Of a stretch of DNA of 64,000 nucleotides, positions 1 to 64,000 are shown in pieces. This stretch comes from Sphingomonas sp. (lineage in GTDB: Bacteria > Pseudomonadota > Alphaproteobacteria > Sphingomonadales > Sphingomonadaceae): contig NZ_CBDATN010000003.1 of the NCBI RefSeq assembly GCF_965200105.1, positions 225,863-289,862 on the forward strand. The letters run 5' to 3'. Both the position numbers and the translations under genes were made by a program. Every line of letters starts with the position of its first letter. Within the stretch, counting starts at the first letter, position 1. A model generated the notes under the pieces. It was not told the origin of the DNA. It did not search any database and was given only the letters and a program-made list of their open reading frames with translations.

Positions 1-1005
1 CTGATAGTTGCCGTACCAGAGCGGCAGGCCCGCGTTGTTCTTCAGGTCCATGATCGTCGGCAGGACATCGCTGTTGAGCAGCCAGCTCGCCTGCGTAGGC
101 ATCAGCATGCGCGCGAACATCCGCGCGAGGTTCGATGCGGTGACGGTCGCCGCCGTCTGGTTCGCGTCCTTCGCGACCGCGATCATGGCAGGCGACTGCA
201 TCCAGCCGAGCGGCTTCTCGATGCCGTCGCCGTACATGAAGGCGTCGGCCGCCTTCCAGCGGATCGCAGCGGCGGCGTGGTTCGTCAGCAGCGTGCCGAC
301 GCGCGGCGCGTCCTCCAGCAGCTCCTCGGTCGCCAACACGAAGGCGTAGAGCTCGTTCAGCTTGGTCTCGCGGGGCGTCAGCGCCATGCGGCTGGGCAGC
401 ATCTGCTCGCCCTCCGAACGCCAAGCCGCGACGATGCCGCTGTTGCCCCAGGGCGTCGTCTCGTCGCCAAGGCCGACGACGCGGTTGGACGAAGTCGGGT
501 CGGGATCGATTAGGTCCATGACCGGATCGTTGCCGTCGTCGAAGACGAGGTTGACTATCTGCTGGCGGAACTCCGCCGGCACGAGGTAGCTGCCCGCCGC
601 GTCGCCCTGCTCCATGTGGACGTTGCCCGGCGCGGCGAGGCGATCGTCCATGCGGAAGCTGCCGCCGGCGGCCGGATTGGCGAGGCGCACCGCCTGCGCG
701 AACTCGGCGAGATGGCCGAAGCCGCCGTCGTCGAGGCGTGCGCGTGCGCCGGGGATGATGATAGTGGGCGGCGCGGTCGCCGGCGGCGTCGCGACCGGCG
801 TGGCGCCGACTGCGGCGGCGGCCGTCATCGCCTGCTCGGCGCGCTGTATCTGCGCGGTGAGGCGTGCCAGCTGGGCCTTGTCGTCGGCGTCCGCCGTCTC
901 TTCCTCGGCGGTGAGATCGCGCTGCTCGTCGATCGCCGCCTGGAGGCGCGTCTGCTGCCGCTGGGCAACCGCACGCGCCTCCGCCTTCAGAACCGCAAGG
1001 TTCAT
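1..1005 (-). CDS. Phage major capsid protein, HK97 family (3' end outside the window)
   Basis: Not in the ORF track. ATG at 1005 after GAAGGA. Open frame MNLAVLKAEARAVAQRQQTRL...GSYLVPAEFRQQI...ELYAFVLATEELLED...AFMYGDGIEKPLG, with a coiled-coil N-terminus and HK97 capsid motifs. Confidence 0.9.
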   Translation of the reverse strand, partial: MNLAVLKAEARAVAQRQQTRLQAAIDEQRDLTAEEETADADDKAQLARLTAQIQRAEQAMTAAAAVGATPVATPPATAPPTIIIPGARARLDDGGFGHLAEFAQAVRLANPAAGGSFRMDDRLAAPGNVHMEQGDAAGSYLVPAEFRQQIVNLVFDDGNDPVMDLIDPDPTSSNRVVGLGDETTPWGNSGIVAAWRSEGEQMLPSRMALTPRETKLNELYAFVLATEELLEDAPRVGTLLTNHAAAAIRWKAADAFMYGDGIEKPLGWMQSPAMIAVAKDANQTAATVTASNLARMFARMLMPTQASWLLNSDVLPTIMDLKNNAGLPLWYGNYQ

Positions 1006-1091
1006 GATGCTTTTCCTTCGTGGTGGTGGGCGTGCGCCCGCGTCATCCGGATCACCGCGATCCGGACGTCATCCCCGACAGCGGGGAAGCT

Positions 1092-1967
1092 TCAGATGGC
1101 GGCCGCCATCTCGTGAACGGCCGCCTGGCGCCGCATCAGCGACAGCCGGGCGCGGCTCGTGTTGACCTTGGCGACGACGTCGCGGAGCGACATCACGCCA
1201 TCGATGGCGCCGTTCGCCGCCGCGCGCGGCGCGGTGAACGTCTTGCCCTGCCCGTGCACCGCCGCGACGTCGGCCGCTTTCATGCCGCGACCGCGCGCGA
1301 TCGCCTCCACGAAGCGCTCGTTGGACTCGTCGACCTGGGCCTGGATCTCGGCGCGGTCCTCGTCGGAGAGCGGCGCGTTGGAGTGAGCCGCGATCTTGTC
1401 GGGGCTGGACGCGATCAGCGAAGTCTTCAGCCCGACCTTGTCCTGCAAGCCGGAATAGTCGGTGTGCCCCGAGCGCACGCCGACCGAGCCGACCTCGCCG
1501 CTGGTGGTGGCGTAGAAGGCGCTGGCCTGCGACGCCAGCCAGTAGGCGGCGGAGAAGCAGAACGGATCGGCGACCGCGACGACGGGCTTGGACTGTCGCG
1601 CCTCGAAGATGGCATCGCCGGCCTCCGTGCAGCCCCAGACGTAACCGCCGGGCGAGCGGATCGGCATGACGATGGCGCCGATCTTCGTGTCGGACGCGGC
1701 CTCGCGCACGCGGTTCGCGATGGCGTCGTAGTAGGTCCGGCCCGACAGCCCCTGCGGCGCGAGCATGCCGGTGATCGGCAGGATCAGCGTCGAGCCCTCG
1801 CGGATCGGATCGGGCTGCTTCGCCGTCAACGGCTCGCCGCTCATCATCGCGGCGAGCTGGCGCAACGTGTCCGGCAGCACGGCCTCGACCGAGCCTTGGC
1901 GCAGCATGGCATCGAGGAACGCCGGGTGCATGGCGAACAGCGCGGACGAGGCGAGCAGTCGGTCCAT
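1092..1967 (-). CDS. S49-family (SppA/ClpP-like) head maturation protease
   Basis: IRSPGGYV, CFSAAYWLASQA and GEVGSVGV motifs; lies between portal and capsid. Start taken at MDRLL. Confidence 0.88.
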   Translation of the reverse strand: MDRLLASSALFAMHPAFLDAMLRQGSVEAVLPDTLRQLAAMMSGEPLTAKQPDPIREGSTLILPITGMLAPQGLSGRTYYDAIANRVREAASDTKIGAIVMPIRSPGGYVWGCTEAGDAIFEARQSKPVVAVADPFCFSAAYWLASQASAFYATTSGEVGSVGVRSGHTDYSGLQDKVGLKTSLIASSPDKIAAHSNAPLSDEDRAEIQAQVDESNERFVEAIARGRGMKAADVAAVHGQGKTFTAPRAAANGAIDGVMSLRDVVAKVNTSRARLSLMRRQAAVHEMAAAI

Positions 1968-1968
1968 A

Positions 1969-2214
1969 TTAAGCCGCCATCGACGGCATGCGCGCAACCA
2001 CTTCTTGCCTCATAACTCGCCAGAAGGGATTGTCGCGCGGTACCGTGAGCATGCGTGAGACTACGATAAGGGTTGCCACCGCGCCATCGGCGTACTCAAC
2101 CCGCACGACATCGGTTCCAGCACTACTGTCACGGGACAACAGCTTGAGCTTAGGCTTCATTTGAGCCGCATCAGCAGCTAGCTTGAGCGAGAATGGACTA
2201 GGTTGGCGCTTCAT
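1969..2214 (-). CDS. 81-aa orphan protein between portal and protease
   Basis: Fills the gap exactly (5 nt after the portal stop, 1 nt before the protease ATG). Visibly more A/T-rich than its neighbours. Confidence 0.55.
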   Translation of the reverse strand: MKRQPSPFSLKLAADAAQMKPKLKLLSRDSSAGTDVVRVEYADGAVATLIVVSRMLTVPRDNPFWRVMRQEVVARMPSMAA

Positions 2215-2219
2215 CTGTC

Positions 2220-3485
2220 CTACTCCACCTTGTCATGCGGGGCGGTCTCTCCGCCCGTGATCGTATCGCCCGCGTGGTTGCTGTTGAGCGGCGTGCGCGG
2301 ATCGTCCGACCAGCTCTCGCCGAGCGCGGCGAGCCCAAACCATGCGGTGCGGATCTCGTCGACGCTCATGATCGAAGCGGTGCGCGCCAGCACCGCGTTC
2401 CGCCACTGCGTCGCGGCGTCGCCGCGCAGCATGCTGTCTAGGTTGAACTTGGCGCGGACCCGCTCGGCGCGCAGGTCGGGCGGCAGCAGCCGCACCGTGA
2501 TCGCCTGCTCGATGCGCCTGGTGAGCGGGCGCACCGCCCAGTTGACGAAGCTCCGCGTGTCCTGCTCGTTGTTGCCTGCGTTGCCGCCGTCGTCGCCGAT
2601 CATCGAGCGCGGGATGCGCCAGTAGCGCGCCATCTCCAGCGTGCGCTGCTTGATCAGCTCGGCGGTCTGGGCGTCGACGTTGTTGGTTGCGGCGGGCAGG
2701 TACTTCAGGCCCTGCTCCAGCACCGGTGTTCCGCCATGCTCCCAGCGCTTCACGCCGACCTTCAGGCGCTCGATCGCTTCCAGCGAGAGCTTCTGTTCGG
2801 TCGAGAGCAGACCCGACAGCCGCCGTCCGTTGCGGAAGAAGGCGCGCGCGCCGACCTCGAGCGCGAGCTGGAAGTCGATCGATCCCTTCGCCTGCTTCCA
2901 CGGCGTCAGCGGCCGGAGGCCGCCGTCGGCGATGCCGGTGAACCAGAACAGCTCCTGCGGGAGCAGGCGGCGCGCACCGTGGTCGGACGCATAGTCCACC
3001 ACGAGGCTGCGCTCGCCCCACTGCGAGGTCGTGCGCGTCGGATCGAGCGCCCAGATCTCGATGCCGTCGACACCCACCGTCGGTTCCGCAAAGGCTTCGC
3101 CGCGCAGCACGGCGGCGTATGCCATCGCCGCCCAGAACTCGGCGCCGGTCTGGAGGTGGTTCGGCTCGTAGGCCAGGGTCTGGGCAAGCGGGAAATCGGT
3201 GCGCGGCTTCGTGTCGTCGCGGAACTCCAGCCCGAGGCTGCCGATGGCCTCGGCGATGATCGACACGCAGAAGAACACCGCCGCCACGCGTGCCGCCGTC
3301 TCGGGCGTGTTCGCCTCGGTCGGGAGCGACCCGATCAGCGTCGACCAGGTGTCATCACCGAAAAAGCGACCGTCGGTCACATTGGACGGAGCGGGCCGGC
3401 CGGTAATCGGCGCGGCCGCCATGATCCCTCGCGCCGACGAGAAGCGATAGGTCGCCTCGCGCCGGTAGTCTTCGGGCGTCGGCAT
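2220..3485 (-). CDS. Phage portal protein, HK97 family
   Basis: VFFCVSIIAEAIGSL, YEPNHLQTGAEFW, FFRNG, EMARYWRIP and KFNLDSMLRGD portal motifs. Confidence 0.93.
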   Translation of the reverse strand: MPTPEDYRREATYRFSSARGIMAAAPITGRPAPSNVTDGRFFGDDTWSTLIGSLPTEANTPETAARVAAVFFCVSIIAEAIGSLGLEFRDDTKPRTDFPLAQTLAYEPNHLQTGAEFWAAMAYAAVLRGEAFAEPTVGVDGIEIWALDPTRTTSQWGERSLVVDYASDHGARRLLPQELFWFTGIADGGLRPLTPWKQAKGSIDFQLALEVGARAFFRNGRRLSGLLSTEQKLSLEAIERLKVGVKRWEHGGTPVLEQGLKYLPAATNNVDAQTAELIKQRTLEMARYWRIPRSMIGDDGGNAGNNEQDTRSFVNWAVRPLTRRIEQAITVRLLPPDLRAERVRAKFNLDSMLRGDAATQWRNAVLARTASIMSVDEIRTAWFGLAALGESWSDDPRTPLNSNHAGDTITGGETAPHDKVE

Positions 3486-5173
3486 CAGACGATCACCATC
3501 GGACGTTCGTCGTAGACGCTGCCGCCGGACGCCTCCGGGTTGCCGCTCATCAGCTTCACTGCGTTGAACAGCGCGACGAGCGGGTCGATCTTCGCCTTGC
3601 CGGCAACCTGCTTGGTGATGACCACGGCGTTACCCCGCTGCTCAGCCTTGGCGTTGCCGACGCACCAGTTCATCAGCGCCTGGTCCGCGTGGACGAGCGT
3701 GCCGTCCTTGAGCTTGCGTTCCGCGCCCCAAACCGCCGGGGACAGGCGGAAGCCCTGCGTCACCGCCACCATCTGCTTCTCGGTGAAGCCGCGCCCCGCC
3801 AGCTCGTCGACCAGCGCGGCGATCCCCGCCGGATCGAGCCCGATCGCGAACTCCTCCGGGAACAGGCCAGCGTCCTTCACCCGCTCCAGCAGGTCCGCCA
3901 CGCCGATCAGGTCGGCCGTCGGATCGTCGCACTTCGTCAACTGCCCGGCGCGACGGAAGTCGTCGAGCCGGCTGACGATGTCCTTCCGGCGTTCGAAGAC
4001 GTCCAGCTGCGCCCAGGCATGGCACCATGCCAGCCACCGCTTCGTCGTCCGGCAGCGTCCGAGCAGGGCCAGGCCAAGCAAGTCGTCGAGGCCGCCGCCG
4101 TCGATCCCGGCCACAACCACCTCGGAGCGGTCAATCAGCGTGTCGAGCGTCAGCGCCTTGTCGGTCGCCTGCTCCCAGTAGAGGCCGCCGGCCCAGGCAT
4201 CGTGCCGCAGGCCGATGCCGATCTCAACGTTCAGGTGCTTGGCGTAGAAGACGGCCTTGGTGCCGTCCTCGGCGTTCTCGACCTTGCGGAACTCGGTTTC
4301 CAGCCACTTCTGGCTGACCGATACGCCGAGGTTCGGGTTGGTGATGTAGAAGTTGGCCGGGTCGAGGTGCTCGCCGGCGGCGAGCATCTCCTCGGGGAAT
4401 TCGTACAGGACGGGCAGGAACTCGGCATCCGCGATGACGCCGTCCCGCACGTCGCGCGCGTAGGTGAGCTTGTCCTTGAAGACGCCCGCCGGCGGCTTGT
4501 CCGACTGCGTCGTGAGGAAGACGTTGTAGCCTTCGGCGCGCGACACCTGTCCGCCGGTCGCCTCGCCCAGCATGGCGTCGGCGTGCGCCATCTCGCCGAA
4601 GAGCCACAGCTCATCGACCAGCACGCGGCTGCCCTTCTTGCCCGCCACCGTCCGCGCATCGGCGGCTACCACCTTCAGCACCGCCTTGGTCGTTCGGTGC
4701 GTGATGAGCCGCAGGTGATCCTGGACGTGGAGGAGCTTGGACAGGGCGGAATCGACCCGCACCATCGCCGCCGCCGCCTTGAAGCTGTTGCCGGCGACTT
4801 CGATCGTCGGCGCCAGGATCAGGTTCTCGTCATACTCCCGCCAGCCGCAGATCAGCTCGGTGAGCATCAGCCCGGCCGCGATCGTCGACTTCGTGTTCTT
4901 CTTCGACACCAGGAGCAGCGCGTTCCTGATGAGCTGGTCGCCGGTGTCGGCGTCGTAGGCACCGAACAGCGCGGCCGCGAAATCGAGGATCCACGGTTCG
5001 CAGGCCTCGCCGATCGTCGGGCGGCCGGGAATATCGGCGATGCGCAGCGCGGTGAATACCGTCATCTTCGCGTCGGCCGAGCCGGGGAACAGCGGCGAAA
5101 AGGGGATCAGCGAACGGCGTTCCCGAATGCGCTCCTTCCAGTCCGGGCACGCCGTCGTCCAGATCGGCGCCAA
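3485..5173 (-). CDS. Terminase large subunit
   Basis: Walker A-like VSKKNTKST, Walker B VLVDELW, nuclease motifs [10 protein letters not shown] and KIDPLVA. TTG start abuts the upstream stop. Confidence 0.95.
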
Positions 5174-5728
5174 CTACTTCACCACGCCGAGGCGCGGCGG
5201 CCCGAGCGGTCGGAAGCGCGCGGCCATCTCGTCCGCCTCCGCCTGCTCCGCTGCCTTCTTGCCCTGCGGTGCGGCCGCTTCGTTCAGCGTCTTCAGCGCC
5301 AGCGCGAGCGTTTTCAGCGTGTTCGCGCGGCCGGGCAGGCTGACCGCTCGCATCATCGCGTCGCGCCGGGCGTCATCCTCGTCATCGTCCGTGGCCGCGA
5401 CGATCATGTCCTCCAGCTCGCCACGTCGGCTCGTAGTCACGTCCAGCTCGTCGAGCATGCGATCGACGAGGCCGCGCCCGCCGTTGGCGATCGCGTCGGC
5501 GTCGCGCACCTCGTCCGGGTTAGTCGGCGGAGGCGGAGGCGGCTGGCGCTCAGGTTCGCGCCGGTTCGGAGTGCGAACCTTGCGAACCCACTTCCCGGCT
5601 TTCGCCCGCTTCCGAATAGCCGTGTCGCTGATCTCGTATCGGTCGGCTATTTCTCGGACCGAGTCCTCGCCTGAACAGTATTCGCGCTCGATCCGCGACC
5701 ACTCCTCAGTCGTCTTGCGCGTCGCCAT
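5174..5728 (-). CDS. Putative terminase small subunit (N-terminal HTH)
   Basis: MATRKTTEEWSRIEREY...SVREIADRYEISDTAIRKRAK HTH; C-terminal FRPLGPPRLGVVK; directly upstream of terL. Confidence 0.65.
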   Translation of the reverse strand: MATRKTTEEWSRIEREYCSGEDSVREIADRYEISDTAIRKRAKAGKWVRKVRTPNRREPERQPPPPPPTNPDEVRDADAIANGGRGLVDRMLDELDVTTSRRGELEDMIVAATDDDEDDARRDAMMRAVSLPGRANTLKTLALALKTLNEAAAPQGKKAAEQAEADEMAARFRPLGPPRLGVVK

Positions 5729-5769
5729 CGAAGAGCCTTTCGCGGCGAAAGTTCGCACCGCCGATCGTC

Positions 5770-5849
5770 TATCAGGAAAAAAATCTTCGCGTGGCAACGG
5801 ATGCGGTCTAGGTGGCGGCGCCCTGGCAGGTTTTGACCCCGCCCCCCCT
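5770..5849 (-). other. Putative cos/packaging-initiation region
   Basis: Non-coding gap between HNH and terS with a G-run (GGGGGGGCGGGGTCAAAACC) and a T-run (GAAGATTTTTTT) on the minus strand. This is the usual cos position in HK97-like phages. Confidence 0.4.
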
Positions 5850-6212
5850 TCATCGACCGAGGCGGCGCGCCGCGTTCTCCTCGCGCTGCTTCACGCTATC
5901 GTGGCAGGGCTTGCAGAGGCACTGGAGGTTCGTCTCGTCCCAGAACAGCGCCTCGTCGCCTCGATGCGGCTCGCGGTGGTCGGCGGCGAGTTGCGACGTG
6001 TCAGGCTCGATGAGTCCGCAGATCTGGCAGGTGAACAGGTCGCGCACGAGAATGGCCCAGCGCAGCTTCTGCCACCGTGCCGTCTTGTAGCGAGCGCGCC
6101 ACGGGTTCGCCTCGTCGCGCGCCCTGCTGCGTCCAGCGGCGTCCAGCGGCAGCGCGCCGAGCCGTGAGGGCAGCGAGCCTAGGCGGCGCGGAAGCGCTTG
6201 GAGCCTACCCAG
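5850..6212 (-). CDS. Packaging-associated HNH endonuclease
   Basis: RDLFTCQICG...ADHREPHRGD...WDETNLQCLCKPCH. The frame extends upstream of the listed ORF as (L)GRLQALPRRLGSLPSRL...ARWQKLR; start codon uncertain. Confidence 0.85.
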   Translation of the reverse strand: MGRLQALPRRLGSLPSRLGALPLDAAGRSRARDEANPWRARYKTARWQKLRWAILVRDLFTCQICGLIEPDTSQLAADHREPHRGDEALFWDETNLQCLCKPCHDSVKQREENAARRLGR

Positions 6213-6372
6213 TCGCCCTACCCCGCACCACCGCGCGCACCTCGCGGGCGATCCGTTCGCCCTCGGCGATCAACCGCTCACTGCGCTGGATGGAGCGCGA
6301 AGGCTCGGCGATGTCGAAGGCGAGCGCGTGCAGGTCGGATGCGAGGCGTTCGAACTGCTGCGCCTGCTGCAT
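6205..6372 (-). CDS. 55-aa hypothetical phage protein
   Basis: Below the ORF-track cut-off: MQQAQQFERLASDLHALAFDIAEPSRSIQRSERLIAEGERIAREVRAVVRGRATG, with helical character and GC-rich third positions. Confidence 0.5.
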   Translation of the reverse strand: MQQAQQFERLASDLHALAFDIAEPSRSIQRSERLIAEGERIAREVRAVVRGRATG

Positions 6373-6476
6373 CGGCCCCACCTATGGCATAGCGTAGCAC
6401 AGCGGCCCGCGCGCTTGGTCGCGGTATCCGGTCGGTGAGGGCGGTAAAGCTCAAGGCCAACCAGCTCTATGCTCAC

Positions 6477-7160
6477 CTATGCTGCTAGAGCAGCGGCGCC
6501 CGATGGGGCTGCGCCAGCATTTACATCGTCTCCGATCAACAGCCAAGAGGCGATCTTCACACGGAAGGTGTCGTTGAACACCACCTCTGCATCGTTGCCA
6601 GACACGCGATCGACGACGCCATGCAGGCCGGCGAACGCGCCCTCGGTCGGGTGGACCTCAGATCCGACCTGCACTGTGTGACGCTTCGTCTTGAGCATGG
6701 CGCGACGCGCGCGGTCTTCCGCTGCCTGAAGGTGGCCGATCTCCCTGTCCGCCACCACGGGAGCGCGACCGGCGTGCTGGAAGATCGAGAACGCCGGATG
6801 CGGGTTGATCGGAAGCGCGAGCGCGCGGAGCAGGTCATGAAGATGGCTCGCGCGGACGAAGACGAAGCTAGGCACGATCGGCGCCTGCTGCTCGCGATAC
6901 GCCTTTCGCCGGGGCAGTCGGTGGCGAACGGTCTGCTCGGGCGTCCAGGCTTCGATGCCCGCGCGGTTGAGCGATGCAGCCAGCGTAAGCGTCCGGCGGC
7001 TGTTCGTGCGCACGATGCACCAGCCCTCGCCGTCTCTCTCGCGCCGACGTCGGCGGACGTCCGCAAGCCGGGCGTCGCGCACATCCGGGCTGCCCTTGCT
7101 CGCATCGCCGTACCTCGTGTCAGCCTTCCCCATGATCCACCCCGCTACTGTCTTAAGCAT
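6477..7160 (-). CDS. NusG-family transcription antiterminator (NGN + KOW)
   Basis: GWCIVRT, GIEAWTP and PIVPSFVFV NGN motifs; VGSEVHPTEGAFAGLHGVV KOW motif. Confidence 0.8.
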   Translation of the reverse strand: MLKTVAGWIMGKADTRYGDASKGSPDVRDARLADVRRRRRERDGEGWCIVRTNSRRTLTLAASLNRAGIEAWTPEQTVRHRLPRRKAYREQQAPIVPSFVFVRASHLHDLLRALALPINPHPAFSIFQHAGRAPVVADREIGHLQAAEDRARRAMLKTKRHTVQVGSEVHPTEGAFAGLHGVVDRVSGNDAEVVFNDTFRVKIASWLLIGDDVNAGAAPSGAAALAA

Positions 7161-7181
7161 ACCTTGTTCGCTGTGTGTTCG

Positions 7182-7940
7182 CTATGCCGCCTGGGCGGAT
7201 GCGACGGCATCGGTGCTGCCGATCGGCTTGGCGCGCCCGCGCGACAGCAGGCGCCGCCGCTCGTCCACCGCCGCTTGCGCTTCCTCGCGCGTCAGCCCGA
7301 GTTCGACGTAATCGTCGACCGTCGCTTCCGGCCGGCTGGCGGGCTCGGCTCGCGGCGCGGGCGTGACGGGCAGTCCCTGCTCCTGCAGGATCGCGGCGGC
7401 CTGCTCCGGCGTGCACACCTCCACAGGCGTCTCAACCGCCAAGGGCGCGGCCGGCGCTTCGGCCAGCATCTCCAGCTTGCGGAGCGCTTCCTGCCGTCGG
7501 CGGAGCGCCGGATCGGCCAACTTCAGGATCTCGCCTGCGGCCGGCAGGAAGCCGCGCTCCGATCGCATCACCGACTGATCGATCGCCGCGGCGAGAATGT
7601 CGGTCGGCACGTGCGCCAGCAGGCGCAGCATCTCGCCCAGCCACGCCGTCGCCTGCGCCTCGCCCTTCCGGTAGCCAGCGGCGAGCCACAGCACCGTCAG
7701 CCGGTTAGCCAGCCACCGCCGATCGCAGGCCATGCCGCTCTGCGCGCTGGCAAGCGCAGCTGGCAGGCGCTCGCGGTCGCGGTCGGTGAGCAGCGTGCGC
7801 GCTGCGGCGGCAGTCCAGCGCAGCCCGGCGCCCGGCACGTACTCGCTAGCCGTCAAGGCCGAGCCGATGCCGCGCGGCAAAGATGTCGTCGGCGGAGCCT
7901 CCACCGCGCGAGGGTCTTCCATTCTGACGAGTTCGCCCAT
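7182..7940 (-). CDS. Hypothetical replication-associated protein (helicase loader/inhibitor-like)
   Basis: WLGEMLRLLAHVPTDILAAAIDQSVMRSERGFLPAAGEI segment; occupies the lambda P position after the initiator. Confidence 0.55.
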   Translation of the reverse strand: MGELVRMEDPRAVEAPPTTSLPRGIGSALTASEYVPGAGLRWTAAAARTLLTDRDRERLPAALASAQSGMACDRRWLANRLTVLWLAAGYRKGEAQATAWLGEMLRLLAHVPTDILAAAIDQSVMRSERGFLPAAGEILKLADPALRRRQEALRKLEMLAEAPAAPLAVETPVEVCTPEQAAAILQEQGLPVTPAPRAEPASRPEATVDDYVELGLTREEAQAAVDERRRLLSRGRAKPIGSTDAVASAQAA

Positions 7941-8598
7941 GTTCCTGCTCGCTTATCCGGTTCAGCCATGCTTGCTCGAAGCTGATCCAGCCTCGTTCCA
8001 CGATCGTGTCGACGATCCGCCCAGGCGGCCATTCGTCGTCGGCGAGCCGGGCGAGCTTGCCGCAGAGAAGCTGGTAGGCGCGCGGCGTCAGCGTCTCCCG
8101 CTTCGCCTTCCGGTGAGCGAGGAAGCCGCCCCACTGGACGAACGACACACCGGCCGGCGGCGGCATGTCGCGCCAGCGCTTCCGACCCAAGCCGTCGAGC
8201 AGCGCGGCCATCGCCAGCTGCGCCACGGCGAAGCGGACACGAGCCGGAACCGAAATCGGATCGGCCTCGTGCGCGCGCGTCCCGCCCTCATGCGGGGTGG
8301 GATTAATTTTCTTAGGGGTCTGGGGATTTCTTTTATCAAGGGAGGGGTCGGCGTCACGCACGTCACGCTCCGTCACGCACGTAACGCGTGACACGCGTGA
8401 CGGCTTTTCGTCGCGATGCTTCCGCTGCCGGGCGGCGGCCAGATCGCGGACATGCTGCGCGCGACGCTCTACGACGATCTCGCGATCCATCTCGGCCTCC
8501 AGCAATCGCTCCGCGCGGCCAAGCGCCATCGCCACCTCGGCGACGAGCGCGGGCGGCGTGCCGGCTTCGATCAGGCGGGCGACGAGATCCGCGCTCAC
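7846..8598 (-). CDS. Putative phage replication initiator
   Basis: GTG start VSADLVARLIEAGTP; internal DNA repeats (iterons); C-terminal WGGFLAHRKAKR...IVDTIVERGWISF resembles DnaT-like replication proteins. Confidence 0.6.
   Translation of the reverse strand: MSADLVARLIEAGTPPALVAEVAMALGRAERLLEAEMDREIVVERRAQHVRDLAAARQRKHRDEKPSRVSRVTCVTERDVRDADPSLDKRNPQTPKKINPTPHEGGTRAHEADPISVPARVRFAVAQLAMAALLDGLGRKRWRDMPPPAGVSFVQWGGFLAHRKAKRETLTPRAYQLLCGKLARLADDEWPPGRIVDTIVERGWISFEQAWLNRISEQEHGRTRQNGRPSRGGGSADDIFAARHRLGLDG
8301..8402. other. Putative phage replication origin (iterons plus A/T-rich tract)
   Basis: CGTCACGC at 8352, 8361 and 8371, CGTAACGC at 8380, inverted GCGTGAC at 8386 and 8395; adjacent A/T-rich 8301-8340. 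Confidence 0.6.
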
Positions 8599-9131
8599 GC
8601 GAGGCGAGCCTCCGGCATCCAGGGCTGTGGCGTCACGCAATGCGGGATGTAGAGCGGGTGCTTCGGACTGCCGTTGCCGTTCACCGCAAGTGCGCGGAGG
8701 TCGGCGCCGGCACGCGATGCGAGCGCTACGGCAGCGCGATCGCGCGCGAGGTGCTGCCCATGATTGCCCCACGCACAGATCACCGGCTCGCCGTTTCGCG
8801 CGGCGCGAGTCAAGACGCCGAGCGTCACTGCATCATTATCCGGCCCTATCGGATCGATTACCCGCCTCATGTCGGCCGGCTGAGTGGCTCGAAAGGCGAA
8901 GAGGTTAATGACGCGAACGCCACCCTGCCCCCACGCTCGCGCACGAGAGACTAAGCCGGAAATGGTAGGGTCGAGCCGCTCGTGTGTCGCGGTGGAAGGA
9001 TTTAACATCCAAGCCACGAGCAGCGGCGATGGCGACCAGCGCCAAGTCAGTAGATAGCGGTATGCCTCGCAATCGCTGAACGACGCGGAGCAAGTTATGC
9101 CGGAAAGATCTGTGCGAGAGAAGTGCCTCAC
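8595..9131 (-). CDS. DUF1643-family protein
   Basis: YRYLLTWRW, WMLNPSTAT...DPTI, NLFAFRATQP, ICAWG and GSPKHPLY motifs. Confidence 0.85.
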   Translation of the reverse strand: MRHFSRTDLSGITCSASFSDCEAYRYLLTWRWSPSPLLVAWMLNPSTATHERLDPTISGLVSRARAWGQGGVRVINLFAFRATQPADMRRVIDPIGPDNDAVTLGVLTRAARNGEPVICAWGNHGQHLARDRAAVALASRAGADLRALAVNGNGSPKHPLYIPHCVTPQPWMPEARLA

Positions 9132-9550
9132 GCGGATGCTCCGCTTGTCGGCGAAAGCTTCCGGTTCGGCGTAATGGTCGTTGCGGTGAATGACGCTATG
9201 GCGCTATCAAAGCGGAGCCGGTCGACGTTCGCGGACGAAGCCCTTTTGGAAGGAGCCTCGTGTGGAGCCGGGGAGCGTCGACCGGTCCAATTTGCAGCAG
9301 TCTTGTTGGAAGGACTGCTGGTCGAGCGTTGAAAGCGGGCATGTGCCCCGCTCGACACAACGCACAGTGGCCGCCGAGGAAGTTGTGCGCAAGTAGTGTT
9401 AATGTGTGGACAAGCCTCGGCTAACGGCTTGACTCCGTGACGAAGCCCAGATTGCCGGTGCGTCGCCCGCGGTACGGCGACGATTAGCCGATTTTGAAAT
9501 GCGACGAACCGTTGAGCGCGGTATCGCTTAGGAATGGACCGGGTTGGCAC
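9128..9550 (-). CDS. Possible 140-aa orphan ORF
   Basis: Its start overlaps the upstream stop (TAGTG) and its stop overlaps the downstream start (GTGA), but there is no recognisable motif and codon usage is atypical. Confidence 0.3.
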   Translation of the reverse strand: MPTRSIPKRYRAQRFVAFQNRLIVAVPRATHRQSGLRHGVKPLAEACPHINTTCAQLPRRPLCVVSSGAHARFQRSTSSPSNKTAANWTGRRSPAPHEAPSKRASSANVDRLRFDSAIASFTATTITPNRKLSPTSGASA

Positions 9551-9792
9551 TAGCCCATTCCCAGCGCGGTTTTGTACGTCTCAAGCAAAGCCTCGGCCTC
9601 GTCGCGGTCATCCTTGTTCATGCGGCGCAGGCGGATCACCGCCTTCATCGCAGTCGGATCGTACCCGCCGGACTTCGCCTCCAGAAACACGTCCCTGATG
9701 TCGTCCTGCATCCCCTTCTTCTCTTCTTCGAGACGCTCTATGCGCTCAATGAAGAGGCGAAGCTGGTCGGCGGCGACGTTGCTTTCAGCCAT
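9550..9792 (-). CDS. GapR (DUF2312) nucleoid-associated protein homologue
   Basis: MAESNVAADQLRLFIERIERLEEEKKGMQDDIRDVFLEAKSGGYDPTAMKAVIRLRR, the GapR signature. Confidence 0.9.
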   Translation of the reverse strand: MAESNVAADQLRLFIERIERLEEEKKGMQDDIRDVFLEAKSGGYDPTAMKAVIRLRRMNKDDRDEAEALLETYKTALGMG

Positions 9793-10288
9793 GTGCGGCA
9801 TCCTCGTTATGTTCGGGTGCTTGGGGGGTGAGAGTCGACGACGTTGCTTGCCGGCTTCGCCGCCGTCGCCCTGCGTTGATGGCGCAAGTGCGGCAGCTTC
9901 GCCTGCCGTGTCGGTCGATCTTGAGGTTGTCGCCGGAATACCGGTGCCCATGGGGACAACTTGTCAAAGCCGCACCACGGCGGCGATTTGCGTCTGCCGA
10001 CGCTCCTCGGATGGTGTTTTCTTGGTTGCTGACCTGCTCAAGGTGGTCGGGGTTGCAACAACTGCGCTGGCGACAGAGATGATCGGCCACCTTGCCGCCT
10101 TCAATGACACGGAAGCGGCCAAGGGTGATCCGATGCACGTTCTGCACCCGACCATCGATCATGCAGTTGCCGTATCCGCCGGTTCCGATGGCGCCAATCC
10201 AGAGCCAACAACCATTCGGGGAAACGAACACCTGGTCCCAGAAGCGAGTTGGGAGACATGGATGACCGAAATAGGTGTCCACGGTCAT
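9785..10288 (-). CDS. Free-standing HNH endonuclease (HNH_3 type) with C-terminal Zn motif
   Basis: GCWLWIG...GYG...VHR...DHLCRQRSCCNPDHLEQVSNQEN and CPHGH...CRTC. AGGGAG RBS precedes the ATG at 10288. Confidence 0.88.
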   Translation of the reverse strand: MTVDTYFGHPCLPTRFWDQVFVSPNGCWLWIGAIGTGGYGNCMIDGRVQNVHRITLGRFRVIEGGKVADHLCRQRSCCNPDHLEQVSNQENTIRGASADANRRRGAALTSCPHGHRYSGDNLKIDRHGRRSCRTCAINAGRRRRSRQATSSTLTPQAPEHNEDAAHG

Positions 10289-10292
10289 CTCC

Positions 10293-10886
10293 CTAATAAA
10301 GCTGCTCACGCTCGCGATCGGCGCGGGCGTGTTGGCGGTTGTTGAAGTCGGCGATGGCTCGCCGCGCGGCGCGCAGCTCGGAGCCAGGCATATCGGCTAT
10401 GACCGCGCGCGCCTCGGCGGCGCTCAGGCCCTTCTGCCGGACGAGCCGCTGATACTCAGCGCGGTGCTCGGGCAGGATGTCCGCAAGGCGCGTCTGGGTG
10501 ATCGCCTGCCCCGCCCGCTTGCGGATCTCGGGATCTCGGTTGCGGGCGCGGACGTCGTCGCGGCTCAAATAGTCACGGTACTGTCGGTGACCGTGCTCGA
10601 CGAGCTTCGCCCGCTTCTCAGGATCGCGAAGCGCAGCCGCCTGCGCTGCTTGGATGCGCACGGCGAGCATCGCCTTTACATCGGGGCGGGCGTAGTAGGC
10701 GGCCTGCGCCGCTTGACGTTTCGCCTCGATTTCAGGTCGCGCGCGCAGGCTATGCCCGGCGCACGAGCGGCAGTGCGTTGTTGGCTTGGCCGCCTTGCAC
10801 GCACCGGGCGCGCGACAGTGCTGGCGCATTGGCAACACTTCATCGGCCGCAGAAGCACCCGCTTCCGCGTCAGTCCCTACATCCAT
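10293..10886 (-). CDS. Hypothetical phage protein
   Basis: Strong RBS (GGAGGAG); Cys/His cluster (HC..C, HCRSC) followed by a helical basic region. Confidence 0.6.
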   Translation of the reverse strand: MDVGTDAEAGASAADEVLPMRQHCRAPGACKAAKPTTHCRSCAGHSLRARPEIEAKRQAAQAAYYARPDVKAMLAVRIQAAQAAALRDPEKRAKLVEHGHRQYRDYLSRDDVRARNRDPEIRKRAGQAITQTRLADILPEHRAEYQRLVRQKGLSAAEARAVIADMPGSELRAARRAIADFNNRQHARADREREQLY

Positions 10887-10938
10887 CGTTTGCTCCTCCG
10901 GGCGTCGTCAGCCCGCCAGCTCTGTCCCTGTTCGAGCG

Positions 10939-11418
10939 CTATCCACCGACCAACTTCAGCTGTTGCCGGCGCCTGCGATCACGCATCATGTCGACCGCGC
11001 GGCCGGCGGCATCGAGCGCGGGGCCCATCGCATCCAGCTCGCGGTCGTCGATCTTCCCGTCGTCCGACAGCGCCAGCGCGACTTGGTGCAGCAGGCCGGT
11101 GATAGCCGGCAGCGCGTCGCGATCGGTCGCGGCCGACGTCTCCGCCGGCACCAGCTTCATGCCGACGAGCGCCAGCGCGTCGTTGGCGAAGCGGCCGTCC
11201 CAGCGCTCGCACGCGCGCAGGAAGGCGACCGCGCCCATCTCGCCATCGCCCTTGGCGTAGGCCTCGGCGCGATCGCCACTCTTGCCGAGCACGACGCCGA
11301 GATCTTTGAAGGTCGCACCGTCCTCATCCTTAATCCTGGTCAGGCTCTTCCCGAGCGTGTCGAGCAGCAACGACGCGGAAACGGTGCGGTAGCGGGTGTG
11401 GATGTGCCCGTCGGTCAT
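10939..11418 (-). CDS. CII-like phage regulatory protein (putative)
   Basis: HTH-like TFKDLGVVLGKSGDRAEAY; occupies the cII position downstream of cro. Confidence 0.55.
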   Translation of the reverse strand: MTDGHIHTRYRTVSASLLLDTLGKSLTRIKDEDGATFKDLGVVLGKSGDRAEAYAKGDGEMGAVAFLRACERWDGRFANDALALVGMKLVPAETSAATDRDALPAITGLLHQVALALSDDGKIDDRELDAMGPALDAAGRAVDMMRDRRRRQQLKLVGG

Positions 11419-11612
11419 GGCGCATCACCCTGGCTATGGTGGGAACGATCGCTCAGGCCACAGTCGGTGCGCGTGCACGTCCGAGCATGGCCGGTGTTGG
11501 CGAGGTGGCTGCACCCGGCCGCAGGGCAGACGGCGATGAAGCGGGCGCGCTGGGGCTGTGGCAGCGTGATGGCGGCGCCGGTGAGGACATGCGGGTTGAG
11601 GGCGCCGATCAT
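11415..11612 (-). CDS. Hypothetical Cys-rich small protein
   Basis: ATGA-type overlaps with both neighbours. Confidence 0.4.
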   Translation of the reverse strand: MIGALNPHVLTGAAITLPQPQRARFIAVCPAAGCSHLANTGHARTCTRTDCGLSDRSHHSQGDAP

Positions 11613-11809
11613 GCGGCCGCCTGCTGGGCCGTGGGGCGATACGTCGCCATAAACGTCCGGACACGTTGGATTGTCTTGCGACGCGTTTCTCGCCCTGCGC
11701 GAAGTTGTGCTACGAACATCGTGTCGTTGACGGCGTCCCGCCCGAAACGGCTCTCGCGCATCTGATGAGCAGCGCAGAACGTCTCAATGTCAGAGAGAAG
11801 GTCGTCCAT
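11609..11809 (-). CDS. Cro-like repressor
   Basis: MDDLLSDIETFCAAHQMRESRFGRDAVNDTMFVAQLRAGRE; divergent from an XRE repressor. Confidence 0.8.
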   Translation of the reverse strand: MDDLLSDIETFCAAHQMRESRFGRDAVNDTMFVAQLRAGRETRRKTIQRVRTFMATYRPTAQQAAA

Positions 11810-11814
11810 GCCGA

Positions 11815-11870
11815 AGCTATGCGACGGACATATCCGTCGCGTCAAGTAGTTCGTGACGGATATGTCCGTA
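11815..11870. promoter_or_regulatory. OR-like operators and cro promoter
   Basis: GACGGA-CATA-TCCGTC (11823-11838) and GACGGA-TATG-TCCGTA (11855-11870). Minus-strand TTGACG (11845-11840) and GCATAGCT (11822-11815) flank the first operator. Confidence 0.8.
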
Positions 11871-11908
11871 GATTGTGGCTTGAGGTTGGGGCGTGGGATA
11901 CGCCCGAC

Positions 11909-12358
11909 ATGGATCTGCCGAGGTTCGATCTGTCGACGGTCGTGGCCGTTCTGCGCGAGCGGACCGGCCAAGACGGGCCGTTCTCCATGCGGGGCTTATC
12001 GAAGGCGGCGTGCCAGCACCGCGATACGGTAAGCGACATCATCGCTGGGCGAAACAGAAACCCGACCATCAGGGTACTCTCGGCGCTCGCGGAAGCGATG
12101 GGCGAGGATCTGTCGGTCTTCGGAATCGAGCTTTCCCGGCGGGCTGATGTTCCTACTGAGGCGGAGTTAGAGCAGGCGCTCCGAAGCGCGCTCCCGGATA
12201 TGCCGCGAGGTTCGCCGGACAAACGCGCCCGATTTCTCGCCGAATCCGTAGCACGGCTATTGCAGCTTCCTCCATCTCGTCCAGCCAACGGCGTTGAGCA
12301 ACCAAGTCAAGCGGGCGGTCGCGAAGAAGTCGCTCCTCCTCACGCAGCCACCAGCTGA
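11909..12358 (+). CDS. CI-like XRE-family repressor lacking the S24 peptidase domain
   Basis: FSMRGLSKAACQHRDTVSDIIAGRNRNPTIRVLSALAEAM HTH. 149 aa with no Ser/Lys autocleavage motifs in the C-terminus. Confidence 0.8.
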   Translation: MDLPRFDLSTVVAVLRERTGQDGPFSMRGLSKAACQHRDTVSDIIAGRNRNPTIRVLSALAEAMGEDLSVFGIELSRRADVPTEAELEQALRSALPDMPRGSPDKRARFLAESVARLLQLPPSRPANGVEQPSQAGGREEVAPPHAATS

Positions 12359-12455
12359 GGGTGATCTGCTTGGCAGCGCATTCACGAAAGCACGGCGTGC
12401 AACCGAGGTCGCACGCCGGCTCCGTGAGCGGGGTGTTGCGAGTCGCCCGAGCCAC

Positions 12456-12470
12456 GTTCATCGTATGTTC
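12456..12470 (+). promoter_or_regulatory. Alphaproteobacterial LexA (SOS) box
   Basis: GTTC-ATCGTAT-GTTC is an exact GTTC-N7-GTTC direct repeat, intergenic, and contains a -10-like TATGTT. Confidence 0.7.
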
Positions 12471-12545
12471 TCTGCAATCCAACATGTCTAGGGATTTCCC
12501 TATCGGGCGCGCAGCCGCTCGGCGATGGCTCGCAAGGGATGGCAG

Positions 12546-12728
12546 ATGATCGAGTTCACAGCTTACCGAGGCGGCAGGGTCGCGGTGAACCCCATGCTGG
12601 TGTTCGCGATCGAGGCTGTGCCGGAGGGCGGCACGCAGATCGTGTCGGCCGCTGGCGGTGTCGTCGTCGTGAAGGAGGAGTTCGGCGAGGTGCATCGGCG
12701 GATCGGTGCCTGGGCGAAGAGCGGGTGA
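12546..12728 (+). CDS. 60-aa FlbD/SwrD-like small protein
   Basis: MIEFT...VAVNPMLVFAIEAVPEGGTQIV...VVVKEEFGEVHRRI follows the FlbD pattern (MI.LT...G....N...I..IE..P..T.I....G....VKE...EV). Confidence 0.65.
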   Translation: MIEFTAYRGGRVAVNPMLVFAIEAVPEGGTQIVSAAGGVVVVKEEFGEVHRRIGAWAKSG

Positions 12729-12913
12729 TGCGGTTGGCTAGTCGCAATGGGGGATAAGCTGACTGGGCTCTTATCGATCGGCGCGACGATTCGTCGAGGC
12801 CTGACCCATGTCAGCGAGCTTCTTGGCATCGAGGCTATTGCAAACGCTATGGGTTGTGACGACGCCCTTCATACGGCTCTTTACGGCTATCCGGCATTTC
12901 GGGTTGATAGACG

Positions 12914-14230
12914 CTAGAACGTGCCACGCTGCAAAGCCCTCGCCAGGGTTGATGCCTTCACGCCGGCCTCGCCGATCTGACACTCGACCATCCGCCTGAT
13001 CTCCTCCGCGCTGGTCGCCAGCGGGAACGAGAAGTGCACCAGGTCGCCGAGGTTCACGAGCGTGCCGTAGCGCAGCAGCGCCTTCGCCCGCAGCGTCTCG
13101 AAGTCGTATCCGAACCCGCGCCGGTTGATCTCGTTGATGCGGCCGTTGAGGTTCTCGACCAGCCCGTTCGTGTAGCGGGCCTCGTAGTAGTTGAAGATCG
13201 GGTTGCCCCAGTGGCGCATGAGCGTGATGACCGGTCGGAAGAACCGGCGCAGGTTCGGCGGCATCGTCTCGACCCACCGGAAGTATGCCGCCTCCGCTGC
13301 CCTTCGATCGTCTAGCTCGTACAGGTCGAAGAACTGCTCCTTGGCGGTGTACGCCGCTTTGAGGAACGGGAACTCGCCGAGGATGGCCGCCATCTTATCT
13401 TGGCGTTCATCCGACATGCCGTCCCAGCGCGAGAGGAAGATGCGGTTCTGGCGTCTCAGCTTCCGCCTGTCTTCGTTGCTCAGCGAAGCTGACAACGACT
13501 TGCGGGCCTCGTCCATCGCCTCGTTCGCGTACCTCACGACGTGGAACTTATCGATCACCACGAGGGCCTTCGGCAGGTAGCGGCTCGCCATCTTCTCGTA
13601 CCCGCGCCACATGTCCTGGCAGAACACTTCGACCTTGTTGTACGCTTCGAGACGCTGGAACAGCGGCTCTATACTCGCCGTGTCGCGCTGGGGCAGCATG
13701 TCGAGGATGGTGCCCGCCTCGATGTCGGCGCAGACGAAGCGGTCACCGCCGAGGATGCGGTTCTCGTCCACACCGAACACGCGCGGCGGGGTGAACTCGT
13801 AGTCGAGAAGGCGCTTGCGCGCGTAGGTTAAGAAGATGCGCCGGACCAGCGTCGGCTCGACCGCATGGAAGGTTGCGGCATCCTCGAACGGGCGCTTGAT
13901 CGCGGAGCGCACGATATCGTTCTTCAGCCGCTCCGTGATATAGTGATCGTCATCAACGTGCGGCACCTTCTGGTAGAGCGTGCTGCCGCAGCTCTGGCAT
14001 TTGTACCGCTGCCGGCTGACGACCAGCCACGTCGGCGCGGGCTCGATCCGACGATCACGGTAGCGCACCTGTTTCGTGCCGTTCTTCACCAGCTTGCGGG
14101 CAAGGCAACACAGGTCAATGTCGAGGCGAGTCGGCGCGCAGTGGACCAGGACCTCCGCAAGGTCGCCCTGGTCGTCGTGGACCAGTTTCGGTCGCCCCAC
14201 CTCAAAAAGAGGCAGGCGGAGCCAATTCAC
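12914..14230 (-). CDS. ISL3-family transposase
   Basis: RYKCQSC zinc finger; FGVDE, FCQDMW and VIDKFHVV (DDE core); YTNGLVENLNGRINEINRRGFGY. Confidence 0.93.
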   Translation of the reverse strand: MNWLRLPLFEVGRPKLVHDDQGDLAEVLVHCAPTRLDIDLCCLARKLVKNGTKQVRYRDRRIEPAPTWLVVSRQRYKCQSCGSTLYQKVPHVDDDHYITERLKNDIVRSAIKRPFEDAATFHAVEPTLVRRIFLTYARKRLLDYEFTPPRVFGVDENRILGGDRFVCADIEAGTILDMLPQRDTASIEPLFQRLEAYNKVEVFCQDMWRGYEKMASRYLPKALVVIDKFHVVRYANEAMDEARKSLSASLSNEDRRKLRRQNRIFLSRWDGMSDERQDKMAAILGEFPFLKAAYTAKEQFFDLYELDDRRAAEAAYFRWVETMPPNLRRFFRPVITLMRHWGNPIFNYYEARYTNGLVENLNGRINEINRRGFGYDFETLRAKALLRYGTLVNLGDLVHFSFPLATSAEEIRRMVECQIGEAGVKASTLARALQRGTF

Positions 14231-14478
14231 GTTCGTTTCGCGCGTTCCGCTAGAGCTTTGATCTCTTCGGGTGGTTCACCCCACCAAGTGAACTCGACCG
14301 TTGCGGTGAACCTAGGCGGTTCTCGCCGCCAAGGATTGTGTTCGTCAAGGTAATCGGTGGAGATTGTGTGCCCTGGGCTCTCTTGGTGAAAGGCAAACGA
14401 GGACACGAAAGCCTCGCCCTCGAAATCCCGGCGGGGCGCTGGTAGGTCGTTTTCAGCCTCGGTCATGGGTCGCTCCAT
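14227..14478 (-). CDS. 83-aa ORF inside the IS, upstream of the transposase
   Basis: Lies within the IRs; its stop overlaps the transposase GTG (GTGA). Confidence 0.55.
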   Translation of the reverse strand: MERPMTEAENDLPAPRRDFEGEAFVSSFAFHQESPGHTISTDYLDEHNPWRREPPRFTATVEFTWWGEPPEEIKALAERAKRT

Positions 14479-15294
14479 GGTTGCGGTTAGAGCCGGGCGG
14501 GGTTGCCTCCCCGTTCCGGCTCGCCCTTTTATCGCGGTTAGGCAGGACCGTCCACCAACCCCAAACGCGGTAGCCTACGATGCGACGATCCTATCCGCAT
14601 CAACCCCGTTTGCTGGATAGCCCTCTTTACACTAAGGGTAACTTCATCGTCTTTCTGCTCACGAGCCTTGCCCTCAGCTTCATCCGCGATCTCGTGATCG
14701 TCGTGACGGAGCGACCGTGATGGCACTTCGGTCGCACTTTCGCCGTTTTGCACCTGTATGAGCGAGAAGCCATGGTGACCGTTGTAGCCTTCGCTGGCGC
14801 CTATTTTGCCCTCGCGACCGTTCTGGCGGTTGCAGCTACGCGCTACCGGCGTCGCGCTCGGGAGATCGTGGAAGCGATTCTCGCCGAGGCCGGCTCTGAT
14901 CAAGAGCGCGGAATGTTGGAGTTCACGCTGGCTTCATTGAACTCGATGCGTATGGCGCCAGCGGTGACATTGTCGTTCTTACATGGTCTAGTTATTCCAC
15001 GTAGGACGTTGGGAAACCTTGCAAACTCATACCGAGAAGATTGTCCGGTTCTGAGTTGCCATCCACTCCGTCACCAGCTCGCTGAGAGCGTCATGGCTTC
15101 TTATGCTGCGGCAAATCCCATCTTTGGTGTGACCGCTTATCTGGCGCGCTGGCTTTATGCTGCGCGCCTCGTTCACCTGCATCACGCAGCCAAGCCTGCG
15201 ACCGACGTGAGGGTTCTGGCCGCCGCTTGCTGAGTCGGTCTTGCGCACCCTCTCACTCGCCTGCGTAGGCGCCGGCTGATCGCTGCCGCTATCG

Positions 15295-15322
15295 TTGACT
15301 CCCAAGCGCAACCGGTCATTCT
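15295..15322 (+). promoter_or_regulatory. Putative sigma70 promoter of the exported-protein gene
   Basis: TTGACT (15295-15300), then 16 nt, then CATTCT. Confidence 0.4.
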
Positions 15323-15358
15323 CCTGCCGCCAGACAGGGCTGGCTACAGGGGGTTAGT

Positions 15359-16000
15359 ATGATGAGAGTATTGGCCGTCGCGGCGAGCTTCGCAGTGGCT
15401 GTATCCGCGCTTGCGCAGACCGGCTGGACGCAGCAGCCGATCGTGCTTGGCTCCGCCGCTAACACAAGCGTTCTGCGCGCCGGTACGGCGATCCCGATGC
15501 GGACGAGCGAGGAGCTGACGACCAAGGGCAAGGCGCTCCGCGTCGGGCAGCGTTTCAGGATTGAAACCACCGAGCCCGTAACGCTGAACGGCCAGACCGT
15601 GATTCCGGTTGGCACGCCCGGCATGGGCGAGGTCACGTCCGTCCGCAACAAGGGCATGTGGGGCAAGTCCGGCAACATTGAGGCACACGTCCTCTACCTG
15701 CGCGTCGGTGATCGTCAGTTCCGCCTCTCCGGCACCATGAACGATAAGGGCAAGACCGGCACGGCGGGCGTCGTCGGCGCGGTCGCGCTGGTGCCGATTG
15801 CGGGCTTCTTCATGACTGGCACGAGCGCGGCGATCCCGATGGGCGCGCCGGTCAATGCGTTCCTCGACGAGGACGTGCCAGTGCAGTTCGCAGCCGGCGC
15901 GCCTGCCGCGCTTATCACCGTACCGGCACCAACGACGCCGAGCGGCGCGATCGCGCCTTCTGCGATCGGCAAGACCGTAGCGGTCACGCCTAAGCGGTAA
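15359..16000 (+). CDS. Exported protein with signal peptide (VirB10/TrbI-like beta-rich domain)
   Basis: Signal peptide MMRVLAVAASFAVAVSALAQ; AGTAIPMRTSEEL...VGQRF...VIPVGTPGMGEV...GMWGKSG pattern; C-terminal hydrophobic hairpin. Confidence 0.75.
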   Translation: MMRVLAVAASFAVAVSALAQTGWTQQPIVLGSAANTSVLRAGTAIPMRTSEELTTKGKALRVGQRFRIETTEPVTLNGQTVIPVGTPGMGEVTSVRNKGMWGKSGNIEAHVLYLRVGDRQFRLSGTMNDKGKTGTAGVVGAVALVPIAGFFMTGTSAAIPMGAPVNAFLDEDVPVQFAAGAPAALITVPAPTTPSGAIAPSAIGKTVAVTPKR

Positions 16001-16060
16001 TCGACAGGTCCACGCGTCAGCCTGGCGGTAGGGAGTGGACCACCCGAACGACCGCTAGCA

Positions 16061-16087
16061 AGCCCGGCCTGACCCGCCGGGCTTTTT
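16061..16087 (+). terminator. Rho-independent terminator
   Basis: AGCCCGGC-CTGACCC-GCCGGGCT stem-loop followed by a T-run. Confidence 0.8.
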
Positions 16088-16112
16088 GCTACCTCACGCC
16101 CCCCAAACAAAC

Positions 16113-16166
16113 TGACGGACAGCTCCGTCATGCCTGTTGACTGACGGATATATCCGTCGCTATAAC
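16113..16166 (+). promoter_or_regulatory. PL-like early promoter with two OL-like operators
   Basis: GACGGA-CAGC-TCCGTC (16114-16129) and GACGGA-TATA-TCCGTC (16143-16158). TTGACT (16137-16142) and TATAAC (16161-16166) bracket the second operator. Confidence 0.82.
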
Positions 16167-16212
16167 TTTCCCAGCGCCGTACCCCTGCGGCTTGGGAGCA
16201 AAGCCAGTGCTC

Positions 16213-16662
16213 ATGGAGCGCATCACCCGACCCCACGTCGCCAGCGATGACCCCGACACCGTCGCGGCCGTCGAGAAGTCCCTCCGCATCGTCGCCCTGC
16301 TCGCCGCCGAGCGCGCGAAGCCGTGGCCAAGGCGAGCCGACAACCTCCAGGCGCACAAGAGCCGCATCGGAGGCCTCTTCGCCGAGCTCAACCGGATCGC
16401 CAGCAACGTAGACGGCATGACGCCGAACGAGCTGGAGCAGCTGGGCCGGACGGAGTTGCGGCGCCGAGGGCACGTGCTGCCGAAGGTGACACCCGCCCCG
16501 GATGAGGCGGCGGAGAAGTCTAAGCGCGCAATCGCCGCCGATCTCGACTTGGAGCGCCAGAAGCTCGGCGACGAGGAGGGCAGGATCGTGCCCCGGCCCA
16601 AGCGGCTCGCGGCGCTGCGGCAGAGCGTTGCGGACCTGGAGCAGAAGGTCGCCTCGCTGTGA
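16213..16662 (+). CDS. Hypothetical early protein
   Basis: First ORF after PL; GC-rich third positions; coiled-coil C-terminus. Confidence 0.65.
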   Translation: MERITRPHVASDDPDTVAAVEKSLRIVALLAAERAKPWPRRADNLQAHKSRIGGLFAELNRIASNVDGMTPNELEQLGRTELRRRGHVLPKVTPAPDEAAEKSKRAIAADLDLERQKLGDEEGRIVPRPKRLAALRQSVADLEQKVASL

Positions 16663-16898
16663 GCGCGCACTTCCGCCCGCCCGTGGCGTCGGAGCAGTTC
16701 GGCACCGTCGAGCAGTTCGTCACCGCGACCACCGCGCCCGCCTGCCGCGGCGATCGCCTCTGCCGCTGCCGGACCTGCAAGCCGTCGCTCGTGGACGTCA
16801 TCAGCTGGCGCGATCGGCTCATCAATGCGGCGCTGTTCTCGGCCCCGGTGGCGATCCTCGCCGCCGACTTCGCCTACCTTGCTGGGCTGATCCGGTGA
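16659..16898 (+). CDS. Hypothetical early protein (C-terminal hydrophobic segment)
   Basis: GTGA overlaps at both ends. Confidence 0.55.
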   Translation: MSAHFRPPVASEQFGTVEQFVTATTAPACRGDRLCRCRTCKPSLVDVISWRDRLINAALFSAPVAILAADFAYLAGLIR

Positions 16899-17299
16899 CG
16901 GACGAGACGACCTTGCCTCGCCCCACCGGTGAATATGCGATCGTCGAGTGCCTCGGGCACCGCACGCTCGTCGGCCGCACCTCCGAGATCGAGCGCTTCG
17001 GCACAAAGATGCTGTCGATTGAGCCGATCTGGAAAGACGAGTTGCTTCCGCCCGTCTTGGTCGGCGGATCGTCGCTCTACGCATTCACGCCGTGCTCGGC
17101 AGAGGCCGCGTTCAAGCGCCAGGCGAAGAGCGACTACGACCTGCCGCTGAGCCTGCGCGCCACGCTGCCGGCGCCCGCCCTCCCTGCGCCGAACGACGAA
17201 GGCGGCGGGGGTCACGAGCCGGAGTTCTCGTCGAGCTTTCGCGACAGGAAGCTGCCTGGTGACGACGACAGCGAGATCGACAGCGAGATGCCGTTCTGA
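16895..17299 (+). CDS. Conserved hypothetical phage protein
   Basis: GTG start; EYAIVECLGHRTLVGRTSEIERFGTKMLSIE pattern typical of alphaproteobacterial phage proteins; acidic tail ending MPF. Confidence 0.7.
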   Translation: MTDETTLPRPTGEYAIVECLGHRTLVGRTSEIERFGTKMLSIEPIWKDELLPPVLVGGSSLYAFTPCSAEAAFKRQAKSDYDLPLSLRATLPAPALPAPNDEGGGGHEPEFSSSFRDRKLPGDDDSEIDSEMPF

Positions 17300-17673
17300 T
17301 GCTCCAGCACCGCATCGACACCCGCCCCCGCATCCGCAACGCCGGCCGTCCGGCGGAGAAGAGCGCGCCCGGGTTCCTCAAGTGGCTGCGCGAGCGGCCG
17401 TGCACGCTGGCCCGCCAGCCCGGGCACGAGTGCCGCGGCAAGGTCGTGGCCGCCCATGTCGATCACGCCGGGGGCAAGGGCGTCGGGACCAAGGTTGCCG
17501 ACAGGCACGCTATCCCGCTGTGCGACGGCGCGCATGAGGAGCAGCACCGGATCGGGTGGCGGTCGTTCGAGGCTCGCTACCGGCTCAATGCGGTGGAGCT
17601 GGCGGAGGCGTTCTGGCGGGCGTGGCCCGGCCGAGCGGCGTGGTGCCGCGCTCATCCTGAAATCGGAGCCTGA
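17299..17673 (+). CDS. DUF968-like putative HNH nuclease
   Basis: FLKWLRERPC...AAHV...GVGTKVAD..AIPLC..AHEEQH motifs. Confidence 0.75.
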   Translation: MLQHRIDTRPRIRNAGRPAEKSAPGFLKWLRERPCTLARQPGHECRGKVVAAHVDHAGGKGVGTKVADRHAIPLCDGAHEEQHRIGWRSFEARYRLNAVELAEAFWRAWPGRAAWCRAHPEIGA

Positions 17674-17675
17674 GC

Positions 17676-17912
17676 ATGAAGAACAAGCTAGCCGACCTGA
17701 ACAACCACCTCTTCGCGCAACTGGAGCGCCTCTCCGAGGAAGGGCTTACCGCCGAGCAGATCGAGCAGGAGTCCACCCGCGCCGACGCGATTGTCGCGCT
17801 ATCGGATCAGGTGCTTCGGAACGCCGACCTCCAGCTTAAGGCGGTGACGATCCTCGCCAATCACGGCGATCGCTTCATCCCGATGCTGCCCATGATCGGC
17901 AAGTCCGAGTGA
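17676..17912 (+). CDS. Conserved phage protein (partner of the downstream HNH gene)
   Basis: MKNKLADLNNHLFAQLERL...RADAIVALSDQV motif. Confidence 0.75.
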   Translation: MKNKLADLNNHLFAQLERLSEEGLTAEQIEQESTRADAIVALSDQVLRNADLQLKAVTILANHGDRFIPMLPMIGKSE

Positions 17913-18565
17913 AGGGGCATCGGATCAGGTACGGCGCGCACGAGGTGGCTTGGCTCGAAGCCAACCGCATGCTGCCGATCGGCAAGTATCATCTCGCCTT
18001 CTGCGAGGCGTTCGGCCGCACCGATGTGACGGCTGCGAACCTGCATGCCCTGCGCAAGCGCAAGGGTTGGCGAACCGGCCGCACCGGGCAGTTCGCGCCC
18101 GGCCAGGAGCCGGCGAACAAGGGCAAGCCAATGCCCTACCATCCGAACAGCGCGGCCACCCGCTTCAAGGCGGGCGAGCGGCGCGGCGTCGCGGTGCGGC
18201 TCTACAAGCCGATCGGCACCGAGCGGATGAGCAAGGACGGCTATTTGGAGCGGAAGATCAACGATGGCCTGCCGCTGCAATCGCGGTGGCGCGCGGTCCA
18301 CCTGGTACACTGGGAGGAGCTACACGGGCCGGTGCCCGCGGGGCATGCACTGAAGTGCCTCGACGGCGACCGGCTAAACACCGATCCCGCAAACTGGGAA
18401 GCGATCCCGCGCGGCGTGCTGGCGCGGCTGAACGGTGGGCGCTTCAAGAAGCGGCTCGCCTACGATGCCGCGCACCCTGAGCTGAAGCCGACCGTCATGG
18501 CAATCGCCAAGCTTCAGCATGGTGCGCACGAGGGCCGGAAGCGGCGGGCCCAGGTGCCGGCATGA
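17909..18565 (+). CDS. HNH endonuclease (HNH_3 type)
   Basis: GQFAPGQEPANKGK, KPIGTER...DGYLERK and HLVHWEELHGPVP...LDGDRLNTDPANW. Confidence 0.85.
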   Translation: MKGHRIRYGAHEVAWLEANRMLPIGKYHLAFCEAFGRTDVTAANLHALRKRKGWRTGRTGQFAPGQEPANKGKPMPYHPNSAATRFKAGERRGVAVRLYKPIGTERMSKDGYLERKINDGLPLQSRWRAVHLVHWEELHGPVPAGHALKCLDGDRLNTDPANWEAIPRGVLARLNGGRFKKRLAYDAAHPELKPTVMAIAKLQHGAHEGRKRRAQVPA

Positions 18566-19212
18566 CCAAGCGCCACGTCCTCGACGCCGCCGGCAACGCC
18601 ATGCCGTACACCACGCCGACCGAGGTCGCCGAGGCGACTTTCGAGGCGGTCCGCGCGCGGCGACAGCCGATGCGCAACGGCGTCCCCGACCCGCGTGCGG
18701 CGTGGAAGCCGACGGTCGACCACAACACGCTCGCGGCCATGCTGCGCCGGATGCTCGCCGACGATCTCGCTGCGGCGGGCCCGGAGACCACGCGCCGCGA
18801 CGTCGCGCAGATCCTGCTCGACAACATCGACGAGCGCTTCCCGCCGGCCGACATGGCGGTGCTGAAGCGTTACGGGATGACGAGCCCCTACTCGACCGTC
18901 CACGTCGGCGCCGAGGCCGTGCGGCTTCCCGTCACGCGCGAGCTGCCGGCACCGCAGGCGCGGCTCTACCCGGTGCAGTTCACGATGGCGCCGATCAGCG
19001 CGCACGATCGCGCGGCGCCGACGCCCGCCGCCGCTCGGTTCATGTTCGAGGCGATCGACGCCGCGCGTCGGACGATCGAGCAGGAGAGGCTGGACGGCAA
19101 CATGATCCCGGCGCGGCTGCGCGGCCAACTCGGGCGCCAGCCGACGTGGCGCGAGATCGGGGTCGCCATGCCGCGCCTCGGCGAGTGGATGGCGAGGCAG
19201 AGGGCGGCATGA
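18562..19212 (+). CDS. Hypothetical phage protein
   Basis: ATGA-coupled to the upstream gene; normal codon usage. Confidence 0.6.
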   Translation: MTKRHVLDAAGNAMPYTTPTEVAEATFEAVRARRQPMRNGVPDPRAAWKPTVDHNTLAAMLRRMLADDLAAAGPETTRRDVAQILLDNIDERFPPADMAVLKRYGMTSPYSTVHVGAEAVRLPVTRELPAPQARLYPVQFTMAPISAHDRAAPTPAAARFMFEAIDAARRTIEQERLDGNMIPARLRGQLGRQPTWREIGVAMPRLGEWMARQRAA

Positions 19213-19214
19213 TG

Positions 19215-19475
19215 CTACGCGCGGAAGCCCTTGTGAAAAGGGTAGGTCTCAAGGCTGGCGAGACGCTCAGCCTCTTCCGACTTAATGTCGCCATCTGCGG
19301 TGACGCAGCGGATGCTGGCCTGCTCACGCAGGCGGGGCTCCAGTTCAACCAGCAGGCATCGCACGGCCGTCGCGAGCGTGCCCTCGTGCCATCGCTTCGG
19401 ACCGGTCATGTCGCCCGCGACCGGAGGATCGATCCACAGCACCGCCTCGTCATCCCAGCTCGGGTTCGCTTCCAT
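19215..19475 (-). CDS. 86-aa protein antisense to the early operon
   Basis: MEANPSWDDEAVLWIDPP...ETYPFHKGFRA. Third codon positions are G/C-rich on this strand, not in the plus-strand shadow frame. Confidence 0.6.
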   Translation of the reverse strand: MEANPSWDDEAVLWIDPPVAGDMTGPKRWHEGTLATAVRCLLVELEPRLREQASIRCVTADGDIKSEEAERLASLETYPFHKGFRA

Positions 19476-19557
19476 GACTGATCGCCCCACCATCTTTTCG
19501 GGGCCGATGGTGCGCGCCCTGCTCGCGGGCCGCAAGCGATGGGAGCGCACGGCATGA
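19474..19557 (+). pseudogene. Truncated ASCH-like phage gene relic (27 codons)
   Basis: MTDRPTIFSGPMVRALLAGRK matches the N-terminus of the common phage MTDRPILFSAPMVRA..GRKTQTRR family, then stops. Confidence 0.6.
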
Positions 19558-19991
19558 GGCCGGCCGCCGCGCAGCTTCGCGAGATGCGACGACTCAACAT
19601 GTCCTACCCTGCGCACCTCACCCCAGTGCCCCGCGCGGAGTGGCCGCGCGATCCTGCCGAGTTTCAGGGCGGCGCGCCGCGCGTCGGCCTGTACCGCTCG
19701 CGGACGCACTTGGTGCAGGTGTTCGCTGAGCCGGGCGGCGTGCTCCGCCTGTCGGTGAACCGCACCGAATGGGACGAGCGCCGGCGGCGCTTCCGCGAGG
19801 ACATTTCGTGGGACGATCTCCAGCGCCTAAAAGCGGAGGTCGGCTACCCGGATTGCGCGGCGGTGGAGGTCTACCCGCCCGCCATGCGCGTCGTGAACGT
19901 CGCGAATATGCGACACCTGTGGGTGCTGCCGGACGCAGCGATCCTGCCGTTCATGTGGGACGGCGTTCAGAGCCGGAAGGTGGTCGCATGA
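19554..19991 (+). CDS. Conserved hypothetical phage protein
   Basis: RLSV...ISWDDLQRLKAEVGY....AVEVYPP...VVNVANMRHLWVL motif; ATGA-coupled. Confidence 0.7.
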   Translation: MRPAAAQLREMRRLNMSYPAHLTPVPRAEWPRDPAEFQGGAPRVGLYRSRTHLVQVFAEPGGVLRLSVNRTEWDERRRRFREDISWDDLQRLKAEVGYPDCAAVEVYPPAMRVVNVANMRHLWVLPDAAILPFMWDGVQSRKVVA

Positions 19992-20242
19992 TCCCCGCGC
20001 GCGTTAGCGGCTGCACCCGGGTGCTCGGTGCCCCGCCGGGGTGGACGCCCGAGACCAGCGGTCCCTGCCAAGGCCTGCCGATCCGTGACGAGATGAACGG
20101 CGACATGCCGGCGATGGTGTCGGCCTGGGAGCCGACGCCGGCCGAGCTCGCCGCGATCGCCGCTGGCGCGAAGATCGAGTTGCGCGTGCTGAGCGGCGGC
20201 CATCCGCCAGTGTGGGTAGGTGTAGGAGAGGTGCCGACATGA
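19988..20242 (+). CDS. Conserved hypothetical phage protein
   Basis: LGAPPGW...C..LPIRD...MVSAWEPTPAELAAIAAGA...HPPV; ATGA-coupled. Confidence 0.65.
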   Translation: MIPARVSGCTRVLGAPPGWTPETSGPCQGLPIRDEMNGDMPAMVSAWEPTPAELAAIAAGAKIELRVLSGGHPPVWVGVGEVPT

Positions 20243-20484
20243 GCGCCGCCGAGAAGCTCGACGAGCGCCTCCCGTTCTGGCCTGTCGCAATGGCCCGGCC
20301 GATGGCGCTCGCCTACACCGGCGTCAGCGAAGCGCAGATGCGTGCATGGGAGAAGACTGGGCTCGTCCATTTCCGCACGCGCGGTCCACACGGCGCCGCG
20401 ATCGTCCAGCGTGCCGAACTCGACATGGCGGTCGCGGACCTCTTCTCGCGCGATCTCTCCGAGGATCTCGACTTTGGCGACTGA
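20239..20484 (+). CDS. Putative excisionase (winged-HTH)
   Basis: MARPMALAYTGVSEAQMRAWEKTG HTH; immediately upstream of and overlapping the integrase. Confidence 0.65.
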   Translation: MSAAEKLDERLPFWPVAMARPMALAYTGVSEAQMRAWEKTGLVHFRTRGPHGAAIVQRAELDMAVADLFSRDLSEDLDFGD

Positions 20485-21742
20485 GCGCCTCCCGTCCTAC
20501 GTGAACGTGCGGCGCCTCGCCGGCGGCAAGCGGGCCTATTACTGGATCCGCCCGGCCTGGGCGGACCCGCGGCTCGCCGACGCCAAGGATGAGAAAGTCC
20601 GCGCCCGCGCTGTCCGCCATGGCCGCACATGCCCGGTCATCTCCACCGCGCTCGGCACCGAGCTGTCCGCCGCGATCGCCAAGGCCGACGTCCTCAACGC
20701 CACCTTCGCCGAGTGGCGGGAGGGCTCGCCGGAGAAGCCGACCACCGGCACGATCCGCTGGCTGTTCGACTGGTATCGGCGCCACGAGCGCTTCACCGGC
20801 CTACGGCACGCCAGCCGCGCCGGCTACCGGATCGCGATGGATGCGGTCGACGCGATCGAGATGCGCACCGGCACCTTCGGCCTGCGCCAGGCGGCCGCCG
20901 TCGACGCTGCCGCAGCGGATACCCTCTACCGCAAGGCGCGCGAGAAACACGGCGAGCGCCAGGGCGCCTACATGATGCAGGTCTGCCGCCTCGTGTGGAA
21001 CCAGGCCGTCCGCTACGGCAAGGCCACCGGCGTCAAGGCGAACCCGTTCTCGGGCATGGGGATCAAGGCGAGTTCGGGCGCCGGTCGCGGCAACCGCGCG
21101 GCGACACGCGCGGAGTACGACGCGTACCGGGCGAAGGCGCGCGAGCTGGGCCGGCAGAGCATGGCGACCGCGGCGGCGCTGTGCTTCGAGGGCTGTCAGC
21201 GCGTGACGGACGCCTTCGGCTTCGTCGATCCCGACGGCCACGAGCGCGGCATCCGGTGGAGTGGCTACCGCCCCGGCGGCGAGCTGCGGCTGATTCAGTC
21301 CAAGACGGGCAACGCCGTCGAGATACCGCTCACCGACACGATCGGCGGCGAGGTCGTCGCGCTCTACCCGGAGCTGGAGGAGGAGATGGCGCGCACCGAC
21401 CGGCCGGACGATCCGGAGGCGATGATCGTCCGCGATGAGCGCACGGGGCAGCCCTACACCAGCGGCTACGCGAAGACGCTGCACCGGCGCATCCGCGATG
21501 CCGCCGGCCTACCGAAGGATCTGCGCTTCACAAGCTTCCGGCATGGCGGGCTGACCGAGATCGGAGACAGCGGCGAGGCCGACGTGCGCGCGATCAGCGG
21601 ACACAGCACGCTTGAGGTCACGCGGATCTACAACAAGGCGAACACCGAGAAGGCGAAGCGGATCGCGGCCGCGCGGCGCGAGCATATCGGGCGGCTGACT
21701 GCGGGCGCAGAAGAGGCTGCGGAGGCCGAGCCGGCCTTATGA
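20474..21742 (+). CDS. Tyrosine recombinase/integrase
   Basis: TTG start (LATERLPSYVNVRR). Catalytic-type residues: CQR, QSKT, TSFRH, SGH and RIY. Adjacent to att. Confidence 0.9.
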   Translation: MATERLPSYVNVRRLAGGKRAYYWIRPAWADPRLADAKDEKVRARAVRHGRTCPVISTALGTELSAAIAKADVLNATFAEWREGSPEKPTTGTIRWLFDWYRRHERFTGLRHASRAGYRIAMDAVDAIEMRTGTFGLRQAAAVDAAAADTLYRKAREKHGERQGAYMMQVCRLVWNQAVRYGKATGVKANPFSGMGIKASSGAGRGNRAATRAEYDAYRAKARELGRQSMATAAALCFEGCQRVTDAFGFVDPDGHERGIRWSGYRPGGELRLIQSKTGNAVEIPLTDTIGGEVVALYPELEEEMARTDRPDDPEAMIVRDERTGQPYTSGYAKTLHRRIRDAAGLPKDLRFTSFRHGGLTEIGDSGEADVRAISGHSTLEVTRIYNKANTEKAKRIAAARREHIGRLTAGAEEAAEAEPAL

Positions 21743-21824
21743 CTTTTCTCGCTTCAACGCAGATACCCGTGTGGGACAGAAGCAAGAACCTGTAGGAAGG
21801 ACCGTTGAAAAGTGGATATTTCTT

Positions 21825-21874
21825 CTCGACTGTTAATCGAGTTGTCGCAGGTTCGAATCCTGCCCGGGGAGCCA
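21825..21874 (+). tRNA. 3' half of tRNA-Asn(GTT), prophage att site (not a complete tRNA)
   Basis: CTCGA-CTGTTAA-TCGAG anticodon arm, GCAGG-TTCGAAT-CCTGC T arm, CCGGGGA-G-CCA end. No D-arm or 5' acceptor strand upstream. Confidence 0.9.
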
Positions 21875-22327
21875 GCCGGCTCCCGCCATCGTCCGCAGGC
21901 CGCCCGGCCGGCATCCCGACAAGCGTCCTGACCTGCACGGCTTGCTCCGAAACGCCGGACCGGGCGCTCGCGACCTCGGACGTCGGGACGGATCGACTCG
22001 ACGCGCCAACCGGCGGAGGTCAGCTGCGGCCGCTGACACACGCTTCGGGCTGCCGCGGGATCAATCCTTGAATCCGGATGATCCCCGACGCTGGCGTCGC
22101 TTAGCATCGAGGCGTCACCGGACGGTTTCGCGTCTGGCCATCCAGTTTGGAGATCGGGTGCGTTTGGCCGCGACCATCCGAACTGCTTCGCTTAGGCAGC
22201 GAACGACACGCTCGCCACGATCGAGGCGCGGGAACGCGGTCGCGCCCGTCCGGCGGGTAACGTCATGCGGGGAGCGCGACCACACTCATATCGGCCGCCC
22301 CCACGCACACCACCCGTTCCCGCCACA

Positions 22328-22720
22328 TCAGCCCGGAAGCGGTCCCGCGACGTGGTAGCCGCAGATCTTGTTGCCATCGAGGTCGCGGAAGTAGCCGAAG
22401 GAGAGAGGAGAAGCCTCGCCGCCGCGCTTGGCGGGCGCTCCCTCGTCGGTGGCGCCCAGCTCCAGCGCGTGCGCGTGAAAGGTCGCGAGCGCCTCCGGGC
22501 TGTCCATCTGAAAGCCGATCGTCACGCCGTTGCCGACGCTCGCGGTGCCGCCGTCGTAGGCGGCAAGCACACCGAACGCACTCTTGCCAAACCCGCCATA
22601 GAGGCGCCCGCCGGATGGATGATCGAACATCTTCGTCATGCCCACTGGCGCGAGTAGCGCGTCATAGAATTCCTTGGCCCTCTCGAGGTCGTTCGATCCC
22701 ACGGTCGCGTAGTTCAGCAT
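22328..22720 (-). CDS. VOC/glyoxalase family protein
   Basis: MLNYATVGSNDLERAKEFYDALL...GATDEGAP...YFRDLDGNKI. Confidence 0.88.
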   Translation of the reverse strand: MLNYATVGSNDLERAKEFYDALLAPVGMTKMFDHPSGGRLYGGFGKSAFGVLAAYDGGTASVGNGVTIGFQMDSPEALATFHAHALELGATDEGAPAKRGGEASPLSFGYFRDLDGNKICGYHVAGPLPG

Positions 22721-23270
22721 CGCTTCCTCCGTCCGCCTTGCGGAGAAGCCGTAGCCGAGGATCGCGCAACAGGCTACGGCTTCAGGCTGGAGGAAGACGC
22801 CAGCCGCTCGCATGTCCACCGCGCCGATCTCGCGCGCTGGATCGCCGCGCCACGGTAGAGCCGGCGCGGGCGCGAACGGCGATGTTGAGGGCGAGGTCGA
22901 TCGCGGCCGCGTCGCGTCCAGCCGGTAGGCGTGGCGGGCGCCTCCTCGGAACGATCCCGTTACCATTGTGATGCCTGGGCCGTGGGCCAATTCGTTTCCC
23001 GGCGCCCCTCCCCGCTTCTCGGCCCCGCCGTCAGCCTCGGTCCGGAAGGGCCCTTTCCTGGAACTGATGGGCTGGGGAACCTTGTAGGAAGCGCGGCTTG
23101 TGCAGTTCGGGTGGCGCGGATGGGAGCCCTTGCGCGACGCCTACCGCCCCGCTGCGCCGCTCCCGACTGGACGCTGGCGCGGCGGGGATTGGTTGGCGAG
23201 GCTGCTGGGCGAACCAACGAGTGTTCCTGAGCCGCGACGGCCGGTGCAGACCAGCCGGATATCGCTCGCC

Positions 23271-23588
23271 TCAGCTCCGGACCCCGGCGCGCCGCAGCTC
23301 GGGCTTGAGCCGACCGGTAAGCCAGCGTCCGTACATCCGGAAATCCGAGACGAGCGACAAGAAGGGGTGGCGAAACGTCGCCGGGCGGTTCCGCTCGATC
23401 GCGAGATGCGCGATCCACGCGAACAGATACCCGGCGACCGGGGTCGCCCAGAACAGCCAGGTGCCGCCCGTCACGAAGCCCGCCGCGAGGCAGGCGATCA
23501 CCAGCGTCGTCCCGACATAGTGGAGCGCGCGCGTCGCCGGCCGGCCATGCTCGCGCAGGTAGAACAGCCAGAACTCGTCCCCGCTCAC
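23271..23588 (-). CDS. DUF962 (Mpo1-like) membrane protein
   Basis: [27 protein letters not shown]...ERNRPATF and SLVSDFRM. Confidence 0.85.
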
Positions 23589-23609
23589 GCGATCCTCCTA
23601 TCCCCGCCC

Positions 23610-26600
23610 TCAGCCGACCAACGCCAGCGCGACCAACGGCGCGAGCCGCGCGGAGGCGATGCCGGGCAGCCGCTCGATCCGCGCGACGATCTCCGCGTCG
23701 ATCATGAAGTCGCGCCCGGCCAGCACCTCGGCACCCGATCCGGCATGGACGTGCAGCTCGCCGCGCCCACCCCGACATCCCCCGAGCATCGCCGCGAGCG
23801 CGTGGACCGCGGACGCCTCCTCGCACGCGACGTCGAGCCGCAGCCGGGTCGCCATCGTCATGCCCTCCAGCGGGCGGATGGCGCGCACCGTCACGCGCGG
23901 CTGCTCGTCCTCGCCCCGCCGATCGAGCTCGACCGTCAGCAGGCCGCAGCCGCCGACGCGCGCCGCCTCCTCCAGCTTGGCGGACACCTCGTCGTCGAAG
24001 CAGCTCGCCATATACTGGCCCGACGCGTCCGAGCAGGTGGCGAGCAGGTAGCGCCGGCCCTTCGCCGAGGTGCGCCAGCGCGCCTCCTCGACCAGCGCGG
24101 TCATCGCGCAGGTGGGCGCGGGCGCGCGGCGGCCGCGCTCGTCGGGCGGCGGTGCCGCGGGCAGCGGCTGCGCGCACCACTCGCTCCACGTCCGCGCGCC
24201 GTGCGCCTGCGCGATGTGGCGATAGCGATCGGTCGGGTGCGCGGAGAAGTAGAAGCCGAACGCCTCCTTCTCCGCCGCCATCGTCTCGGCGAGCGACCAG
24301 TGCGCGTCGCCCAGGCGGATCGGCGCGACGCCTCCTCCTTCGCCCCCGAACAGGCCGCCCTGCCCGCTCGTCCGCGCGGCCTCCGCGCTCGCCGCGTGCG
24401 CGAGGATCGTCTCCGCGGCGGCGTGGACGCGCGCGCGCTCGGGCACCAGCGGCGCGAACGCGCCGGCGGCGGCCAGGCTCTCGATCTGGCGGCGGTTGAG
24501 CGTCCGCGCGTCGATCCGATCGGCGAAGTCCTCGATGCTGCGAAAGGCCCCGCGCGCCGCGCGGTCGGCGACCAGCTCCGCCATCGCGCGCTCGCCCACG
24601 CCCTTCAGCGCGCCGAGCGCGTAGCGGACGGCGAGGCCGCCGCCATGCGCCTCGACCGTGAAGTCGGCGGCGCTCTCCGCGATCGACGGCGGCAGGCAGG
24701 TGACGCCCATCCGCCGCATGTCGTCGGCGAAGACGCAGAGCTTGTCCGTCTGCCCGACGTCGAAGCACATCGAGGCGGCGTAGAACTCGTGCGGGTGGTG
24801 CGCCTTCAGCCACGCCGTCTGATAGGTGAGCAGCGCGTAGGCCGCCGCGTGGCTCTTGTTGAAGCCGTAGCCCGCGAACTTGTCGATGAGGTCGAACAGC
24901 GAATTGGCCTGGGCGGCGGGAATGGCGTTGGCCCTGGCGCAACCCTCCACGAAGGTGGCGCGCTGCGCATCCATCTCCGCCTTGATCTTCTTGCCCATCG
25001 CGCGCCTGAGCAGGTCGGCGCCGCCCAGCGTGTAGCCGGCGAGCACCTGCGCCGCCTGCATCACCTGTTCCTGATAGACGAAGATGCCGTAGGTCTCGGC
25101 GAGAATGCCTTTCAGCAGCGGGTGCGGATACTCGATCGGCGCCTGCCCGTTCTTGCGCTGGCCGAACAGCGGGATGTTGTCCATCGGCCCTGGCCGGTAG
25201 AGCGCGCCGAGCGCGATGATGTCCTCGAACACTGTCGGCTTCACCGCCGACAGCGTGCGGCGCATGCCCTCCGACTCGACCTGGAACACGCCCACCGTGT
25301 TGCCCGATTGGAGCAGCGCGTAGGTCTTCCCGTCGTCCCACGGCAGGCCCGCGAGATCGATCTCGATCCCCCTCGCGCGGAGCATCTCCACCGCGCGATG
25401 GAGCACCGACAGCGTCTTGAGGCCCAGAAAGTCGAACTTCACCAACCCCGCATCCTCGACATGCTTCATGTCGAACTGAGTGACGGGCATGTCCGATCGC
25501 GGATCGCGGTAGAGCGGCACGAGCTTGTCGAGCGCGCGGTCGCCGATCACGACGCCGGCGGCGTGGGTGGACGAGTGGCGCGGCAGGCCCTCCAGCTTCA
25601 TGGCGAGGTCGAACAGCCGCTTCACCTGCGGCTCGCGCCTCACCTCCTGCGCGAGCTCCGCCACGCCGTCCAGCGCGCGCTTGAGCGTCCACGGATCGGT
25701 CGGGTGGTTGGGCACCAGCTTGGCCAGCCGATCGACCTGCCCGTAGCTCATCTGGAGCACGCGGCCGGTATCCTTCAGCACCGCGCGCGCCTTCAGCCGC
25801 CCGAAGGTGATGATCTGCGCCACCTGCGCGCGGCCGTACTTGGCCTGGACGTAGCGGATCACCTCCTCGCGCCGCGTCTCGCAGAAATCGATGTCGAAGT
25901 CCGGCATCGACACGCGCTCGGGGTTGAGGAAACGCTCGAACAGCAGGCCGAGCCGTAGCGGGTCGAGATCGGTGATGGTGAGCGCCCAGGCGACCACCGA
26001 TCCCGCGCCCGAACCGCGGCCGGGGCCGACCGGAATATCCTGCTCCTTCGCCCACTTGATGAAATCGGCGACGATCAGGAAATAGCCGGGGAAGCCCATC
26101 TGGACGATGACGTCCGTCTCGAAGTCCAGCCGCTCGAAATAGGGCGCGAACGCCTCCTCGATCGTCTTTTCGGCGTCGCGCGGATAGCGTTGCAGCCGCG
26201 CGATCAGGCCGGCGTGCGCGTCGCGCCGCAGCGCCGCCGCCTCGCCCTCGCGGTCGCCGGCCAGGCTGGGCAGGATGGGCTTGCGCTTGGGCGCGGCGAA
26301 GGCGGTGCGCTGGGCAACGACGGCGGTGTTGGCGATCGCCTCGGGCAGGTCGGCGAACAGGCGCGCCATCTCGTCGGCGGGCTTGAGCCAGTCCTCGGGG
26401 CAGGAGCGGCGCCGCTCCTCGCTCTCGACATAGGCGGAGCCGGCGATGCACAGCATGGCATCGTGCGCGGCATGGAAATGCGGCTCCGCGAAGCAGGCCG
26501 GGTTGGTGGCGACGAGCGGCAGGTCGGCCGCGTAGGCATGCTCGACGAGCGCCGCCTCGGCCGCCTCCTCGATCGCGTCGCCGCGCCGCGCGAGCTCGAC

Positions 26601-27119
26601 ATAGAGGCGGCCCGGGAACAGCGACGCCAGCCTCTCCGCGTAGCGTTCGGCATGCTCCACCTGCCCGTTCGCGAAGAGCCGCGCGAGCGCGCCGTCGCCG
26701 GCGCCGGTGAGCGCGATCAGCCCCGCCGTCCGGCCCTCCAGCGCGTCGAGCGCGACGTGCGCGTCCTCCTCCGCCGGCCGGCCGAGATGCGCGTGGCTGA
26801 CGAGCGCGCACAGCGCCTGATACCCCGCCTCGTCCTGCGCGTAGAGCGGCAGCCAGTCGATCGTCGGAGATTTGCCCGGCTCCGCACCGCCGCAGTCGCC
26901 GGGCCGCGCCACGCCCAGCAGCGTGCCGACGATCGGCTGCACGCCCTCCGCCTTCGCCGCCGCGCCGAACGCCATCGCCGCGTACAGCCCGTTCCGGTCG
27001 CAGATCGCGGCGGCCGGCATGCCGAGCCCGGCGGCATGCTTGGCGAGCGCCTTGGGATCGATCGCGCCTTCCAGCATCGTGAAGGCGGTGAACACGCGCA
27101 GTGGCACGAAAGGAGTCAT
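23610..27119 (-). CDS. dnaE: DNA polymerase III subunit alpha
   Basis: PHP domain, [43 protein letters not shown]. Confidence 0.97.
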
Positions 27120-27205
27120 CGCTCCGCACTATGGCGATGCTGTCCGAGTCTTGGAAGCCAGGCGGCGCTCGACAAGCGTCCCCCGCGCCGCCATCTGTGC
27201 CGGCG

Positions 27206-28384
27206 ATGGCGAACCCGCGCATCCTCCTGATCGTCGGCGGCGGGATCGCCGCGTACAAGGCGTGCGAGCTCATCCGCCTGTGCCGGCGCGAAGGCATCGC
27301 GGTGCGCTGCGTGCTGACCGACGGCGGCGCGCATTTCGTCACCGCGATGGCTCTCGCCGCTTTGTCCGAGCAGCCCGTCCACACCTCGCTCTGGGATCTC
27401 AAGGACGAGGCCGAGATGGGCCATATCCGCCTCAGCCGCGAGGCGGACCTCGTCGTCGTCTGCCCGGCCTCGGCCGATCTCGTGGCGCGCGCGGCGGCCG
27501 GCATCGCCGACGATCTCGCCACCACGCTGCTGCTCGCCACCGACAAGCCGGTGCTGATGGCGCCGGCGATGAACGTGCGGATGTGGACGCATTCGGCGAC
27601 GCGGCGCAACGTGGCGACGCTGCGCTCCGACGGCGTGACGGTACTGGAGCCGGACGAGGGCGCGATGGCATGCGGCGAGTACGGCGCCGGCCGCCTGCCC
27701 GAGCCCGAGGCGATCCTCGCCGCGATCCGCGCCCGGCTTTCGCCCGATCGCCCGCTCGCGGGCCGCCACGTCCTCGTCACCGCCGGCCCGACGCACGAGC
27801 CGATCGATCCCGTGCGCTACATCGCCAACCGCTCGTCGGGGAAGCAGGGCTTCGCGATCGCCGCCGCCGCCGCGCGCGCCGGCGCGCGCGTGACGCTGGT
27901 GGCGGGGCCGGTGGCGCTGCCGACGCCGGCGGGCGTCACGCGCGTCGACGTGGAGACGGCGCGCGACATGGCCGCGGCGGTGGCGGCGGCGCTGCCCTCC
28001 GACGCCGCCGTGCTGGTGGCGGCGGTGGCGGACTGGCGCACCGATCCGGCCGACCGCAAGATCAAGAAGCAGGGCGCGGCGCCGACATTGTCGCTCGTCG
28101 AGAACCCCGACATCCTCGCCGGCCTCTCGCGCGACGCGCGCCGCCCGCGCCTCGTCGTCGGCTTCGCCGCCGAGACGCACGACGTGCGTGTCCATGCCCA
28201 GGCCAAGCTCGCGCGCAAGGGCTGCGACTGGATCGTCGCCAACGACGTCTCGGGCGACGTGATGGGCGGCGCCGACAACGCCGTCCACCTCGTCACCGCC
28301 GACGGCGTGGAGGATTGGCCGCGCGCCGCCAAGGGCGATGTCGCCGAGCGGCTGGTGGCGCGGATCGCCGAGGCGCTGCGGTGA
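27206..28384 (+). CDS. coaBC: Bifunctional phosphopantothenoylcysteine decarboxylase/ligase
   Basis: [40 protein letters not shown]. Confidence 0.95.
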
Positions 28385-28830
28385 TCGAGATCGGCTTCCT
28401 CCGCCTGCCCCACGGCGAGGGGCTCGCGCCGCCCGCCTACGCCACGGCGGGCGCCGCCGGGCTCGACGTCGTCGCCGCCGAGGACGTGACGCTGCCGCCC
28501 GGCGGGCGTCACGCGATCGCGACCGGGTTCGCGGTGGCGATCCCGCCGGGTTACGAGATCCAGGTGCGGCCGCGCTCCGGCCTCGCGCTCAAGCACGGCG
28601 TCACCTGCCTCAACACGCCGGGCACGATCGACAGCGACTATCGCGGCGAGGTGAAGGTGATCCTCGCCAATCTGGGATCGGAGCCGTTCGAGGTGCGCCG
28701 CGGCGAGCGGATCGCCCAGCTCGTCCCCGCCGCCGTCGCGCGTGCCAGCTTCGTCGAACTGACCGCGCTCGACGAGACCGTGCGCGGCGGCGGCGGCTTC
28801 GGCTCGACGGGACGCGATCGGCTGCCGTGA
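28381..28830 (+). CDS. dut: dUTPase
   Basis: [26 protein letters not shown] and [10 protein letters not shown] motifs. Confidence 0.95.
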
Positions 28831-29579
28831 GGCTCAGCGACGAGGAGCTCGATCGCTACGCGCGCCACATCGTGCTCAAGGAGATCGGCGGTGCGGGGCA
28901 GGCCCGGCTGGCGGCGGCGCACGTGCTGGTGATCGGCGCGGGCGGGATCGGATCGCCGGTCATCCAGTATCTCGCCGCCGCCGGCGTGGGGCGGCTGACG
29001 ATCGCGGACGACGACGACGTCGCGCTCTCCAATCTCCAGCGCCAGACGCTGTTCGCGACGCGCGACGTCGGCCACGCCAAGGTCGTGGCGGCGGCGAACG
29101 CCGTGCAGCGGCTCAACCCGCACGTGACGGTGACACCCTTCGACCGGCGAGTCGGCGCGGGCAATGCGGCCATGCTGCTCGCCGGTGCCGACGTGGTGGT
29201 GGACGGCTGCGACAATTTCGAGACGCGGCTGGTGGTGGCGGACGCGGCGCTGGCGGCGCGCGTGCCGCTCGTTTCGGCGGCGGTCGGCCAGTTCGACGGG
29301 CAGCTCGCGGTGTATCGCGGCTGGGAGGCGGATAAGCCCTGCTATCGCTGCCTGGTCGGCGGCGATCCGGACGGCGACGAGACGAGCTGCGCCGATCAGG
29401 GCGTGCTCGGCGCGATGACCGGCGTCATGGGCTCGCTCGCCGCGATCGAGGCGATCCGGCAGGTCGTGCCGTTCGGCGAGGACCCGGCGGGCCGCCTGCT
29501 CATCGCCGATACGCTCGCCTTCCGCTTCCGCACCGTCGCGCTCGCCAAGGATCCGGGATGCCGATGCGCGACGGCATGA
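28827..29579 (+). CDS. HesA/MoeB/ThiF family adenylyltransferase
   Basis: [24 protein letters not shown]...C. Confidence 0.9.
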
Positions 29580-29938
29580 GGGGCCTGACCGTCATTGTCG
29601 CCGATCGCTCCTCCGAGCGGCTCCGCGCCGCGCTGACGCTGGCCGCCGCGCAGGCCGCGCTGGGCGGCCGCGCGCGCCTCTTCTGCCAGGGCGAGGCGGC
29701 CGCGATGCTGCGCCCCCCGATCGAGGGCGAGGGGGACGAAGCGCACGATCGCGCCGGCCTGCCGATGCTCGCCGAGCTGGTGGAGGAGGCACTGACCCTC
29801 GGCGTCGAGCTGATCGCCTGCCAGTCCGGATTGGCGCTCACCGGCATAGACGCCACCACGTTCGATCCGCGCGTCGGCGCGGGCGGCCCGGTGGGCGTGC
29901 TCCAGTCGCTCGGCGACGATCGCCTCGTCGTGATCTGA
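29576..29938 (+). CDS. DsrE/peroxiredoxin-like protein
   Basis: LFCQGEA...GVELIACQSGL pattern; ATGA-coupled to the MoeB-like gene. Confidence 0.7.
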   Translation: MRGLTVIVADRSSERLRAALTLAAAQAALGGRARLFCQGEAAAMLRPPIEGEGDEAHDRAGLPMLAELVEEALTLGVELIACQSGLALTGIDATTFDPRVGAGGPVGVLQSLGDDRLVVI

Positions 29939-30064
29939 ACGCCGATCCAACAGCCAGATTGGCGTGAAAGCTCCTCGCGCAGTTACAAAGCGACAGTCAC
30001 TGAACGAACGCCTCGGTTGCAATGCGAGTACCGGCTATAGATGCTTCACACGAGGGGAGCCGCC

Positions 30065-31063
30065 ATGATGGGCTGGATCGGACCGCACGAGCTGTCGTTT
30101 CTCCTCGGCTATCTACTCTTAACGATGGCTCTCTCCGCCGCAATCACAACAGGGGTGACGCGGATCGGCAACGGACGGATTGCGTTCCTGGCACCATTTC
30201 TGGGCAGCCTCCTGATGCCAGCCGGTCTCATCGGGTGGGCCGCCGCCATCCTGGTCTTCTACCCGGAAAGGCCGTCGCCGGACGACGCCGCGATGATAGT
30301 GGCGGTCGCGCTGTTAATCCTCTCGGTTCTGACGCTTCCTTTCTCAACCGCCGCAAGCGCATGGACCGCGGAACGCCATTCGAGCCGATGTGGCACAACG
30401 TCATCTAGCCGGCGATCGAGACTGCATGTCGTCGGCTACGTCGCGACGGCCATCGTCGCTTTCGAGATCGTCGGCGTCGCTGTCGCCTCGGTTTCAGCGT
30501 GGCTCCAGCAAAAGCGCATCGGCGATCGATATGCGGAGAACACACGAACGGCTCCGTTTCCGCTCGCCAAGTACGAGACCAGTTCCTCGAACTCCCCGAT
30601 CTTGTTGAACATGCGTCGACTCCGCAGTCTCGCCGCAATGGACGGCGACGGCATCCGCTTCTTCGCCATGCCGGCATTGGGACTGAGATGGTACTCGGTC
30701 GCGGTGTACCTACCGATGCATGGCGACACGGCGCGAGGACAGCTGATCGTCACGGACCAGCACCGCAAAGGAGACCATGTTCTATCGGTCATCGACTTCA
30801 CGATCGCCAAACCGGCCTATGCCGCGATGGCGACGGCACTGGACCGGGAGACCTCCGGATATCCCGGCTACAGACGGATGTGCGTCGACGGCACGTACGT
30901 CGCTTTCGAGCAGGTACATGGGCAGGCGGTGACCAGCGGTTCGGGATCGGCGTCGTGCAGCGACCACTACGAAGCCGTGAGCCTCATAGTCCTTCGCGGA
31001 CTTAGCCAGGCCTGGCCTCGTCTCCCGCTTCCGCAGGGCGGTGATTGGATGCCGCCAAAATAG
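30065..31063 (+). CDS. Orphan membrane protein (about 4 TM plus soluble C-terminal domain)
   Basis: GAGGGGAG RBS; four hydrophobic segments; visibly more A/T-rich than flanking genes. Confidence 0.6.
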   Translation: MMGWIGPHELSFLLGYLLLTMALSAAITTGVTRIGNGRIAFLAPFLGSLLMPAGLIGWAAAILVFYPERPSPDDAAMIVAVALLILSVLTLPFSTAASAWTAERHSSRCGTTSSSRRSRLHVVGYVATAIVAFEIVGVAVASVSAWLQQKRIGDRYAENTRTAPFPLAKYETSSSNSPILLNMRRLRSLAAMDGDGIRFFAMPALGLRWYSVAVYLPMHGDTARGQLIVTDQHRKGDHVLSVIDFTIAKPAYAAMATALDRETSGYPGYRRMCVDGTYVAFEQVHGQAVTSGSGSASCSDHYEAVSLIVLRGLSQAWPRLPLPQGGDWMPPK

Positions 31064-31085
31064 CTGGGTGCGCCAGCGTCGCCGC

Positions 31086-33626
31086 CTACCCGGCCTTCAC
31101 CTTCGCCGCCTTCTTGGGCTTCGCCGGCGCTTTCTTCGGGGCGGCCTTGCGCGCCGGCTTCTTGCCCTTGGCGGGGGCCTTGGCGGCGCGCTCGGCGAGC
31201 AAGGCTACCGCTTCGTCGAGCGTCAGCGCCTTGGGATCGGCGCCCTTGGGCAGCGTGGCGTTGGTCGTGCCGTCGGTGACGTAGGCGCCGTAGCGGCCCT
31301 CCATCACCTTCACGGGCTGGCCGCTCTCGGGATGGTCGCCGAGCGCGGCGAGCGGCTCGCGCGCGGCACCGCCGCCGCGCCTGCCGCCGCCCGCCGCCGC
31401 CTCGGCGAGCTTGACGACGGCGGCGTTCATGCCCGTCTCGAACACCTCGGCGGTGGATTGCAGCCGGGCATATTTGCCGTCGTGCATCAGGTACGGGCCG
31501 TAACGCCCGATCGAGGCGGTGACGGGATTGCCCGTTTCCGGGTGCGTGCCGACGGTGCGCGGCAGCGCGAGCAGGCGGAGCGCCAGATCCAGGTCCAGGT
31601 CGCCCGCGTCCTTGGGGATCGAGGCGCGCTTGGCCTCCTTGCCCTCGCCGAGCTGCACATAGGCTCCGAACCGGCCCGAGCGGCGCGTCACCGCCTCGCC
31701 CGTCGCGGGGTCCGCGCCTAGCTCCTCGGGCCCGGTATCGTTGGCGGCCTCGGCGCCGCCTTGCGCGAAGCGGCGCGTGAACTTGCACTCGGGATAGTTG
31801 GAGCAGGCGACGAACGCGCCGAACCGGCCGCCGCGCAGCGCCAGCCGCCCCTGCCCGCACGCCGGGCAGAGCCGGGGATCGGAGCCATCGCCCTTGTCGG
31901 GGAACAGGAAGGGCTCGAGGAACTGGTCGAGCGCCGCTGTCACCTCGGACGGCTTCTGCTCCATCACCTCGACGGTCTTGGGCTTGAAGTCGCGCCAGAA
32001 GGCGTCGAGCACCTGCTGCCATTGGGCACGGCCGCCGGACACGTCGTCGAGCTGCTCCTCCAGCCCGGCGGTATAGTCGAAGCCGACGTAACGCTCGAAG
32101 AAGCGTTCCAGGAAGGCCGTCACCAGCCGCCCGCTCTCCTCGGCGTGGAAGCGGTTCTTCTCGATCCGGACGTAATCGCGATCCTTGAGCGTCTGGAGGA
32201 TCGAGGCGTAGGTCGACGGCCGGCCGATCCCCAGCTCCTCCATCCGCTTGACGAGGCTCGCCTCGGAAAAACGCGGCGGCGGCTGGGTGAAATGCTGCTC
32301 GGCCCGCACGCCTTTCACGGCGGGCACGTCGCCTTCGGAGAGCTTGGGCAGGCGCTTGCTGTCCTCGTCCCCCTCGTCGTCGCGCCCCTCCTCGTACAGC
32401 GCGAGGTAGCCGGGAAAGATCACCACCTGCCCCGTTGCGCGGACGGCGAGCTGACCGGTGCCGTCGGTGAGTTCGACGGTGGTGCGCTCCAGCCGCGCGG
32501 ACGCCATCTGGCTGGCGAGCGCGCGCTTGTAGACGAGCTCGTAGAGCCGCGCGTGATCGCCCGACGCGGCGTTGGGGCGGCCGAAATCGGTCGGCCGGAT
32601 CGCCTCGTGCGCCTCCTGCGCGTTCTTGGCCTTGGCGGTGTAGCGACGCGGCTGATCGGGCACGTAGCCGCCGTCGTAGCGCTCCGCGACCGCCTTGCGC
32701 GCCGCCGAGATCGCGCTCTCGTCCATCTGCACGCCGTCGGTGCGCATGTAGGTGATGAGCCCGTCCTCGTAGAGCCCCTGCGCGATCCGCATCGTGTGGC
32801 TCGCCGAGAAGCCGAGCTTGCGCGCCGCCTCCTGCTGGAGCGTGGAGGTGGTGAACGGCGCCTGCGGGTTGCGGACGACGGGCCGCGTCTCTACCGACGC
32901 GACCGTCAGCCGCGCCGCCTCCACGTCCGCCCTCGCCGCCTGCGCGTTGCCCTCGTTGCCGATCGACAGCCGATCGAGCTTATCGCCCTTCCAGCGCACC
33001 AGTCGCGCGGCGAAGCCGATGCCGTCATGCTCCATGTCGGCAGCGACCGACCAGTATTCCTGCGCGCGGAATACCTCGATCTCGCGCTCGCGATCCACCA
33101 CCAGCCGCAGCGCCACCGATTGCACGCGCCCCGCAGACTTGGCGCCGGGCAGCTTGCGCCACAGCACCGGCGACAGCGTGAAGCCGACCAGGTAGTCGAG
33201 CGCGCGCCGCGCCCGGTAGGCGTCGATCAGGTCCTCGTCGAGCCCGCGCGGCGCTTCCATCGCCTTCAGCACGGCGGGTTTGGTGATCGCGTTGAAGGTG
33301 ACGCGTCGCGTGTCGGCGGGCAGCGCCTTGCGCTTCCTGAGCACCTCCTGCACGTGCCACGAGATCGCCTCGCCCTCGCGATCGGGGTCGGTGGCGAGGA
33401 TGAGCTGGTCGGCGCCCTTGGCCTCGTCGGCGATCGCCTTGAGCTGCTTCGCCTTGTCGGGATAGCTCTCCCACTCCATCGCGAAGCCGGCGTCGGGGTC
33501 GACCGAGCCGTCCTTCGCCGGCAGGTCGCGGACGTGGCCGTAGGAGGCGAGCACCCGGTAGCCGGGGCCGAGATACTTCTCGATGGTCTTGGCCTTGGCG
33601 GGCGATTCGACGACGACGAGCTTCAT
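31086..33626 (-). CDS. topA: DNA topoisomerase I
   Basis: VVESPAKAKTI, ATDPDREGEAI, SAGRVQS, ITYMRTD (catalytic Tyr); Lys-rich tail. Confidence 0.97.
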   Translation of the reverse strand: MKLVVVESPAKAKTIEKYLGPGYRVLASYGHVRDLPAKDGSVDPDAGFAMEWESYPDKAKQLKAIADEAKGADQLILATDPDREGEAISWHVQEVLRKRKALPADTRRVTFNAITKPAVLKAMEAPRGLDEDLIDAYRARRALDYLVGFTLSPVLWRKLPGAKSAGRVQSVALRLVVDREREIEVFRAQEYWSVAADMEHDGIGFAARLVRWKGDKLDRLSIGNEGNAQAARADVEAARLTVASVETRPVVRNPQAPFTTSTLQQEAARKLGFSASHTMRIAQGLYEDGLITYMRTDGVQMDESAISAARKAVAERYDGGYVPDQPRRYTAKAKNAQEAHEAIRPTDFGRPNAASGDHARLYELVYKRALASQMASARLERTTVELTDGTGQLAVRATGQVVIFPGYLALYEEGRDDEGDEDSKRLPKLSEGDVPAVKGVRAEQHFTQPPPRFSEASLVKRMEELGIGRPSTYASILQTLKDRDYVRIEKNRFHAEESGRLVTAFLERFFERYVGFDYTAGLEEQLDDVSGGRAQWQQVLDAFWRDFKPKTVEVMEQKPSEVTAALDQFLEPFLFPDKGDGSDPRLCPACGQGRLALRGGRFGAFVACSNYPECKFTRRFAQGGAEAANDTGPEELGADPATGEAVTRRSGRFGAYVQLGEGKEAKRASIPKDAGDLDLDLALRLLALPRTVGTHPETGNPVTASIGRYGPYLMHDGKYARLQSTAEVFETGMNAAVVKLAEAAAGGGRRGGGAAREPLAALGDHPESGQPVKVMEGRYGAYVTDGTTNATLPKGADPKALTLDEAVALLAERAAKAPAKGKKPARKAAPKKAPAKPKKAAKVKAG

Positions 33627-33703
33627 GGGTGGCGCGGCCTCTCACACGTACGCGTACGAGTTGGGGAGCGGCAGCCGCCGCCGTCAACCGTGACGGGCGC
33701 CCG

Positions 33704-34186
33704 TCACTTCTTGCGCGTGAAATCCACCGAGACGACGTTCGAGCCGTCCTCGCGCTCCACCGCCGGCGCGTCGTTCTCGGGCTCGCCGGTGTCGGCGGGC
33801 TCGATGCCGTCGGCCTGCGCCTGGAACTGGAGCGCGAAGTCGACCGCCGGATCGACGAACGCCGTCACCGCCGCGAACGGCACGTGCAGCTTGGCGGGCA
33901 CCTGGTTGAACGACAGCCCCACCTCGAAGCGATCGCCCGCCACGCGCAGGTCCCAGTAGCGGTTCTGGATCACGATCGTCATCTCGTCGGGGAAGCGCTT
34001 GGCGAGATGGTCCGGGATGTCGACGCCGGGCGCGCCGGTCTTGAAGGTGATGTAGAAATGATGGTTGCCGGGCAGCCCGCCGCCGCGCTCGACCTCGCCG
34101 AGCACGCGGCCGACCACCGCGCGCAGCGCTTCCTGCACGATCTCGTCGTAGGGAATCAGGCTGTCGGGCGCGGCCGCTTCGCTCAT
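33704..34186 (-). CDS. sspB: Alphaproteobacterial SspB-family ClpXP adaptor
   Basis: [13 protein letters not shown]...[22 protein letters not shown]-terminal [11 protein letters not shown]. Confidence 0.88.
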
Positions 34187-34284
34187 GCCCCGCTCGATGG
34201 ACGTGGGGGGCGGGACGGTCAAGCCGTTGCGCGGGCGGTCGCCCGCGCTATGAGGGCGCCGCCCCACCCCGCAGGAGCGACGAG

Positions 34285-34881
34285 ATGCGCCGCGCCACCG
34301 TCACCCGCCAGACCACCGAGACGCGGATCGCGGTGACGCTCGACTGCGACGGCACCGGCACCTACCGGATCGCCACCGGCATCGGCTTCCTCGACCACAT
34401 GCTGGAGCAGCTCTCGCGCCACTCGCTGATCGACCTGGAGGCTGCGGCCGAGGGCGATCTCCACATCGATCATCACCACACCACCGAGGACTCGGCGCTG
34501 GCGATCGGCGAGGCGCTGTCGAAGGCGCTGGGCGACAGGCGCGGCATCCAGCGCTTCGGCACCGCCTACGCGCCGATGGACGAGACCCTCACGCGGGTTT
34601 CGATCGACATATCGGGCCGCTCCTACCTCGTCTGGCGCACTGCGTTCACTCAGCCGAAGCTCGGCGACTTCGACACCGAGCTGTTCGAGCACTGGTTCCA
34701 GAGCTTCGCGCAGGCCGCCGGCATCACGCTCCACGTCGAGACGCTGTACGGCCGCAACAACCACCATATCGTCGAGAGCGCGTTCAAGGCGCTGGCGCGC
34801 GCGCTCCGCGCCGCGATCGAGGTCGATCCGCGCAAGGCCGACGCGGTGCCGTCCACCAAGGGCACGCTCGGCGGCGCATGA
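34285..34881 (+). CDS. hisB: Imidazoleglycerol-phosphate dehydratase
   Basis: [26 protein letters not shown]. Confidence 0.96.
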
Positions 34882-35489
34882 CGCTGGCGCTCATCGATTT
34901 CGGCGCGGGCAACCTGCGCTCGGTCGCCAACGCGCTGGCGGCGGCGGGCGCGGATGACGTGCGCGTCACCGCCGATCCTGCCGACGTGCGCGGCGCCGAC
35001 CGCATCGTGCTGCCCGGCGTCGGCGCGTTCGGCGCCTGCCGCGACGCGCTGGCCGCCATCCCCGGCATGATCGACGCGCTCGACGCGCGAGTGCGGCGCG
35101 ACGCGGTGCCCTTCCTCGGCATTTGCGTGGGAATGCAGCTCCTTGCCGACACGGGCGAGGAACTCGGCCGGCACGACGGGCTCGGCTGGATACCGGGCAC
35201 CGTCCGTCGCCTGCCCGATCGCGCGAACGCCCGCGTCCCCCACATGGGCTGGAACGACGTGAAGCCCGATCGCGCGCACCCGCTGCTGCCGCCGGGCGAG
35301 GCCTATTTCCTCCACAGCTACGCCTTCGATCCCGCTGATCCGGCGGATCGTCTCGCCGCCACCGATCATGCCGGGCCGGTGACGGCCGCGATCGGCCGCG
35401 ACACCATCGTCGGCGTCCAGTTCCACCCCGAGAAGAGCCAGGCCTACGGGCTCGCCTTCCTCTCCCGCTTCCTGGCTTGGCGTCCGTGA
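34878..35489 (+). CDS. hisH: Imidazole glycerol phosphate synthase, glutaminase subunit
   Basis: [28 protein letters not shown]. Confidence 0.96.
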
Positions 35490-35499
35490 GGCCGGCCGC

Positions 35500-36243
35500 A
35501 TGATCGTCTTCCCCGCCATCGACCTGAAGGGCGGCGCGGTCGTGCGGCTCGCCGAGGGCGACATGGATCGCGCCACCGTCTACGGCGACGATCCCGCGCG
35601 ACAGGCCCGCGCGTTCGCCGCTGCGGGTGCCACCCACCTCCACGTCGTCGATCTCGATGGCGCCTTCGCGGGCCAGGCGGTGAACGGCGCGGCGGTCGAG
35701 GCGATCGTCGCGGCCTTCGCGGGCAAGGTGCAGCTCGGTGGCGGCATCCGCGATCGCGCCGCGATCGACCGCTGGCTGGCGCTCGGCGTCGATCGCGTCG
35801 TGGTCGGCACCGCCGCGCTCGACGATCCCGCGCTGGTCCGCCAGGCGGCGGGAGACCTGCCGGGCCGGATCGTGGTCGCGGTCGACGCCCGCGCCGGCTT
35901 CGTCGCGACGCGCGGCTGGGCGGACCAGTCCGAGGTGCGCGTCGTCGATCTCGCCGAGCGTTTCGCGGACGCTGGCGTCGCGGCGTTGCTCTTTACCGAC
36001 GTGGGACGCGACGGGCTGCTCAGGGGCTGCAACGTCGCCGCCACGCAGGCGCTCGCCGAGGCGACGGCGATACCTGTGATCGCGTCGGGCGGCGTCGCCG
36101 GCCTCGCCGACATCGAGGCGCTGGTCGCGGCGCGCGCGACGATGGCGGGCGGCGGCATCGAGGGCGTGATCACCGGCCGCGCGCTCTACGACGGCCGGCT
36201 CGATCTCGCCGAGGCGTTGCGGGTGGCGGCAGGGACGGCGTGA
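35500..36243 (+). CDS. hisA: ProFAR isomerase
   Basis: [34 protein letters not shown]. Confidence 0.95.
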
Positions 36244-36998
36244 CCGTCCGCGTCCGCGTCATCCCCTGTCTCGACGTCGCCGGCGGGCGCGTGGTGAAGG
36301 GCGTCAACTTCGTCGATCTCGCCGATGCCGGCGATCCCGTCGAACAGGCGCGCGTCTACGATGCCGCCTTGGCCGACGAGCTCTGCTTCCTCGACATCAC
36401 CGCCAGCCACGAGGCGCGCGGCACGCTGCTCGACGTCGTCGAGCGGACGGCGGCGGTGTGCTTCATGCCGCTGACCGTCGGCGGCGGCGTCCGCACCGCG
36501 GAGGATGCGCGCGCGCTGCTGCTCGCGGGCGCGGACAAGGTGGCGGTGAACTCCGCCGCCGTGGCGCGGCCGGCGCTCGTCTCCGACATCGCCGAGCGCT
36601 TCGGCGCCCAGTGCGTCGTCGGCGCGGTCGACGCGAAGCGCAGGGGCGACGGCTGGGAGATCTTCACCCACGGCGGCCGGAAAGCCACCGGGATCGACGC
36701 CGTCGCCCACGCCCGCGATCTCGCGGAACGCGGCGCCGGCGAGCTGCTCGTCACGTCGATGAATCGCGACGGCACGCGCGTCGGCTACGACCTCGCGCTC
36801 GTCCGCGCGATCGCCGACGCGGTGAGCGTGCCGGTGATCGCCAGCGGCGGCGTCGGCTCGCTCGATCACCTCGTCGACGGCGTGCGCGCGGGCGCGAGCG
36901 CCGTGCTCGCGGCGTCGATCTTCCATTTCGGGCAGCATAGCGTGGGCGACGCGCACGCGGCGCTCGCCGCCGCCGGCCTGCCTGTGCGCGGGCGTTGA
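36240..36998 (+). CDS. hisF: Imidazole glycerol phosphate synthase, cyclase subunit
   Basis: [38 protein letters not shown]. Confidence 0.96.
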
Positions 36999-37029
36999 CG
37001 ACCTCGTGCCGGACACGCACAAGCCGTCC

Positions 37030-37494
37030 ATGTCCGACACGCTGACCCGCCTCGCCGCCATCGTCGCGGAGCGTCGCCACGCCGATCCCAAGGAGAGCTA
37101 CGTCGCCGCGCTGCTCGCCAAGGGGCTGCCGCACGTCGCGCGCAAGATGGGCGAGGAGGCGGTGGAGACGGTGGTGGCCGCGCTCGCCAGCGACCCGCGC
37201 GCGTTGACGGCGGAGGCGGCGGACCTCCTCTTCCACCTGCTGGTGCTGCTGGAGAAGCGCGGCGTCGCTCTCGCCGACGTTCTCGCCGAACTCGATCGGC
37301 GCGAGGGCACGTCCGGCCACGAGGAAAAGGCGGCCCGCCCGGTCGAGCCCGCGCCGGCACCGCCGCCGCCGCCGGAAGCCGAGCCCGCGCCCGAGCCGCG
37401 CCCGGAGCCCGACATCCTCGATCTGGGCGAAAACGCGCCGGCGCTGGCGATGGGGGGCGCTCCCGTTCCCCGCAAGCGCATCCGCAGGGGCTGA
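37030..37494 (+). CDS. hisE: Phosphoribosyl-ATP pyrophosphohydrolase with Pro-rich C-terminal extension
   Basis: SYVA.L...KMGEEAVE...EAADLLFHLLVLL. Confidence 0.9.
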   Translation: MSDTLTRLAAIVAERRHADPKESYVAALLAKGLPHVARKMGEEAVETVVAALASDPRALTAEAADLLFHLLVLLEKRGVALADVLAELDRREGTSGHEEKAARPVEPAPAPPPPPEAEPAPEPRPEPDILDLGENAPALAMGGAPVPRKRIRRG

Positions 37495-37497
37495 CCC

Positions 37498-37875
37498 ATG
37501 CCGGTCGACGCGACGCTATCCTACGACGACACCAATGTCTTCGCGCGGATCCTGCGCGGCGAGCTGCCCGCGTCTCGCGTGTACGAGGACGAGCACGCGC
37601 TCGCCTTCCACGACATCAATCCCCAGGCGCCCACCCACATCCTCGTCGTCCCGAAGGGCGCCTACGTGTCATGGGACGATTTCTCCGCCCGCGCGAGCGA
37701 CGCCGAGATCGCCGGCTTCGTCCGCGCCGTCGGCATCGTGGCGCGCGAGGCGGGGCTGGTGGCGCCGGGCTACCGGCTGCTCGCCAACACCGGCACCGAC
37801 AGCCACCAGGAGGTGGCGCATCTCCACGTCCACATCTTCGCGGGGCGCCGGCTCGGCCGCATGCTCTGCGACTGA
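37498..37875 (+). CDS. HIT-family nucleotide-binding protein
   Basis: NVFARILRGE, HILVVPK, HLHVHI triad. Confidence 0.93.
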   Translation: MPVDATLSYDDTNVFARILRGELPASRVYEDEHALAFHDINPQAPTHILVVPKGAYVSWDDFSARASDAEIAGFVRAVGIVAREAGLVAPGYRLLANTGTDSHQEVAHLHVHIFAGRRLGRMLCD

Positions 37876-37956
37876 GCGGCCGGGGATTGCGCGCCCGTCG
37901 CAACCGGCTAGGCTCGGCGCCAGGAAGCCGCCCCGCGCGGCAGGGGGTTCTAGACG

Positions 37957-39444
37957 ATGATCTTCGATCGGGTGAAGCCGCTGGACGCGATCCTCGCGAC
38001 GGCGGAGAAGAAGGGGCTGCAACGCACGCTGGGCGCGTTCCAGCTCACCATGCTGGGCATCGGCGCCGTCATCGGCACCGGCATCTTCGTGCTGACGTCG
38101 GAGGCCGCGCAGAAGGCGGGGCCGGGCATGCTGCTCTCCTTCGTGCTCGCGGGCTTCGTCTGCGCGGTGGCGGCGCTGTGCTATTCCGAACTCGCCTCGA
38201 TGGTGCCGGTCGCGGGGTCGGCCTACACCTACACCTACGCGGTGATGGGCGAGCTGCTCGCCTGGATGGTCGGCTGGGCGCTGATCCTGGAATATGCGGT
38301 GGGCGCGAGCGCGGTGGCGGTGGGCTGGTCGGGCTATTTCGTCGGCCTGCTCGATCGCGGGCTCGGGCTGCACATACCCGACGCGATCGCGGGCGGCCCC
38401 AACCAGGGCGGCTTCATCAATCTGCCGGCGGTCGTGATCTCGGCGCTGGTCACGTGGCTGCTCGTCGTCGGCACCACCGAGAGCGCGCGGGTGAACGCGG
38501 TCCTGGTGTGCATCAAGGTGGCGGCGCTCACGCTCTTCGTGGCGCTCTCGGTGCCCGCGATGAACACGGAGCATTTCACACCCCTGCTGCCCACCGGCGT
38601 CGCCGGCATGGCGGGCGCTGCGGCGTCGATCTTCTTCGCCTATGTGGGGTTCGATGCCGTCTCCACCGCGGCGGAGGAGACGCGCGACCCGCAGCGCAAC
38701 GTGCCCATCGGCCTGATCGGCAGCCTGATCTTCTGCACCATCTTCTACCTGCTGGTCGCCGCCGGCGCGATCGGCGCCACCCACGACTCCAGCTTCGCGC
38801 AACCCGTTCGCGACGCCGGCGGTACGCTGCTGGAACCCGGCAGCCTGGCGCTCGCCGCCCGCTGCAACGCGATCGGCGGCGTGCAGCCGCTGGCGTGCAG
38901 CCACGAGGCGCTGGCGCACGTGCTGCGCTCGATCGGCTGGGTGAAGATCGGCAACCTGATCGGGCTCGCCGCCTTCCTGGCGCTGCCGTCGGTGGTGCTG
39001 ATGATGATGTTCGGGCAGATCCGCGTGTTCTTCGCGATGGCGCGCGACGGCTTGCTGCCCGAGCGGCTCGCCGCCGTGCACCCGCGCTTCCACACGCCGC
39101 ACGTCATGACGATCGTCACCGGCGTGGTGGTGATCCTGATGTCGGCCTTCCTGCCGGTCGGCAAGCTCGTCGACTACTCGAACTCGGGCACGCTGTTCGC
39201 CTTCGCGATGGTGGCGATCTCGGTGCTGGTGCTGCGGCGCGTCGATCCCGGCCGGCGGCGGCCGTTCCGCACGCCGGCGGTGTACGTGGTGGCGCCGCTC
39301 GCGATCGCCGGCTGCGCCTACCTGTTCTTCTCGCTCAACCTGATCGCGATGCTGGTGCTGCCGGTGTGGGGTGCGCTGGGCCTCGTCATCTACTTCACCT
39401 ACAGCCGCCCGCGCAGCCATGTCGGGCGCGGCGTCCCCGACTAA
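37957..39444 (+). CDS. APC-family amino acid permease
   Basis: GAVIGTGIF, YSELASMVPVAGSAY, FFAYVGFDAVSTAAEE. Confidence 0.93.
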   Translation: MIFDRVKPLDAILATAEKKGLQRTLGAFQLTMLGIGAVIGTGIFVLTSEAAQKAGPGMLLSFVLAGFVCAVAALCYSELASMVPVAGSAYTYTYAVMGELLAWMVGWALILEYAVGASAVAVGWSGYFVGLLDRGLGLHIPDAIAGGPNQGGFINLPAVVISALVTWLLVVGTTESARVNAVLVCIKVAALTLFVALSVPAMNTEHFTPLLPTGVAGMAGAAASIFFAYVGFDAVSTAAEETRDPQRNVPIGLIGSLIFCTIFYLLVAAGAIGATHDSSFAQPVRDAGGTLLEPGSLALAARCNAIGGVQPLACSHEALAHVLRSIGWVKIGNLIGLAAFLALPSVVLMMMFGQIRVFFAMARDGLLPERLAAVHPRFHTPHVMTIVTGVVVILMSAFLPVGKLVDYSNSGTLFAFAMVAISVLVLRRVDPGRRRPFRTPAVYVVAPLAIAGCAYLFFSLNLIAMLVLPVWGALGLVIYFTYSRPRSHVGRGVPD

Positions 39445-39452
39445 GACCGCGA

Positions 39453-40448
39453 TCAGCCCAGCCGCGCGGCGACGAGCGCCTTCAGGTCCGCCTCGGGCCG
39501 CGCGCCATAGTGCGAGATGATCTCGGCGGCGGCGACCGCGCCCATCGTCAGGCACTCGCCGAGCGGACGGTCGCGCACCAGGCCCGTCAGGAAGCCCGCC
39601 GAGAACAGGTCGCCCGCCCCCGTCGTGTCGACCACGCGCGCGACGGGCTCGGCGGCGACCTCGGCGCGCTCGTCGCCGCGCAGCGCCACCGCGCCGTCGG
39701 CGCCGCGCGTCACCACCAGCAGCGGCACGCGCGCGCGGAGCGCCGCGATCCCCGCTTCGAACCCGGCCTCGCCAGTCAGCGCGGCGAGTTCCTCCTCGTT
39801 GGCGAACAGGATGTCGATGTCGCCCGCGTCGATCATCGCGTCGAAGTCCGCCTTGTGGCCGAGGATGCAGAACACCGCCGAGACGCCGAGCGCCACCTGC
39901 CGCCCGGCGGCGCGCGCGAAGCCCACCGCGCGGCGCATCGCCTCGCGCGGTTCGGCCGGATCCCACAGATAGCCTTCGAGCAGCAGCACGCGGGCGGACG
40001 CCACCGTCGCCTCGTCCACCGCCTCGCGCGGCAGATACTGAGCGGCGCCGAGATAGGTGTTCATCGTCCGCTGCCCGTCGGGCGTGACGAGGATCAGGCA
40101 GCGCCCGGTCGGCACGTCGGCCCCGCGCGGCGCCACCTCGCACGCGACGCCCTGCGCGCGCAGATCGTGGACATAGACTTCGCCGAGCTGGTCGTCCGCC
40201 ACTTGGCCCACGAAGGCGCAGGCGGCGCCCATCGCGGCGGCCCCCGCCAGCGTGTTCGCCGCCGATCCGCCCGACACCTCGCGCCCCGGCCCCATGCGCG
40301 CGTAGAGATCGGTCGCGCGCGCGGCGTCGATCAGCGTCATGTCGCCCCTGGCCATGCCTTCGTCCGTCACGAAGGCGTCGGCGGCGGGCGCGATCACATC
40401 GACGATGGCGTTGCCGATGGCGAGGATGTCAATCGTCGGTTCGGCCAT
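39453..40448 (-). CDS. PfkB-family (adenosine) kinase
   Basis: GNAIVD, SGGSAANT, DTTGAGDLF. Confidence 0.9.
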   Translation of the reverse strand: MAEPTIDILAIGNAIVDVIAPAADAFVTDEGMARGDMTLIDAARATDLYARMGPGREVSGGSAANTLAGAAAMGAACAFVGQVADDQLGEVYVHDLRAQGVACEVAPRGADVPTGRCLILVTPDGQRTMNTYLGAAQYLPREAVDEATVASARVLLLEGYLWDPAEPREAMRRAVGFARAAGRQVALGVSAVFCILGHKADFDAMIDAGDIDILFANEEELAALTGEAGFEAGIAALRARVPLLVVTRGADGAVALRGDERAEVAAEPVARVVDTTGAGDLFSAGFLTGLVRDRPLGECLTMGAVAAAEIISHYGARPEADLKALVAARLG

Positions 40449-40473
40449 GCGCGTGCTCCATGCTGGGGACGGA

Positions 40474-40552
40474 GACGCGCCTAGCTGCGCGGCCCGTTCG
40501 GAGGACGCGCCTAGCTGCGCGGCCCCGTTTGCGGGACGCGCCTAGCTGCGCG
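40474..40552. repeat. Three direct repeats of GACGCGCCTAGCTGCGCG
   Basis: Exact 18-mer at 40474, 40504 and 40535, in a divergent intergenic region. Confidence 0.9.
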
Positions 40553-40580
40553 CCTGGGGCCGTGGCAAGGCGGGCGCGCC

Positions 40581-40961
40581 ATGATTCGCCGCCTCGTCAC
40601 GCCGCTCGCCCCGCCGCTCCTCCTCGCGCTCCTCGTGGCGGGCTGCGCCGGCGCGCCGCGCCCCGGCGGCCCGGCAACCGAGCGGCCGGCCGACCTCCAC
40701 GAAGCGGGGCTGGAGCGTGTGGTGGGCAGGACCGCACGCGATTTGGTGGCGCTGTTCGGCCCGGCCGATCTGGATTCGCGCGAGGGCCAGGCGCGCCGGC
40801 TCCAGTTCGTCGGCCCGGCCTGCGTGCTCGACGCCTATCTCTACCCCGACAAGGGCAGCGAGCCGACCGTCACCTATCTCGACACGCGACGCCGCGACGG
40901 CGACGATATCGACCGGGCATCCTGCGTGGCGGCGCTGGCGCGGCGCGACGCGGCGAAATAG
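40581..40961 (+). CDS. Putative lipoprotein
   Basis: Lipobox LVAGC after a hydrophobic signal sequence. Confidence 0.75.
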   Translation: MIRRLVTPLAPPLLLALLVAGCAGAPRPGGPATERPADLHEAGLERVVGRTARDLVALFGPADLDSREGQARRLQFVGPACVLDAYLYPDKGSEPTVTYLDTRRRDGDDIDRASCVAALARRDAAK

Positions 40962-40962
40962 C

Positions 40963-42003
40963 TCAGGCGGCCGCCAGCTCCGCCAGCGCCCAGCCGGCGG
41001 CCTCGCGCACCGTCTCGGACGGATCGTCGAGCAGCCGCGCGAGCGGCGCGCGCAGCGCCGCCTCCCCGCTGTTGCCCGCCGCCACCGCCGCGTTCCGCAC
41101 CATCCGGTCGCGCCCGATGCGCTTGATCGGCGATCCCGCGAACACCTGCCGGAACGCGGCATCGTCGAGCGCCAGCAGGTCGGCGATGGCGGGCGCCGCC
41201 AGCTCGGCGCGCGGTGCGAAGGCGAGGTTGGCGTGGGCGGACGCCGCGAACTTGTTCCACGGGCACACCGCCAGGCAATCGTCGCAGCCATAGACGCGGT
41301 TGCCGATCGCGCGCCGGAACTCGACCGGGATCGGCCCGTCATGCTCGATCGTGAGGTAAGAGACGCAGCGCCGCGCATCGAGCCGGTAGGGCGCGGGGAA
41401 CGCGTCGGTCGGGCACGCCCGCTGGCAGGCGTCGCACGATCCGCAGCTCGCCGCGATCGGCGCGTCGGGCTCCAGCTTCGCGGCGGTGAGGATGCAGCCA
41501 ATCAGCAACCACGAACCATGCTCGCGGCTGACGAGATTGGTATGCTTGCCCTGCCAGCCGATGCCCGCGGCGGCGGCGAGCGGCTTCTCCATGAGGGGTG
41601 CGGTATCGACGAAGACCTTGAGCGGCAGCCCGCTCTCGGCACCCAGCCAGCGGCCCAGCGCCTTCAGCGCGCGCTTGACGACGTCGTGGTAATCCTGCCC
41701 CTGCGCGTAGGCGGAGATGCGCGCGACGCCGCCCTCCCCCGCCAGCCGCAGCGGATCGGCGGCGGGCGCGTAGCTCATCCCCAACATGATCGCGGCGCGC
41801 GCCTCGGGCCACAGCGCGGCGGGCGAGCGGCGGTGATGGCTCCGCGCCTCCATCCACCCCATCGTGCCATGCGCGCCGTCCGCCAGCCACTCGACCAGCC
41901 GCTCGCCGGGCAGCGGCTCGTCGAGCCTGTCGGTCACGCCGCACGCGACGAAGCCCGCGCGCGCGGCCTCGGCCTTCAGGCGTCGGGTGAGGCTGTCCGG
42001 CAT
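40963..42003 (-). CDS. queG: tRNA epoxyqueuosine reductase
   Basis: YAQGQDYH, FVDTAP, CGSCDACQRACPT and YGCDDCLAVCPWN Fe-S motifs. Confidence 0.95.
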   Translation of the reverse strand: MPDSLTRRLKAEAARAGFVACGVTDRLDEPLPGERLVEWLADGAHGTMGWMEARSHHRRSPAALWPEARAAIMLGMSYAPAADPLRLAGEGGVARISAYAQGQDYHDVVKRALKALGRWLGAESGLPLKVFVDTAPLMEKPLAAAAGIGWQGKHTNLVSREHGSWLLIGCILTAAKLEPDAPIAASCGSCDACQRACPTDAFPAPYRLDARRCVSYLTIEHDGPIPVEFRRAIGNRVYGCDDCLAVCPWNKFAASAHANLAFAPRAELAAPAIADLLALDDAAFRQVFAGSPIKRIGRDRMVRNAAVAAGNSGEAALRAPLARLLDDPSETVREAAGWALAELAAA

Positions 42004-42054
42004 CACCGCTCCATAGCACGGCCGACACACAAGTCGCCGGCCATTGTCCTGCCC

Positions 42055-42083
42055 TTGACAGGACGATCCGTATAGGTTACATA
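42055..42083 (+). promoter_or_regulatory. Putative sigma70 promoter with no obvious downstream ORF
   Basis: TTGACA (42055-42060), then 17 nt, then TACATA (42078-42083). Confidence 0.45.
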
Positions 42084-42384
42084 CCCCACCGTTCGCTCAC
42101 CCTGCTGACGAGGAGGGCGCGAGCGGACGGGATGGGACGGCGCCGGGGCCACGGCACCCGCGACCGTCCGGACGGTCGGCGCGCTGGGCAGCGGAGGCTT
42201 CCCTCGCATCGCATGTTCCACCAGGCCGGCGGGCCACATGGGGGCCGTGCCCTGAGCACCCCCGTCTGAAGTCCGCCCGCCGCAACCGGGACGCCCGCCA
42301 CGGCGGGCGAAGGTCCCACAAGCGGGGAGCCAACCCCGCACCCCTCCGCCGCCACGCGGCACGCGAGGGCGCCGGCCGTCTCTC

Positions 42385-42779
42385 TCATCCGGACGGAGGC
42401 GGAGCCGTGCCCGCAATCCAACATCGGTCGCGTCGCCCGGCCACGCCTCGCGCCACAGGAAGGGCACCGAACCCGCGAGGAAGCCGAGCAGGCCGGTCTG
42501 CGCCAGCAGCGCGCCGCCGACGAGCGCGATGCCCAGGCCAATGCTGGCGGTGACGTTCGCGCCGACGTCCGCCACCATCACCGCGAGCGCGAGGCCGAGG
42601 CCCGCCCGCCGCCGCCCCGTCGCCAGCAGCAGCACCACCGCCCCGTCGAGCGGCGCGAGCGCGGACCAGAAGGCCTCCAGCGGCCACGGCGCCCAGCGAT
42701 AGGGACGCGGCCCCGCGACCAGATAGTCGCGGACGTGGTTGCAGCAGCCGACCGCGAAGCAGATCGCGACGACGGCCAC
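42385..42779 (-). CDS. Membrane protein, 3' end uncertain
   Basis: N-terminal ~110 aa are hydrophobic (NHVRD...PYRWAPWPLEAFWSAL). The listed frame then runs on as low-complexity sequence to 42003. Confidence 0.45.
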
Positions 42780-42810
42780 GGCGGCCCGCGCCGCGCGCGA
42801 GCCTTGCGCC

Positions 42811-43926
42811 TCAGGCGAGGCTCACCTGCCCGCCGGCGTGGCGATCCAGCCGCCCGGCGAGCTCCAGCTCCAGCAGCACCGTCTGCACGATCGCGGGCGG
42901 CCGGCCGGACTGGCGGACGATCTCGTCGACCGGCACCGCCGCCGGGCCGAGCAGCCCCGTCACCACCGCGCGGTCGCGGTCGTCGGCGTCGGCGGCGCGC
43001 GGGCCGCTCCAGCCGCCGGCGGGCTCGGCGATGCCGCCGCGCGGATCGATCGGGCGCACCGCCTCCATCACGTCGTCGGCGGTCTGGATCAGCGTCGCGC
43101 CGTCGCGGATGAGCTGGTTGCAGCCCTGCGCGCGCGGATCGAGCGGGCTGCCCGGCACCGCCAGCACCTCGCGGCCATAATCGGCGGCGTGGCGCGCGGT
43201 GATGAGCGAGCCGGACTTGGGCGCCGCCTCCACCACCACCACCGCCTGCGCCAGCCCGGCGATGATGCGGTTGCGATAGGGAAAGTGGCGCGCGCGCGGC
43301 TCGGTGCCCGGCGGCTGCTCGGCGACCAGCAGGCCTCGGCGGGCCACCTGCTCCTGGAGCTCGGCATTCTCGGGCGGGTAGACGATGTCGATGCCGCCCG
43401 CGATCACCGCCACCGTGCCGCCGTCGAGCGCGCCCATATGCGCCGCCGTGTCGATGCCGCGCGCCAGTCCCGAGGCCACCGTCACGCCGCGCGCGCCGAG
43501 ATCGTGGCCGAGCCCGCGCGCGAAGCGGCACGCGGCGGCGGACGCGTTGCGCGCGCCGACGATCGCCACCACCGGCCGATCGACGAGCGCCCGGTCGCCG
43601 CGCACGATCAGCGCGGGCGGCGCGGTCTGGATCTCGGCGAGCGCGGCGGGATAGCCGGGCAGGCCCAGGAACAGGTAGCGCGCGTCGGCCGCCTCCACCG
43701 CCTCGACCTCGCGCTCGATCGCGCCGGCCGGCGGCACGGCGGGTGGCTTGCCGCCGCCGCGTCGCGCGAGGTCGGGCACGGCGGCGAGCGCGGCGGCCGC
43801 GTCGCCGAAGCGCGCGAGGAGCTGACGATAGGTGACGGGGCCGACCGTGGCGGTGCGGATCAGCCGCAGCCTGGCGATGCGGTCCTCGCGCACGCCTCCC
43901 GTCGCCTCCGCCACCCGTGCGTGCAT
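42811..43926 (-). CDS. dprA: DNA-processing protein DprA
   Basis: VAIVGARNAS, SGLARGID, FPYRNRIIAGL, VVEAAPKSGSLITA. Confidence 0.95.
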   Translation of the reverse strand: MHARVAEATGGVREDRIARLRLIRTATVGPVTYRQLLARFGDAAAALAAVPDLARRGGGKPPAVPPAGAIEREVEAVEAADARYLFLGLPGYPAALAEIQTAPPALIVRGDRALVDRPVVAIVGARNASAAACRFARGLGHDLGARGVTVASGLARGIDTAAHMGALDGGTVAVIAGGIDIVYPPENAELQEQVARRGLLVAEQPPGTEPRARHFPYRNRIIAGLAQAVVVVEAAPKSGSLITARHAADYGREVLAVPGSPLDPRAQGCNQLIRDGATLIQTADDVMEAVRPIDPRGGIAEPAGGWSGPRAADADDRDRAVVTGLLGPAAVPVDEIVRQSGRPPAIVQTVLLELELAGRLDRHAGGQVSLA

Positions 43927-44540
43927 CAGGATCCGGCGCCGACGCGCGGCTCGGTGCCGTCGAGCAGCCGCTCGACATTGCCGCGATGCTTCCACAGCAC
44001 GACGATCATCATGCCCAGGAACAGCAGCGTCAGCCCTGGTTCGTCGATCACCGCCGCCGCCACCGGCGTCGCCGCCGCCGCCGTCATCCCGCCGACCGAG
44101 CTGTGGCGGGTGAGCGCCACGGCGAGCAGCCACGCGCCCGCGAAGGCGAGCCCGCACTGCCAGGAGAGGCTCGCCGCCACGCCGAGCATCGTCGCCACGC
44201 CCTTGCCGCCCCGGAAGCGCAGCCACACCGGGTAGAGGTGGCCGAGGAAGGCGAACAGGCCCGCGACCATCGCCGGCAGCGAGGGCGCGAGCAGTTCGGG
44301 GTGGAGCGCCTGTACGAGCAGCACGGCGGCCGCCCCCTTCAGCGCGTCAAACAGCAGCGTCGCGGCGGCGAGCGCCTTGCCGCCGGTGCGCAGCACGTTG
44401 GTGGCGCCGATGTTGCGCGAACCCGCGTGGCGCGGATCGGGCGCGCCCGCGATCCGCGTGACCAGCAGCCCGAACGGGATCGAGCCGAGCACGTAGCCGA
44501 TCAGCGCCGCGGCGAGCAGGATGGATCCGGCCGACGACAT
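43926..44540 (-). CDS. plsY: Glycerol-3-phosphate acyltransferase
   Basis: YVLGSIPFG, NIGATNV, FRGGKGVAT, KHRGN. Confidence 0.95.
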   Translation of the reverse strand: MSSAGSILLAAALIGYVLGSIPFGLLVTRIAGAPDPRHAGSRNIGATNVLRTGGKALAAATLLFDALKGAAAVLLVQALHPELLAPSLPAMVAGLFAFLGHLYPVWLRFRGGKGVATMLGVAASLSWQCGLAFAGAWLLAVALTRHSSVGGMTAAAATPVAAAVIDEPGLTLLFLGMMIVVLWKHRGNVERLLDGTEPRVGAGS

Positions 44541-44691
44541 CCGCGGTAAGCCCCCTCTCCCAGCCGCGCGAAGATAGTCGATTATGCCGGCCGCGCAACA
44601 AGCGGATCGGCGCGGCCGGCGTAATCGGATGAAGTCGCGCGTTAATTTCGGCAGGCGTTGCCGGCACCTCGCGCCATGCTATCGCCGCGTC

Positions 44692-45486
44692 ATGACCGAC
44701 CGGCGCCCCCTCCTGTTCTTCGACTCCGGTGTCGGCGGCCTGTCGGTGCTGGATGCGGTGCGCGCGCTGCGCCCCGCCGCGCCGATCGTCTACGTCGCGG
44801 ATTCGGGCGGCTTCCCCTACGGCACGCGCGGCGAGGCGGAGATCGCGGCCCGCGTGCCGGCGCTGCTCGGCCGGTTCGCGGAACGCTACCGGCCGCGGCT
44901 GGTGGTGATCGCGTGCAACACCGCGTCGACGATCGCGCTCGCCGCCGTGCGCGCGGCGCTCGACCTGCCGATCGTCGGCACGGTGCCGGCGATCAAGCCG
45001 GCGGCGCTGCTGTCGCGCACGCGCGCGATCGGGGTGCTCGGCACCGAGGCGACGGTGCGCCAGCCCTATGTCGATCGACTCGCCGCCGAGTTCGCGGCGG
45101 ACTGCACCGTCGTCCGCCACGGCTCGGCGTGGCTGGTCGAGCTCGCCGAGGCGGCGCTGCGTGGGCATCCGGGCGATCCCGCCGAGTACCGCGCCATCCT
45201 CGCCGGGCTGCTCGACCGGCCGAGCGGCGACGCGATCGACACGGTGGTGCTCGCCTGCACGCACTTCCCGCTCGTCGCGGACCAATTGGCGGCGGCGAGC
45301 CCGCGCCCGATCGCCTTCGTGGACGGCGCGGCGGGGATCGCGCGGCGCGTCGCCTCGCTGTTGGGGCAGGAGGATCGGACGACGGAGCCGGGCGAGGGCA
45401 CGGCGGTGTTCACCTCGGATATCAACGTCGACGCGCTGCGTCCCGCGCTCGCCGCACGCGGCCTCTCGCGGATCGAGCGGCTGTGA
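44692..45486 (+). CDS. murI: Glutamate racemase
   Basis: FDSGVGGLSV, ACNTAS, LACTHFP. Confidence 0.95.
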   Translation: MTDRRPLLFFDSGVGGLSVLDAVRALRPAAPIVYVADSGGFPYGTRGEAEIAARVPALLGRFAERYRPRLVVIACNTASTIALAAVRAALDLPIVGTVPAIKPAALLSRTRAIGVLGTEATVRQPYVDRLAAEFAADCTVVRHGSAWLVELAEAALRGHPGDPAEYRAILAGLLDRPSGDAIDTVVLACTHFPLVADQLAAASPRPIAFVDGAAGIARRVASLLGQEDRTTEPGEGTAVFTSDINVDALRPALAARGLSRIERL

Positions 45487-45557
45487 CGTCGCCGCCTCAC
45501 TCGTCCTGATCGAGACGTTGCGCGGCGAGATGCTGGAAAGCGCCCGCCGCGCGCGCT

Positions 45558-46805
45558 ATGGACGCCTCCGAAAGGTACGGGAGAGCGGGCTTGGACTATC
45601 AGCGCGTCTTCGCGCAGGCGATCGACCGGCTCCACGCCGAGGGCCGCTACCGCGTGTTCATCGATATCCTGCGCAACAAGGGCGCCTTTCCCAACGCACG
45701 CTGCTTCGCCGGCCATAACGGGCCGAAGCCGATCACGGTGTGGTGCTCCAACGACTATCTCGCGATGGGGCAGCATCCCAAGGTGATCGCGGCGATGGAG
45801 GAGGCGCTGCGCGACGTCGGCGCGGGCTCGGGCGGCACGCGCAACATCGGCGGCAACACGCATTACCACGTCGATCTGGAAGCCGAACTCGCCGACCTCC
45901 ACGGCAAGGAGGGCGCGCTGCTCTTCACCTCGGGCTACGTCTCCAACGAGGCGACGCTGGCGACGCTCGCCAAGGTGCTGCCCGGCTGCGTGATCTTCTC
46001 GGACGAATTGAACCACGCCTCGATGATCGCGGGCATCCGCAACTCGGGCTGCGAGAAGCGCGTGTTCCGGCACAACGATCTCGTCCACCTGGAGGAGCTG
46101 CTCGCCGCCGAGGACCCGGACGCGCCCAAGCTGATCGCGTTCGAGAGCGTCTACTCGATGGATGGCGACGTCGCGCCGATCGCGGCGATCTGCGACCTTG
46201 CCGACAGGTATAACGCGCTCACCTATTGCGACGAGGTCCACGCTGTCGGCATGTACGGTCCGCGCGGCGGCGGCATCACCGAGCGTGACGGCGTGGCGGA
46301 TCGCGTGACGATCGTCGAGGGCACGCTCGGCAAGGCGTTCGGCGTCATGGGCGGCTACATCGCCGCCGACCGCACGATCATCGACGTGATCCGCAGCTAT
46401 GCGCCGGGCTTCATCTTCACCACCTCGCTGTCGCCGGTGCTGGTGGCGGGCGTGCTGGCGAGCGTGCGCCACCTCAAGGCGTCGAGCGTCGAGCGCGACG
46501 GGCAGCAGGCGGCGGCCGCCACCCTCAAGACGCTGTTCGCCGAGGCGGGGTTGCCGGTGATGCCGTCGACCACGCACATCGTGCCGCTGCTCGTCGGCGA
46601 TCCGGTGAAGGCCAAGCGGATCAGCGACATCCTGCTCGCCGAGTATGGCGTCTACGTGCAGCCGATCAACTACCCCACGGTGCAGCGCGGCACCGAGCGG
46701 CTGCGCTTCACGCCCGGCCCCGCCCACACGGCCGCCATGATGCGCGACCTCACCGCCGCGCTGGCCGAGATCTGGGACAGGCTGGCGCTCAGGCTCGCGG
46801 CCTGA
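45558..46805 (+). CDS. hemA: 5-aminolevulinate synthase
   Basis: [41 protein letters not shown] at 45591 is an alternative start. Confidence 0.95.
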
Positions 46806-46812
46806 GCCGCCG

Positions 46813-47307
46813 CTACAGCAGCGCGGCGAGCACCAGCGTCAGCACCGCGAGACCGGCGGACAGCGGCACGCGCAGCCGCATCCACCAGCGCGGCGCCAGC
46901 CCCTCCCGCGCGAGCCGGCGGTCGACCAGCAGCGTCGCCAGCACGCAGAGCGCGAGCAGCACGACGCTGGGCCCCGGAAACCAGTTCGACAGCACGTGCA
47001 CGCCGAGCGCCGCGAGGCTGGGCAGCACGGCCAGCGCCAGCCAGGGCGAGACGCGGTCCGCCGGCAGCTTCGCCACCGCGATCCCCCACCACAGCCCGCC
47101 GAGGAAGCTCAGGATCAGCCCGACATATTGCAGCCCCACCAGCATCGCGAAATGCTGGAGCTGGACGTCGCCGGTGATGCCCGCGGTCAGCCGCGCCGCG
47201 ATGGCGAGCAGCGGCGGCAGCAGCCCGGCCGCGCCCAGCGCCGCCGCCGCCGGAGGCACGCGACGGCCCGACCGGCCGCCCCCCTCCTCCACCGCACCCG
47301 TCTCCAT
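46813..47307 (-). CDS. DUF3429-like membrane protein
   Basis: LGAAGLLP, ILSFLGGLWWG, WWMRLRVPLS. Confidence 0.8.
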   Translation of the reverse strand: METGAVEEGGGRSGRRVPPAAAALGAAGLLPPLLAIAARLTAGITGDVQLQHFAMLVGLQYVGLILSFLGGLWWGIAVAKLPADRVSPWLALAVLPSLAALGVHVLSNWFPGPSVVLLALCVLATLLVDRRLAREGLAPRWWMRLRVPLSAGLAVLTLVLAALL

Positions 47308-47348
47308 GTCGTCCTCCTTGCCAGCCCCGCGCGATCGCCTACCTTGGA

Positions 47349-47735
47349 ATGATGGACGATATGACACCGAACGGCCGAGCCGCCCCTGCCGACGCACCCG
47401 CGGCGCCACCGATCGTCCACGCCCGCTTCACGGTGGGCGACGTGGTGCGCCACCGCCTGCTCGATTTCCGCGGCGTGATCTTCGACGTCGATCCCGTCTT
47501 CGCCAATACCGAGGAATGGTATCAGGCGATCCCCGAAGGCATCCGGCCGTCCAAGGAGCAGCCCTTCTACCACCTTCTCGCCGAGAATGCCGAGGCGAGC
47601 TACGTCGCCTATGTCAGCCAGCAGAACCTCGAATCGGATCGCTCGGACGAGCCGATCGAGCATCCGGCGATCGACGGGCTGTTCGACGGTTTCTCCGACG
47701 GCCGCTACCGCCTGCGGCGCGAGCACCGTCATTGA
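47349..47735 (+). CDS. hspQ: Heat shock protein HspQ
   Basis: F.VGDVVRHR...FRGVIFDVDP, QPFYHLLAEN, YVSQQNL. Confidence 0.9.
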   Translation: MMDDMTPNGRAAPADAPAAPPIVHARFTVGDVVRHRLLDFRGVIFDVDPVFANTEEWYQAIPEGIRPSKEQPFYHLLAENAEASYVAYVSQQNLESDRSDEPIEHPAIDGLFDGFSDGRYRLRREHRH

Positions 47736-47848
47736 TCGACGCCGGGCACTGATTGACAGGCGGCGGCCGATCCCCTAGCGAACCGCCTCCCGCGCGGGGC
47801 CGTGGCTCGCCGCCGTTCCGCGCGTCCGTTATATTCGAAGAGAGAGCC

Positions 47849-48199
47849 ATGTTCGCTATCGTGCGCACGGGCGGCAAGCAGTATCGCGTCGCCGCCGGGG
47901 ACAAGATCGTCGTCGAGAAGCTCGGCGGCGAGGCCGGCGAGACCGTGTCGCTGGGCGACGTGCTGTTCGCCGGCAGCGACGGCCAGGCGCAGGACGTGGC
48001 GGGCCTTACCGTCTCGGCACGCATCATCGCGCAGGCGAAGGGCGAGAAGGTCATCGTCTTCAAGAAGCGTCGCCGGCACAATTATCGCCGCCGCAACGGC
48101 CACCGCCAGCGGCATACGATCCTCGAGATCCTCTCGGTCGGCGGGTCCGATCAGCAGACGCGGACGGCCACGGCCGAACCCGCCGCCGCCGAAGCGTAA
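47849..48199 (+). CDS. rplU: 50S ribosomal protein L21
   Basis: [31 protein letters not shown]. Confidence 0.96.
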
Positions 48200-48215
48200 G
48201 CGGGAGTAGCATCAG

Positions 48216-48485
48216 ATGGCACATAAGAAGGCAGGCGGCTCCTCGCGCAACGGCCGCGACTCGGCGGGGCGTCGGCTTGGCGTCAAGAAGTTCGGCGGCG
48301 AGCAGGTGATCGGCGGCAACATCATCATCCGCCAGCGCGGCACCCGCGTCTATCCGGGCGTCGGCGTCGGCATCGGCAAGGATCATACGCTGTACGCGCT
48401 GGCTGACGGCCGCGTCCGCTTTCACGACGGCAAGCTCGGCCGCAAGTACGTGTCGGTCGACGAGCAGGCGCTCGCCGCCGAGTAG
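48216..48485 (+). CDS. rpmA: 50S ribosomal protein L27
   Basis: [24 protein letters not shown]. Confidence 0.97.
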
Positions 48486-48525
48486 GGCTGGCCTATCGAT
48501 TGTTTCGGAAGGGGGGCCGGGATGA

Positions 48526-49605
<1,080 letters not shown>

Positions 49606-49701
49606 CGGTCCGGCGATCGGCATAGAGACGCCGCTTCCCCTCCGCCCCCAAGCTCGTCGCGAGGCGCTGGCCCTGCTCTTGGGCGGGACGGGGCTTCGAC
49701 C

Positions 49702-50862
49702 ATGCCCAGCCCGAACGAGACAGATGACGCCGTTGCGATGACCCGCGCCGCCCTCTTCTCGCCACCATCCTGCCCGGTGCTCGTCGTCAAGATCGGCTCC
49801 TCGCTGCTCGTCGCGCCCGACGGACGCGTGCGGCGAGACTGGCTCGCGGGCATCGTCGCCGACGTCGCGGCGCGGCGCGCGGCCGGCCAGCGGATCATCC
49901 TCGTCTCCTCGGGCGCGATCGCGCTCGGCGCGCGGCGGCTGGGCCTGCCCGGCGGCGGGCGCGCGAGCCTGGAGGACGCGCAGGCCGCCGCCGCCACCGG
50001 CCAGATCGCGTTATCGCAGACATGGGCGGAGCTGCTCGGCGAACGGGGCATCACCGCCGCGCAGATGCTGCTGACGCTCGACGATCTGGAGGATCGCCGC
50101 CGCTACCTCAACGCGTCCGCCACCCTCGCGCGGCTGCTCGCGCTGGGCGTCGTGCCCGTCGTCAACGAGAATGACAGCGTCGCGACCGAGGAGATCCGCT
50201 TCGGCGACAATGATCGGCTCGCGGCGCGCGTGGCGCTGGCGGCGGGCGCGGGGGGCGTCGTGCTGCTCTCCGACGTCGACGGGCTCTACACCGCCGATCC
50301 GGCGCGGGACCCTTCCGCGACGCTGGTGGCCGACGCGACGCTCGACGCCGCGACGCTGGCGATGGCCGATGGAGCCTCGCGATCGGGGATGGGATCGGGC
50401 GGCATGGCCGCCAAGCTCGCCGCCGCGCGGATCGCGCACGAGGGCGGCGCCCACCTCGCGATCGTCGGCGGCGCGGGGGATCGCCCCCTCTCCGCCTTCG
50501 CCGACACGGCGCGCGGCACCGTGTTCGCCGCCTCCGCTCGCAGGGGCGCGCGCAAGGCGTGGCTCGCCGGCCGGCTGACCGCGCGCGGCCGCATCCTGAT
50601 CGACGAGGGCGCGGCCGATGCGCTCGGCCGCGGCGCCAGCCTGCTGCCCGCCGGCGCGCGCGCGGCGGAGGGCCGGTTCGCGCGCGGCGACGTCGTCGAC
50701 ATCGTCGGCGCCGACGGTCGCATCGTCGCGCGCGGGCTCGCCGAATATGACGGAGAGGAAGCACGCCGCATCGCCGGTCGTCGCTCCACCGATCTCGCCG
50801 ACTTGCTCGGCTACGCGCCGCGCGCGGCGCTGGTTCACCGCGATCACATGGTGATGCTTTGA
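49702..50862 (+). CDS. proB: Glutamate 5-kinase
   Basis: VVKIGSS, VNENDSV, FGDND, GSGGM..K, PUA domain. ATG at 49738 is an alternative start. Confidence 0.95.
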   Translation: MPSPNETDDAVAMTRAALFSPPSCPVLVVKIGSSLLVAPDGRVRRDWLAGIVADVAARRAAGQRIILVSSGAIALGARRLGLPGGGRASLEDAQAAAATGQIALSQTWAELLGERGITAAQMLLTLDDLEDRRRYLNASATLARLLALGVVPVVNENDSVATEEIRFGDNDRLAARVALAAGAGGVVLLSDVDGLYTADPARDPSATLVADATLDAATLAMADGASRSGMGSGGMAAKLAAARIAHEGGAHLAIVGGAGDRPLSAFADTARGTVFAASARRGARKAWLAGRLTARGRILIDEGAADALGRGASLLPAGARAAEGRFARGDVVDIVGADGRIVARGLAEYDGEEARRIAGRRSTDLADLLGYAPRAALVHRDHMVML

Positions 50863-51782
50863 AGAACCGCCATCATACGCTGGCGGTGACCGGCGGCACC
50901 GGCTTCGTGGGCCGCCACCTGCTCGACGCGGCGCTCGCCCAGGGCCACCACGTCCGCGCGCTCACCCGCGCGCCGCGCCCGCCGCGCGAGGGGGTGGCGT
51001 GGGTGTATGGCGCGCTGGAGAAGCCCGCCGCGCTCGCCGAGCTGGTCGACGGCGCGGACGCGGTGATCCACGTCGCCGGGCTCGTCAACGCACCGAACCG
51101 CGCGGGCTTCGCTGCCGGCAACGTGGCCGGCACGCTGGCGGTGGTGGACGCCGCGCGCGCGGCGGGGCTGCGGCGCTTCGTCCACGTCTCGTCGCTGGCG
51201 GCGCGCGAGCCCCAGCTGTCGGACTATGGCTGGTCCAAGGCGCGCGCCGAGACGATCGTCGCGGCCTCCGCGCTCGACTGGACGATGGTGCGCCCGCCCG
51301 CCGTATTCGGCCCCGGCGACACCGAGATACTGGAGCTGTTCCGCGCCGCGCGCCGGGGCCTGGTGCCGGTGCCGCCCGCCGGCCGCCTGTCGGTGATCGC
51401 GGCGCAGGATCTCGCCCGGTTGCTGCTCGCGGTGCTGCCCGACGACGACAGCCAGGCCGCGATCTACGAGCCCGACGACGGCCGCGCCGGCGGCTGGACG
51501 CACGCCGAGTTCGCCACCGCGATCGGCCATGCCGTCGGCCGCCGCTCGCGCACGCAGCCCGTGCCGGCCTGGGCGATGCACGCCGGCGCCTGGTTCGACG
51601 CCGCCTGGCGCGGCCGCAACGCCAAGCTGACGCGCGATCGCGTGCGCTACTTTCTTCACCCGGATTGGGTGTCCGATCCCGTCCGCCGCCCGCCCCCTCG
51701 CCTCTGGCAGGCGGAGGTGACGACGCAGGACGGGCTAAGCGTCGCGGCTGAGAGTTACCGTGCCGACGGGCTGCTCGCCTGA
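50859..51782 (+). CDS. NAD-dependent epimerase/reductase, probable ceramide reductase (CerR-like)
   Basis: TGGTGFVG, VSSLAA, YGWSK; directly upstream of acp-spt as cerR is in Caulobacter. Confidence 0.75.
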   Translation: MKNRHHTLAVTGGTGFVGRHLLDAALAQGHHVRALTRAPRPPREGVAWVYGALEKPAALAELVDGADAVIHVAGLVNAPNRAGFAAGNVAGTLAVVDAARAAGLRRFVHVSSLAAREPQLSDYGWSKARAETIVAASALDWTMVRPPAVFGPGDTEILELFRAARRGLVPVPPAGRLSVIAAQDLARLLLAVLPDDDSQAAIYEPDDGRAGGWTHAEFATAIGHAVGRRSRTQPVPAWAMHAGAWFDAAWRGRNAKLTRDRVRYFLHPDWVSDPVRRPPPRLWQAEVTTQDGLSVAAESYRADGLLA

Positions 51783-51824
51783 TCGGCTTTGCAAGCCCGC
51801 GCGCCCTCCTCTAGGGGATCGGCC

Positions 51825-52073
51825 ATGCGTGACGAAACCTTCGCCCGGGTCGCCGAGCTGATCGAGCCGTTCAACAAGAAGCAGGCGACGCTGGCGGACG
51901 ACACCCGCTTCGCGACCGACCTCGAATGGGACAGCCTCACCGTCATGGATTTCGTGGCGGCGGTCGAGGACGAGTTCGACATCATCATCACGATGAACAT
52001 GCAGGCCGAGATCGAGACGGTGGGCCAGCTCGTCGACGCGGTGGACACGCTCAGGGGCGACGAGCCGGCATGA
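51825..52073 (+). CDS. Acyl carrier protein (sphingolipid-associated)
   Basis: DLEWDSLTVMD phosphopantetheine motif; ATGA-coupled to spt. Confidence 0.9.
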   Translation: MRDETFARVAELIEPFNKKQATLADDTRFATDLEWDSLTVMDFVAAVEDEFDIIITMNMQAEIETVGQLVDAVDTLRGDEPA

Positions 52074-53332
52074 CCGACGCCGGCACGCTGCCCGAGGATC
52101 GCCCGCTCGACGCGCTGACCCACCCCTCCCCGCCCGATCTTCTGGCCAAGTTCGACGCGCTGATCGCGGAGCGCGAGGCGCTGCTGGAAACGGGCGTCCG
52201 CGATCCCTTCGCGATCGTGATGGACGAGGTGCTGTCGCCCACCGAGGCGATGATCCAGGGCCGCAAGACGATCCTGCTCGGCACCTACAACTACATGGGT
52301 ATGACGTTCGACCCCGACGTGGTGGCGGCGGGCAAGAAGGCGCTCGACGAGTATGGCGCGGGCACCACCGGCAGCCGCGTGCTCAACGGCACCTACCAGG
52401 GCCACAAGGAAGTCGAGGCGGCGCTGCGCGACTTCTACGCGATGGATCACGCCATCGTCTTCTCGACGGGCTATCAAGCCAATCTCGGCATGATTTCGAC
52501 GCTCGCCGGCAAGGGCGACTACATCATCCTGGATGCCGACAGCCATGCCTCGATCTACGACGGCTGCTGGCTGGGCAACGCCGAGGTCGTGCGCTTCCGC
52601 CACAATTCGGTGGAGGATCTCGACAAGCGGCTCGGACGGCTGCCGCCGCACGCTGGCAAGCTCGTCATCCTGGAAGGCGTCTACTCGATGTTCGGCGACA
52701 TCGCGCCGCTCGCCGAGATGGTGCGCGTGGCCAAGAATCACGGCGCCATGATCCTGTGCGACGAGGCGCACGGCATGGGCTTCTTCGGAGCGAACGGGCG
52801 CGGCGTGTTCGAGGAGGCGGGCGTCGAGAACGAGGTCGATTTCGTCGTCGGCACATTCTCCAAGTCGGTCGGCACGGTGGGCGGCTTCTGCGTCTCCAAC
52901 CATCCCAAGTTCGAGGTCCTGCGCCTCGTCTGCAGGCCCTATGTATTCACCGCCTCGCTGCCGCCATCGGTGGTGGCCACCGCCGCCACCTCGATCCGCA
53001 AGCTCGCCCATGCCCACAATAAGCGCGGCAAGCTGTGGGACAACAGCCGCCGCCTCCACAAAGGCCTGCGCGATCTCGGCTTCAAATTGGGCACGCCCGA
53101 GGCGCAGTCGGCGATCATCGCCGTGATCCTGCCCGATCAGGAGACGGCGGTGGCGATGTGGCAGACGCTGCTGGAGCTCGGCCTCTACGTCAACATGGCG
53201 CGCCCGCCTGCGACGCCGGCGGGCACCTACCTGCTGCGCTGCTCGCTGTGCGCCGAGCATCGCGACGAGCAGGTCGGCGAGATCATCGCCATGTTCGCGC
53301 AAGCCGGGCGTCGGACGGGTACGATCGCATAA
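52070..53332 (+). CDS. spt: Serine palmitoyltransferase
   Basis: LLGTYNYMGMTFDP, DEAH, GTFSKS (PLP Lys), YVNMARPPATP; closely matches Sphingomonas SPT motifs. Confidence 0.95.
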   Translation: MTDAGTLPEDRPLDALTHPSPPDLLAKFDALIAEREALLETGVRDPFAIVMDEVLSPTEAMIQGRKTILLGTYNYMGMTFDPDVVAAGKKALDEYGAGTTGSRVLNGTYQGHKEVEAALRDFYAMDHAIVFSTGYQANLGMISTLAGKGDYIILDADSHASIYDGCWLGNAEVVRFRHNSVEDLDKRLGRLPPHAGKLVILEGVYSMFGDIAPLAEMVRVAKNHGAMILCDEAHGMGFFGANGRGVFEEAGVENEVDFVVGTFSKSVGTVGGFCVSNHPKFEVLRLVCRPYVFTASLPPSVVATAATSIRKLAHAHNKRGKLWDNSRRLHKGLRDLGFKLGTPEAQSAIIAVILPDQETAVAMWQTLLELGLYVNMARPPATPAGTYLLRCSLCAEHRDEQVGEIIAMFAQAGRRTGTIA

Positions 53333-53401
53333 TCGCTGCGGGGCGCGGCGTTTCGCGCTTAACGCTTTCTTCAGCATGGAGTGCGACCTACTGGCCTGAC
53401 C

Positions 53402-55429
53402 ATGGGTCACGGGCAAACCGGCGTCGCCACGGGCGACGGGCCGCCGCAGGCCGGGGACGCGGGCAGGCCGGTTCCGGTCGTGCTCGTCGTCGCGGCGCTA
53501 GTCGCGCTCGCCGCCATCGCCTTCCTCGTGCTGCGCGTCGGGCACTCGCTCGGCGAGCGCGACCGCGCCGTGGACCGCGAGCGGCACGGCTATCAGGTGG
53601 TGCTCGCCACCCGATCGGTGTCGGCCTCGATCGCGTCCGCGGAAGCCGCGCTCGGCCGCTACGCGATCAGCGGCGATCGCGCGATGGGCGCGACCTATTA
53701 TGACGACTGGGTAATGGCGGGCGCGCAGATCGGACGCCTCAGGCAGCTCGTCGCCCGCGATCCGGTCGCCTCCGCGCTGGCGGACAGGCTCGGCCGGCTC
53801 TTCGAGACGCGCGGCCGCGAGCTTGGCGCACCGGCGTCCAGCGCGGCGCGGCACGACGGCTGGACGGCGCTCTCCCAGTTCAACGCCACCGGCCGGAGCC
53901 CGCGCATCGCCGCGATCGACCAGGTGCTGGAGGCGATCCGCCAGCACGAGGTGGGGGTGCTGCGCCACCGCGCCGACCAGTCCGACGCCGCGACCAGCGA
54001 CACGACGCACCTGATCGGTCTGCTGTCGCTCACCGGCCTCCTGCTGATCGTCGCCACGGGCGGCCTGGCGATGGCGTTCTCCGTCGCCACGCGGAACCAC
54101 CGCGTCGCGCAGGACGAGGCCGACGATGCCGCCGATCGCGCCTCCTGGCTGTGCGAGGCGGTCGCCGCGCGCACCGCCGAGCTGACGGCGATGAACGAGC
54201 GGCTGAACACCGAGATGGCGGAGCGCGCCGCCGCCGAGGCACGGCTCGGCCAGATGCAGAAGATGGAGGCGCTGGGCCAGCTCACCGGCGGCATCGCGCA
54301 CGACTTCAACAACATGCTGGCGGTCGTGGTCGGCGGGCTTGAGCTTGCGCGCCGCCGCCTCGCCACCGCACCCGACAGCGCCGCCGAGCATCTCGATCGT
54401 GCGATGGAGGGAGCCAATCGCGCCGCCGGCCTCACCCGCCGCCTGCTCGGCTTCGCGCGCGCCGAGCCGCTGCTGCCCGAACGCGTCGCACCCGCCGCGC
54501 TGATCTCCGGCATGTCCGACCTGCTCGACCGCACGCTCGGCGAGCGCGTGCGGATCGAGGTGCGGACGACGGGCGCCACATGGCCGGTGTTCGTCGATCC
54601 GCTCCAGTTCGAGAACGCGATCCTCAACCTCGCGGTGAACGGCCGCGACGCGATGGAGGGCGCCGGCACGCTGGTCGTCTCCGCCGAGGATGTGGGTTTG
54701 CGCGAGCGCGAGGTGGGCGAGCTTCCCGCCGGCGATTACGTCCGCGTCGCGGTCGCCGACGCGGGCATCGGCATGGCGCCCGAGATCCTGAGCCGCGTCT
54801 TCGAACCGTTCTTCACCACCAAGCCGGTGGGCAAGGGCACGGGCCTGGGGCTCAGCCAGATCTTCGGCTTCGCGCGCCAATCCGGCGGCGACGTCGCGAT
54901 CGGCAGCACGCCGGGCGCGGGCACCACCGTCTCGCTCTACCTGCCCCGCGCGATCGCCGCGGCGCCGCCGGCCCCCCCGCCCCGCGCGGTCGCCGACATC
55001 GTGCGGCTGCCCGTGGCGCGCGCGGCGGGGCCGAGGCCGGTGCTGCTGGTGGAGGACGATCCGCGCGTCCGCGCCGCGACCGCCGGCGCGCTCGAGGAAC
55101 TCGGCTACGATCCGATCGCGTGCGACGATCCCGCGCACGCGCTCGCCATGCTCGCCGATCGCGCGGACGTGCGCGTGATGGTGACGGACGTCGTCATGCC
55201 GGTGATGACCGGGCCGGAACTCGCCGCCGAGGCACGCCGCCGCCGGCCCGACCTGTCGGTGCTGTTCGTCACCGGCTACGCGCGCGAGGATGCGGGCGAG
55301 CTCGCGGGCGAGGCGATGCTGAGGAAGCCCTTCACCTTCGCCGCGCTCGATCGCGCGGTCGCCGATGCCTTCGCCGCCGAGCCGCTCAGCGCACCGCGCC
55401 GCGCGCAAGCAGGCGGGGCAGCAGACTGA
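53402..55429 (+). CDS. Hybrid sensor histidine kinase (periplasmic CHASE3-like, HisKA, HATPase, receiver)
   Basis: Two TMs; GGIAHDFNN H-box; PFFTTK..GKGTGLGL; LLVEDD...TDVVMP.M.G. Confidence 0.92.
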   Translation: MGHGQTGVATGDGPPQAGDAGRPVPVVLVVAALVALAAIAFLVLRVGHSLGERDRAVDRERHGYQVVLATRSVSASIASAEAALGRYAISGDRAMGATYYDDWVMAGAQIGRLRQLVARDPVASALADRLGRLFETRGRELGAPASSAARHDGWTALSQFNATGRSPRIAAIDQVLEAIRQHEVGVLRHRADQSDAATSDTTHLIGLLSLTGLLLIVATGGLAMAFSVATRNHRVAQDEADDAADRASWLCEAVAARTAELTAMNERLNTEMAERAAAEARLGQMQKMEALGQLTGGIAHDFNNMLAVVVGGLELARRRLATAPDSAAEHLDRAMEGANRAAGLTRRLLGFARAEPLLPERVAPAALISGMSDLLDRTLGERVRIEVRTTGATWPVFVDPLQFENAILNLAVNGRDAMEGAGTLVVSAEDVGLREREVGELPAGDYVRVAVADAGIGMAPEILSRVFEPFFTTKPVGKGTGLGLSQIFGFARQSGGDVAIGSTPGAGTTVSLYLPRAIAAAPPAPPPRAVADIVRLPVARAAGPRPVLLVEDDPRVRAATAGALEELGYDPIACDDPAHALAMLADRADVRVMVTDVVMPVMTGPELAAEARRRRPDLSVLFVTGYAREDAGELAGEAMLRKPFTFAALDRAVADAFAAEPLSAPRRAQAGGAAD

Positions 55430-56265
55430 GCGCGCCGAGGATCGGCCAGCGCCGCTGCCACGGCCGGATCGCGATGGCGGTGCGCGCGTGGCGATTGATC
55501 TTCCACGCGAGATAGTCGAGCCCGCCCGCGTAGGTCGCCGATGCCTTGGCGAGCCGCGCGAGCGTGAGCAGCTTGCCGCGCCGCCGCGTCCGCCGCCAGC
55601 CGCGCTCCGGGTCCGCCTCGCGGCGGGTAGCCGCGCGCGATCGCGAGCGCGGGCCCGGTGAAGCGGCGGTAGCGATCCGGATCGGCATCGACGACGGAGG
55701 CCGCCCGCCCGCTCCGCTCGGCGCGGAGCTCGGCGGCGTAGGTCAGGGCGAAGGCGCGGCGCCACCGATCCAGCTCCGGGCCGGCGCCCTGGTCGTCCAC
55801 CCGGCTCAGCAGCGTCGGCGCGGCGCGCGCGATCGCGGCGATCGCCGACGCGCGCGCCGCCTCGTCGGCCGCCCACACCAGCCGCGACGGTTGCGCGAAG
55901 CGCGCCCATACCGACGGGTTGTCGGTCTCGGGCCCGCACAGCCGATGGAAGTCGGCGACGCTCAGCACCGCATATTTGGCGACCAGCCCGTCCGCCTCGA
56001 AGGGATAGACGTTGGGCGGCAGCAGCCGGTTGACGATGGCCTCCCACCGCGTTCGGTAGGCGCGGCCATAATCCGAGACGATCAGGTAGAAATCGAGCAT
56101 CAGCCCGTCGAGCGCGCTCTCTCTCAGGCACGATCCGTAGAACAGCACGGCCCGCGCCACCGTGCGATGCCGTGCCGCGATCGCGGCCGCCAGACGGGCG
56201 ACACGCGGATCGACGGGGATCGCCAGCTCGTCGGCGACGAGCGCGGCGAGATCAGGCGGCGGCAA
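55386..56265 (-). pseudogene. Nucleotidyltransferase-like (CpgC-like cytidylyltransferase) gene with one apparent frameshift
   Basis: LFYGSCLR...LDFYLIV motif. The natural C-terminus (GKLLTLARLAKASATYAGGLDYLAWKINRH) is in a different frame after about 55625. Confidence 0.65.
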
Positions 56266-57232
56266 GGCTGAGGAAGGGCACGGGCGCGGTCGGCGTCAGC
56301 ACGATCGGCCGGCCCTCGGCGGCCACGAACAGCTCGCCGTCGAGGAAGACGCTGGATCGCTCGCCCTCGATGCGGATCTCGTCGCCCTGGCCCAGGTGAA
56401 CGCCGCGCATCGATCCGGGCTTGAGCCGCCCGAACAGGCTGGCGATGGTCGCGCCGACCAGCGTGAACGGGTTCCTCTCCACCATCAGCAGCTTGAGCGT
56501 GCCGCGCGCCGCCCCGGTCGAGTCGCCGCGCCAGCCGAGCACCAGCTTGTGCAGCGTCGTGACGATCAGCAGCGCGAAGGTGCCGACCAGCACGCCCTGC
56601 CTCAGCACCGAGACGCGCACCGGCCGGCCGCGCTCCGGCAGGAAGGCGGCGCTGATCCCGAACAGCATCGACACCACCACCGCGAAAGCGCGGTGATCGC
56701 GTGCGCCACGCCGTTGGGCAGGCCGAGCGGATAGATCTTGTTGCGGCAGTAGATCATCGAGTCGGCGAGCCCCGCGCCGCCGAGGAACATGCCGAGCACC
56801 GGCCGTGACGTTGGCCTCGCCGTCGGACAGCGCGATCAGCTCGCGCACGACGGTGTGCGGCGCCACATCCTCGTTGGCGATGGCGACGATGCGATCGAGC
56901 GCGGCGAGCGGATCGCCCGCCATGCCGAGATCGAGCGCGATCAGGTTGGTCTTGCCGTTGGGCAGCACCGCGACGGGCGGCGGCGCGCCCTCGAAATGGC
57001 CGCCATGATACAGCTCGGTCAGCGTCGCCTGCACGGTGCCGTCGCCGCCGTTGACGATGAGAATGCGGGGCCGGACGCGCGCGATGGTGCGCAGGCCGTC
57101 GCCGATCTGGTCGACATGCTCGACCTCGTAGTGGAAGACGTCGGGATTGCCCGCGCAATAGGCGCGGATGCGCGGCAGCAGCTTGGCGTTGCCCGTCGAC
57201 ATCGGATTGGAGAGGAGCGCGACGCGCGCCAT
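56252..57232 (-). CDS. Diacylglycerol/ceramide kinase family protein (CpgB-like) with two compensating frameshifts
   Basis: NPMS, NGGDGT and LPNGKTNLIA DAGK motifs. The segment GMFLGGAGLADSMIYCRNKIYPLGLP lies in another frame between about 56803 and 56687. Confidence 0.75.
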   Translation of the reverse strand: MARVALLSNPMSTGNAKLLPRIRAYCAGNPDVFHYEVEHVDQIGDGLRTIARVRPRILIVNGGDGTVQATLTELYHGGHFEGAPPPVAVLPNGKTNLIALDLGMAGDPLAALDRIVAIANEDVAPHTVVRELIALSDGEANVTAGARHVPRRRGARRLDDLLPQQDLSARPAQRRGARDHRAFAVVVSMLFGISAAFLPERGRPVRVSVLRQGVLVGTFALLIVTTLHKLVLGWRGDSTGAARGTLKLLMVERNPFTLVGATIASLFGRLKPGSMRGVHLGQGDEIRIEGERSSVFLDGELFVAAEGRPIVLTPTAPVPFLSLAAA

Positions 57233-57757
57233 CAGCCCGCCACCCCGCCGCTGGCCACAGGCCGGCCTCCCACCGGACGGAAGCTGGCACCGGAGAGATA
57301 GTTGAGCGTGATCGGCACGGTGCGGACGCCACGCGTCGCCGCCACGCGACCACCGCCCGGGATCGGGCTTGCGCTTCAGCATCAGGTCGAACAGCGACAG
57401 ATGCGGGTTGCCCGACATGCCGCCGCCGTCGGCGCGATCGGTCTTGCCCGAGCCGTTGAGATCGTGGCGCACCGACACGGCATACTCGCCCGGCGTCGGC
57501 ACGCCCACGCAGACGTCGAGCGCGCCGGCCCGCGGCGCGGGCAGCTCGACCCGCTTGAGATAGCTTCCCTTGTCGAACCAGCGATCCGGATCGCCGCCGT
57601 AGAGCTGGACGCGCACGGTGCCGGTCGGCGCCTTGAAGCCGGTGACGTGGACGAGCAGCGCCGGTCCCGCGCAGCGCGGCGCCGAGGCGGCAGCGGCCCC
57701 GCCCGACGCGGCGAGCGCCGCGACGCCGAGTAACCAGCAGGACCGCAGTTTCGACAT
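57232..57757 (-). CDS. DUF2141 exported protein with one apparent frameshift
   Basis: Signal peptide; GTVRVQLY, GEYAVSVRHDLNG, GGMSGNP. The natural end (RTVPITLNYLSG...VAG*, TGATG overlap with the kinase) is out of frame after about 57355. Confidence 0.75.
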
Positions 57758-57878
57758 GACCCGGCACCTCCCGCTGGCTATAGACGCGTCGGCGGGATCG
57801 AGGGGCGGCCCGCACGTCGGAAAGCTCGCCCATTCGGCCGCGATTGCGGCCAGAAGATGGTGATGGGGCGGCGCGAGC

Positions 57879-59087
57879 ATGAGACTGCTGACGTCCACCG
57901 ATCGCTACCTCGCGCGCCTGATCGCGGTCCCGCTGGTGGCGACGCTGCTGCTCTCCGCCATGCTGCTGCTGCTCGACAAGATGCTGCGGCTGTTCGACTT
58001 CGTGGTGCAGCAGGGCGGCCCCGTCGGCGTCGTGTGGCGGATGCTCGCCAACACCATTCCGGAATATATGTCGCTGGGCATTCCGATCGGCCTGATGCTG
58101 GGCATCCTGCTCGCCTTCCGGAGGCTCGCGCTGTCGTCGGAGCTGGACGTGCTGCGCGCGCTCGGCGTCGGCTACGGGCGGATGCTGCGCGTGCCTTATC
58201 TCTACGCGATCGGGCTGGCGCTGGTGAACCTCGCCATCGTCGGCTTCGTCCAGCCCTACTCGCACTACGCCTATGAGGGATTGCGCTACGAGCTACGTTC
58301 CGGTGCGCTCGGCGCCTCGATCAAGGTCGGCGAGTTCACCCATCTCGGCAAGAGGGAGACCGTTCGGATCGAGCGCAGCCGCGACGGCGGGCGCGAGCTC
58401 AACGGCATCTTCGTCCACGCCGAGGGCCAAGACGGCAAGGTGGCGGCGGTTACGGCGTCGAGCGGCGCCTTCTACGCGACGGACGATCCCGACACGATCA
58501 TCTTCCGCCTGCACGACGGCACGCTGGTGCAGAACCAGCCCGGCTTCCACACGCCGCGCGTGCTCTCCTTCGTCAGCCACGACCTGCCGATCGCGCTGCC
58601 CAAGGTCGACAGCTTCCGCACGCGCGGCAAGTCGGAACGCGACGAGTTGACCGTGCCCGAGCTGGTGCGGATGGGCGCCGACAAGCGCCTCGACAAGAAG
58701 GAGCGGCGGCGCAACCGCGCCGAGTTCCACTTCCGGATGGTGGAGGTGGCGATCATGTTCCTGCTGCCGCTGCTGGCGGTGGCCTTGGCGGTGCCGCCCA
58801 AGCGCTCGTCCTCGGCGCTCGGCGTGTTCCTGTCGATCGTGATGATCGTCACCTACCACAAGGTGAACCAATATGCCGCCGCCATCGCCGCGCTGGGCAA
58901 GGTCAACGCGGCGGTGGCGTTGTGGACGCCGTTCCTGCTCTTCTCGCTGCTGATCTGGTGGATGTACCGCACGCTGGCGGTGGTGCCCGGCGGCCAGCCG
59001 ATCGGCGCGCTGGAACGCGCCGCCGCCAAGGCGGGCGCGGCGATCCGCCGGCGCTTCGCGCGGCGCGCGCGGGCGCTTCCCGCATGA
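57879..59087 (+). CDS. lptF: LptF/LptG-family permease
   Basis: DRYLARLI, SSELDVLRALG.G, LAVPPKRSSS; tandem with a paralogue. Confidence 0.85.
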   Translation: MRLLTSTDRYLARLIAVPLVATLLLSAMLLLLDKMLRLFDFVVQQGGPVGVVWRMLANTIPEYMSLGIPIGLMLGILLAFRRLALSSELDVLRALGVGYGRMLRVPYLYAIGLALVNLAIVGFVQPYSHYAYEGLRYELRSGALGASIKVGEFTHLGKRETVRIERSRDGGRELNGIFVHAEGQDGKVAAVTASSGAFYATDDPDTIIFRLHDGTLVQNQPGFHTPRVLSFVSHDLPIALPKVDSFRTRGKSERDELTVPELVRMGADKRLDKKERRRNRAEFHFRMVEVAIMFLLPLLAVALAVPPKRSSSALGVFLSIVMIVTYHKVNQYAAAIAALGKVNAAVALWTPFLLFSLLIWWMYRTLAVVPGGQPIGALERAAAKAGAAIRRRFARRARALPA

Positions 59088-60196
59088 TGGAGCTGCGCTT
59101 CTTCCCGTCGCGGACGCTCGCGCTCTACCTCGGCAAGACGTTCCTGTGGCGCAGCCTGGCGGTGCTCGCGGCCCTCGTCGTCATCCTCCAGACGCTAGAC
59201 CTGCTCGGCGAGTCGGGCGACGTGCTCGCCGCGCCGGGCAACGGGCAGGCGGCGCTATGGCACTATGTGGCGCTGCGCCTGCCGCAGATCGTGCAGCGCT
59301 TCCTGCCCTTCTCGGTGCTGCTCGGCACGCTCATCACCTTCGTGACGCTGAACCAGAACAGCGAGGTGATCGCGATGAAGGCCGGCGGCATATCCGCGCA
59401 CCAGATCCTCGCGCCGTTGGTGCTGGTCAGCCTGGGGCTGGCCGGCCTCTCCTTCGCGTTCAACGAGCGGATCGTCACCCGCGCAACCGCGACGCTGACC
59501 GCCTGGCAGGATGTCGACTACAACCCGCTGCCGGCCGCGCGGCACGGATCGACCGACGCCTGGGTGCGCGACGGCGACGACATCATCCACGCTGCGACCG
59601 CCACGACGGACCGCGGGCGCGTGAGCCTCGGCCGCGTGACGTTGTACGATCGCGACGGCGGCACGCTGAAGCGGATCGTCGTCGCGCCGACGGCGAGGGA
59701 GCATTGGGAGGCCGGACGCTTCGCCGGCTGGACGGCGCCGGCGGCGCGGATGTTCAACGTCGCGTCGGGCGGCGTCACCTCGGTGGCCCGCTTCGATTTC
59801 GGCGCGGGCGTGCGCCCCGATCAGTTCACGCTCGCCGACGTCTCGGCGGACGATCGCTCGCTCGGCGTGCTGGGCGGCCAGATCGACGAGCTGCGCGCCG
59901 CCGGCCGCCCCGTCGGCCCGCTGGAGACGGGGTGGTGGCACAAGCTGTCGGGGCCGCTGTCCGCCATCCTGATGCCGCTGCTCGCCGGCGTCGCCGCCTT
60001 CGGGCTCGCGCGATCGGGCGCGCTGTTCCTGCGCGCCGTCATCGGCATGGCGCTGGGCTTCGCCTATTTCGTGGCGGACAATTTCGCGGTCGCGATGGGC
60101 AATCTCGGCGCCTACGCGCCGCTGCTCGCCGCCTGGGCGCCGTTCCTGCTGTTTCTGGTGATCGGCGAGACGGTGCTGATCCGGACGGAGGAATGA
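59084..60196 (+). CDS. lptG: LptF/LptG-family permease
   Basis: NSEVIAMKAGGIS, WWHKLS.PL, LAAWAP. Confidence 0.85.
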   Translation: MMELRFFPSRTLALYLGKTFLWRSLAVLAALVVILQTLDLLGESGDVLAAPGNGQAALWHYVALRLPQIVQRFLPFSVLLGTLITFVTLNQNSEVIAMKAGGISAHQILAPLVLVSLGLAGLSFAFNERIVTRATATLTAWQDVDYNPLPAARHGSTDAWVRDGDDIIHAATATTDRGRVSLGRVTLYDRDGGTLKRIVVAPTAREHWEAGRFAGWTAPAARMFNVASGGVTSVARFDFGAGVRPDQFTLADVSADDRSLGVLGGQIDELRAAGRPVGPLETGWWHKLSGPLSAILMPLLAGVAAFGLARSGALFLRAVIGMALGFAYFVADNFAVAMGNLGAYAPLLAAWAPFLLFLVIGETVLIRTEE

Positions 60197-60294
60197 GCCG
60201 GTTCCGCCCGCGCCGCAAAGCTGCCCCATTGCGGCGTCATGAACGCGTCACATATGGCACGCTCCGAAGAGCCCCTTGCAGGACACGAGCACCC

Positions 60295-61050
60295 GTGAAC
60301 AGCGCCACCGCCCGCACCGGCTTCTGGTCCCAGTCACACCATCTCGATCGCATGACGCTGCGCGAGCTGGCGGTCGCCTATCTCCAGTACCCTGCCATCA
60401 TCCTCTATCTTGGCCTGGCGGCGGCGGGCGCGGGGCTTTGGTTCGTCTTTCCCGCGACGATCGGGCGCAGCCTGCTTGCGATCGCGACCGCCGTGCTGCT
60501 GTTCCCGGTCGTATGGTACGGGCTGCACCGCTGGGTGCTGCACTCGCGCTGGATGTGGAAGGTGAGCTTCCTCGCCGCGACATGGAAGCGCATCCACTAT
60601 GATCACCACCAGGATCCCAATCACCTGGAGGTGCTGTTCGGTTCGCCCGCGAACGTGATCCCGACCGTTATGGTGGCCACGATCCCGGTCGGCTACGCGA
60701 TCGGCGGCGTGGGCGGTGCGGCGGCGGCGTTCGCCACCGGCATGGTGCAGACCTGCGTCAACGAGTTCTTCCACTGCATCCAGCACCTCTCCTACAAGCC
60801 GAAGAACAGGTGGCTGGCGCACATCAAGACGCGCCACATGGAGCATCACTTCCACGACGAGACCGGCAATTTCGGCATCACCAACTACTGGTGGGATCAT
60901 CTGCTCGGCACCTACTATGCCCGCGTGGCGGGGCGGCCGAAGAGCCCGACCGTGTTCAACCTTGGCTACACCGACGAGGTGGCGCGCGATCACCCCCGCG
61001 TACGCGAGCTGTCCGCCGCCACCACCGCGCGCGGGCGCCCACGCGGCTAG
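60295..61050 (+). CDS. Sterol desaturase/fatty-acid hydroxylase family protein
   Basis: His boxes LHRWVLH, IHYDHH, FFHCIQH and HMEHH; GTG start. Confidence 0.88.
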   Translation: MNSATARTGFWSQSHHLDRMTLRELAVAYLQYPAIILYLGLAAAGAGLWFVFPATIGRSLLAIATAVLLFPVVWYGLHRWVLHSRWMWKVSFLAATWKRIHYDHHQDPNHLEVLFGSPANVIPTVMVATIPVGYAIGGVGGAAAAFATGMVQTCVNEFFHCIQHLSYKPKNRWLAHIKTRHMEHHFHDETGNFGITNYWWDHLLGTYYARVAGRPKSPTVFNLGYTDEVARDHPRVRELSAATTARGRPRG

Positions 61051-61115
61051 CCTGTTTTTCACTTAACCGCCTGCCCGCGCTCGCCTAAGGGCGTCGGAGT
61101 GGCGGGGAACGGGGC

Positions 61116-62285
61116 ATGGCGGACGCGGTTCAGATCGTCGAAATCGACGGCAAGGCGGAGCGCAAACGCTTCGTCGAGGTGCAGTTCGCGCGCAACCGCG
61201 ACGATCCGCACTGGGTGCCGCCGCTCAAGGCCGACGCGCTGGAACTGCTCACCCCCGGCAAGAACCCCTGGTACGAGCATGGCCACGGCGTGCTGTTCAT
61301 CGCGACGCGCGGCGGCCGCGACGTCGGCCGCATCTCCGCGCATATCGACCATCTCTGGCTCGACATGCCCGCCGAACAGGGTGGCGGCCGCGACATCGGC
61401 AATTGGGGCCTGTTCGAGGCGGAGGACGAGGCGGTCGCCCAGGCGCTGATCGCCCGCGCCGAGGAATGGCTGCGCGGGCAAGGCATGGCGCGCGCGGTCG
61501 GCCCGATCTCCATCTCGATCTGGGACGAGCCCGGCCTGCTGATCCACGGCCACGATCATCCGGCGACCGTCATGATGGGCCATCACCGGTCCGAGTATGA
61601 AGCGTGGATCGAGCGCGCGGGCTACGCCAAGGCCAAGGATCTGCGCACCTGGGAGCTCGACATCACGAGGAGCTTCCCGCCGCTCGTCCAGCGCATCGTG
61701 CAATCGGGGGAGCGCAATCCGCGCATCGTCGTGCGCCGCGTCGACAAGAAGCGCTTCGCCGAGGAGGCGGCGCTGATCCTCTCCATCCTCAACGATGCCT
61801 GGTCGGGCAACTGGGGCTTCCTGCCGATCACCGAGAGCGAGATCGCCTATGTCGGCAAGAAGCTGAAGCCGATCGTCTTCGAGGATCTCATCCGCATCGC
61901 CGAGGTGGATGGCGAACCCGTCGCCTTCATGATGACGTGGCCGGACCTGAACGAGATGCAGCGCGACCTGAACGGCGAGCTGTTCCCGTTCGGCTTCGTG
62001 AAGCTCCTGTGGCGGCTGAACGGCGGGCTCTCGGGCTACCCCAAGGTGCGGACCATGCGGGTGCCGCTGATGGGCGTGAAGAAGAAGCTCCAGACGACGC
62101 GGCTCGCTTCGCAGCTCGCCTTCATGATGATCGAGTATATTCGCCGGGATTCGGTGGCCAAGTTCCACGCCTCGCGAGGCGAGATCGGCTGGATCCTGGA
62201 GGATAACCAGGGGATGAACTCGATCGCCGAGACCATCGATAGCCGGATCAACCGCATTTACCGCATCTACGGCAAGGCGATCTAG
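61116..62285 (+). CDS. GNAT-like protein, probable bacterial ceramide synthase (bCerS-like)
   Basis: DPHWVPPL, VGRISA, WGLFEA, AWSGNWGF and WILEDN..M pattern; lies in the spt neighbourhood. Confidence 0.75.
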   Translation: MADAVQIVEIDGKAERKRFVEVQFARNRDDPHWVPPLKADALELLTPGKNPWYEHGHGVLFIATRGGRDVGRISAHIDHLWLDMPAEQGGGRDIGNWGLFEAEDEAVAQALIARAEEWLRGQGMARAVGPISISIWDEPGLLIHGHDHPATVMMGHHRSEYEAWIERAGYAKAKDLRTWELDITRSFPPLVQRIVQSGERNPRIVVRRVDKKRFAEEAALILSILNDAWSGNWGFLPITESEIAYVGKKLKPIVFEDLIRIAEVDGEPVAFMMTWPDLNEMQRDLNGELFPFGFVKLLWRLNGGLSGYPKVRTMRVPLMGVKKKLQTTRLASQLAFMMIEYIRRDSVAKFHASRGEIGWILEDNQGMNSIAETIDSRINRIYRIYGKAI

Positions 62286-64000
62286 CGCCTGAGGCTGTAG
62301 GCGGGCACCGTCACCGCCAGCGGATCGCGCGCCACGCGGTGCGCGATGGCGGCGGCGACGACGAGCAGGAGCACCGCCGCCACCAAAGCGCGCCCCGCCA
62401 CCTCGCGCTCGATCCGCGCGATCGGCCAGAAGGCGGCGAATACCGGCAGCGCGAACGGCACCAGCGCCGCCGGATAGGGCGCGCCGAGCCCCAGGAAGAC
62501 GAGGTGCGCGAGCCCGAGCAGCGGCGCGGTCACCGCCACGGCCGCCAGCGCCGCCAGCCACGGCCTAGCGCCGACCGCCGCGACGCCCGCCAGGACGAGC
62601 GCCGGCCACGCGAACACCCACGCCGCGAGCGGCGCCGCGACCTGCACGATCGCGGCGACGAGCAGCAGCAGCGCCAGCATCCCCGTCCACTCGGCGCGGA
62701 CGGGTGACGCACGGCGGGGAAGCAGCGCCGCCGCGCCCATGCCGACGATCCCCGCCCCCAAAGCGAGCGGCGCGGGCGCACCGAGCCGCAGCGCCACGAT
62801 CGTCAGAACCGCCGCCGGCAGCGCCGCCAGCCAGTGGGTGCGCAGGCCCCGCGCCGCGAACCCGGCGAGGAGCGTCGCCACCAGCGCCAGCGCGGCCTGC
62901 CACTCCAGCCTGGGCAGCGCCGCGAGCCGATCATAATAGTTCGGATCGCCGCCCGAGCCTGACATCAGGTTGAGGATGGTGAGCAGCAGCACGGCGTGCG
63001 CCGCCGTCCAGGCGAGCCCGCCCACGCCGCCCGCCAGCGCCGCGAGCGACGGCCTCGTCCTCCGCCACGCGACCCCGAGCAGCGCGGCCGCCGCGAGCAG
63101 GACGAGCCAGCCGCGCCCCGCTGGATAGTGGACGAGGCGCCCGCCCGGCAGATCGAAATAGACGATGTCATGCGCGCGCGCCGGCAGCACGTCCGCGAAG
63201 GCCAGCGCCGAGGCGATGCCCAGCGCCTGTCCGCCCATGTCCTGCACCGTCGCGGGATCGAGCCGGTCGGCGGTGGCGAGCGGCGAGTGATAGTAGCGCG
63301 CGCGGCCGAGATAGGCGAAGTTCAGCCCCGCCGTCCCGCGATCGCGGGGCACCGAGAAATCGGTGTTGTTGGGCATCTTCTTGTAGAGGAATGACATCAG
63401 CGAGTTGGCGAGCGGCCGCTCGACCGATCGCGCGAACAGCCGCATCATGTCGCCGTTGCCGGTGCCCGTCTCGAACATCGTCGCGCGGCCGCCGCTGCCG
63501 CGCGATTCCAGGTTGATGACCGCGCCGGCCCGCGCGGCGAGGCCCTCGGCGGCCCAGAACGCCTTGGCGCCGTGCAGCCCGGTCTCCTCCGCGTCGGTGA
63601 ACAGCGCCACGACGTCGCGCGCCGGCACGCCCCGCGCCCGGATCGCGCGCACGATCTCCAGGATCGCGGCGCACCCCGCGCTGTCGTCGGCGGCGCCGGG
63701 CGAGCCCCACACGGTGTCGTGATGCGCCATCAGGATGAGCGGCGGCTTGGCGCGGTCGCGGCCCGGCAGCACGCCGGTCACGTCGGTGATCTCGACGGGC
63801 ACGACCGCCCCGCCGCTCCAGTCGCGGAGCTTGGCCGCGGTCGCCTCGTCGGCGAGATAGTGGCGCAGCTCGGCGCGCAGGCCGATCTGCTGGAGCCGGC
63901 GCGCGAGTGCAGCGGCAACCTCGTCGTCGGCGGTGGTGCCGGCAGGATGCGGCCGCATCCCGATCGCACGCACGTCGAGCATCGCGCGCGCCGCGGAGAA
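62282..64000 (-). CDS. M28-family peptidase with C-terminal membrane domain (5' end outside the window)
   Basis: MAHHDTV..SPGAADD, FTDAEE.GL.GA, NLESRGSGG, YYHSP. The frame is open to the window edge. Confidence 0.85.
   Translation of the reverse strand, partial: FSAARAMLDVRAIGMRPHPAGTTADDEVAAALARRLQQIGLRAELRHYLADEATAAKLRDWSGGAVVPVEITDVTGVLPGRDRAKPPLILMAHHDTVWGSPGAADDSAGCAAILEIVRAIRARGVPARDVVALFTDAEETGLHGAKAFWAAEGLAARAGAVINLESRGSGGRATMFETGTGNGDMMRLFARSVERPLANSLMSFLYKKMPNNTDFSVPRDRGTAGLNFAYLGRARYYHSPLATADRLDPATVQDMGGQALGIASALAFADVLPARAHDIVYFDLPGGRLVHYPAGRGWLVLLAAAALLGVAWRRTRPSLAALAGGVGGLAWTAAHAVLLLTILNLMSGSGGDPNYYDRLAALPRLEWQAALALVATLLAGFAARGLRTHWLAALPAAVLTIVALRLGAPAPLALGAGIVGMGAAALLPRRASPVRAEWTGMLALLLLVAAIVQVAAPLAAWVFAWPALVLAGVAAVGARPWLAALAAVAVTAPLLGLAHLVFLGLGAPYPAALVPFALPVFAAFWPIARIEREVAGRALVAAVLLLVVAAAIAHRVARDPLAVTVPAYSLRR

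Follow-up and report, generated by a model that had tools for sequence, protein, structure and literature searches.

Damage sensing by prophages whose repressor cannot cleave itself is known for a few enterobacterial phages. In Gifsy, 186 and N15, antirepressors under LexA control act on small non-cleavable repressors, and this arrangement is established (PMC3121763). The targets of Tum of 186, of GfoA, GftA and GfhA of Gifsy and of AntC of N15 are small helix-turn-helix proteins without a Ser/Lys cleavage domain, as is the repressor described here. A further precedent is OOP of phage lambda, a short transcript antisense to the 3′ end of cII (PMC2327240). Nothing relevant was found in the literature on such damage sensing in Alphaproteobacteria, and a search of 50,697 sequenced phages gave no match.

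The locus lies in a 64-kb stretch of Sphingomonas DNA (the window, to which all coordinates refer). A first-pass annotation had proposed that a LexA-type box next to a repressor without a protease domain controls a small FlbD-like gene, whose product would be an SOS-induced antirepressor. Comparison with related loci suggests a different assignment. With moderate confidence, we propose that the damage-triggered switch against the non-cleavable CI would be a LexA-repressed gene on the opposite strand, orfX, and that the FlbD-like gene would be cargo. A conserved, LexA-boxed gene antisense to a repressor gene would, if this is true, be a compact and testable switch.

The immunity region contains an overlooked gene antisense to the repressor gene

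The main elements of this region, which forms the immunity module of a temperate phage of the Sphingomonas type, are:

11609–11812, minus strand: Cro-like gene, 67 aa, first of the leftward lytic operon (ORF list)
11823–11870, unstranded: OR, two CI-type operators, GACGGACATATCCGTC (11823–11838) and GACGGATATGTCCGTA (11855–11870) (inverted repeat, pattern search)
11909–12358, plus strand: cI-type immunity repressor gene, ATG at 11909, 149 aa (Pfam, codon-position counts, homologues P0005–P0011)
12153–12461, minus strand: orfX, unannotated, convergent with cI, 102 aa from the ATG at 12461 (substitution pattern, conservation)
12393–12418, unstranded: hairpin with arms CGGCGTGC and GCACGCCG, inside the codons of the orfX Cys motif
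16114–16166, plus strand: OL/PL, with operators GACGGACAGCTCCGTC (16114–16129) and GACGGATATATCCGTC (16143–16158)

The Cro-like gene, for which only weak PHROG matches were found, is divergent from cI, with the operator region between them; the lytic operon that it heads runs on to the genes for TerL, portal and protease. The two OR operators are invariant in relatives L001 and L002, and their half-sites recur in L007, L009, L010–L014 and L024. The true OL/PL, overlooked in the first-pass annotation, is located 3.7 kb to the right of the region considered there. The PL promoter consists of TTGACT (16137–16142) and TATAAC (16161–16166), separated by 18 nt, and the early-left operon extends from it to the integrase gene (20342–21742). 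The same arrangement of OL/PL is seen in L001, L007, L009 and L015.

The repressor had been described as a 149-aa protein lacking an S24 domain, which agrees with the Pfam search: HTH_3, on residues 26–70, is the sole domain found, and an S24 peptidase or autocleavage domain is absent. Substitutions relative to L001 are distributed over the three codon positions of the cI frame as [14,11,58] between 11909 and 12255. Selection on this frame is seen only to about 12255, with approximately 115 of the 149 aa under selection.

The interval 12359–12461, which had been taken as intergenic, is the 5′ part of orfX, a conserved gene on the minus strand that overlaps the 3′ end of cI by 206 nt. A GTG at 12455 is aligned with the ATG of the relatives. 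Sixteen independent lineages, among them two Sphingomonas genomes, retain the gene. Its product, of about 100 aa, contains an invariant C-x3-C-x2-C-x3-C motif plus WW-REEERLL; the four cysteines, the WW and the E-E-L are invariant over the 16 lineages, at identities down to about 30%. In the orfX frame, the codon-position substitutions over 12256–12455 are [10,8,25] (P=7e-4), with the third position favoured, and a 3-nt indel within the gene is in frame. At about 12255 the substitution pattern changes from fitting the cI frame to fitting that of orfX; together with this indel and the invariant residues, the change establishes that orfX is a real protein-coding gene. Selection is visible in the first 65–70 codons only, and the long open reading frame across the cI overlap could be partly a by-product of high GC content. 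The gene is a concrete case of short functional genes being lost by gene callers in high-GC genomes: it is missing from 5.8 billion protein clusters, the window's own genome included.

Searches of the protein database, Pfam, PHROGs, PDB sequences, Foldseek-PDB and INPHARED gave no informative match to OrfX, and no sequence or fold homology to known antirepressors was detected (Pfam, PHROG, PDB-sequence and Foldseek). The AlphaFold2 model, obtained from the single sequence and of moderate confidence (pLDDT 72), is a helical hairpin. Viral-contig scans with the FlbD-like, orfX and CI queries yielded nothing beyond the same JGI contig or a single unrelated context. Contigs of four sequencing runs, two lichen metagenomes among them, document presence only. 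Relatives of the module are found in Sphingomonas genomes, that is, in Alphaproteobacteria; it is carried by Sphingomonas colocasiae JCM 31229, so that a culture-collection strain is available for experiments.

The overlap of orfX with the repressor gene persists even in L019–L022, whose repressor is of another XRE family; this suggests a functional link between orfX and the repressor. This retention across repressor families counts against the view, to us quite improbable, that orfX is controlled by LexA but is not the trigger. In that case OrfX would have an accessory function under SOS induction, for instance as an inhibitor of division, a toxin, a modulator like DinI or a sensor of redox state or metals, or the gene would act through antisense RNA alone, and induction would proceed otherwise, for example via a LexA-controlled NusG-like gene. 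Such a role would fit the dissimilarity of OrfX to known antirepressors, the presence of a second conserved box before the NusG-like gene (see below) and the observation that prophages often carry accessory genes under LexA control, the dinI homologues of Gifsy being an example (PMC3121763). The selection acting on the OrfX protein sequence, in turn, means that orfX is not merely an RNA.

The hairpin is stable in the window's sequence, with a predicted RNA dG of -22.4 on the plus strand (z -2.6) and -28.5 on the minus strand (z -4.7). It is not conserved, being missing in the closest relative, L001 (z +0.7). A role as cI terminator was rejected, as the hairpin has no T-run, is located within orfX and is absent in L001.

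The LexA-type box and the neighbouring palindrome

Three elements may be relevant to the control of orfX and of the lytic operon:

12456–12470, plus strand: predicted LexA-type operator GTTCATCGTATGTTC, an exact GTTC-N7-GTTC
12489–12502, unstranded: 14-bp palindrome TAGGGATTTCCCTA, TAGG-N6-CCTA (window and comparison)
7166–7180, plus strand: second GTTC-N7-GTTC, GTTCGCTGTGTGTTC, in a short intergenic gap inside the lytic operon

GTTC-N7-GTTC is the LexA site of Alphaproteobacteria, and is applied here from Caulobacter and from knowledge at the level of the class. Read on the orfX strand, the box is GAAC-N7-GAAC and abuts or overlaps the start of orfX (GTTCAT is the reverse complement of ATGAAC). 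The motif occurs twice in the window compared with 1.05 expected, which by itself is within chance; comparative data were therefore relied on. Scored with a position weight matrix from 32 ChIP-supported Caulobacter LexA sites, a motif that may not be that of Sphingomonas, the box ranks first of the 127,972 15-mers in the window, at 18.3 bits. On the same scale the phage boxes reach 15.7–24.6 bits and the Caulobacter ChIP sites 14.4–25.7 bits. When only the spacers are scored, the phage boxes have a mean of +4.2, compared with -5.3 for random sequence, and match the T-rich preference of the ChIP-validated sites.

An exact box is present at the homologous place in 15/16 lineages, and the sixteenth, L001, has one mismatch. 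In these 15 the Cys motif of orfX follows it at a distance of no more than 112 nt; of the 19 exact boxes found in 152 kb of locus sequence, 15 are in this position. The distance to the orfX start is 0–30 nt in most lineages, with a fixed orientation, invariant tetramers and variable spacers. One lineage (L016–L018) departs from this, its box being inverted, on the far side of the palindrome and 70 nt away from the start. Boxes that abut or overlap the start codon are also seen at several Caulobacter SOS genes (distances of 0, 1, 2 or -6). Given the rank of the box, its conservation and its LexA-like spacers, it is very probably a functional LexA operator. The first-pass annotation had made the same putative assignment and had let it depend on conservation of the box, which is borne out.

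The second box precedes a NusG-NTD-like minus-strand gene, at 33 nt from its conserved ATG (7133). In L001 this box and its flanks are identical, while the adjacent coding DNA is only about 75% identical. The presence of an independent box before another gene, the exact 4+7+4 geometry and the agreement of the spacers with ChIP-validated sites all speak against the GAAC repeats being a phage-specific element, either the site of a phage protein or the ribosome-binding site or leader of orfX. It is true that the box occupies the Shine-Dalgarno position, often ending in GGAAC or GGAGAAC, and that the motif was carried over from another genus; the inverted box of L016–L018, 70 nt from the start, shows, however, that it is not a ribosome-binding site, and we regard the phage-element explanation as very improbable.

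The palindrome is present once in the window and is kept as TAGG-N6(A/T-rich)-CCTA in most lineages, with its centre about 34–41 nt upstream of the orfX start. It is a putative second operator. A weak CI operator was also considered, since both are of the form xxGG-N6-CCxx. A scan of 11500–12900 for sigma-70 promoters, on both strands, gave none that was recognisable, candidates picked by eye on either strand were too weak to count, and the direction in which the box exerts control is thus judged from position and conservation only.

The FlbD-like gene and the cargo slot

On the other side of the box, the following elements lead towards PL:

12484–12549, plus strand: upstream ORF of 21 codons, MSRDFPIGRAAARRWLARDGR, whose stop overlaps the FlbD-like ATG (ATGA)
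12546–12728, plus strand: FlbD/SwrD-like cargo gene, 60 aa (Pfam PF06289)
12885–14622, minus strand: ISL3-family insertion sequence, transposase at 12914–14230 (DDE_Tnp_ISL3, Pfam 4.7e-51)
14748–15233, plus strand: cargo gene, 161-aa protein
15359–16000, plus strand: cargo gene, secreted protein of 213 aa

The first-pass annotation was accurate in placing the hairpin, the box, the palindrome and the 60-aa ORF, and the FlbD-like nature of the latter is confirmed: the protein scores 31.6 bits with PF06289 (cut-off 24.7), residues 1–57 matching positions 1–55 of the 59 in the model. The gene is under strong purifying selection, with 17/20 substitutions relative to L001 at third codon positions. 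Its subfamily is rare (32 representatives among 1.84 billion proteins), and PF06289 is matched by 25/25 of the members. Members of PF06289 are mostly from Bacillota, Actinomycetota and Spirochaetota, whereas this gene is alphaproteobacterial; a scan of the genome collection with it as the query gave no match.

The AlphaFold2 model (pLDDT 95.7) has the topology of SwrD/FlbD, the swarming factor of Bacillus and spirochaetes, with the same predicted order of secondary structure: β1–2, a 3-10 turn, β3–5 and a terminal helix. The ring-forming motifs of SwrD are N15-xxx-L/I19, E23 and P26-D-T, which build the hexamer (PMC13232269). The phage protein carries N15, V19, E23 and P26-E-G-G-T30, so that N15-xxx-V19, E23 and P26 correspond to the hexamer-building residues. 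A search of the PDB by sequence and by fold, in a copy without the SwrD crystal structures, gave nothing significant, RemA appearing weakly at rank 41. SwrD/FlbD is encoded in the fla-che operon and has a role in motor output, in contrast with the gene described here, which has no flagellar genes in its vicinity and is located in the cargo slot of a prophage immunity region.

This slot is a variable region between the orfX control region and OL/PL. The upstream ORF has a counterpart of 29 codons in L001; at its position L010 has a gene for a 172-aa Rap1a-like lipoprotein with the same initial MSR. A small cargo-region ORF is interrupted by the insertion sequence, which is bounded by 24-bp terminal inverted repeats (GGCTATCCGGCATTTCGGGTTGAT and an imperfect complement) and flanked by an 8-bp target duplication, CTCTTTAC, at 12877–12884 and 14623–14630. 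The cargo stretch 14748–16090 closes at an intrinsic terminator at about 16062–16090. Elsewhere the slot is filled with genes for membrane, lipo- or secreted proteins. It is empty in L015, in which orfX, the box and the palindromes are directly beside OL/PL.

The survey of co-occurrence that had been suggested for repressor, box and FlbD-like gene gave a divided result. Box, orfX and repressor recur together across lineages, but the FlbD-like gene is present in just 3/16 of those that share CI, orfX, box and palindrome; in the others its place is taken by genes for unrelated membrane or secreted proteins or is left empty. The box instead tracks the orfX start. In L010 the lipoprotein gene lies between the box and the FlbD-like gene. 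FlbD-like genes in other contexts are without box, cI and orfX, and SwrD/FlbD-like folds are found in scattered phages, both lytic and temperate, and are common in strictly lytic ones (for example N4 gp27, CcrColossus and Muddy). It is accordingly hardly credible that the box represses the rightward gene and that the FlbD-like protein is the antirepressor of CI, in spite of several features that had made this attractive: the FlbD-like ATG follows the box by 76 nt and the palindrome by 44 nt, on the same strand; the gene is strongly conserved; CI has no protease domain; and the rings formed by SwrD-like proteins resemble the DNA-binding proteins RemA, ComK and LytTR (PMC13232269). What stands of the original idea is that induction would be achieved most economically by a small SOS-controlled gene located next to a non-cleavable repressor; the FlbD-like gene is unlikely to be that gene, and appears to be one of several interchangeable cargo genes outside the switch. 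This removes a tempting assignment of function, in all likelihood a wrong one, for the widespread phage FlbD/SwrD-like proteins.

The FlbD-like promoter might be affected by the box as well. If the box served divergent promoters, or the rightward one only, the cargo (upstream ORF and FlbD-like gene) would be an SOS-induced accessory without a role in induction, for instance a modifier of motility or flagella or an exclusion function. The box is 13 nt from the conserved ATGTCTAGG start in the window, L001, L010 and L012, contains a TATGTT resembling a -10 element, and could act on both sides in the known manner of divergent genes with a common LexA site, such as uvrA and ssb of E. coli. The distance from box to cargo start is, however, not conserved in L007, L009, L013 and L015, and most of the cargo consists of genes for membrane or secreted proteins of the 'moron' type, a class of genes that is as a rule active in the lysogen, not in response to SOS. 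Control of the cargo would also leave unexplained why the box tracks orfX, and we consider it unlikely that the box serves the cargo in this way.

A proposed switch and its relation to known systems

Taking orfX as the switch gene, we infer the following scheme from sequence comparison, as a new variant of the Tum/Gifsy/N15 type. The HTH-only CI, unable to cleave itself, would keep OR (11823–11870) and OL/PL (16114–16166) shut. The control region of orfX would comprise the palindrome at about -40 and the operator of host LexA over the -10/start region, so that orfX would be silenced by LexA in the lysogen. Upon DNA damage, active RecA would cause LexA to cleave itself, allowing transcription of orfX. 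The OrfX protein, with its Cys4 motif followed by a helical hairpin, would then act as an antirepressor and inactivate CI; antisense transcription into cI would, additionally or alternatively, lower the synthesis of CI. By either route the lytic operon would open. The second LexA-like box, before the NusG-like gene, may be a direct SOS gate on late transcription. The FlbD-like gene, as cargo between the orfX control region and PL, would not be a component of the switch.

More tentatively, OrfX may be an SOS-released Cys4 antirepressor that binds a metal or an Fe-S cluster, with the palindrome as a second input and the whole as the common switch of a group of Sphingomonadaceae prophages; this more specific version we think doubtful. 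The palindrome would in that case be the site of an activator, at about -41, or else of a co-repressor.

The position of the cargo resembles the rexAB slot of lambda, in which variable accessory genes, bounded by a terminator, lie between the repressor gene and OL/PL. The genes (FlbD-like, Panacea-domain protein, Rap1a-like lipoprotein, small membrane or secreted proteins) are unrelated to rex, and the slot differs in being entered via a control region with a LexA box and a palindrome.

Lambda OOP and the convergent interference between pR and pL of 186 offer a parallel, as orfX too would be transcribed against the 3′ end of a gene for lysogeny. The oop promoter of lambda is reported to be LexA-sensitive. 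In contrast with OOP, orfX encodes a conserved protein, its target would be the maintenance repressor gene itself, and it is known from sequence alone.

The closest likeness is to 186, Gifsy and N15. A host LexA operator is predicted before a small phage gene, here orfX, and the expected logic is shared: SOS would release a small protein, which would inactivate the repressor. OrfX is unlike Tum, Gfo and AntC in sequence and fold, with an invariant Cys4 motif instead, and in the absence of homology to known antirepressors it would at most work like these systems without being a member of their families. Their antirepressor genes are outside the immunity region, whereas orfX is inside it and convergent with cI, with an overlap of about 200 nt, adding possible antisense and transcriptional interference. 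On the more specific version above, with orfX antisense within the 3′ end of the repressor gene, cleavage of LexA would attack CI twice, through the protein and through convergent or antisense transcription. Further differences are the second conserved palindromic operator upstream and the alphaproteobacterial host and operator, the direct repeat GTTC-N7-GTTC.

Prophage layout and the repressor

The prophage occupies the leftmost 22 kb of the window, whose G+C content is 70%. The leftward lytic operon opens with a Cro-like gene and closes with those for terminase, portal and S49 protease; in between it encodes a PHROG-16695 protein, an HNH nuclease and GapR-like, DUF1643 and NusG-NTD-like proteins. 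The repressor gene cI diverges from this operon across two operators.

11609-11812: Cro-like gene, first of the leftward lytic operon
11823-11838 and 11855-11870: operators GACGGA-N4-TCCGTC
11909-12358, plus strand: cI
20342-21742: tyrosine integrase, 466 aa, last gene of the early-left operon

The first-pass annotation had described a repressor lacking the S24 autocleavage domain, and this is borne out: the 149-aa protein has HTH_3 as its sole Pfam match, and the search returned no S24 peptidase domain. The other features it had reported, a hairpin, an exact GTTC-N7-GTTC box, a palindrome and a 60-aa ORF, are all present where it had placed them. Since the integrase closes the early-left operon, the right end of the prophage should lie near 21.8-22.3 kb. 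Beyond it the genes are chromosomal, one of them, on the minus strand, coding for a 1169-aa DnaE-type polymerase (23610-27119 region); no tRNA gene was found in the whole window. A 78-aa protein of the early-left operon (17676-17912) matches PHROG 2044, annotated 'RNA polymerase beta subunit' (3e-22), and its gene has DUF968/HNH-type genes on both sides.

A hidden gene convergent with cI

The closest relative, L001, is a JGI contig of 21 kb on which cI is followed by the FlbD-like gene, a Panacea-domain gene and Ros/MucR, onward to the integrase. It was aligned to the window and substitutions were tallied per codon position. From 11909 to ~12255 most of these hit the third codon position of cI ([14,11,58]); at ~12256-12455 the third-position excess shifts to a minus-strand frame ([10,8,25], P=7e-4). 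Within the supposed spacer the two sequences differ by a single indel, 3 nt long and in frame. The minus strand thus carries a protein-coding gene:

12153-12461, minus strand: orfX, encoding MNVARATRNTPLTEPACDLGCTPCFRECAAKQITLSWWLREEERLLRD...

orfX is convergent with cI, and the two overlap tail to tail by 206 nt (12153-12358), so that each gene encodes its C-terminal ~35-40 residues on the strand opposite the other's conserved part. These overlap-encoded tails are poorly conserved and evolve freely. The gene is recorded by no gene caller; a database of 5.8 billion protein clusters holds zero entries for it, the window's own genome included.

By tblastn, orfX was found on every contig with a CI homologue (L007, L009, L010), on 12 more metagenome contigs and in two genomes, Sphingomonas colocasiae JCM 31229 and Sphingomonas sp. 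PP-CC-1A-547. Over 16 lineages, at identities down to ~30%, the cysteines of C-x3-C-x2-C-x3-C, W38, E41, E43 and L45 are invariant. In L019-L022 orfX converges on, and overlaps, the gene of another XRE repressor (182-188 aa), indicating that overlap with the repressor gene is itself conserved. OrfX has no match in Pfam, PHROG, PDB or cultured phages; its single-sequence AF2 model is a helical hairpin (pLDDT 72) for which no structural neighbour was found.

The RNA hairpin (12393-12418) was considered as a terminator and rejected: stable in the window sequence, it sits within the orfX Cys-motif codons and is missing from L001.

A LexA-type box at the orfX start

GTTC-N7-GTTC occurs twice in the window against 1.05 expected, no excess over chance, so support for the box (12456-12470) must come from comparison with relatives. 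On the orfX strand, an exact GAAC-N7-GAAC lies at most 112 nt upstream of the Cys motif in 15 of the 16 lineages, usually 0-30 nt from the start codon; the L001 box is in the same place with one mismatch. The orfX loci total 152 kb and contain 19 exact boxes, 15 of them at this position. The tetramers are unchanged among lineages and the spacers vary.

The published Caulobacter SOS box is GTTCN7GTTC (PMC9578287, PMC12700426). Scored with a matrix from 32 ChIP-supported Caulobacter boxes (supplement S6, PMC12700426), the Sphingomonas LexA motif being assumed from the class, the phage boxes reach 15.7-24.6 bits, compared with 14.4-25.7 for the Caulobacter sites; their spacers alone average +4.2, against -5.3 (sd 3.9) for random spacers, and the window box ranks first among 127,972 15-mers. 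The Caulobacter table includes boxes at distances 0, 1, 2 and -6 from the CDS, and three start-proximal ones begin GTTCAT, the reverse complement of ATGAAC, a geometry identical to that of orfX in the window (PMC12700426). A ribosome-binding role is disfavoured by one lineage (L016-L018), where the box is inverted and ~70 nt upstream, past the palindrome. No consensus promoter was found on either strand of 11500-12900. By its LexA-like quality and placement, the box is a conserved candidate LexA operator, and the SOS link suggested in the first-pass annotation is likely.

The neighbouring palindrome (12489-12502) takes the form TAGG-N6(A/T-rich)-CCTA in most lineages, with two copies in L015, L022 and L023. 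Its centre is ~40 nt from the orfX start in several lineages, where a class-II activator site or a -35 operator would be expected if the orfX mRNA leader is short or absent. The CI operators (ACGG-N6-CCGT) share its xxGG-N6-CCxx form, with other specificity bases.

The second exact match lies in the lytic operon:

7166-7180 (L001 2696-2710): GTTC-N7-GTTC, GTTCGCTGTGTGTTC, in a short gap before the NusG-NTD-like gene (6477-7160)

It stands 33 nt upstream of the conserved start ATG (7133). Window and L001 are 100% identical over the box and the ~45 nt that follow it, and ~75% identical in the flanking coding DNA; its matrix score, 13.5 bits, is lower than those of the orfX boxes. This points to a further SOS gate, a direct one within the lytic operon, through which LexA may control a late/antitermination regulator.

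Short contigs from two lichen metagenome runs (X3, X4) match 12325-12569, the box and palindrome region, with zero differences; a run from a second sample of the same coded organism (X2) contains only about half of it. This suggests that the phage or its host lives in association with lichens.

The cargo slot and the proposed switch

The true OL/PL lies at 16114-16166, flagged by CI-type operators, with a promoter TTGACT-N18-TATAAC and a preceding intrinsic terminator. This leaves 3.7 kb from the orfX control region to PL as a slot for cargo genes, in a position that resembles that of rexAB in lambda.

Contents of the slot
Window: 21-codon uORF ATGA-coupled to the FlbD-like gene; ISL3 element; 161-aa protein; 213-aa secreted protein
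L001: uORF, FlbD-like gene, Panacea-domain gene
L010: Rap1a-like lipoprotein, then FlbD-like gene
L007: 61-aa membrane protein
L009: lipoprotein
L012, L013, L017: other membrane/secreted proteins
L015: empty; box and two palindromes adjoin OL2 and PL

The FlbD-like gene (12546-12728; codon-position substitutions against L001 [2,1,17]) is accessory cargo, present in only 3 of 16 orfX lineages and found elsewhere (L003/L004, L026) without box, CI or orfX. The cargo genes may be co-regulated by the same box.

The assignment of the 60-aa ORF to the FlbD/SwrD family was correct: it scores 31.6 bits against a Pfam FlbD threshold of 24.7, and all members of its subfamily (25/25), which is rare (32 representatives among 1.84 billion proteins), match PF06289. 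Its AF2 model (pLDDT 95.7) has the element order of the SwrD crystal structures, beta1-2 / 3-10 / beta3-5 / helix, and the ring-forming residues N15-xxx-V19, E23 and P26 are retained (PMC13232269); the protein is a genuine PF06289 relative. BFVD matches to the model (TM 0.8-0.9) place this fold frequently in phages of all lifestyles, obligately lytic ones included (Enterobacteria phage N4 gp27, Caulobacter phages CcrColossus and CcrPW, Mycobacterium phage Muddy, crAss-like viruses), which does not suit a dedicated antirepressor. With its sparse, elsewhere boxless distribution, this indicates that the proposal of an SOS-induced FlbD-like antirepressor named the wrong gene.

The start ATG(T/G)CTAGG, 13 nt to the right of the box, is conserved (window 12484-12549; L001 9263-9352; L010 2153-2547). 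The frame that begins there is a uORF of 21 codons in the window and of 29 codons in L001; in L010 it is the 172-aa Rap1a-like lipoprotein gene. All three terminate by overlapping the start of the FlbD-like gene as ATGA. Perhaps the short uORFs are leftovers of a deleted lipoprotein gene, or else coupling leaders. A homologue of the 213-aa secreted protein (15359-16000), P0024, is called in another genome as a single 172-aa protein, either fused to a FlbD-like domain or with one directly after it (63% identity over 81 aa), so this pair of genes travels together elsewhere. The cargo region is interrupted 156 nt past the FlbD-like stop:

12885-14622: ISL3-family element; transposase 12914-14230, 83-aa ORF 14227-14478; 8-bp target duplication CTCTTTAC

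Its excision in silico joins a 75-aa plus-strand ORF (MGDKLTG...TALY|TKGNFIVFLL..., hydrophobic C-terminus), and a minus-strand ORF as well; either of the two may be the real gene.

Of the induction switch originally envisaged, the SOS connection is kept and the proposed effector becomes orfX, at whose start the box lies. LexA on the box would block orfX; the SOS response would lift this block, and OrfX protein and/or antisense transcription into cI would then inactivate repression. The scheme can be tested in a culture-collection strain. It follows the same induction logic as Gifsy, 186 and N15 (PMC3121763), but differs from them in that the candidate gene is part of the immunity region, where it overlaps cI, is unrelated in sequence to known antirepressors, and has a second conserved operator upstream.

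What the first reader, a model, noticed from the sequence alone, without database searches (positions are those of the whole stretch)
12747..15233. Hidden 246-codon membrane gene in the immunity region, split by the IS and carrying a nonsense codon
Excising the IS in silico gives MGDKLTGLLSIG...LHTALY|TKGNFIVFLLTSLALSFIRDLVIVVTERP*WHFGRTFAVLHLYEREAMVTVVAFAGAYFALATVLAVAA...AAAC. It is one frame with at least two strong TM segments and a single TGA (14718). It begins 19 nt after the LexA-boxed gene, in the position of lambda rexAB. It is plausibly a superinfection-exclusion, abortive-infection or toxic gene; two separate lesions would fit selection against its expression (inference).
Basis: partly seen in the sequence, partly recalled or inferred. 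Interest (0 to 1): 0.65.

Follow-up and report, generated by a model that had tools for sequence, protein, structure and literature searches.

The report
Two membrane genes, one IS-split
The supposed single broken 246-codon gene is really two adjacent small membrane-protein genes that travel together as an uncharacterised cassette in Sphingomonadales phages and chromosomes. Only the first gene (75 codons) is broken, by an insertion sequence, and the "nonsense codon" is its normal stop.

Summary
The sequence observation is correct. Removing a 1738-bp ISL3 element (12885..14622, 8-bp target duplication CTCTTTAC) joins 12747..12884 to 14631..15233 in one frame, with a single TGA at 14718.

A sensitive search of 1.84 billion representative proteins found 35 relatives of about 155 aa (126-178 aa). 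All start at their own Met, opposite the ATG at 14772. It also found two relatives of 76-79 aa that cover residues 2-73 and span the IS junction. Nothing spans the TGA.

In 10 independent loci a 70-94-aa orfA-like gene directly precedes a 155-171-aa orfB-like gene. The frame offsets are 0, 1 or 2. Four pairs have ATGA overlaps and one has a 3-nt gap.

So orfA (75 aa) is split by the IS, the TGA is its native stop, and orfB (153 aa, 14772..15233) is intact.

The pair behaves as a moron-like cassette. Its GC is lower than its flanks in all 11 loci, it has its own terminator in two phages, and it sits at different phage and chromosomal sites.

No Pfam, PHROG, PADLOC, PDB or BFVD match exists, although the orfB model is very confident (pLDDT 95.7). 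Function is untested; a membrane exclusion or defence complex is my inference.

The parts
12747..12884 (+). orfA, 5' part (codons 1-46, MGDKL...LHTALY). In the present DNA it reads on into the IS and ends at 12917.
   Evidence: The N-terminal MGD, RR16-17, E24 and L45-Y46 are conserved in homologues.
12877..12884 (.). Left copy of the 8-bp target-site duplication CTCTTTAC
12885..14622 (-). ISL3-family insertion sequence (1738 bp) with imperfect terminal inverted repeats starting GGCTATCC. It is the only copy in the window.
12914..14230 (-). ISL3 transposase, 438 aa, intact
   Evidence: DDE_Tnp_ISL3 4.7e-51, HTH_Tnp_ISL3, Zn_ribbon_ISL3; phrog_5749, 2.5e-91
14227..14478 (-). 83-aa ORF inside the IS, upstream of the transposase gene and overlapping its start by 4 nt. 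No family match.
14623..14630 (.). Right copy of the target-site duplication CTCTTTAC
14631..14720 (+). orfA, 3' part (codons 47-75, TKGNFIVFLLTSLALSFIRDLVIVVTERP, the transmembrane helix) plus its native TGA stop at 14718-14720
   Evidence: P0024 and the L009 orfA end at the same alignment position.
14721..14771 (+). 51-nt spacer between orfA and orfB. It happens to be in frame and carries a weak GAGAAG Shine-Dalgarno-like run before the ATG.
   Evidence: Spacers in homologous loci range from -4 to 98 nt.
14772..15233 (+). orfB, 153 aa, intact. It has an N-terminal TM helix plus two further predicted membrane helices, and a conserved S..A.NP.FG motif.
12525..12728 (+). Upstream 67-aa gene with a FlbD-like Pfam match. 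It is not part of the conserved pair.
   Evidence: PF06289, 1.8e-7. It is absent from the other loci.
12456..12470 (+). GTTC-N7-GTTC, the alphaproteobacterial LexA-box pattern, 55 nt upstream of the 67-aa gene
   Evidence: The window has 2 matches against 1.05 expected by chance, so the pattern alone is not significant.
11909..12358 (+). HTH (XRE-type) repressor-like gene, 149 aa, upstream and co-directional
   Evidence: HTH_3, 1.5e-5. The start is set by reading the sequence.
11823..11870 (.). Two operator-like palindromes (GACGGACATATCCGTC and GACGGATATGTCCGTA) between divergent genes
   Evidence: 4 sites in the window against 0.14 expected
16114..16158 (.). Two more copies of the same palindrome. 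The perfect copy lies in the spacer of a TTGACT-N17-TATAAC promoter-like site that heads the rightward genes.

Best explanation
**Shown.** The locus holds two adjacent genes of a conserved two-gene cassette, not one broken gene.
- orfA (75 aa) has an N-terminal helical segment with an invariant RR pair, then one C-terminal transmembrane helix that ends with a conserved Asp and a V-x-R-P motif. It is interrupted after codon 46 by a recently inserted ISL3 element. Its TGA at 14718 is the normal stop.
- orfB (153 aa, ATG 14772) is intact and keeps every invariant family residue.

**Inferred from context.** The pair is a moron-like accessory cassette that moves among Sphingomonadales phages and chromosomes. 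In this prophage it sits in the immunity region, downstream of the repressor-like gene.

**Inferred mechanism, untested.**
- The two products assemble into a small inner-membrane heteromer. orfA would contribute one TM helix (N-terminus inside). orfB would contribute three (N-terminus outside, C-terminus inside).
- The complex acts at the membrane for the benefit of the element that carries it. The most likely action is excluding or aborting superinfecting phage.
- In this lysogen the IS has knocked out orfA. orfB has probably also lost its native upstream promoter and its coupling to orfA translation, so the module is presumably inactive.
For: **Gene model**
- phmmer against 1.84 billion representatives gave 38 hits. 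Besides the window's own orfB (P0001), 35 are 126-178 aa, and the full-length ones align from residues 1-15 to query 94 onward. Two (76 and 79 aa) align to query 2-73. None spans the TGA.
- M1 of orfB is invariant in 36 sequences.
- all 10 independent loci have orfA directly before orfB. Frame offsets are 0, 1 or 2 and spacers are -4 to 98 nt. Four loci have an ATGA overlap (L006, L011, L012, L015) and one has a 3-nt gap (L007).
- P0024 and the L009 orfA stop at the same position as the window's orfA.

**Cassette behaviour**
- the pair has lower GC than its flanks in all 11 loci.
- a strong terminator follows orfB directly inside a tail operon (L002) and between TerL and portal (L007).
- no other window gene is shared with those loci.
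- orfA and orfB divergences are correlated (Mantel p about 2e-4).

**Membrane complex**
- hydropathy and charge profiles fit the positive-inside rule.
- the orfB model has pLDDT 95.7 and pTM 0.87 and is all-helical.
- the orfA homologue folds as a helical hairpin.

**Prophage context**
-.
Against: - There is no functional evidence at all. Pfam, PHROGs and PADLOC gave no hit for either protein, and the NCBIfam scan failed on a bad coordinate.
- Foldseek and HMM searches of PDB and BFVD found nothing meaningful.
- Three loci (L011, L013, L015) are chromosomal with no obvious phage genes, so a host-physiology role is possible.
- The orfA-orfB complex could not be modelled.
- TM2 and TM3 of orfB are only moderately hydrophobic.
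- No transcription data exist.
- The family is rare (38 clusters at 50% identity) and was not found in IMG/VR.
Confidence: 0.85

Rival explanations
1. One reading: one 246-codon membrane gene inactivated twice, by an IS and by a TGA nonsense mutation at 14718.
For: After in-silico excision the two parts share a frame with only one stop. Both parts carry a TM segment.
Against: - No homologue among 38 spans the TGA, and all orfB-type proteins start at the residue matching M94.
- Pairs in other loci are in other frames or overlap by ATGA.
- orfA homologues end at the same position.
- A shared frame is expected by chance in 1 of 3 cases, and 3 of the 8 homologous loci checked also share a frame.
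Confidence: 0.03
2. The pair is a toxin-antitoxin or addiction-type module. One membrane protein is toxic and the other neutralises it. The IS hit in orfA would then reflect selection against a toxic partner, or would be tolerated because orfB is no longer expressed.
For: - The two-gene unit is compact, translationally coupled and co-inherited, and it lies on mobile DNA and beside IS1595 transposases.
- Many orfB C-termini end in non-polar ...AA(V/A/I), which resembles protease-recognised tails (the resemblance is my inference).
Against: - There is no similarity to any known toxin or antitoxin family.
- Neither protein has a DNA-binding domain of the kind type II antitoxins usually carry.
- One IS insertion is a single event and shows no trend.
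Confidence: 0.15
3. The pair serves the phage's own lytic cycle, for example as a holin/antiholin-like lysis-timing pair or a membrane factor for DNA entry or exit.
For: - These are small membrane proteins lying in the direction of late operons in L002 and L007.
- In the window they follow a possibly SOS-controlled gene.
Against: - They are not next to an endolysin or spanin in any locus examined.
- They occupy different positions in unrelated phage backbones and also occur in non-phage chromosomal sites (L011, L015).
- They are followed by their own terminator, which is typical of accessory rather than core genes.
Confidence: 0.1
4. The joined ORF, or either half, is a chance open frame in GC-rich DNA and is not a gene.
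For: GC3 is only 0.58-0.79 against 0.82-0.88 in neighbouring genes. High-GC DNA produces many spurious ORFs.
Against: - Both halves have conserved homologues with invariant residues.
- The gene order is conserved in 10 loci.
- The AlphaFold models are confident.
Confidence: 0.01

Closest known systems
Phage morons (accessory gene cassettes such as the HK97 gp15 superinfection-exclusion moron; from my own knowledge of Juhala et al. 2000 and Cumby et al. 2012)
   Same: - It is a short cassette inserted between core genes of unrelated phage backbones: TerL|portal, within tail genes, and the immunity region.
- Its GC is lower than its surroundings.
- It has its own terminator.
- Its products are small inner-membrane proteins.
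   Different: - It has two coupled genes rather than one.
- It has no sequence or fold similarity to gp15 or any PHROG.
- No promoter was demonstrated.
- It is also found outside phages.
- Its function is untested.
Lambda rexA-rexB (abortive-infection pair downstream of cI)
   Same: It is a two-gene unit that is co-directional with, and downstream of, the repressor-like gene, inside the region bracketed by operator sets. One or both products are membrane proteins.
   Different: - It matched no PADLOC model and no Pfam family.
- The sizes are 75 + 153 aa, against RexA 279 aa (soluble) and RexB 144 aa (4 TM).
- Another gene (67 aa) and a possible separate promoter lie between the repressor gene and the pair.
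T4 Imm/Sp and P22 SieA (small inner-membrane exclusion proteins)
   Same: These are small phage-encoded inner-membrane proteins. They are plausible functional analogues.
   Different: There is no homology. Those proteins act singly and are not encoded as a conserved coupled pair.
ISL3-family insertion sequences
   Same: The inserted element has the DDE_Tnp_ISL3, HTH_Tnp_ISL3 and Zn_ribbon_ISL3 domains, terminal inverted repeats and an 8-bp target duplication.
   Different: It carries an extra 83-aa ORF upstream of the transposase gene. No near-identical copy was found in the plasmid collection.
MotA/MotB, ExbB/ExbD and TolQ/TolR ion-driven membrane complexes
   Same: The resemblance is superficial. 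A single-pass protein with a conserved acidic residue at its TM is paired with a 3-TM partner (N-terminus outside, C-terminus inside). A FlbD-like gene lies just upstream in the window; my recollection is that flbD sits beside motAB in some flagellar operons.
   Different: - Neither sequence nor fold similarity was detected.
- The gene order is reversed and the proteins are about half the size.
- The Asp lies at the periplasmic end of the helix, not the cytoplasmic end.
- The FlbD-like gene does not accompany the pair elsewhere.

Membership tests
   38 hits and none spans the junction. Lengths are 76-79 aa or 126-178 aa.
orfA/orfB two-gene cassette (unnamed) | An orfA-like gene (70-94 aa, with RR, a C-terminal TM and Asp) lies immediately upstream of an orfB-like gene (about 155-171 aa, with an N-terminal TM and the NP.FG motif) | tested here: met
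   10 of 10 independent loci. The window keeps all invariant residues.
ISL3 insertion sequence | DDE_Tnp_ISL3 transposase with its N-terminal Zn-ribbon and HTH | tested here: met
   4.7e-51, 1.8e-6 and 4.5e-6, all above the gathering scores.
ISL3 insertion sequence | Terminal inverted repeats and an 8-bp target-site duplication | tested here: met
   the inverted repeats match at 19 of 24 positions, and CTCTTTAC is duplicated exactly.
Lambda RexAB | Sequence homology to RexA or RexB | tested here: not met
   no Pfam or PADLOC match at E <= 0.1 or 1.
Lambda RexAB | Location downstream of the immunity repressor, on the same strand | tested here: met
   This is positional only, and co-transcription was not tested.
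Known anti-phage defence systems (PADLOC-DB v2) | A match to any of the 5027 models | tested here: not met
   0 families for the window proteins and for 6 homologues.
Phage moron | Variable insertion site in otherwise unrelated backbones, with deviant base composition | tested here: met
Phage moron | Own promoter and terminator, with expression from the repressed prophage | tested here: inconclusive
   Terminators were found after orfB in L002 and L007. No consensus promoter was found. No terminator lies directly after orfB in the window. No RNA data exist.
Holin / lysis cassette | Adjacency to endolysin or spanin genes | tested here: not met
   The gene tables show no lysis enzyme beside the pair.
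Toxin-antitoxin module | One product is toxic and the other neutralises it | not testable with these tools
   This needs expression experiments.
MotAB/ExbBD/TolQR | MotA_ExbB (PF01618) and ExbD/MotB domains, or their fold | tested here: not met

The most novel reading that the evidence does not exclude
orfA and orfB form a previously undescribed two-component inner-membrane system with a fold not seen in PDB or BFVD. The system would be carried as a moron by Sphingomonadales phages and mobile islands. It would give the carrier a phage-exclusion, abortive-infection or addiction function, making it a new defence or exclusion family.
Probability: 0.3. Interest if true: 0.55.

Novelty: new member of a known kind. 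Interest (0 to 1): 0.3.

Why it matters
**Annotation.** The result corrects the gene model. There is one IS-disrupted 75-codon gene plus one intact 153-codon gene. There is no doubly mutated pseudogene, and this locus gives no evidence of repeated selection against expression.

**A candidate family.** The work exposes a small, rare family of paired membrane proteins with no annotation. It has about 38 clusters at 50% identity, and every named source is in Sphingomonadales. The orfB fold is confidently predicted but unmatched. The pair moves between phage genomes and chromosomes like a moron. Such cassettes are a recurrent source of new exclusion and defence functions, so this pair is a reasonable, cheap candidate for a screen. 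Nothing here shows that function.

Tried and rejected
1. The word-index search of 5.8 billion proteins with the read-through protein found only the window's own 153-aa product. The sensitive search was needed.
2. Looking up the contig that encodes P0001 returned nothing on record.
No complex model exists.
4. IMG/VR scans with two family alignments confirmed no loci. The metagenome scan found one short locus. The first GTDB call failed for lack of a conserved stretch, and the second gave 2 loci.
5. I looked for an IS-free allele. Both public runs that hold the region (X1, X2) carry the IS at the same site.
6. For expression, three polyA RNA-seq runs with the same species label had no reads on 10800-16700.
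7. The IS has no near-identical copy in PLSDB plasmids or elsewhere in the window.
8. Rfam found nothing in 11000-17000.
9. The stator-like idea (FlbD-like gene, single-TM protein with Asp, 3-TM partner) was rejected. No Pfam, PDB-HMM or Foldseek support was found, and the FlbD-like gene is not linked to the pair elsewhere.
10. The LexA-box pattern is not statistically distinguishable from chance in this window.
11. The NCBIfam scan failed on a coordinate error and was not repeated.
12. The literature search found no paper on this family.
Full report
**1. The observation**

The region was read directly and reconstructed by script. An insertion sequence occupies 12885..14622 (1738 bp).
- Its ends are imperfect inverted repeats that both begin GGCTATCC, with 19 of the first 24 positions matching.
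- It is flanked by a perfect 8-bp direct repeat, CTCTTTAC (12877-12884 and 14623-14630).
- It encodes an intact 438-aa transposase (12914..14230, minus strand). The transposase has DDE_Tnp_ISL3 (E 4.7e-51), HTH_Tnp_ISL3 and Zn_ribbon_ISL3 domains and matches phrog_5749 at 2.5e-91.
- It also carries an 83-aa ORF (14227..14478, minus strand) with no family match.
- It is the only copy in the window.

Removing the IS and one repeat copy joins 12747..12884 to 14631..15233. The result is 741 nt: 246 codons in one frame plus the terminal stop, with a single internal TGA at 14718. Two strongly hydrophobic stretches lie at residues 51-71 and 94-115. The spacer after the 67-aa gene is 18 nt.

**2. One gene or two**

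The word-indexed search of 5.8 billion proteins returned only the window's own 153-aa product, P0001, which starts at ATG 14772. The exhaustive phmmer search of 1.84 billion representatives gave 38 hits.
- Besides P0001 itself, 35 are proteins of 126-178 aa. The full-length ones align from their residues 1-15 to query residue 94 onward.
- Two, P0024 (76 aa) and P0033 (79 aa), align to query residues 14-71 and 2-73.
- No hit spans the TGA, and none is longer than 178 aa.

In the 36-sequence alignment the initiator Met opposite ATG 14772 is invariant. The two short proteins align across the IS junction between codons 46 and 47. They share M-G-D at the N-terminus, RR16-17, H21, E24, L45-Y46, F54, S62 and D66. 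The in-silico excision therefore restores a real gene.

I then looked at the DNA around the homologues. In every independent locus an orfA-like gene of 70-94 aa lies directly upstream of the orfB-like gene:
- L001
- L002-L005
- L006 and L007, from Sphingosinicella and Sphingorhabdus genome bins
- L008, and L009/L010
- L011 and L012
- L013/L014, from Sphingobium algorifonticola, where the orfA-like frame was not called as a gene, and L015/L016

The frame offset from orfA to orfB is 0, 1 or 2 depending on the locus. The spacer runs from -4 nt to 98 nt. Four loci have an ATGA stop/start overlap (L006, L011, L012, L015) and L007 has a 3-nt gap.

The orfA of L009 ends ...VSIRP*, and P0024 ends at the same alignment column as the window's ...VTERP*. 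The TGA at 14718 is therefore the native stop of orfA. The shared frame in the window is a coincidence, and 3 of the 8 homologous loci checked also share a frame.

The locus has one lesion, not two.

**3. Gene models**

- orfA is 75 aa: 12747..12884 plus 14631..14717, with its stop at 14718-14720. It is split after codon 46.
- In the present DNA the 5' part reads into the IS, giving a 56-aa product that lacks the TM helix. An ATG inside the right IS end (14580) opens a 46-aa frame that contains the TM helix.
- orfB is 153 aa (14772..15233). It is full length relative to the family and keeps all invariant and near-invariant residues: R26, R60, S110, A113, N115, P116, F118 and G119.
- GC3 in both genes is low for this genome (0.58-0.79 against 0.82-0.88), but the GC1 > GC3 > GC2 pattern fits coding DNA of lower GC.

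**4. What the pair looks like**

*orfA family.* The AlphaFold model of homologue P0033 (pLDDT 81) shows a long N-terminal helix (4-33), a short helix, and the TM helix (46-70). The basic RR pair sits in the N-terminal part. The TM helix ends with a conserved Asp followed by V-x-R-P. Longer members add an acidic tail.

*orfB family.* The AlphaFold model is very confident (pLDDT 95.7, pTM 0.87) and all-helical. Family-averaged hydropathy and charge give the following picture:
- one strong TM helix at residues 1-22;
- a basic stretch (net charge about +3);
- a moderately hydrophobic helix at about 59-77;
- an acidic loop;
- a third hydrophobic stretch at about 103-128, which carries the S..A.NP.FG motif;
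- a basic tail.

This fits a 3-TM protein with its N-terminus outside and C-terminus inside, obeying the positive-inside rule. That topology is an inference.

The divergences of orfA and orfB across loci are correlated (r 0.53, Mantel p about 2e-4). Together with the translational coupling, this points to a co-inherited unit and probably a complex.

**5. Comparison with known families**

- Neither protein matched Pfam or PHROGs, and neither matched PADLOC, where six homologues were also tested. The 36 orfB family members matched no Pfam family either.
- Profile searches of all PDB sequences gave only noise, with E above 0.2.
- Foldseek of the orfB model against PDB and BFVD gave nothing below E 0.8 and TM-scores of at most 0.36.
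- Where a source names a member, the name is 'hypothetical protein'.
- The only named organisms are Sphingosinicella, Sphingorhabdus and Sphingobium, all Sphingomonadales.

**6. Genomic behaviour**

The window carries a prophage.
- An S49 protease, a portal and a TerL lie on the minus strand at 1-5.2 kb. HNH genes and an integrase (20342..21742) lie on the plus strand.
- Four copies of the palindrome GACGGATATATCCGTC (0.14 expected by chance) form two pairs, at 11823/11855 and at 16114/16143.
- The first pair lies between a small leftward gene and the rightward HTH gene (11909..12358, HTH_3).
- The second pair overlaps a TTGACT-N17-TATAAC promoter-like site that heads the rightward genes.
- orfA and orfB lie between these two operator sets, co-directional with the repressor-like gene. 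Positionally this resembles rexAB in lambda.

Elsewhere the pair occupies quite different sites:
- between TerL and portal (L007);
- between tail genes (L002);
- near a terminase (L008);
- on an integrase-bearing contig (L001);
- in chromosomal settings, beside IS1595 transposases (L013, L015) or between trpS and a DUF4136 gene (L011).

None of the window genes tested, other than the pair, has a relative in those loci. The pair has a lower GC than its flanks in all 11 loci, by 3 to 20 points. In L002 and L007 a strong intrinsic terminator follows orfB directly, inside what would otherwise be a late operon. This is the pattern of a phage moron or small mobile accessory cassette.

**7. Mechanism**

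*Shown.* There are two genes. orfA is disrupted by the IS. orfB is intact. The pair is conserved, coupled and mobile.

*Inferred.*
- The products form a small inner-membrane heteromer.
- Because the cassette behaves as a moron and its products are membrane proteins with no enzymatic motif, I think the most likely role is protection of the carrier cell or element at the membrane. That would be superinfection exclusion or abortive infection, at about 0.3-0.35.
- A toxin-antitoxin or addiction role comes next, at about 0.15.
- A role in the phage's own lysis or DNA transit follows, at about 0.1.
- The remainder is unknown.

In this lysogen the module is presumably inactive. orfA lacks its TM helix, and orfB has probably lost its native upstream promoter and its translational coupling to orfA. 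The intact transposase and the perfect target duplication suggest a recent insertion. Both public runs that contain the region carry the IS.

**8. Verdict**

The finding is a correct observation with a wrong gene model. It is an ordinary IS insertion into the first gene of an uncharacterised two-gene membrane cassette. The cassette is a modestly interesting candidate for functional testing. Nothing here is surprising to a specialist.

Noticed in passing
window 11823-11870 and 16114-16158: Four copies of a 16-bp palindrome (consensus GACGGATATATCCGTC; 0.14 expected by chance) form two operator-like pairs that bracket the immunity region. The perfect copy sits in the spacer of a TTGACT-N17-TATAAC promoter-like site. 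They probably bind the HTH protein encoded at 11909..12358.
   Followed up: partly
window 12456-12470 and 12525-12728: A GTTC-N7-GTTC pattern (the alphaproteobacterial LexA-box pattern) lies 55 nt upstream of a 67-aa gene with a FlbD-like Pfam match (PF06289, 1.8e-7). The repressor-like protein has no detected peptidase domain, so this could be an SOS-controlled antirepressor-type arrangement. The motif count (2 against 1.05 expected) is not significant by itself.
   Followed up: partly
window 15359-16000: A 213-aa ORF with high GC3 (0.82) has an N-terminal signal-peptide-like sequence (MMRVLAVAASFAVAVSALA|QT) and a C-terminal hydrophobic stretch. It has no family match. It lies between orfB and the terminator at 16066-16083, so it may be another accessory (lysogenic-conversion type) gene.
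   Followed up: partly
window 14227-14478 (minus strand): An 83-aa ORF inside the ISL3 element lies upstream of the transposase gene and overlaps it by 4 nt. It has no family match, and this exact sequence is not in the protein collection.
   Followed up: partly
window 11609-11809 (minus strand): A small leftward ORF of about 66 aa (MDDLLSDIETF...), counted from an internal Met, lies divergent from the HTH gene across the operator pair. This is a Cro-like position. PHROG matches are weak only (E about 0.02).
   Followed up: no
L008 5729-6349 and L013 4394-4696: A DUF6471 (PF20075) gene lies within 1-2 kb of the orfA/orfB pair in two unrelated loci. This may be a coincidence or a recurrent neighbour.
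   Followed up: no
L013 4727-5683 and L015 6547-7416: IS1595-family transposase genes lie directly beside the orfA/orfB pair in two chromosomal loci. With the ISL3 insertion in the window, that makes three of eleven loci with an IS in or next to the cassette.
   Followed up: no
orfB family C-termini (alignment A1): Most members end in a non-polar tail such as ...LKAAV, ...LAAAC or ...MKAIA. This is reminiscent of protease-recognition tails.
   Followed up: no
window 30001-31000: GC drops locally to 0.62 in a region that is otherwise 0.70-0.74 GC. It lies outside the prophage part examined and may be another insertion.
   Followed up: no
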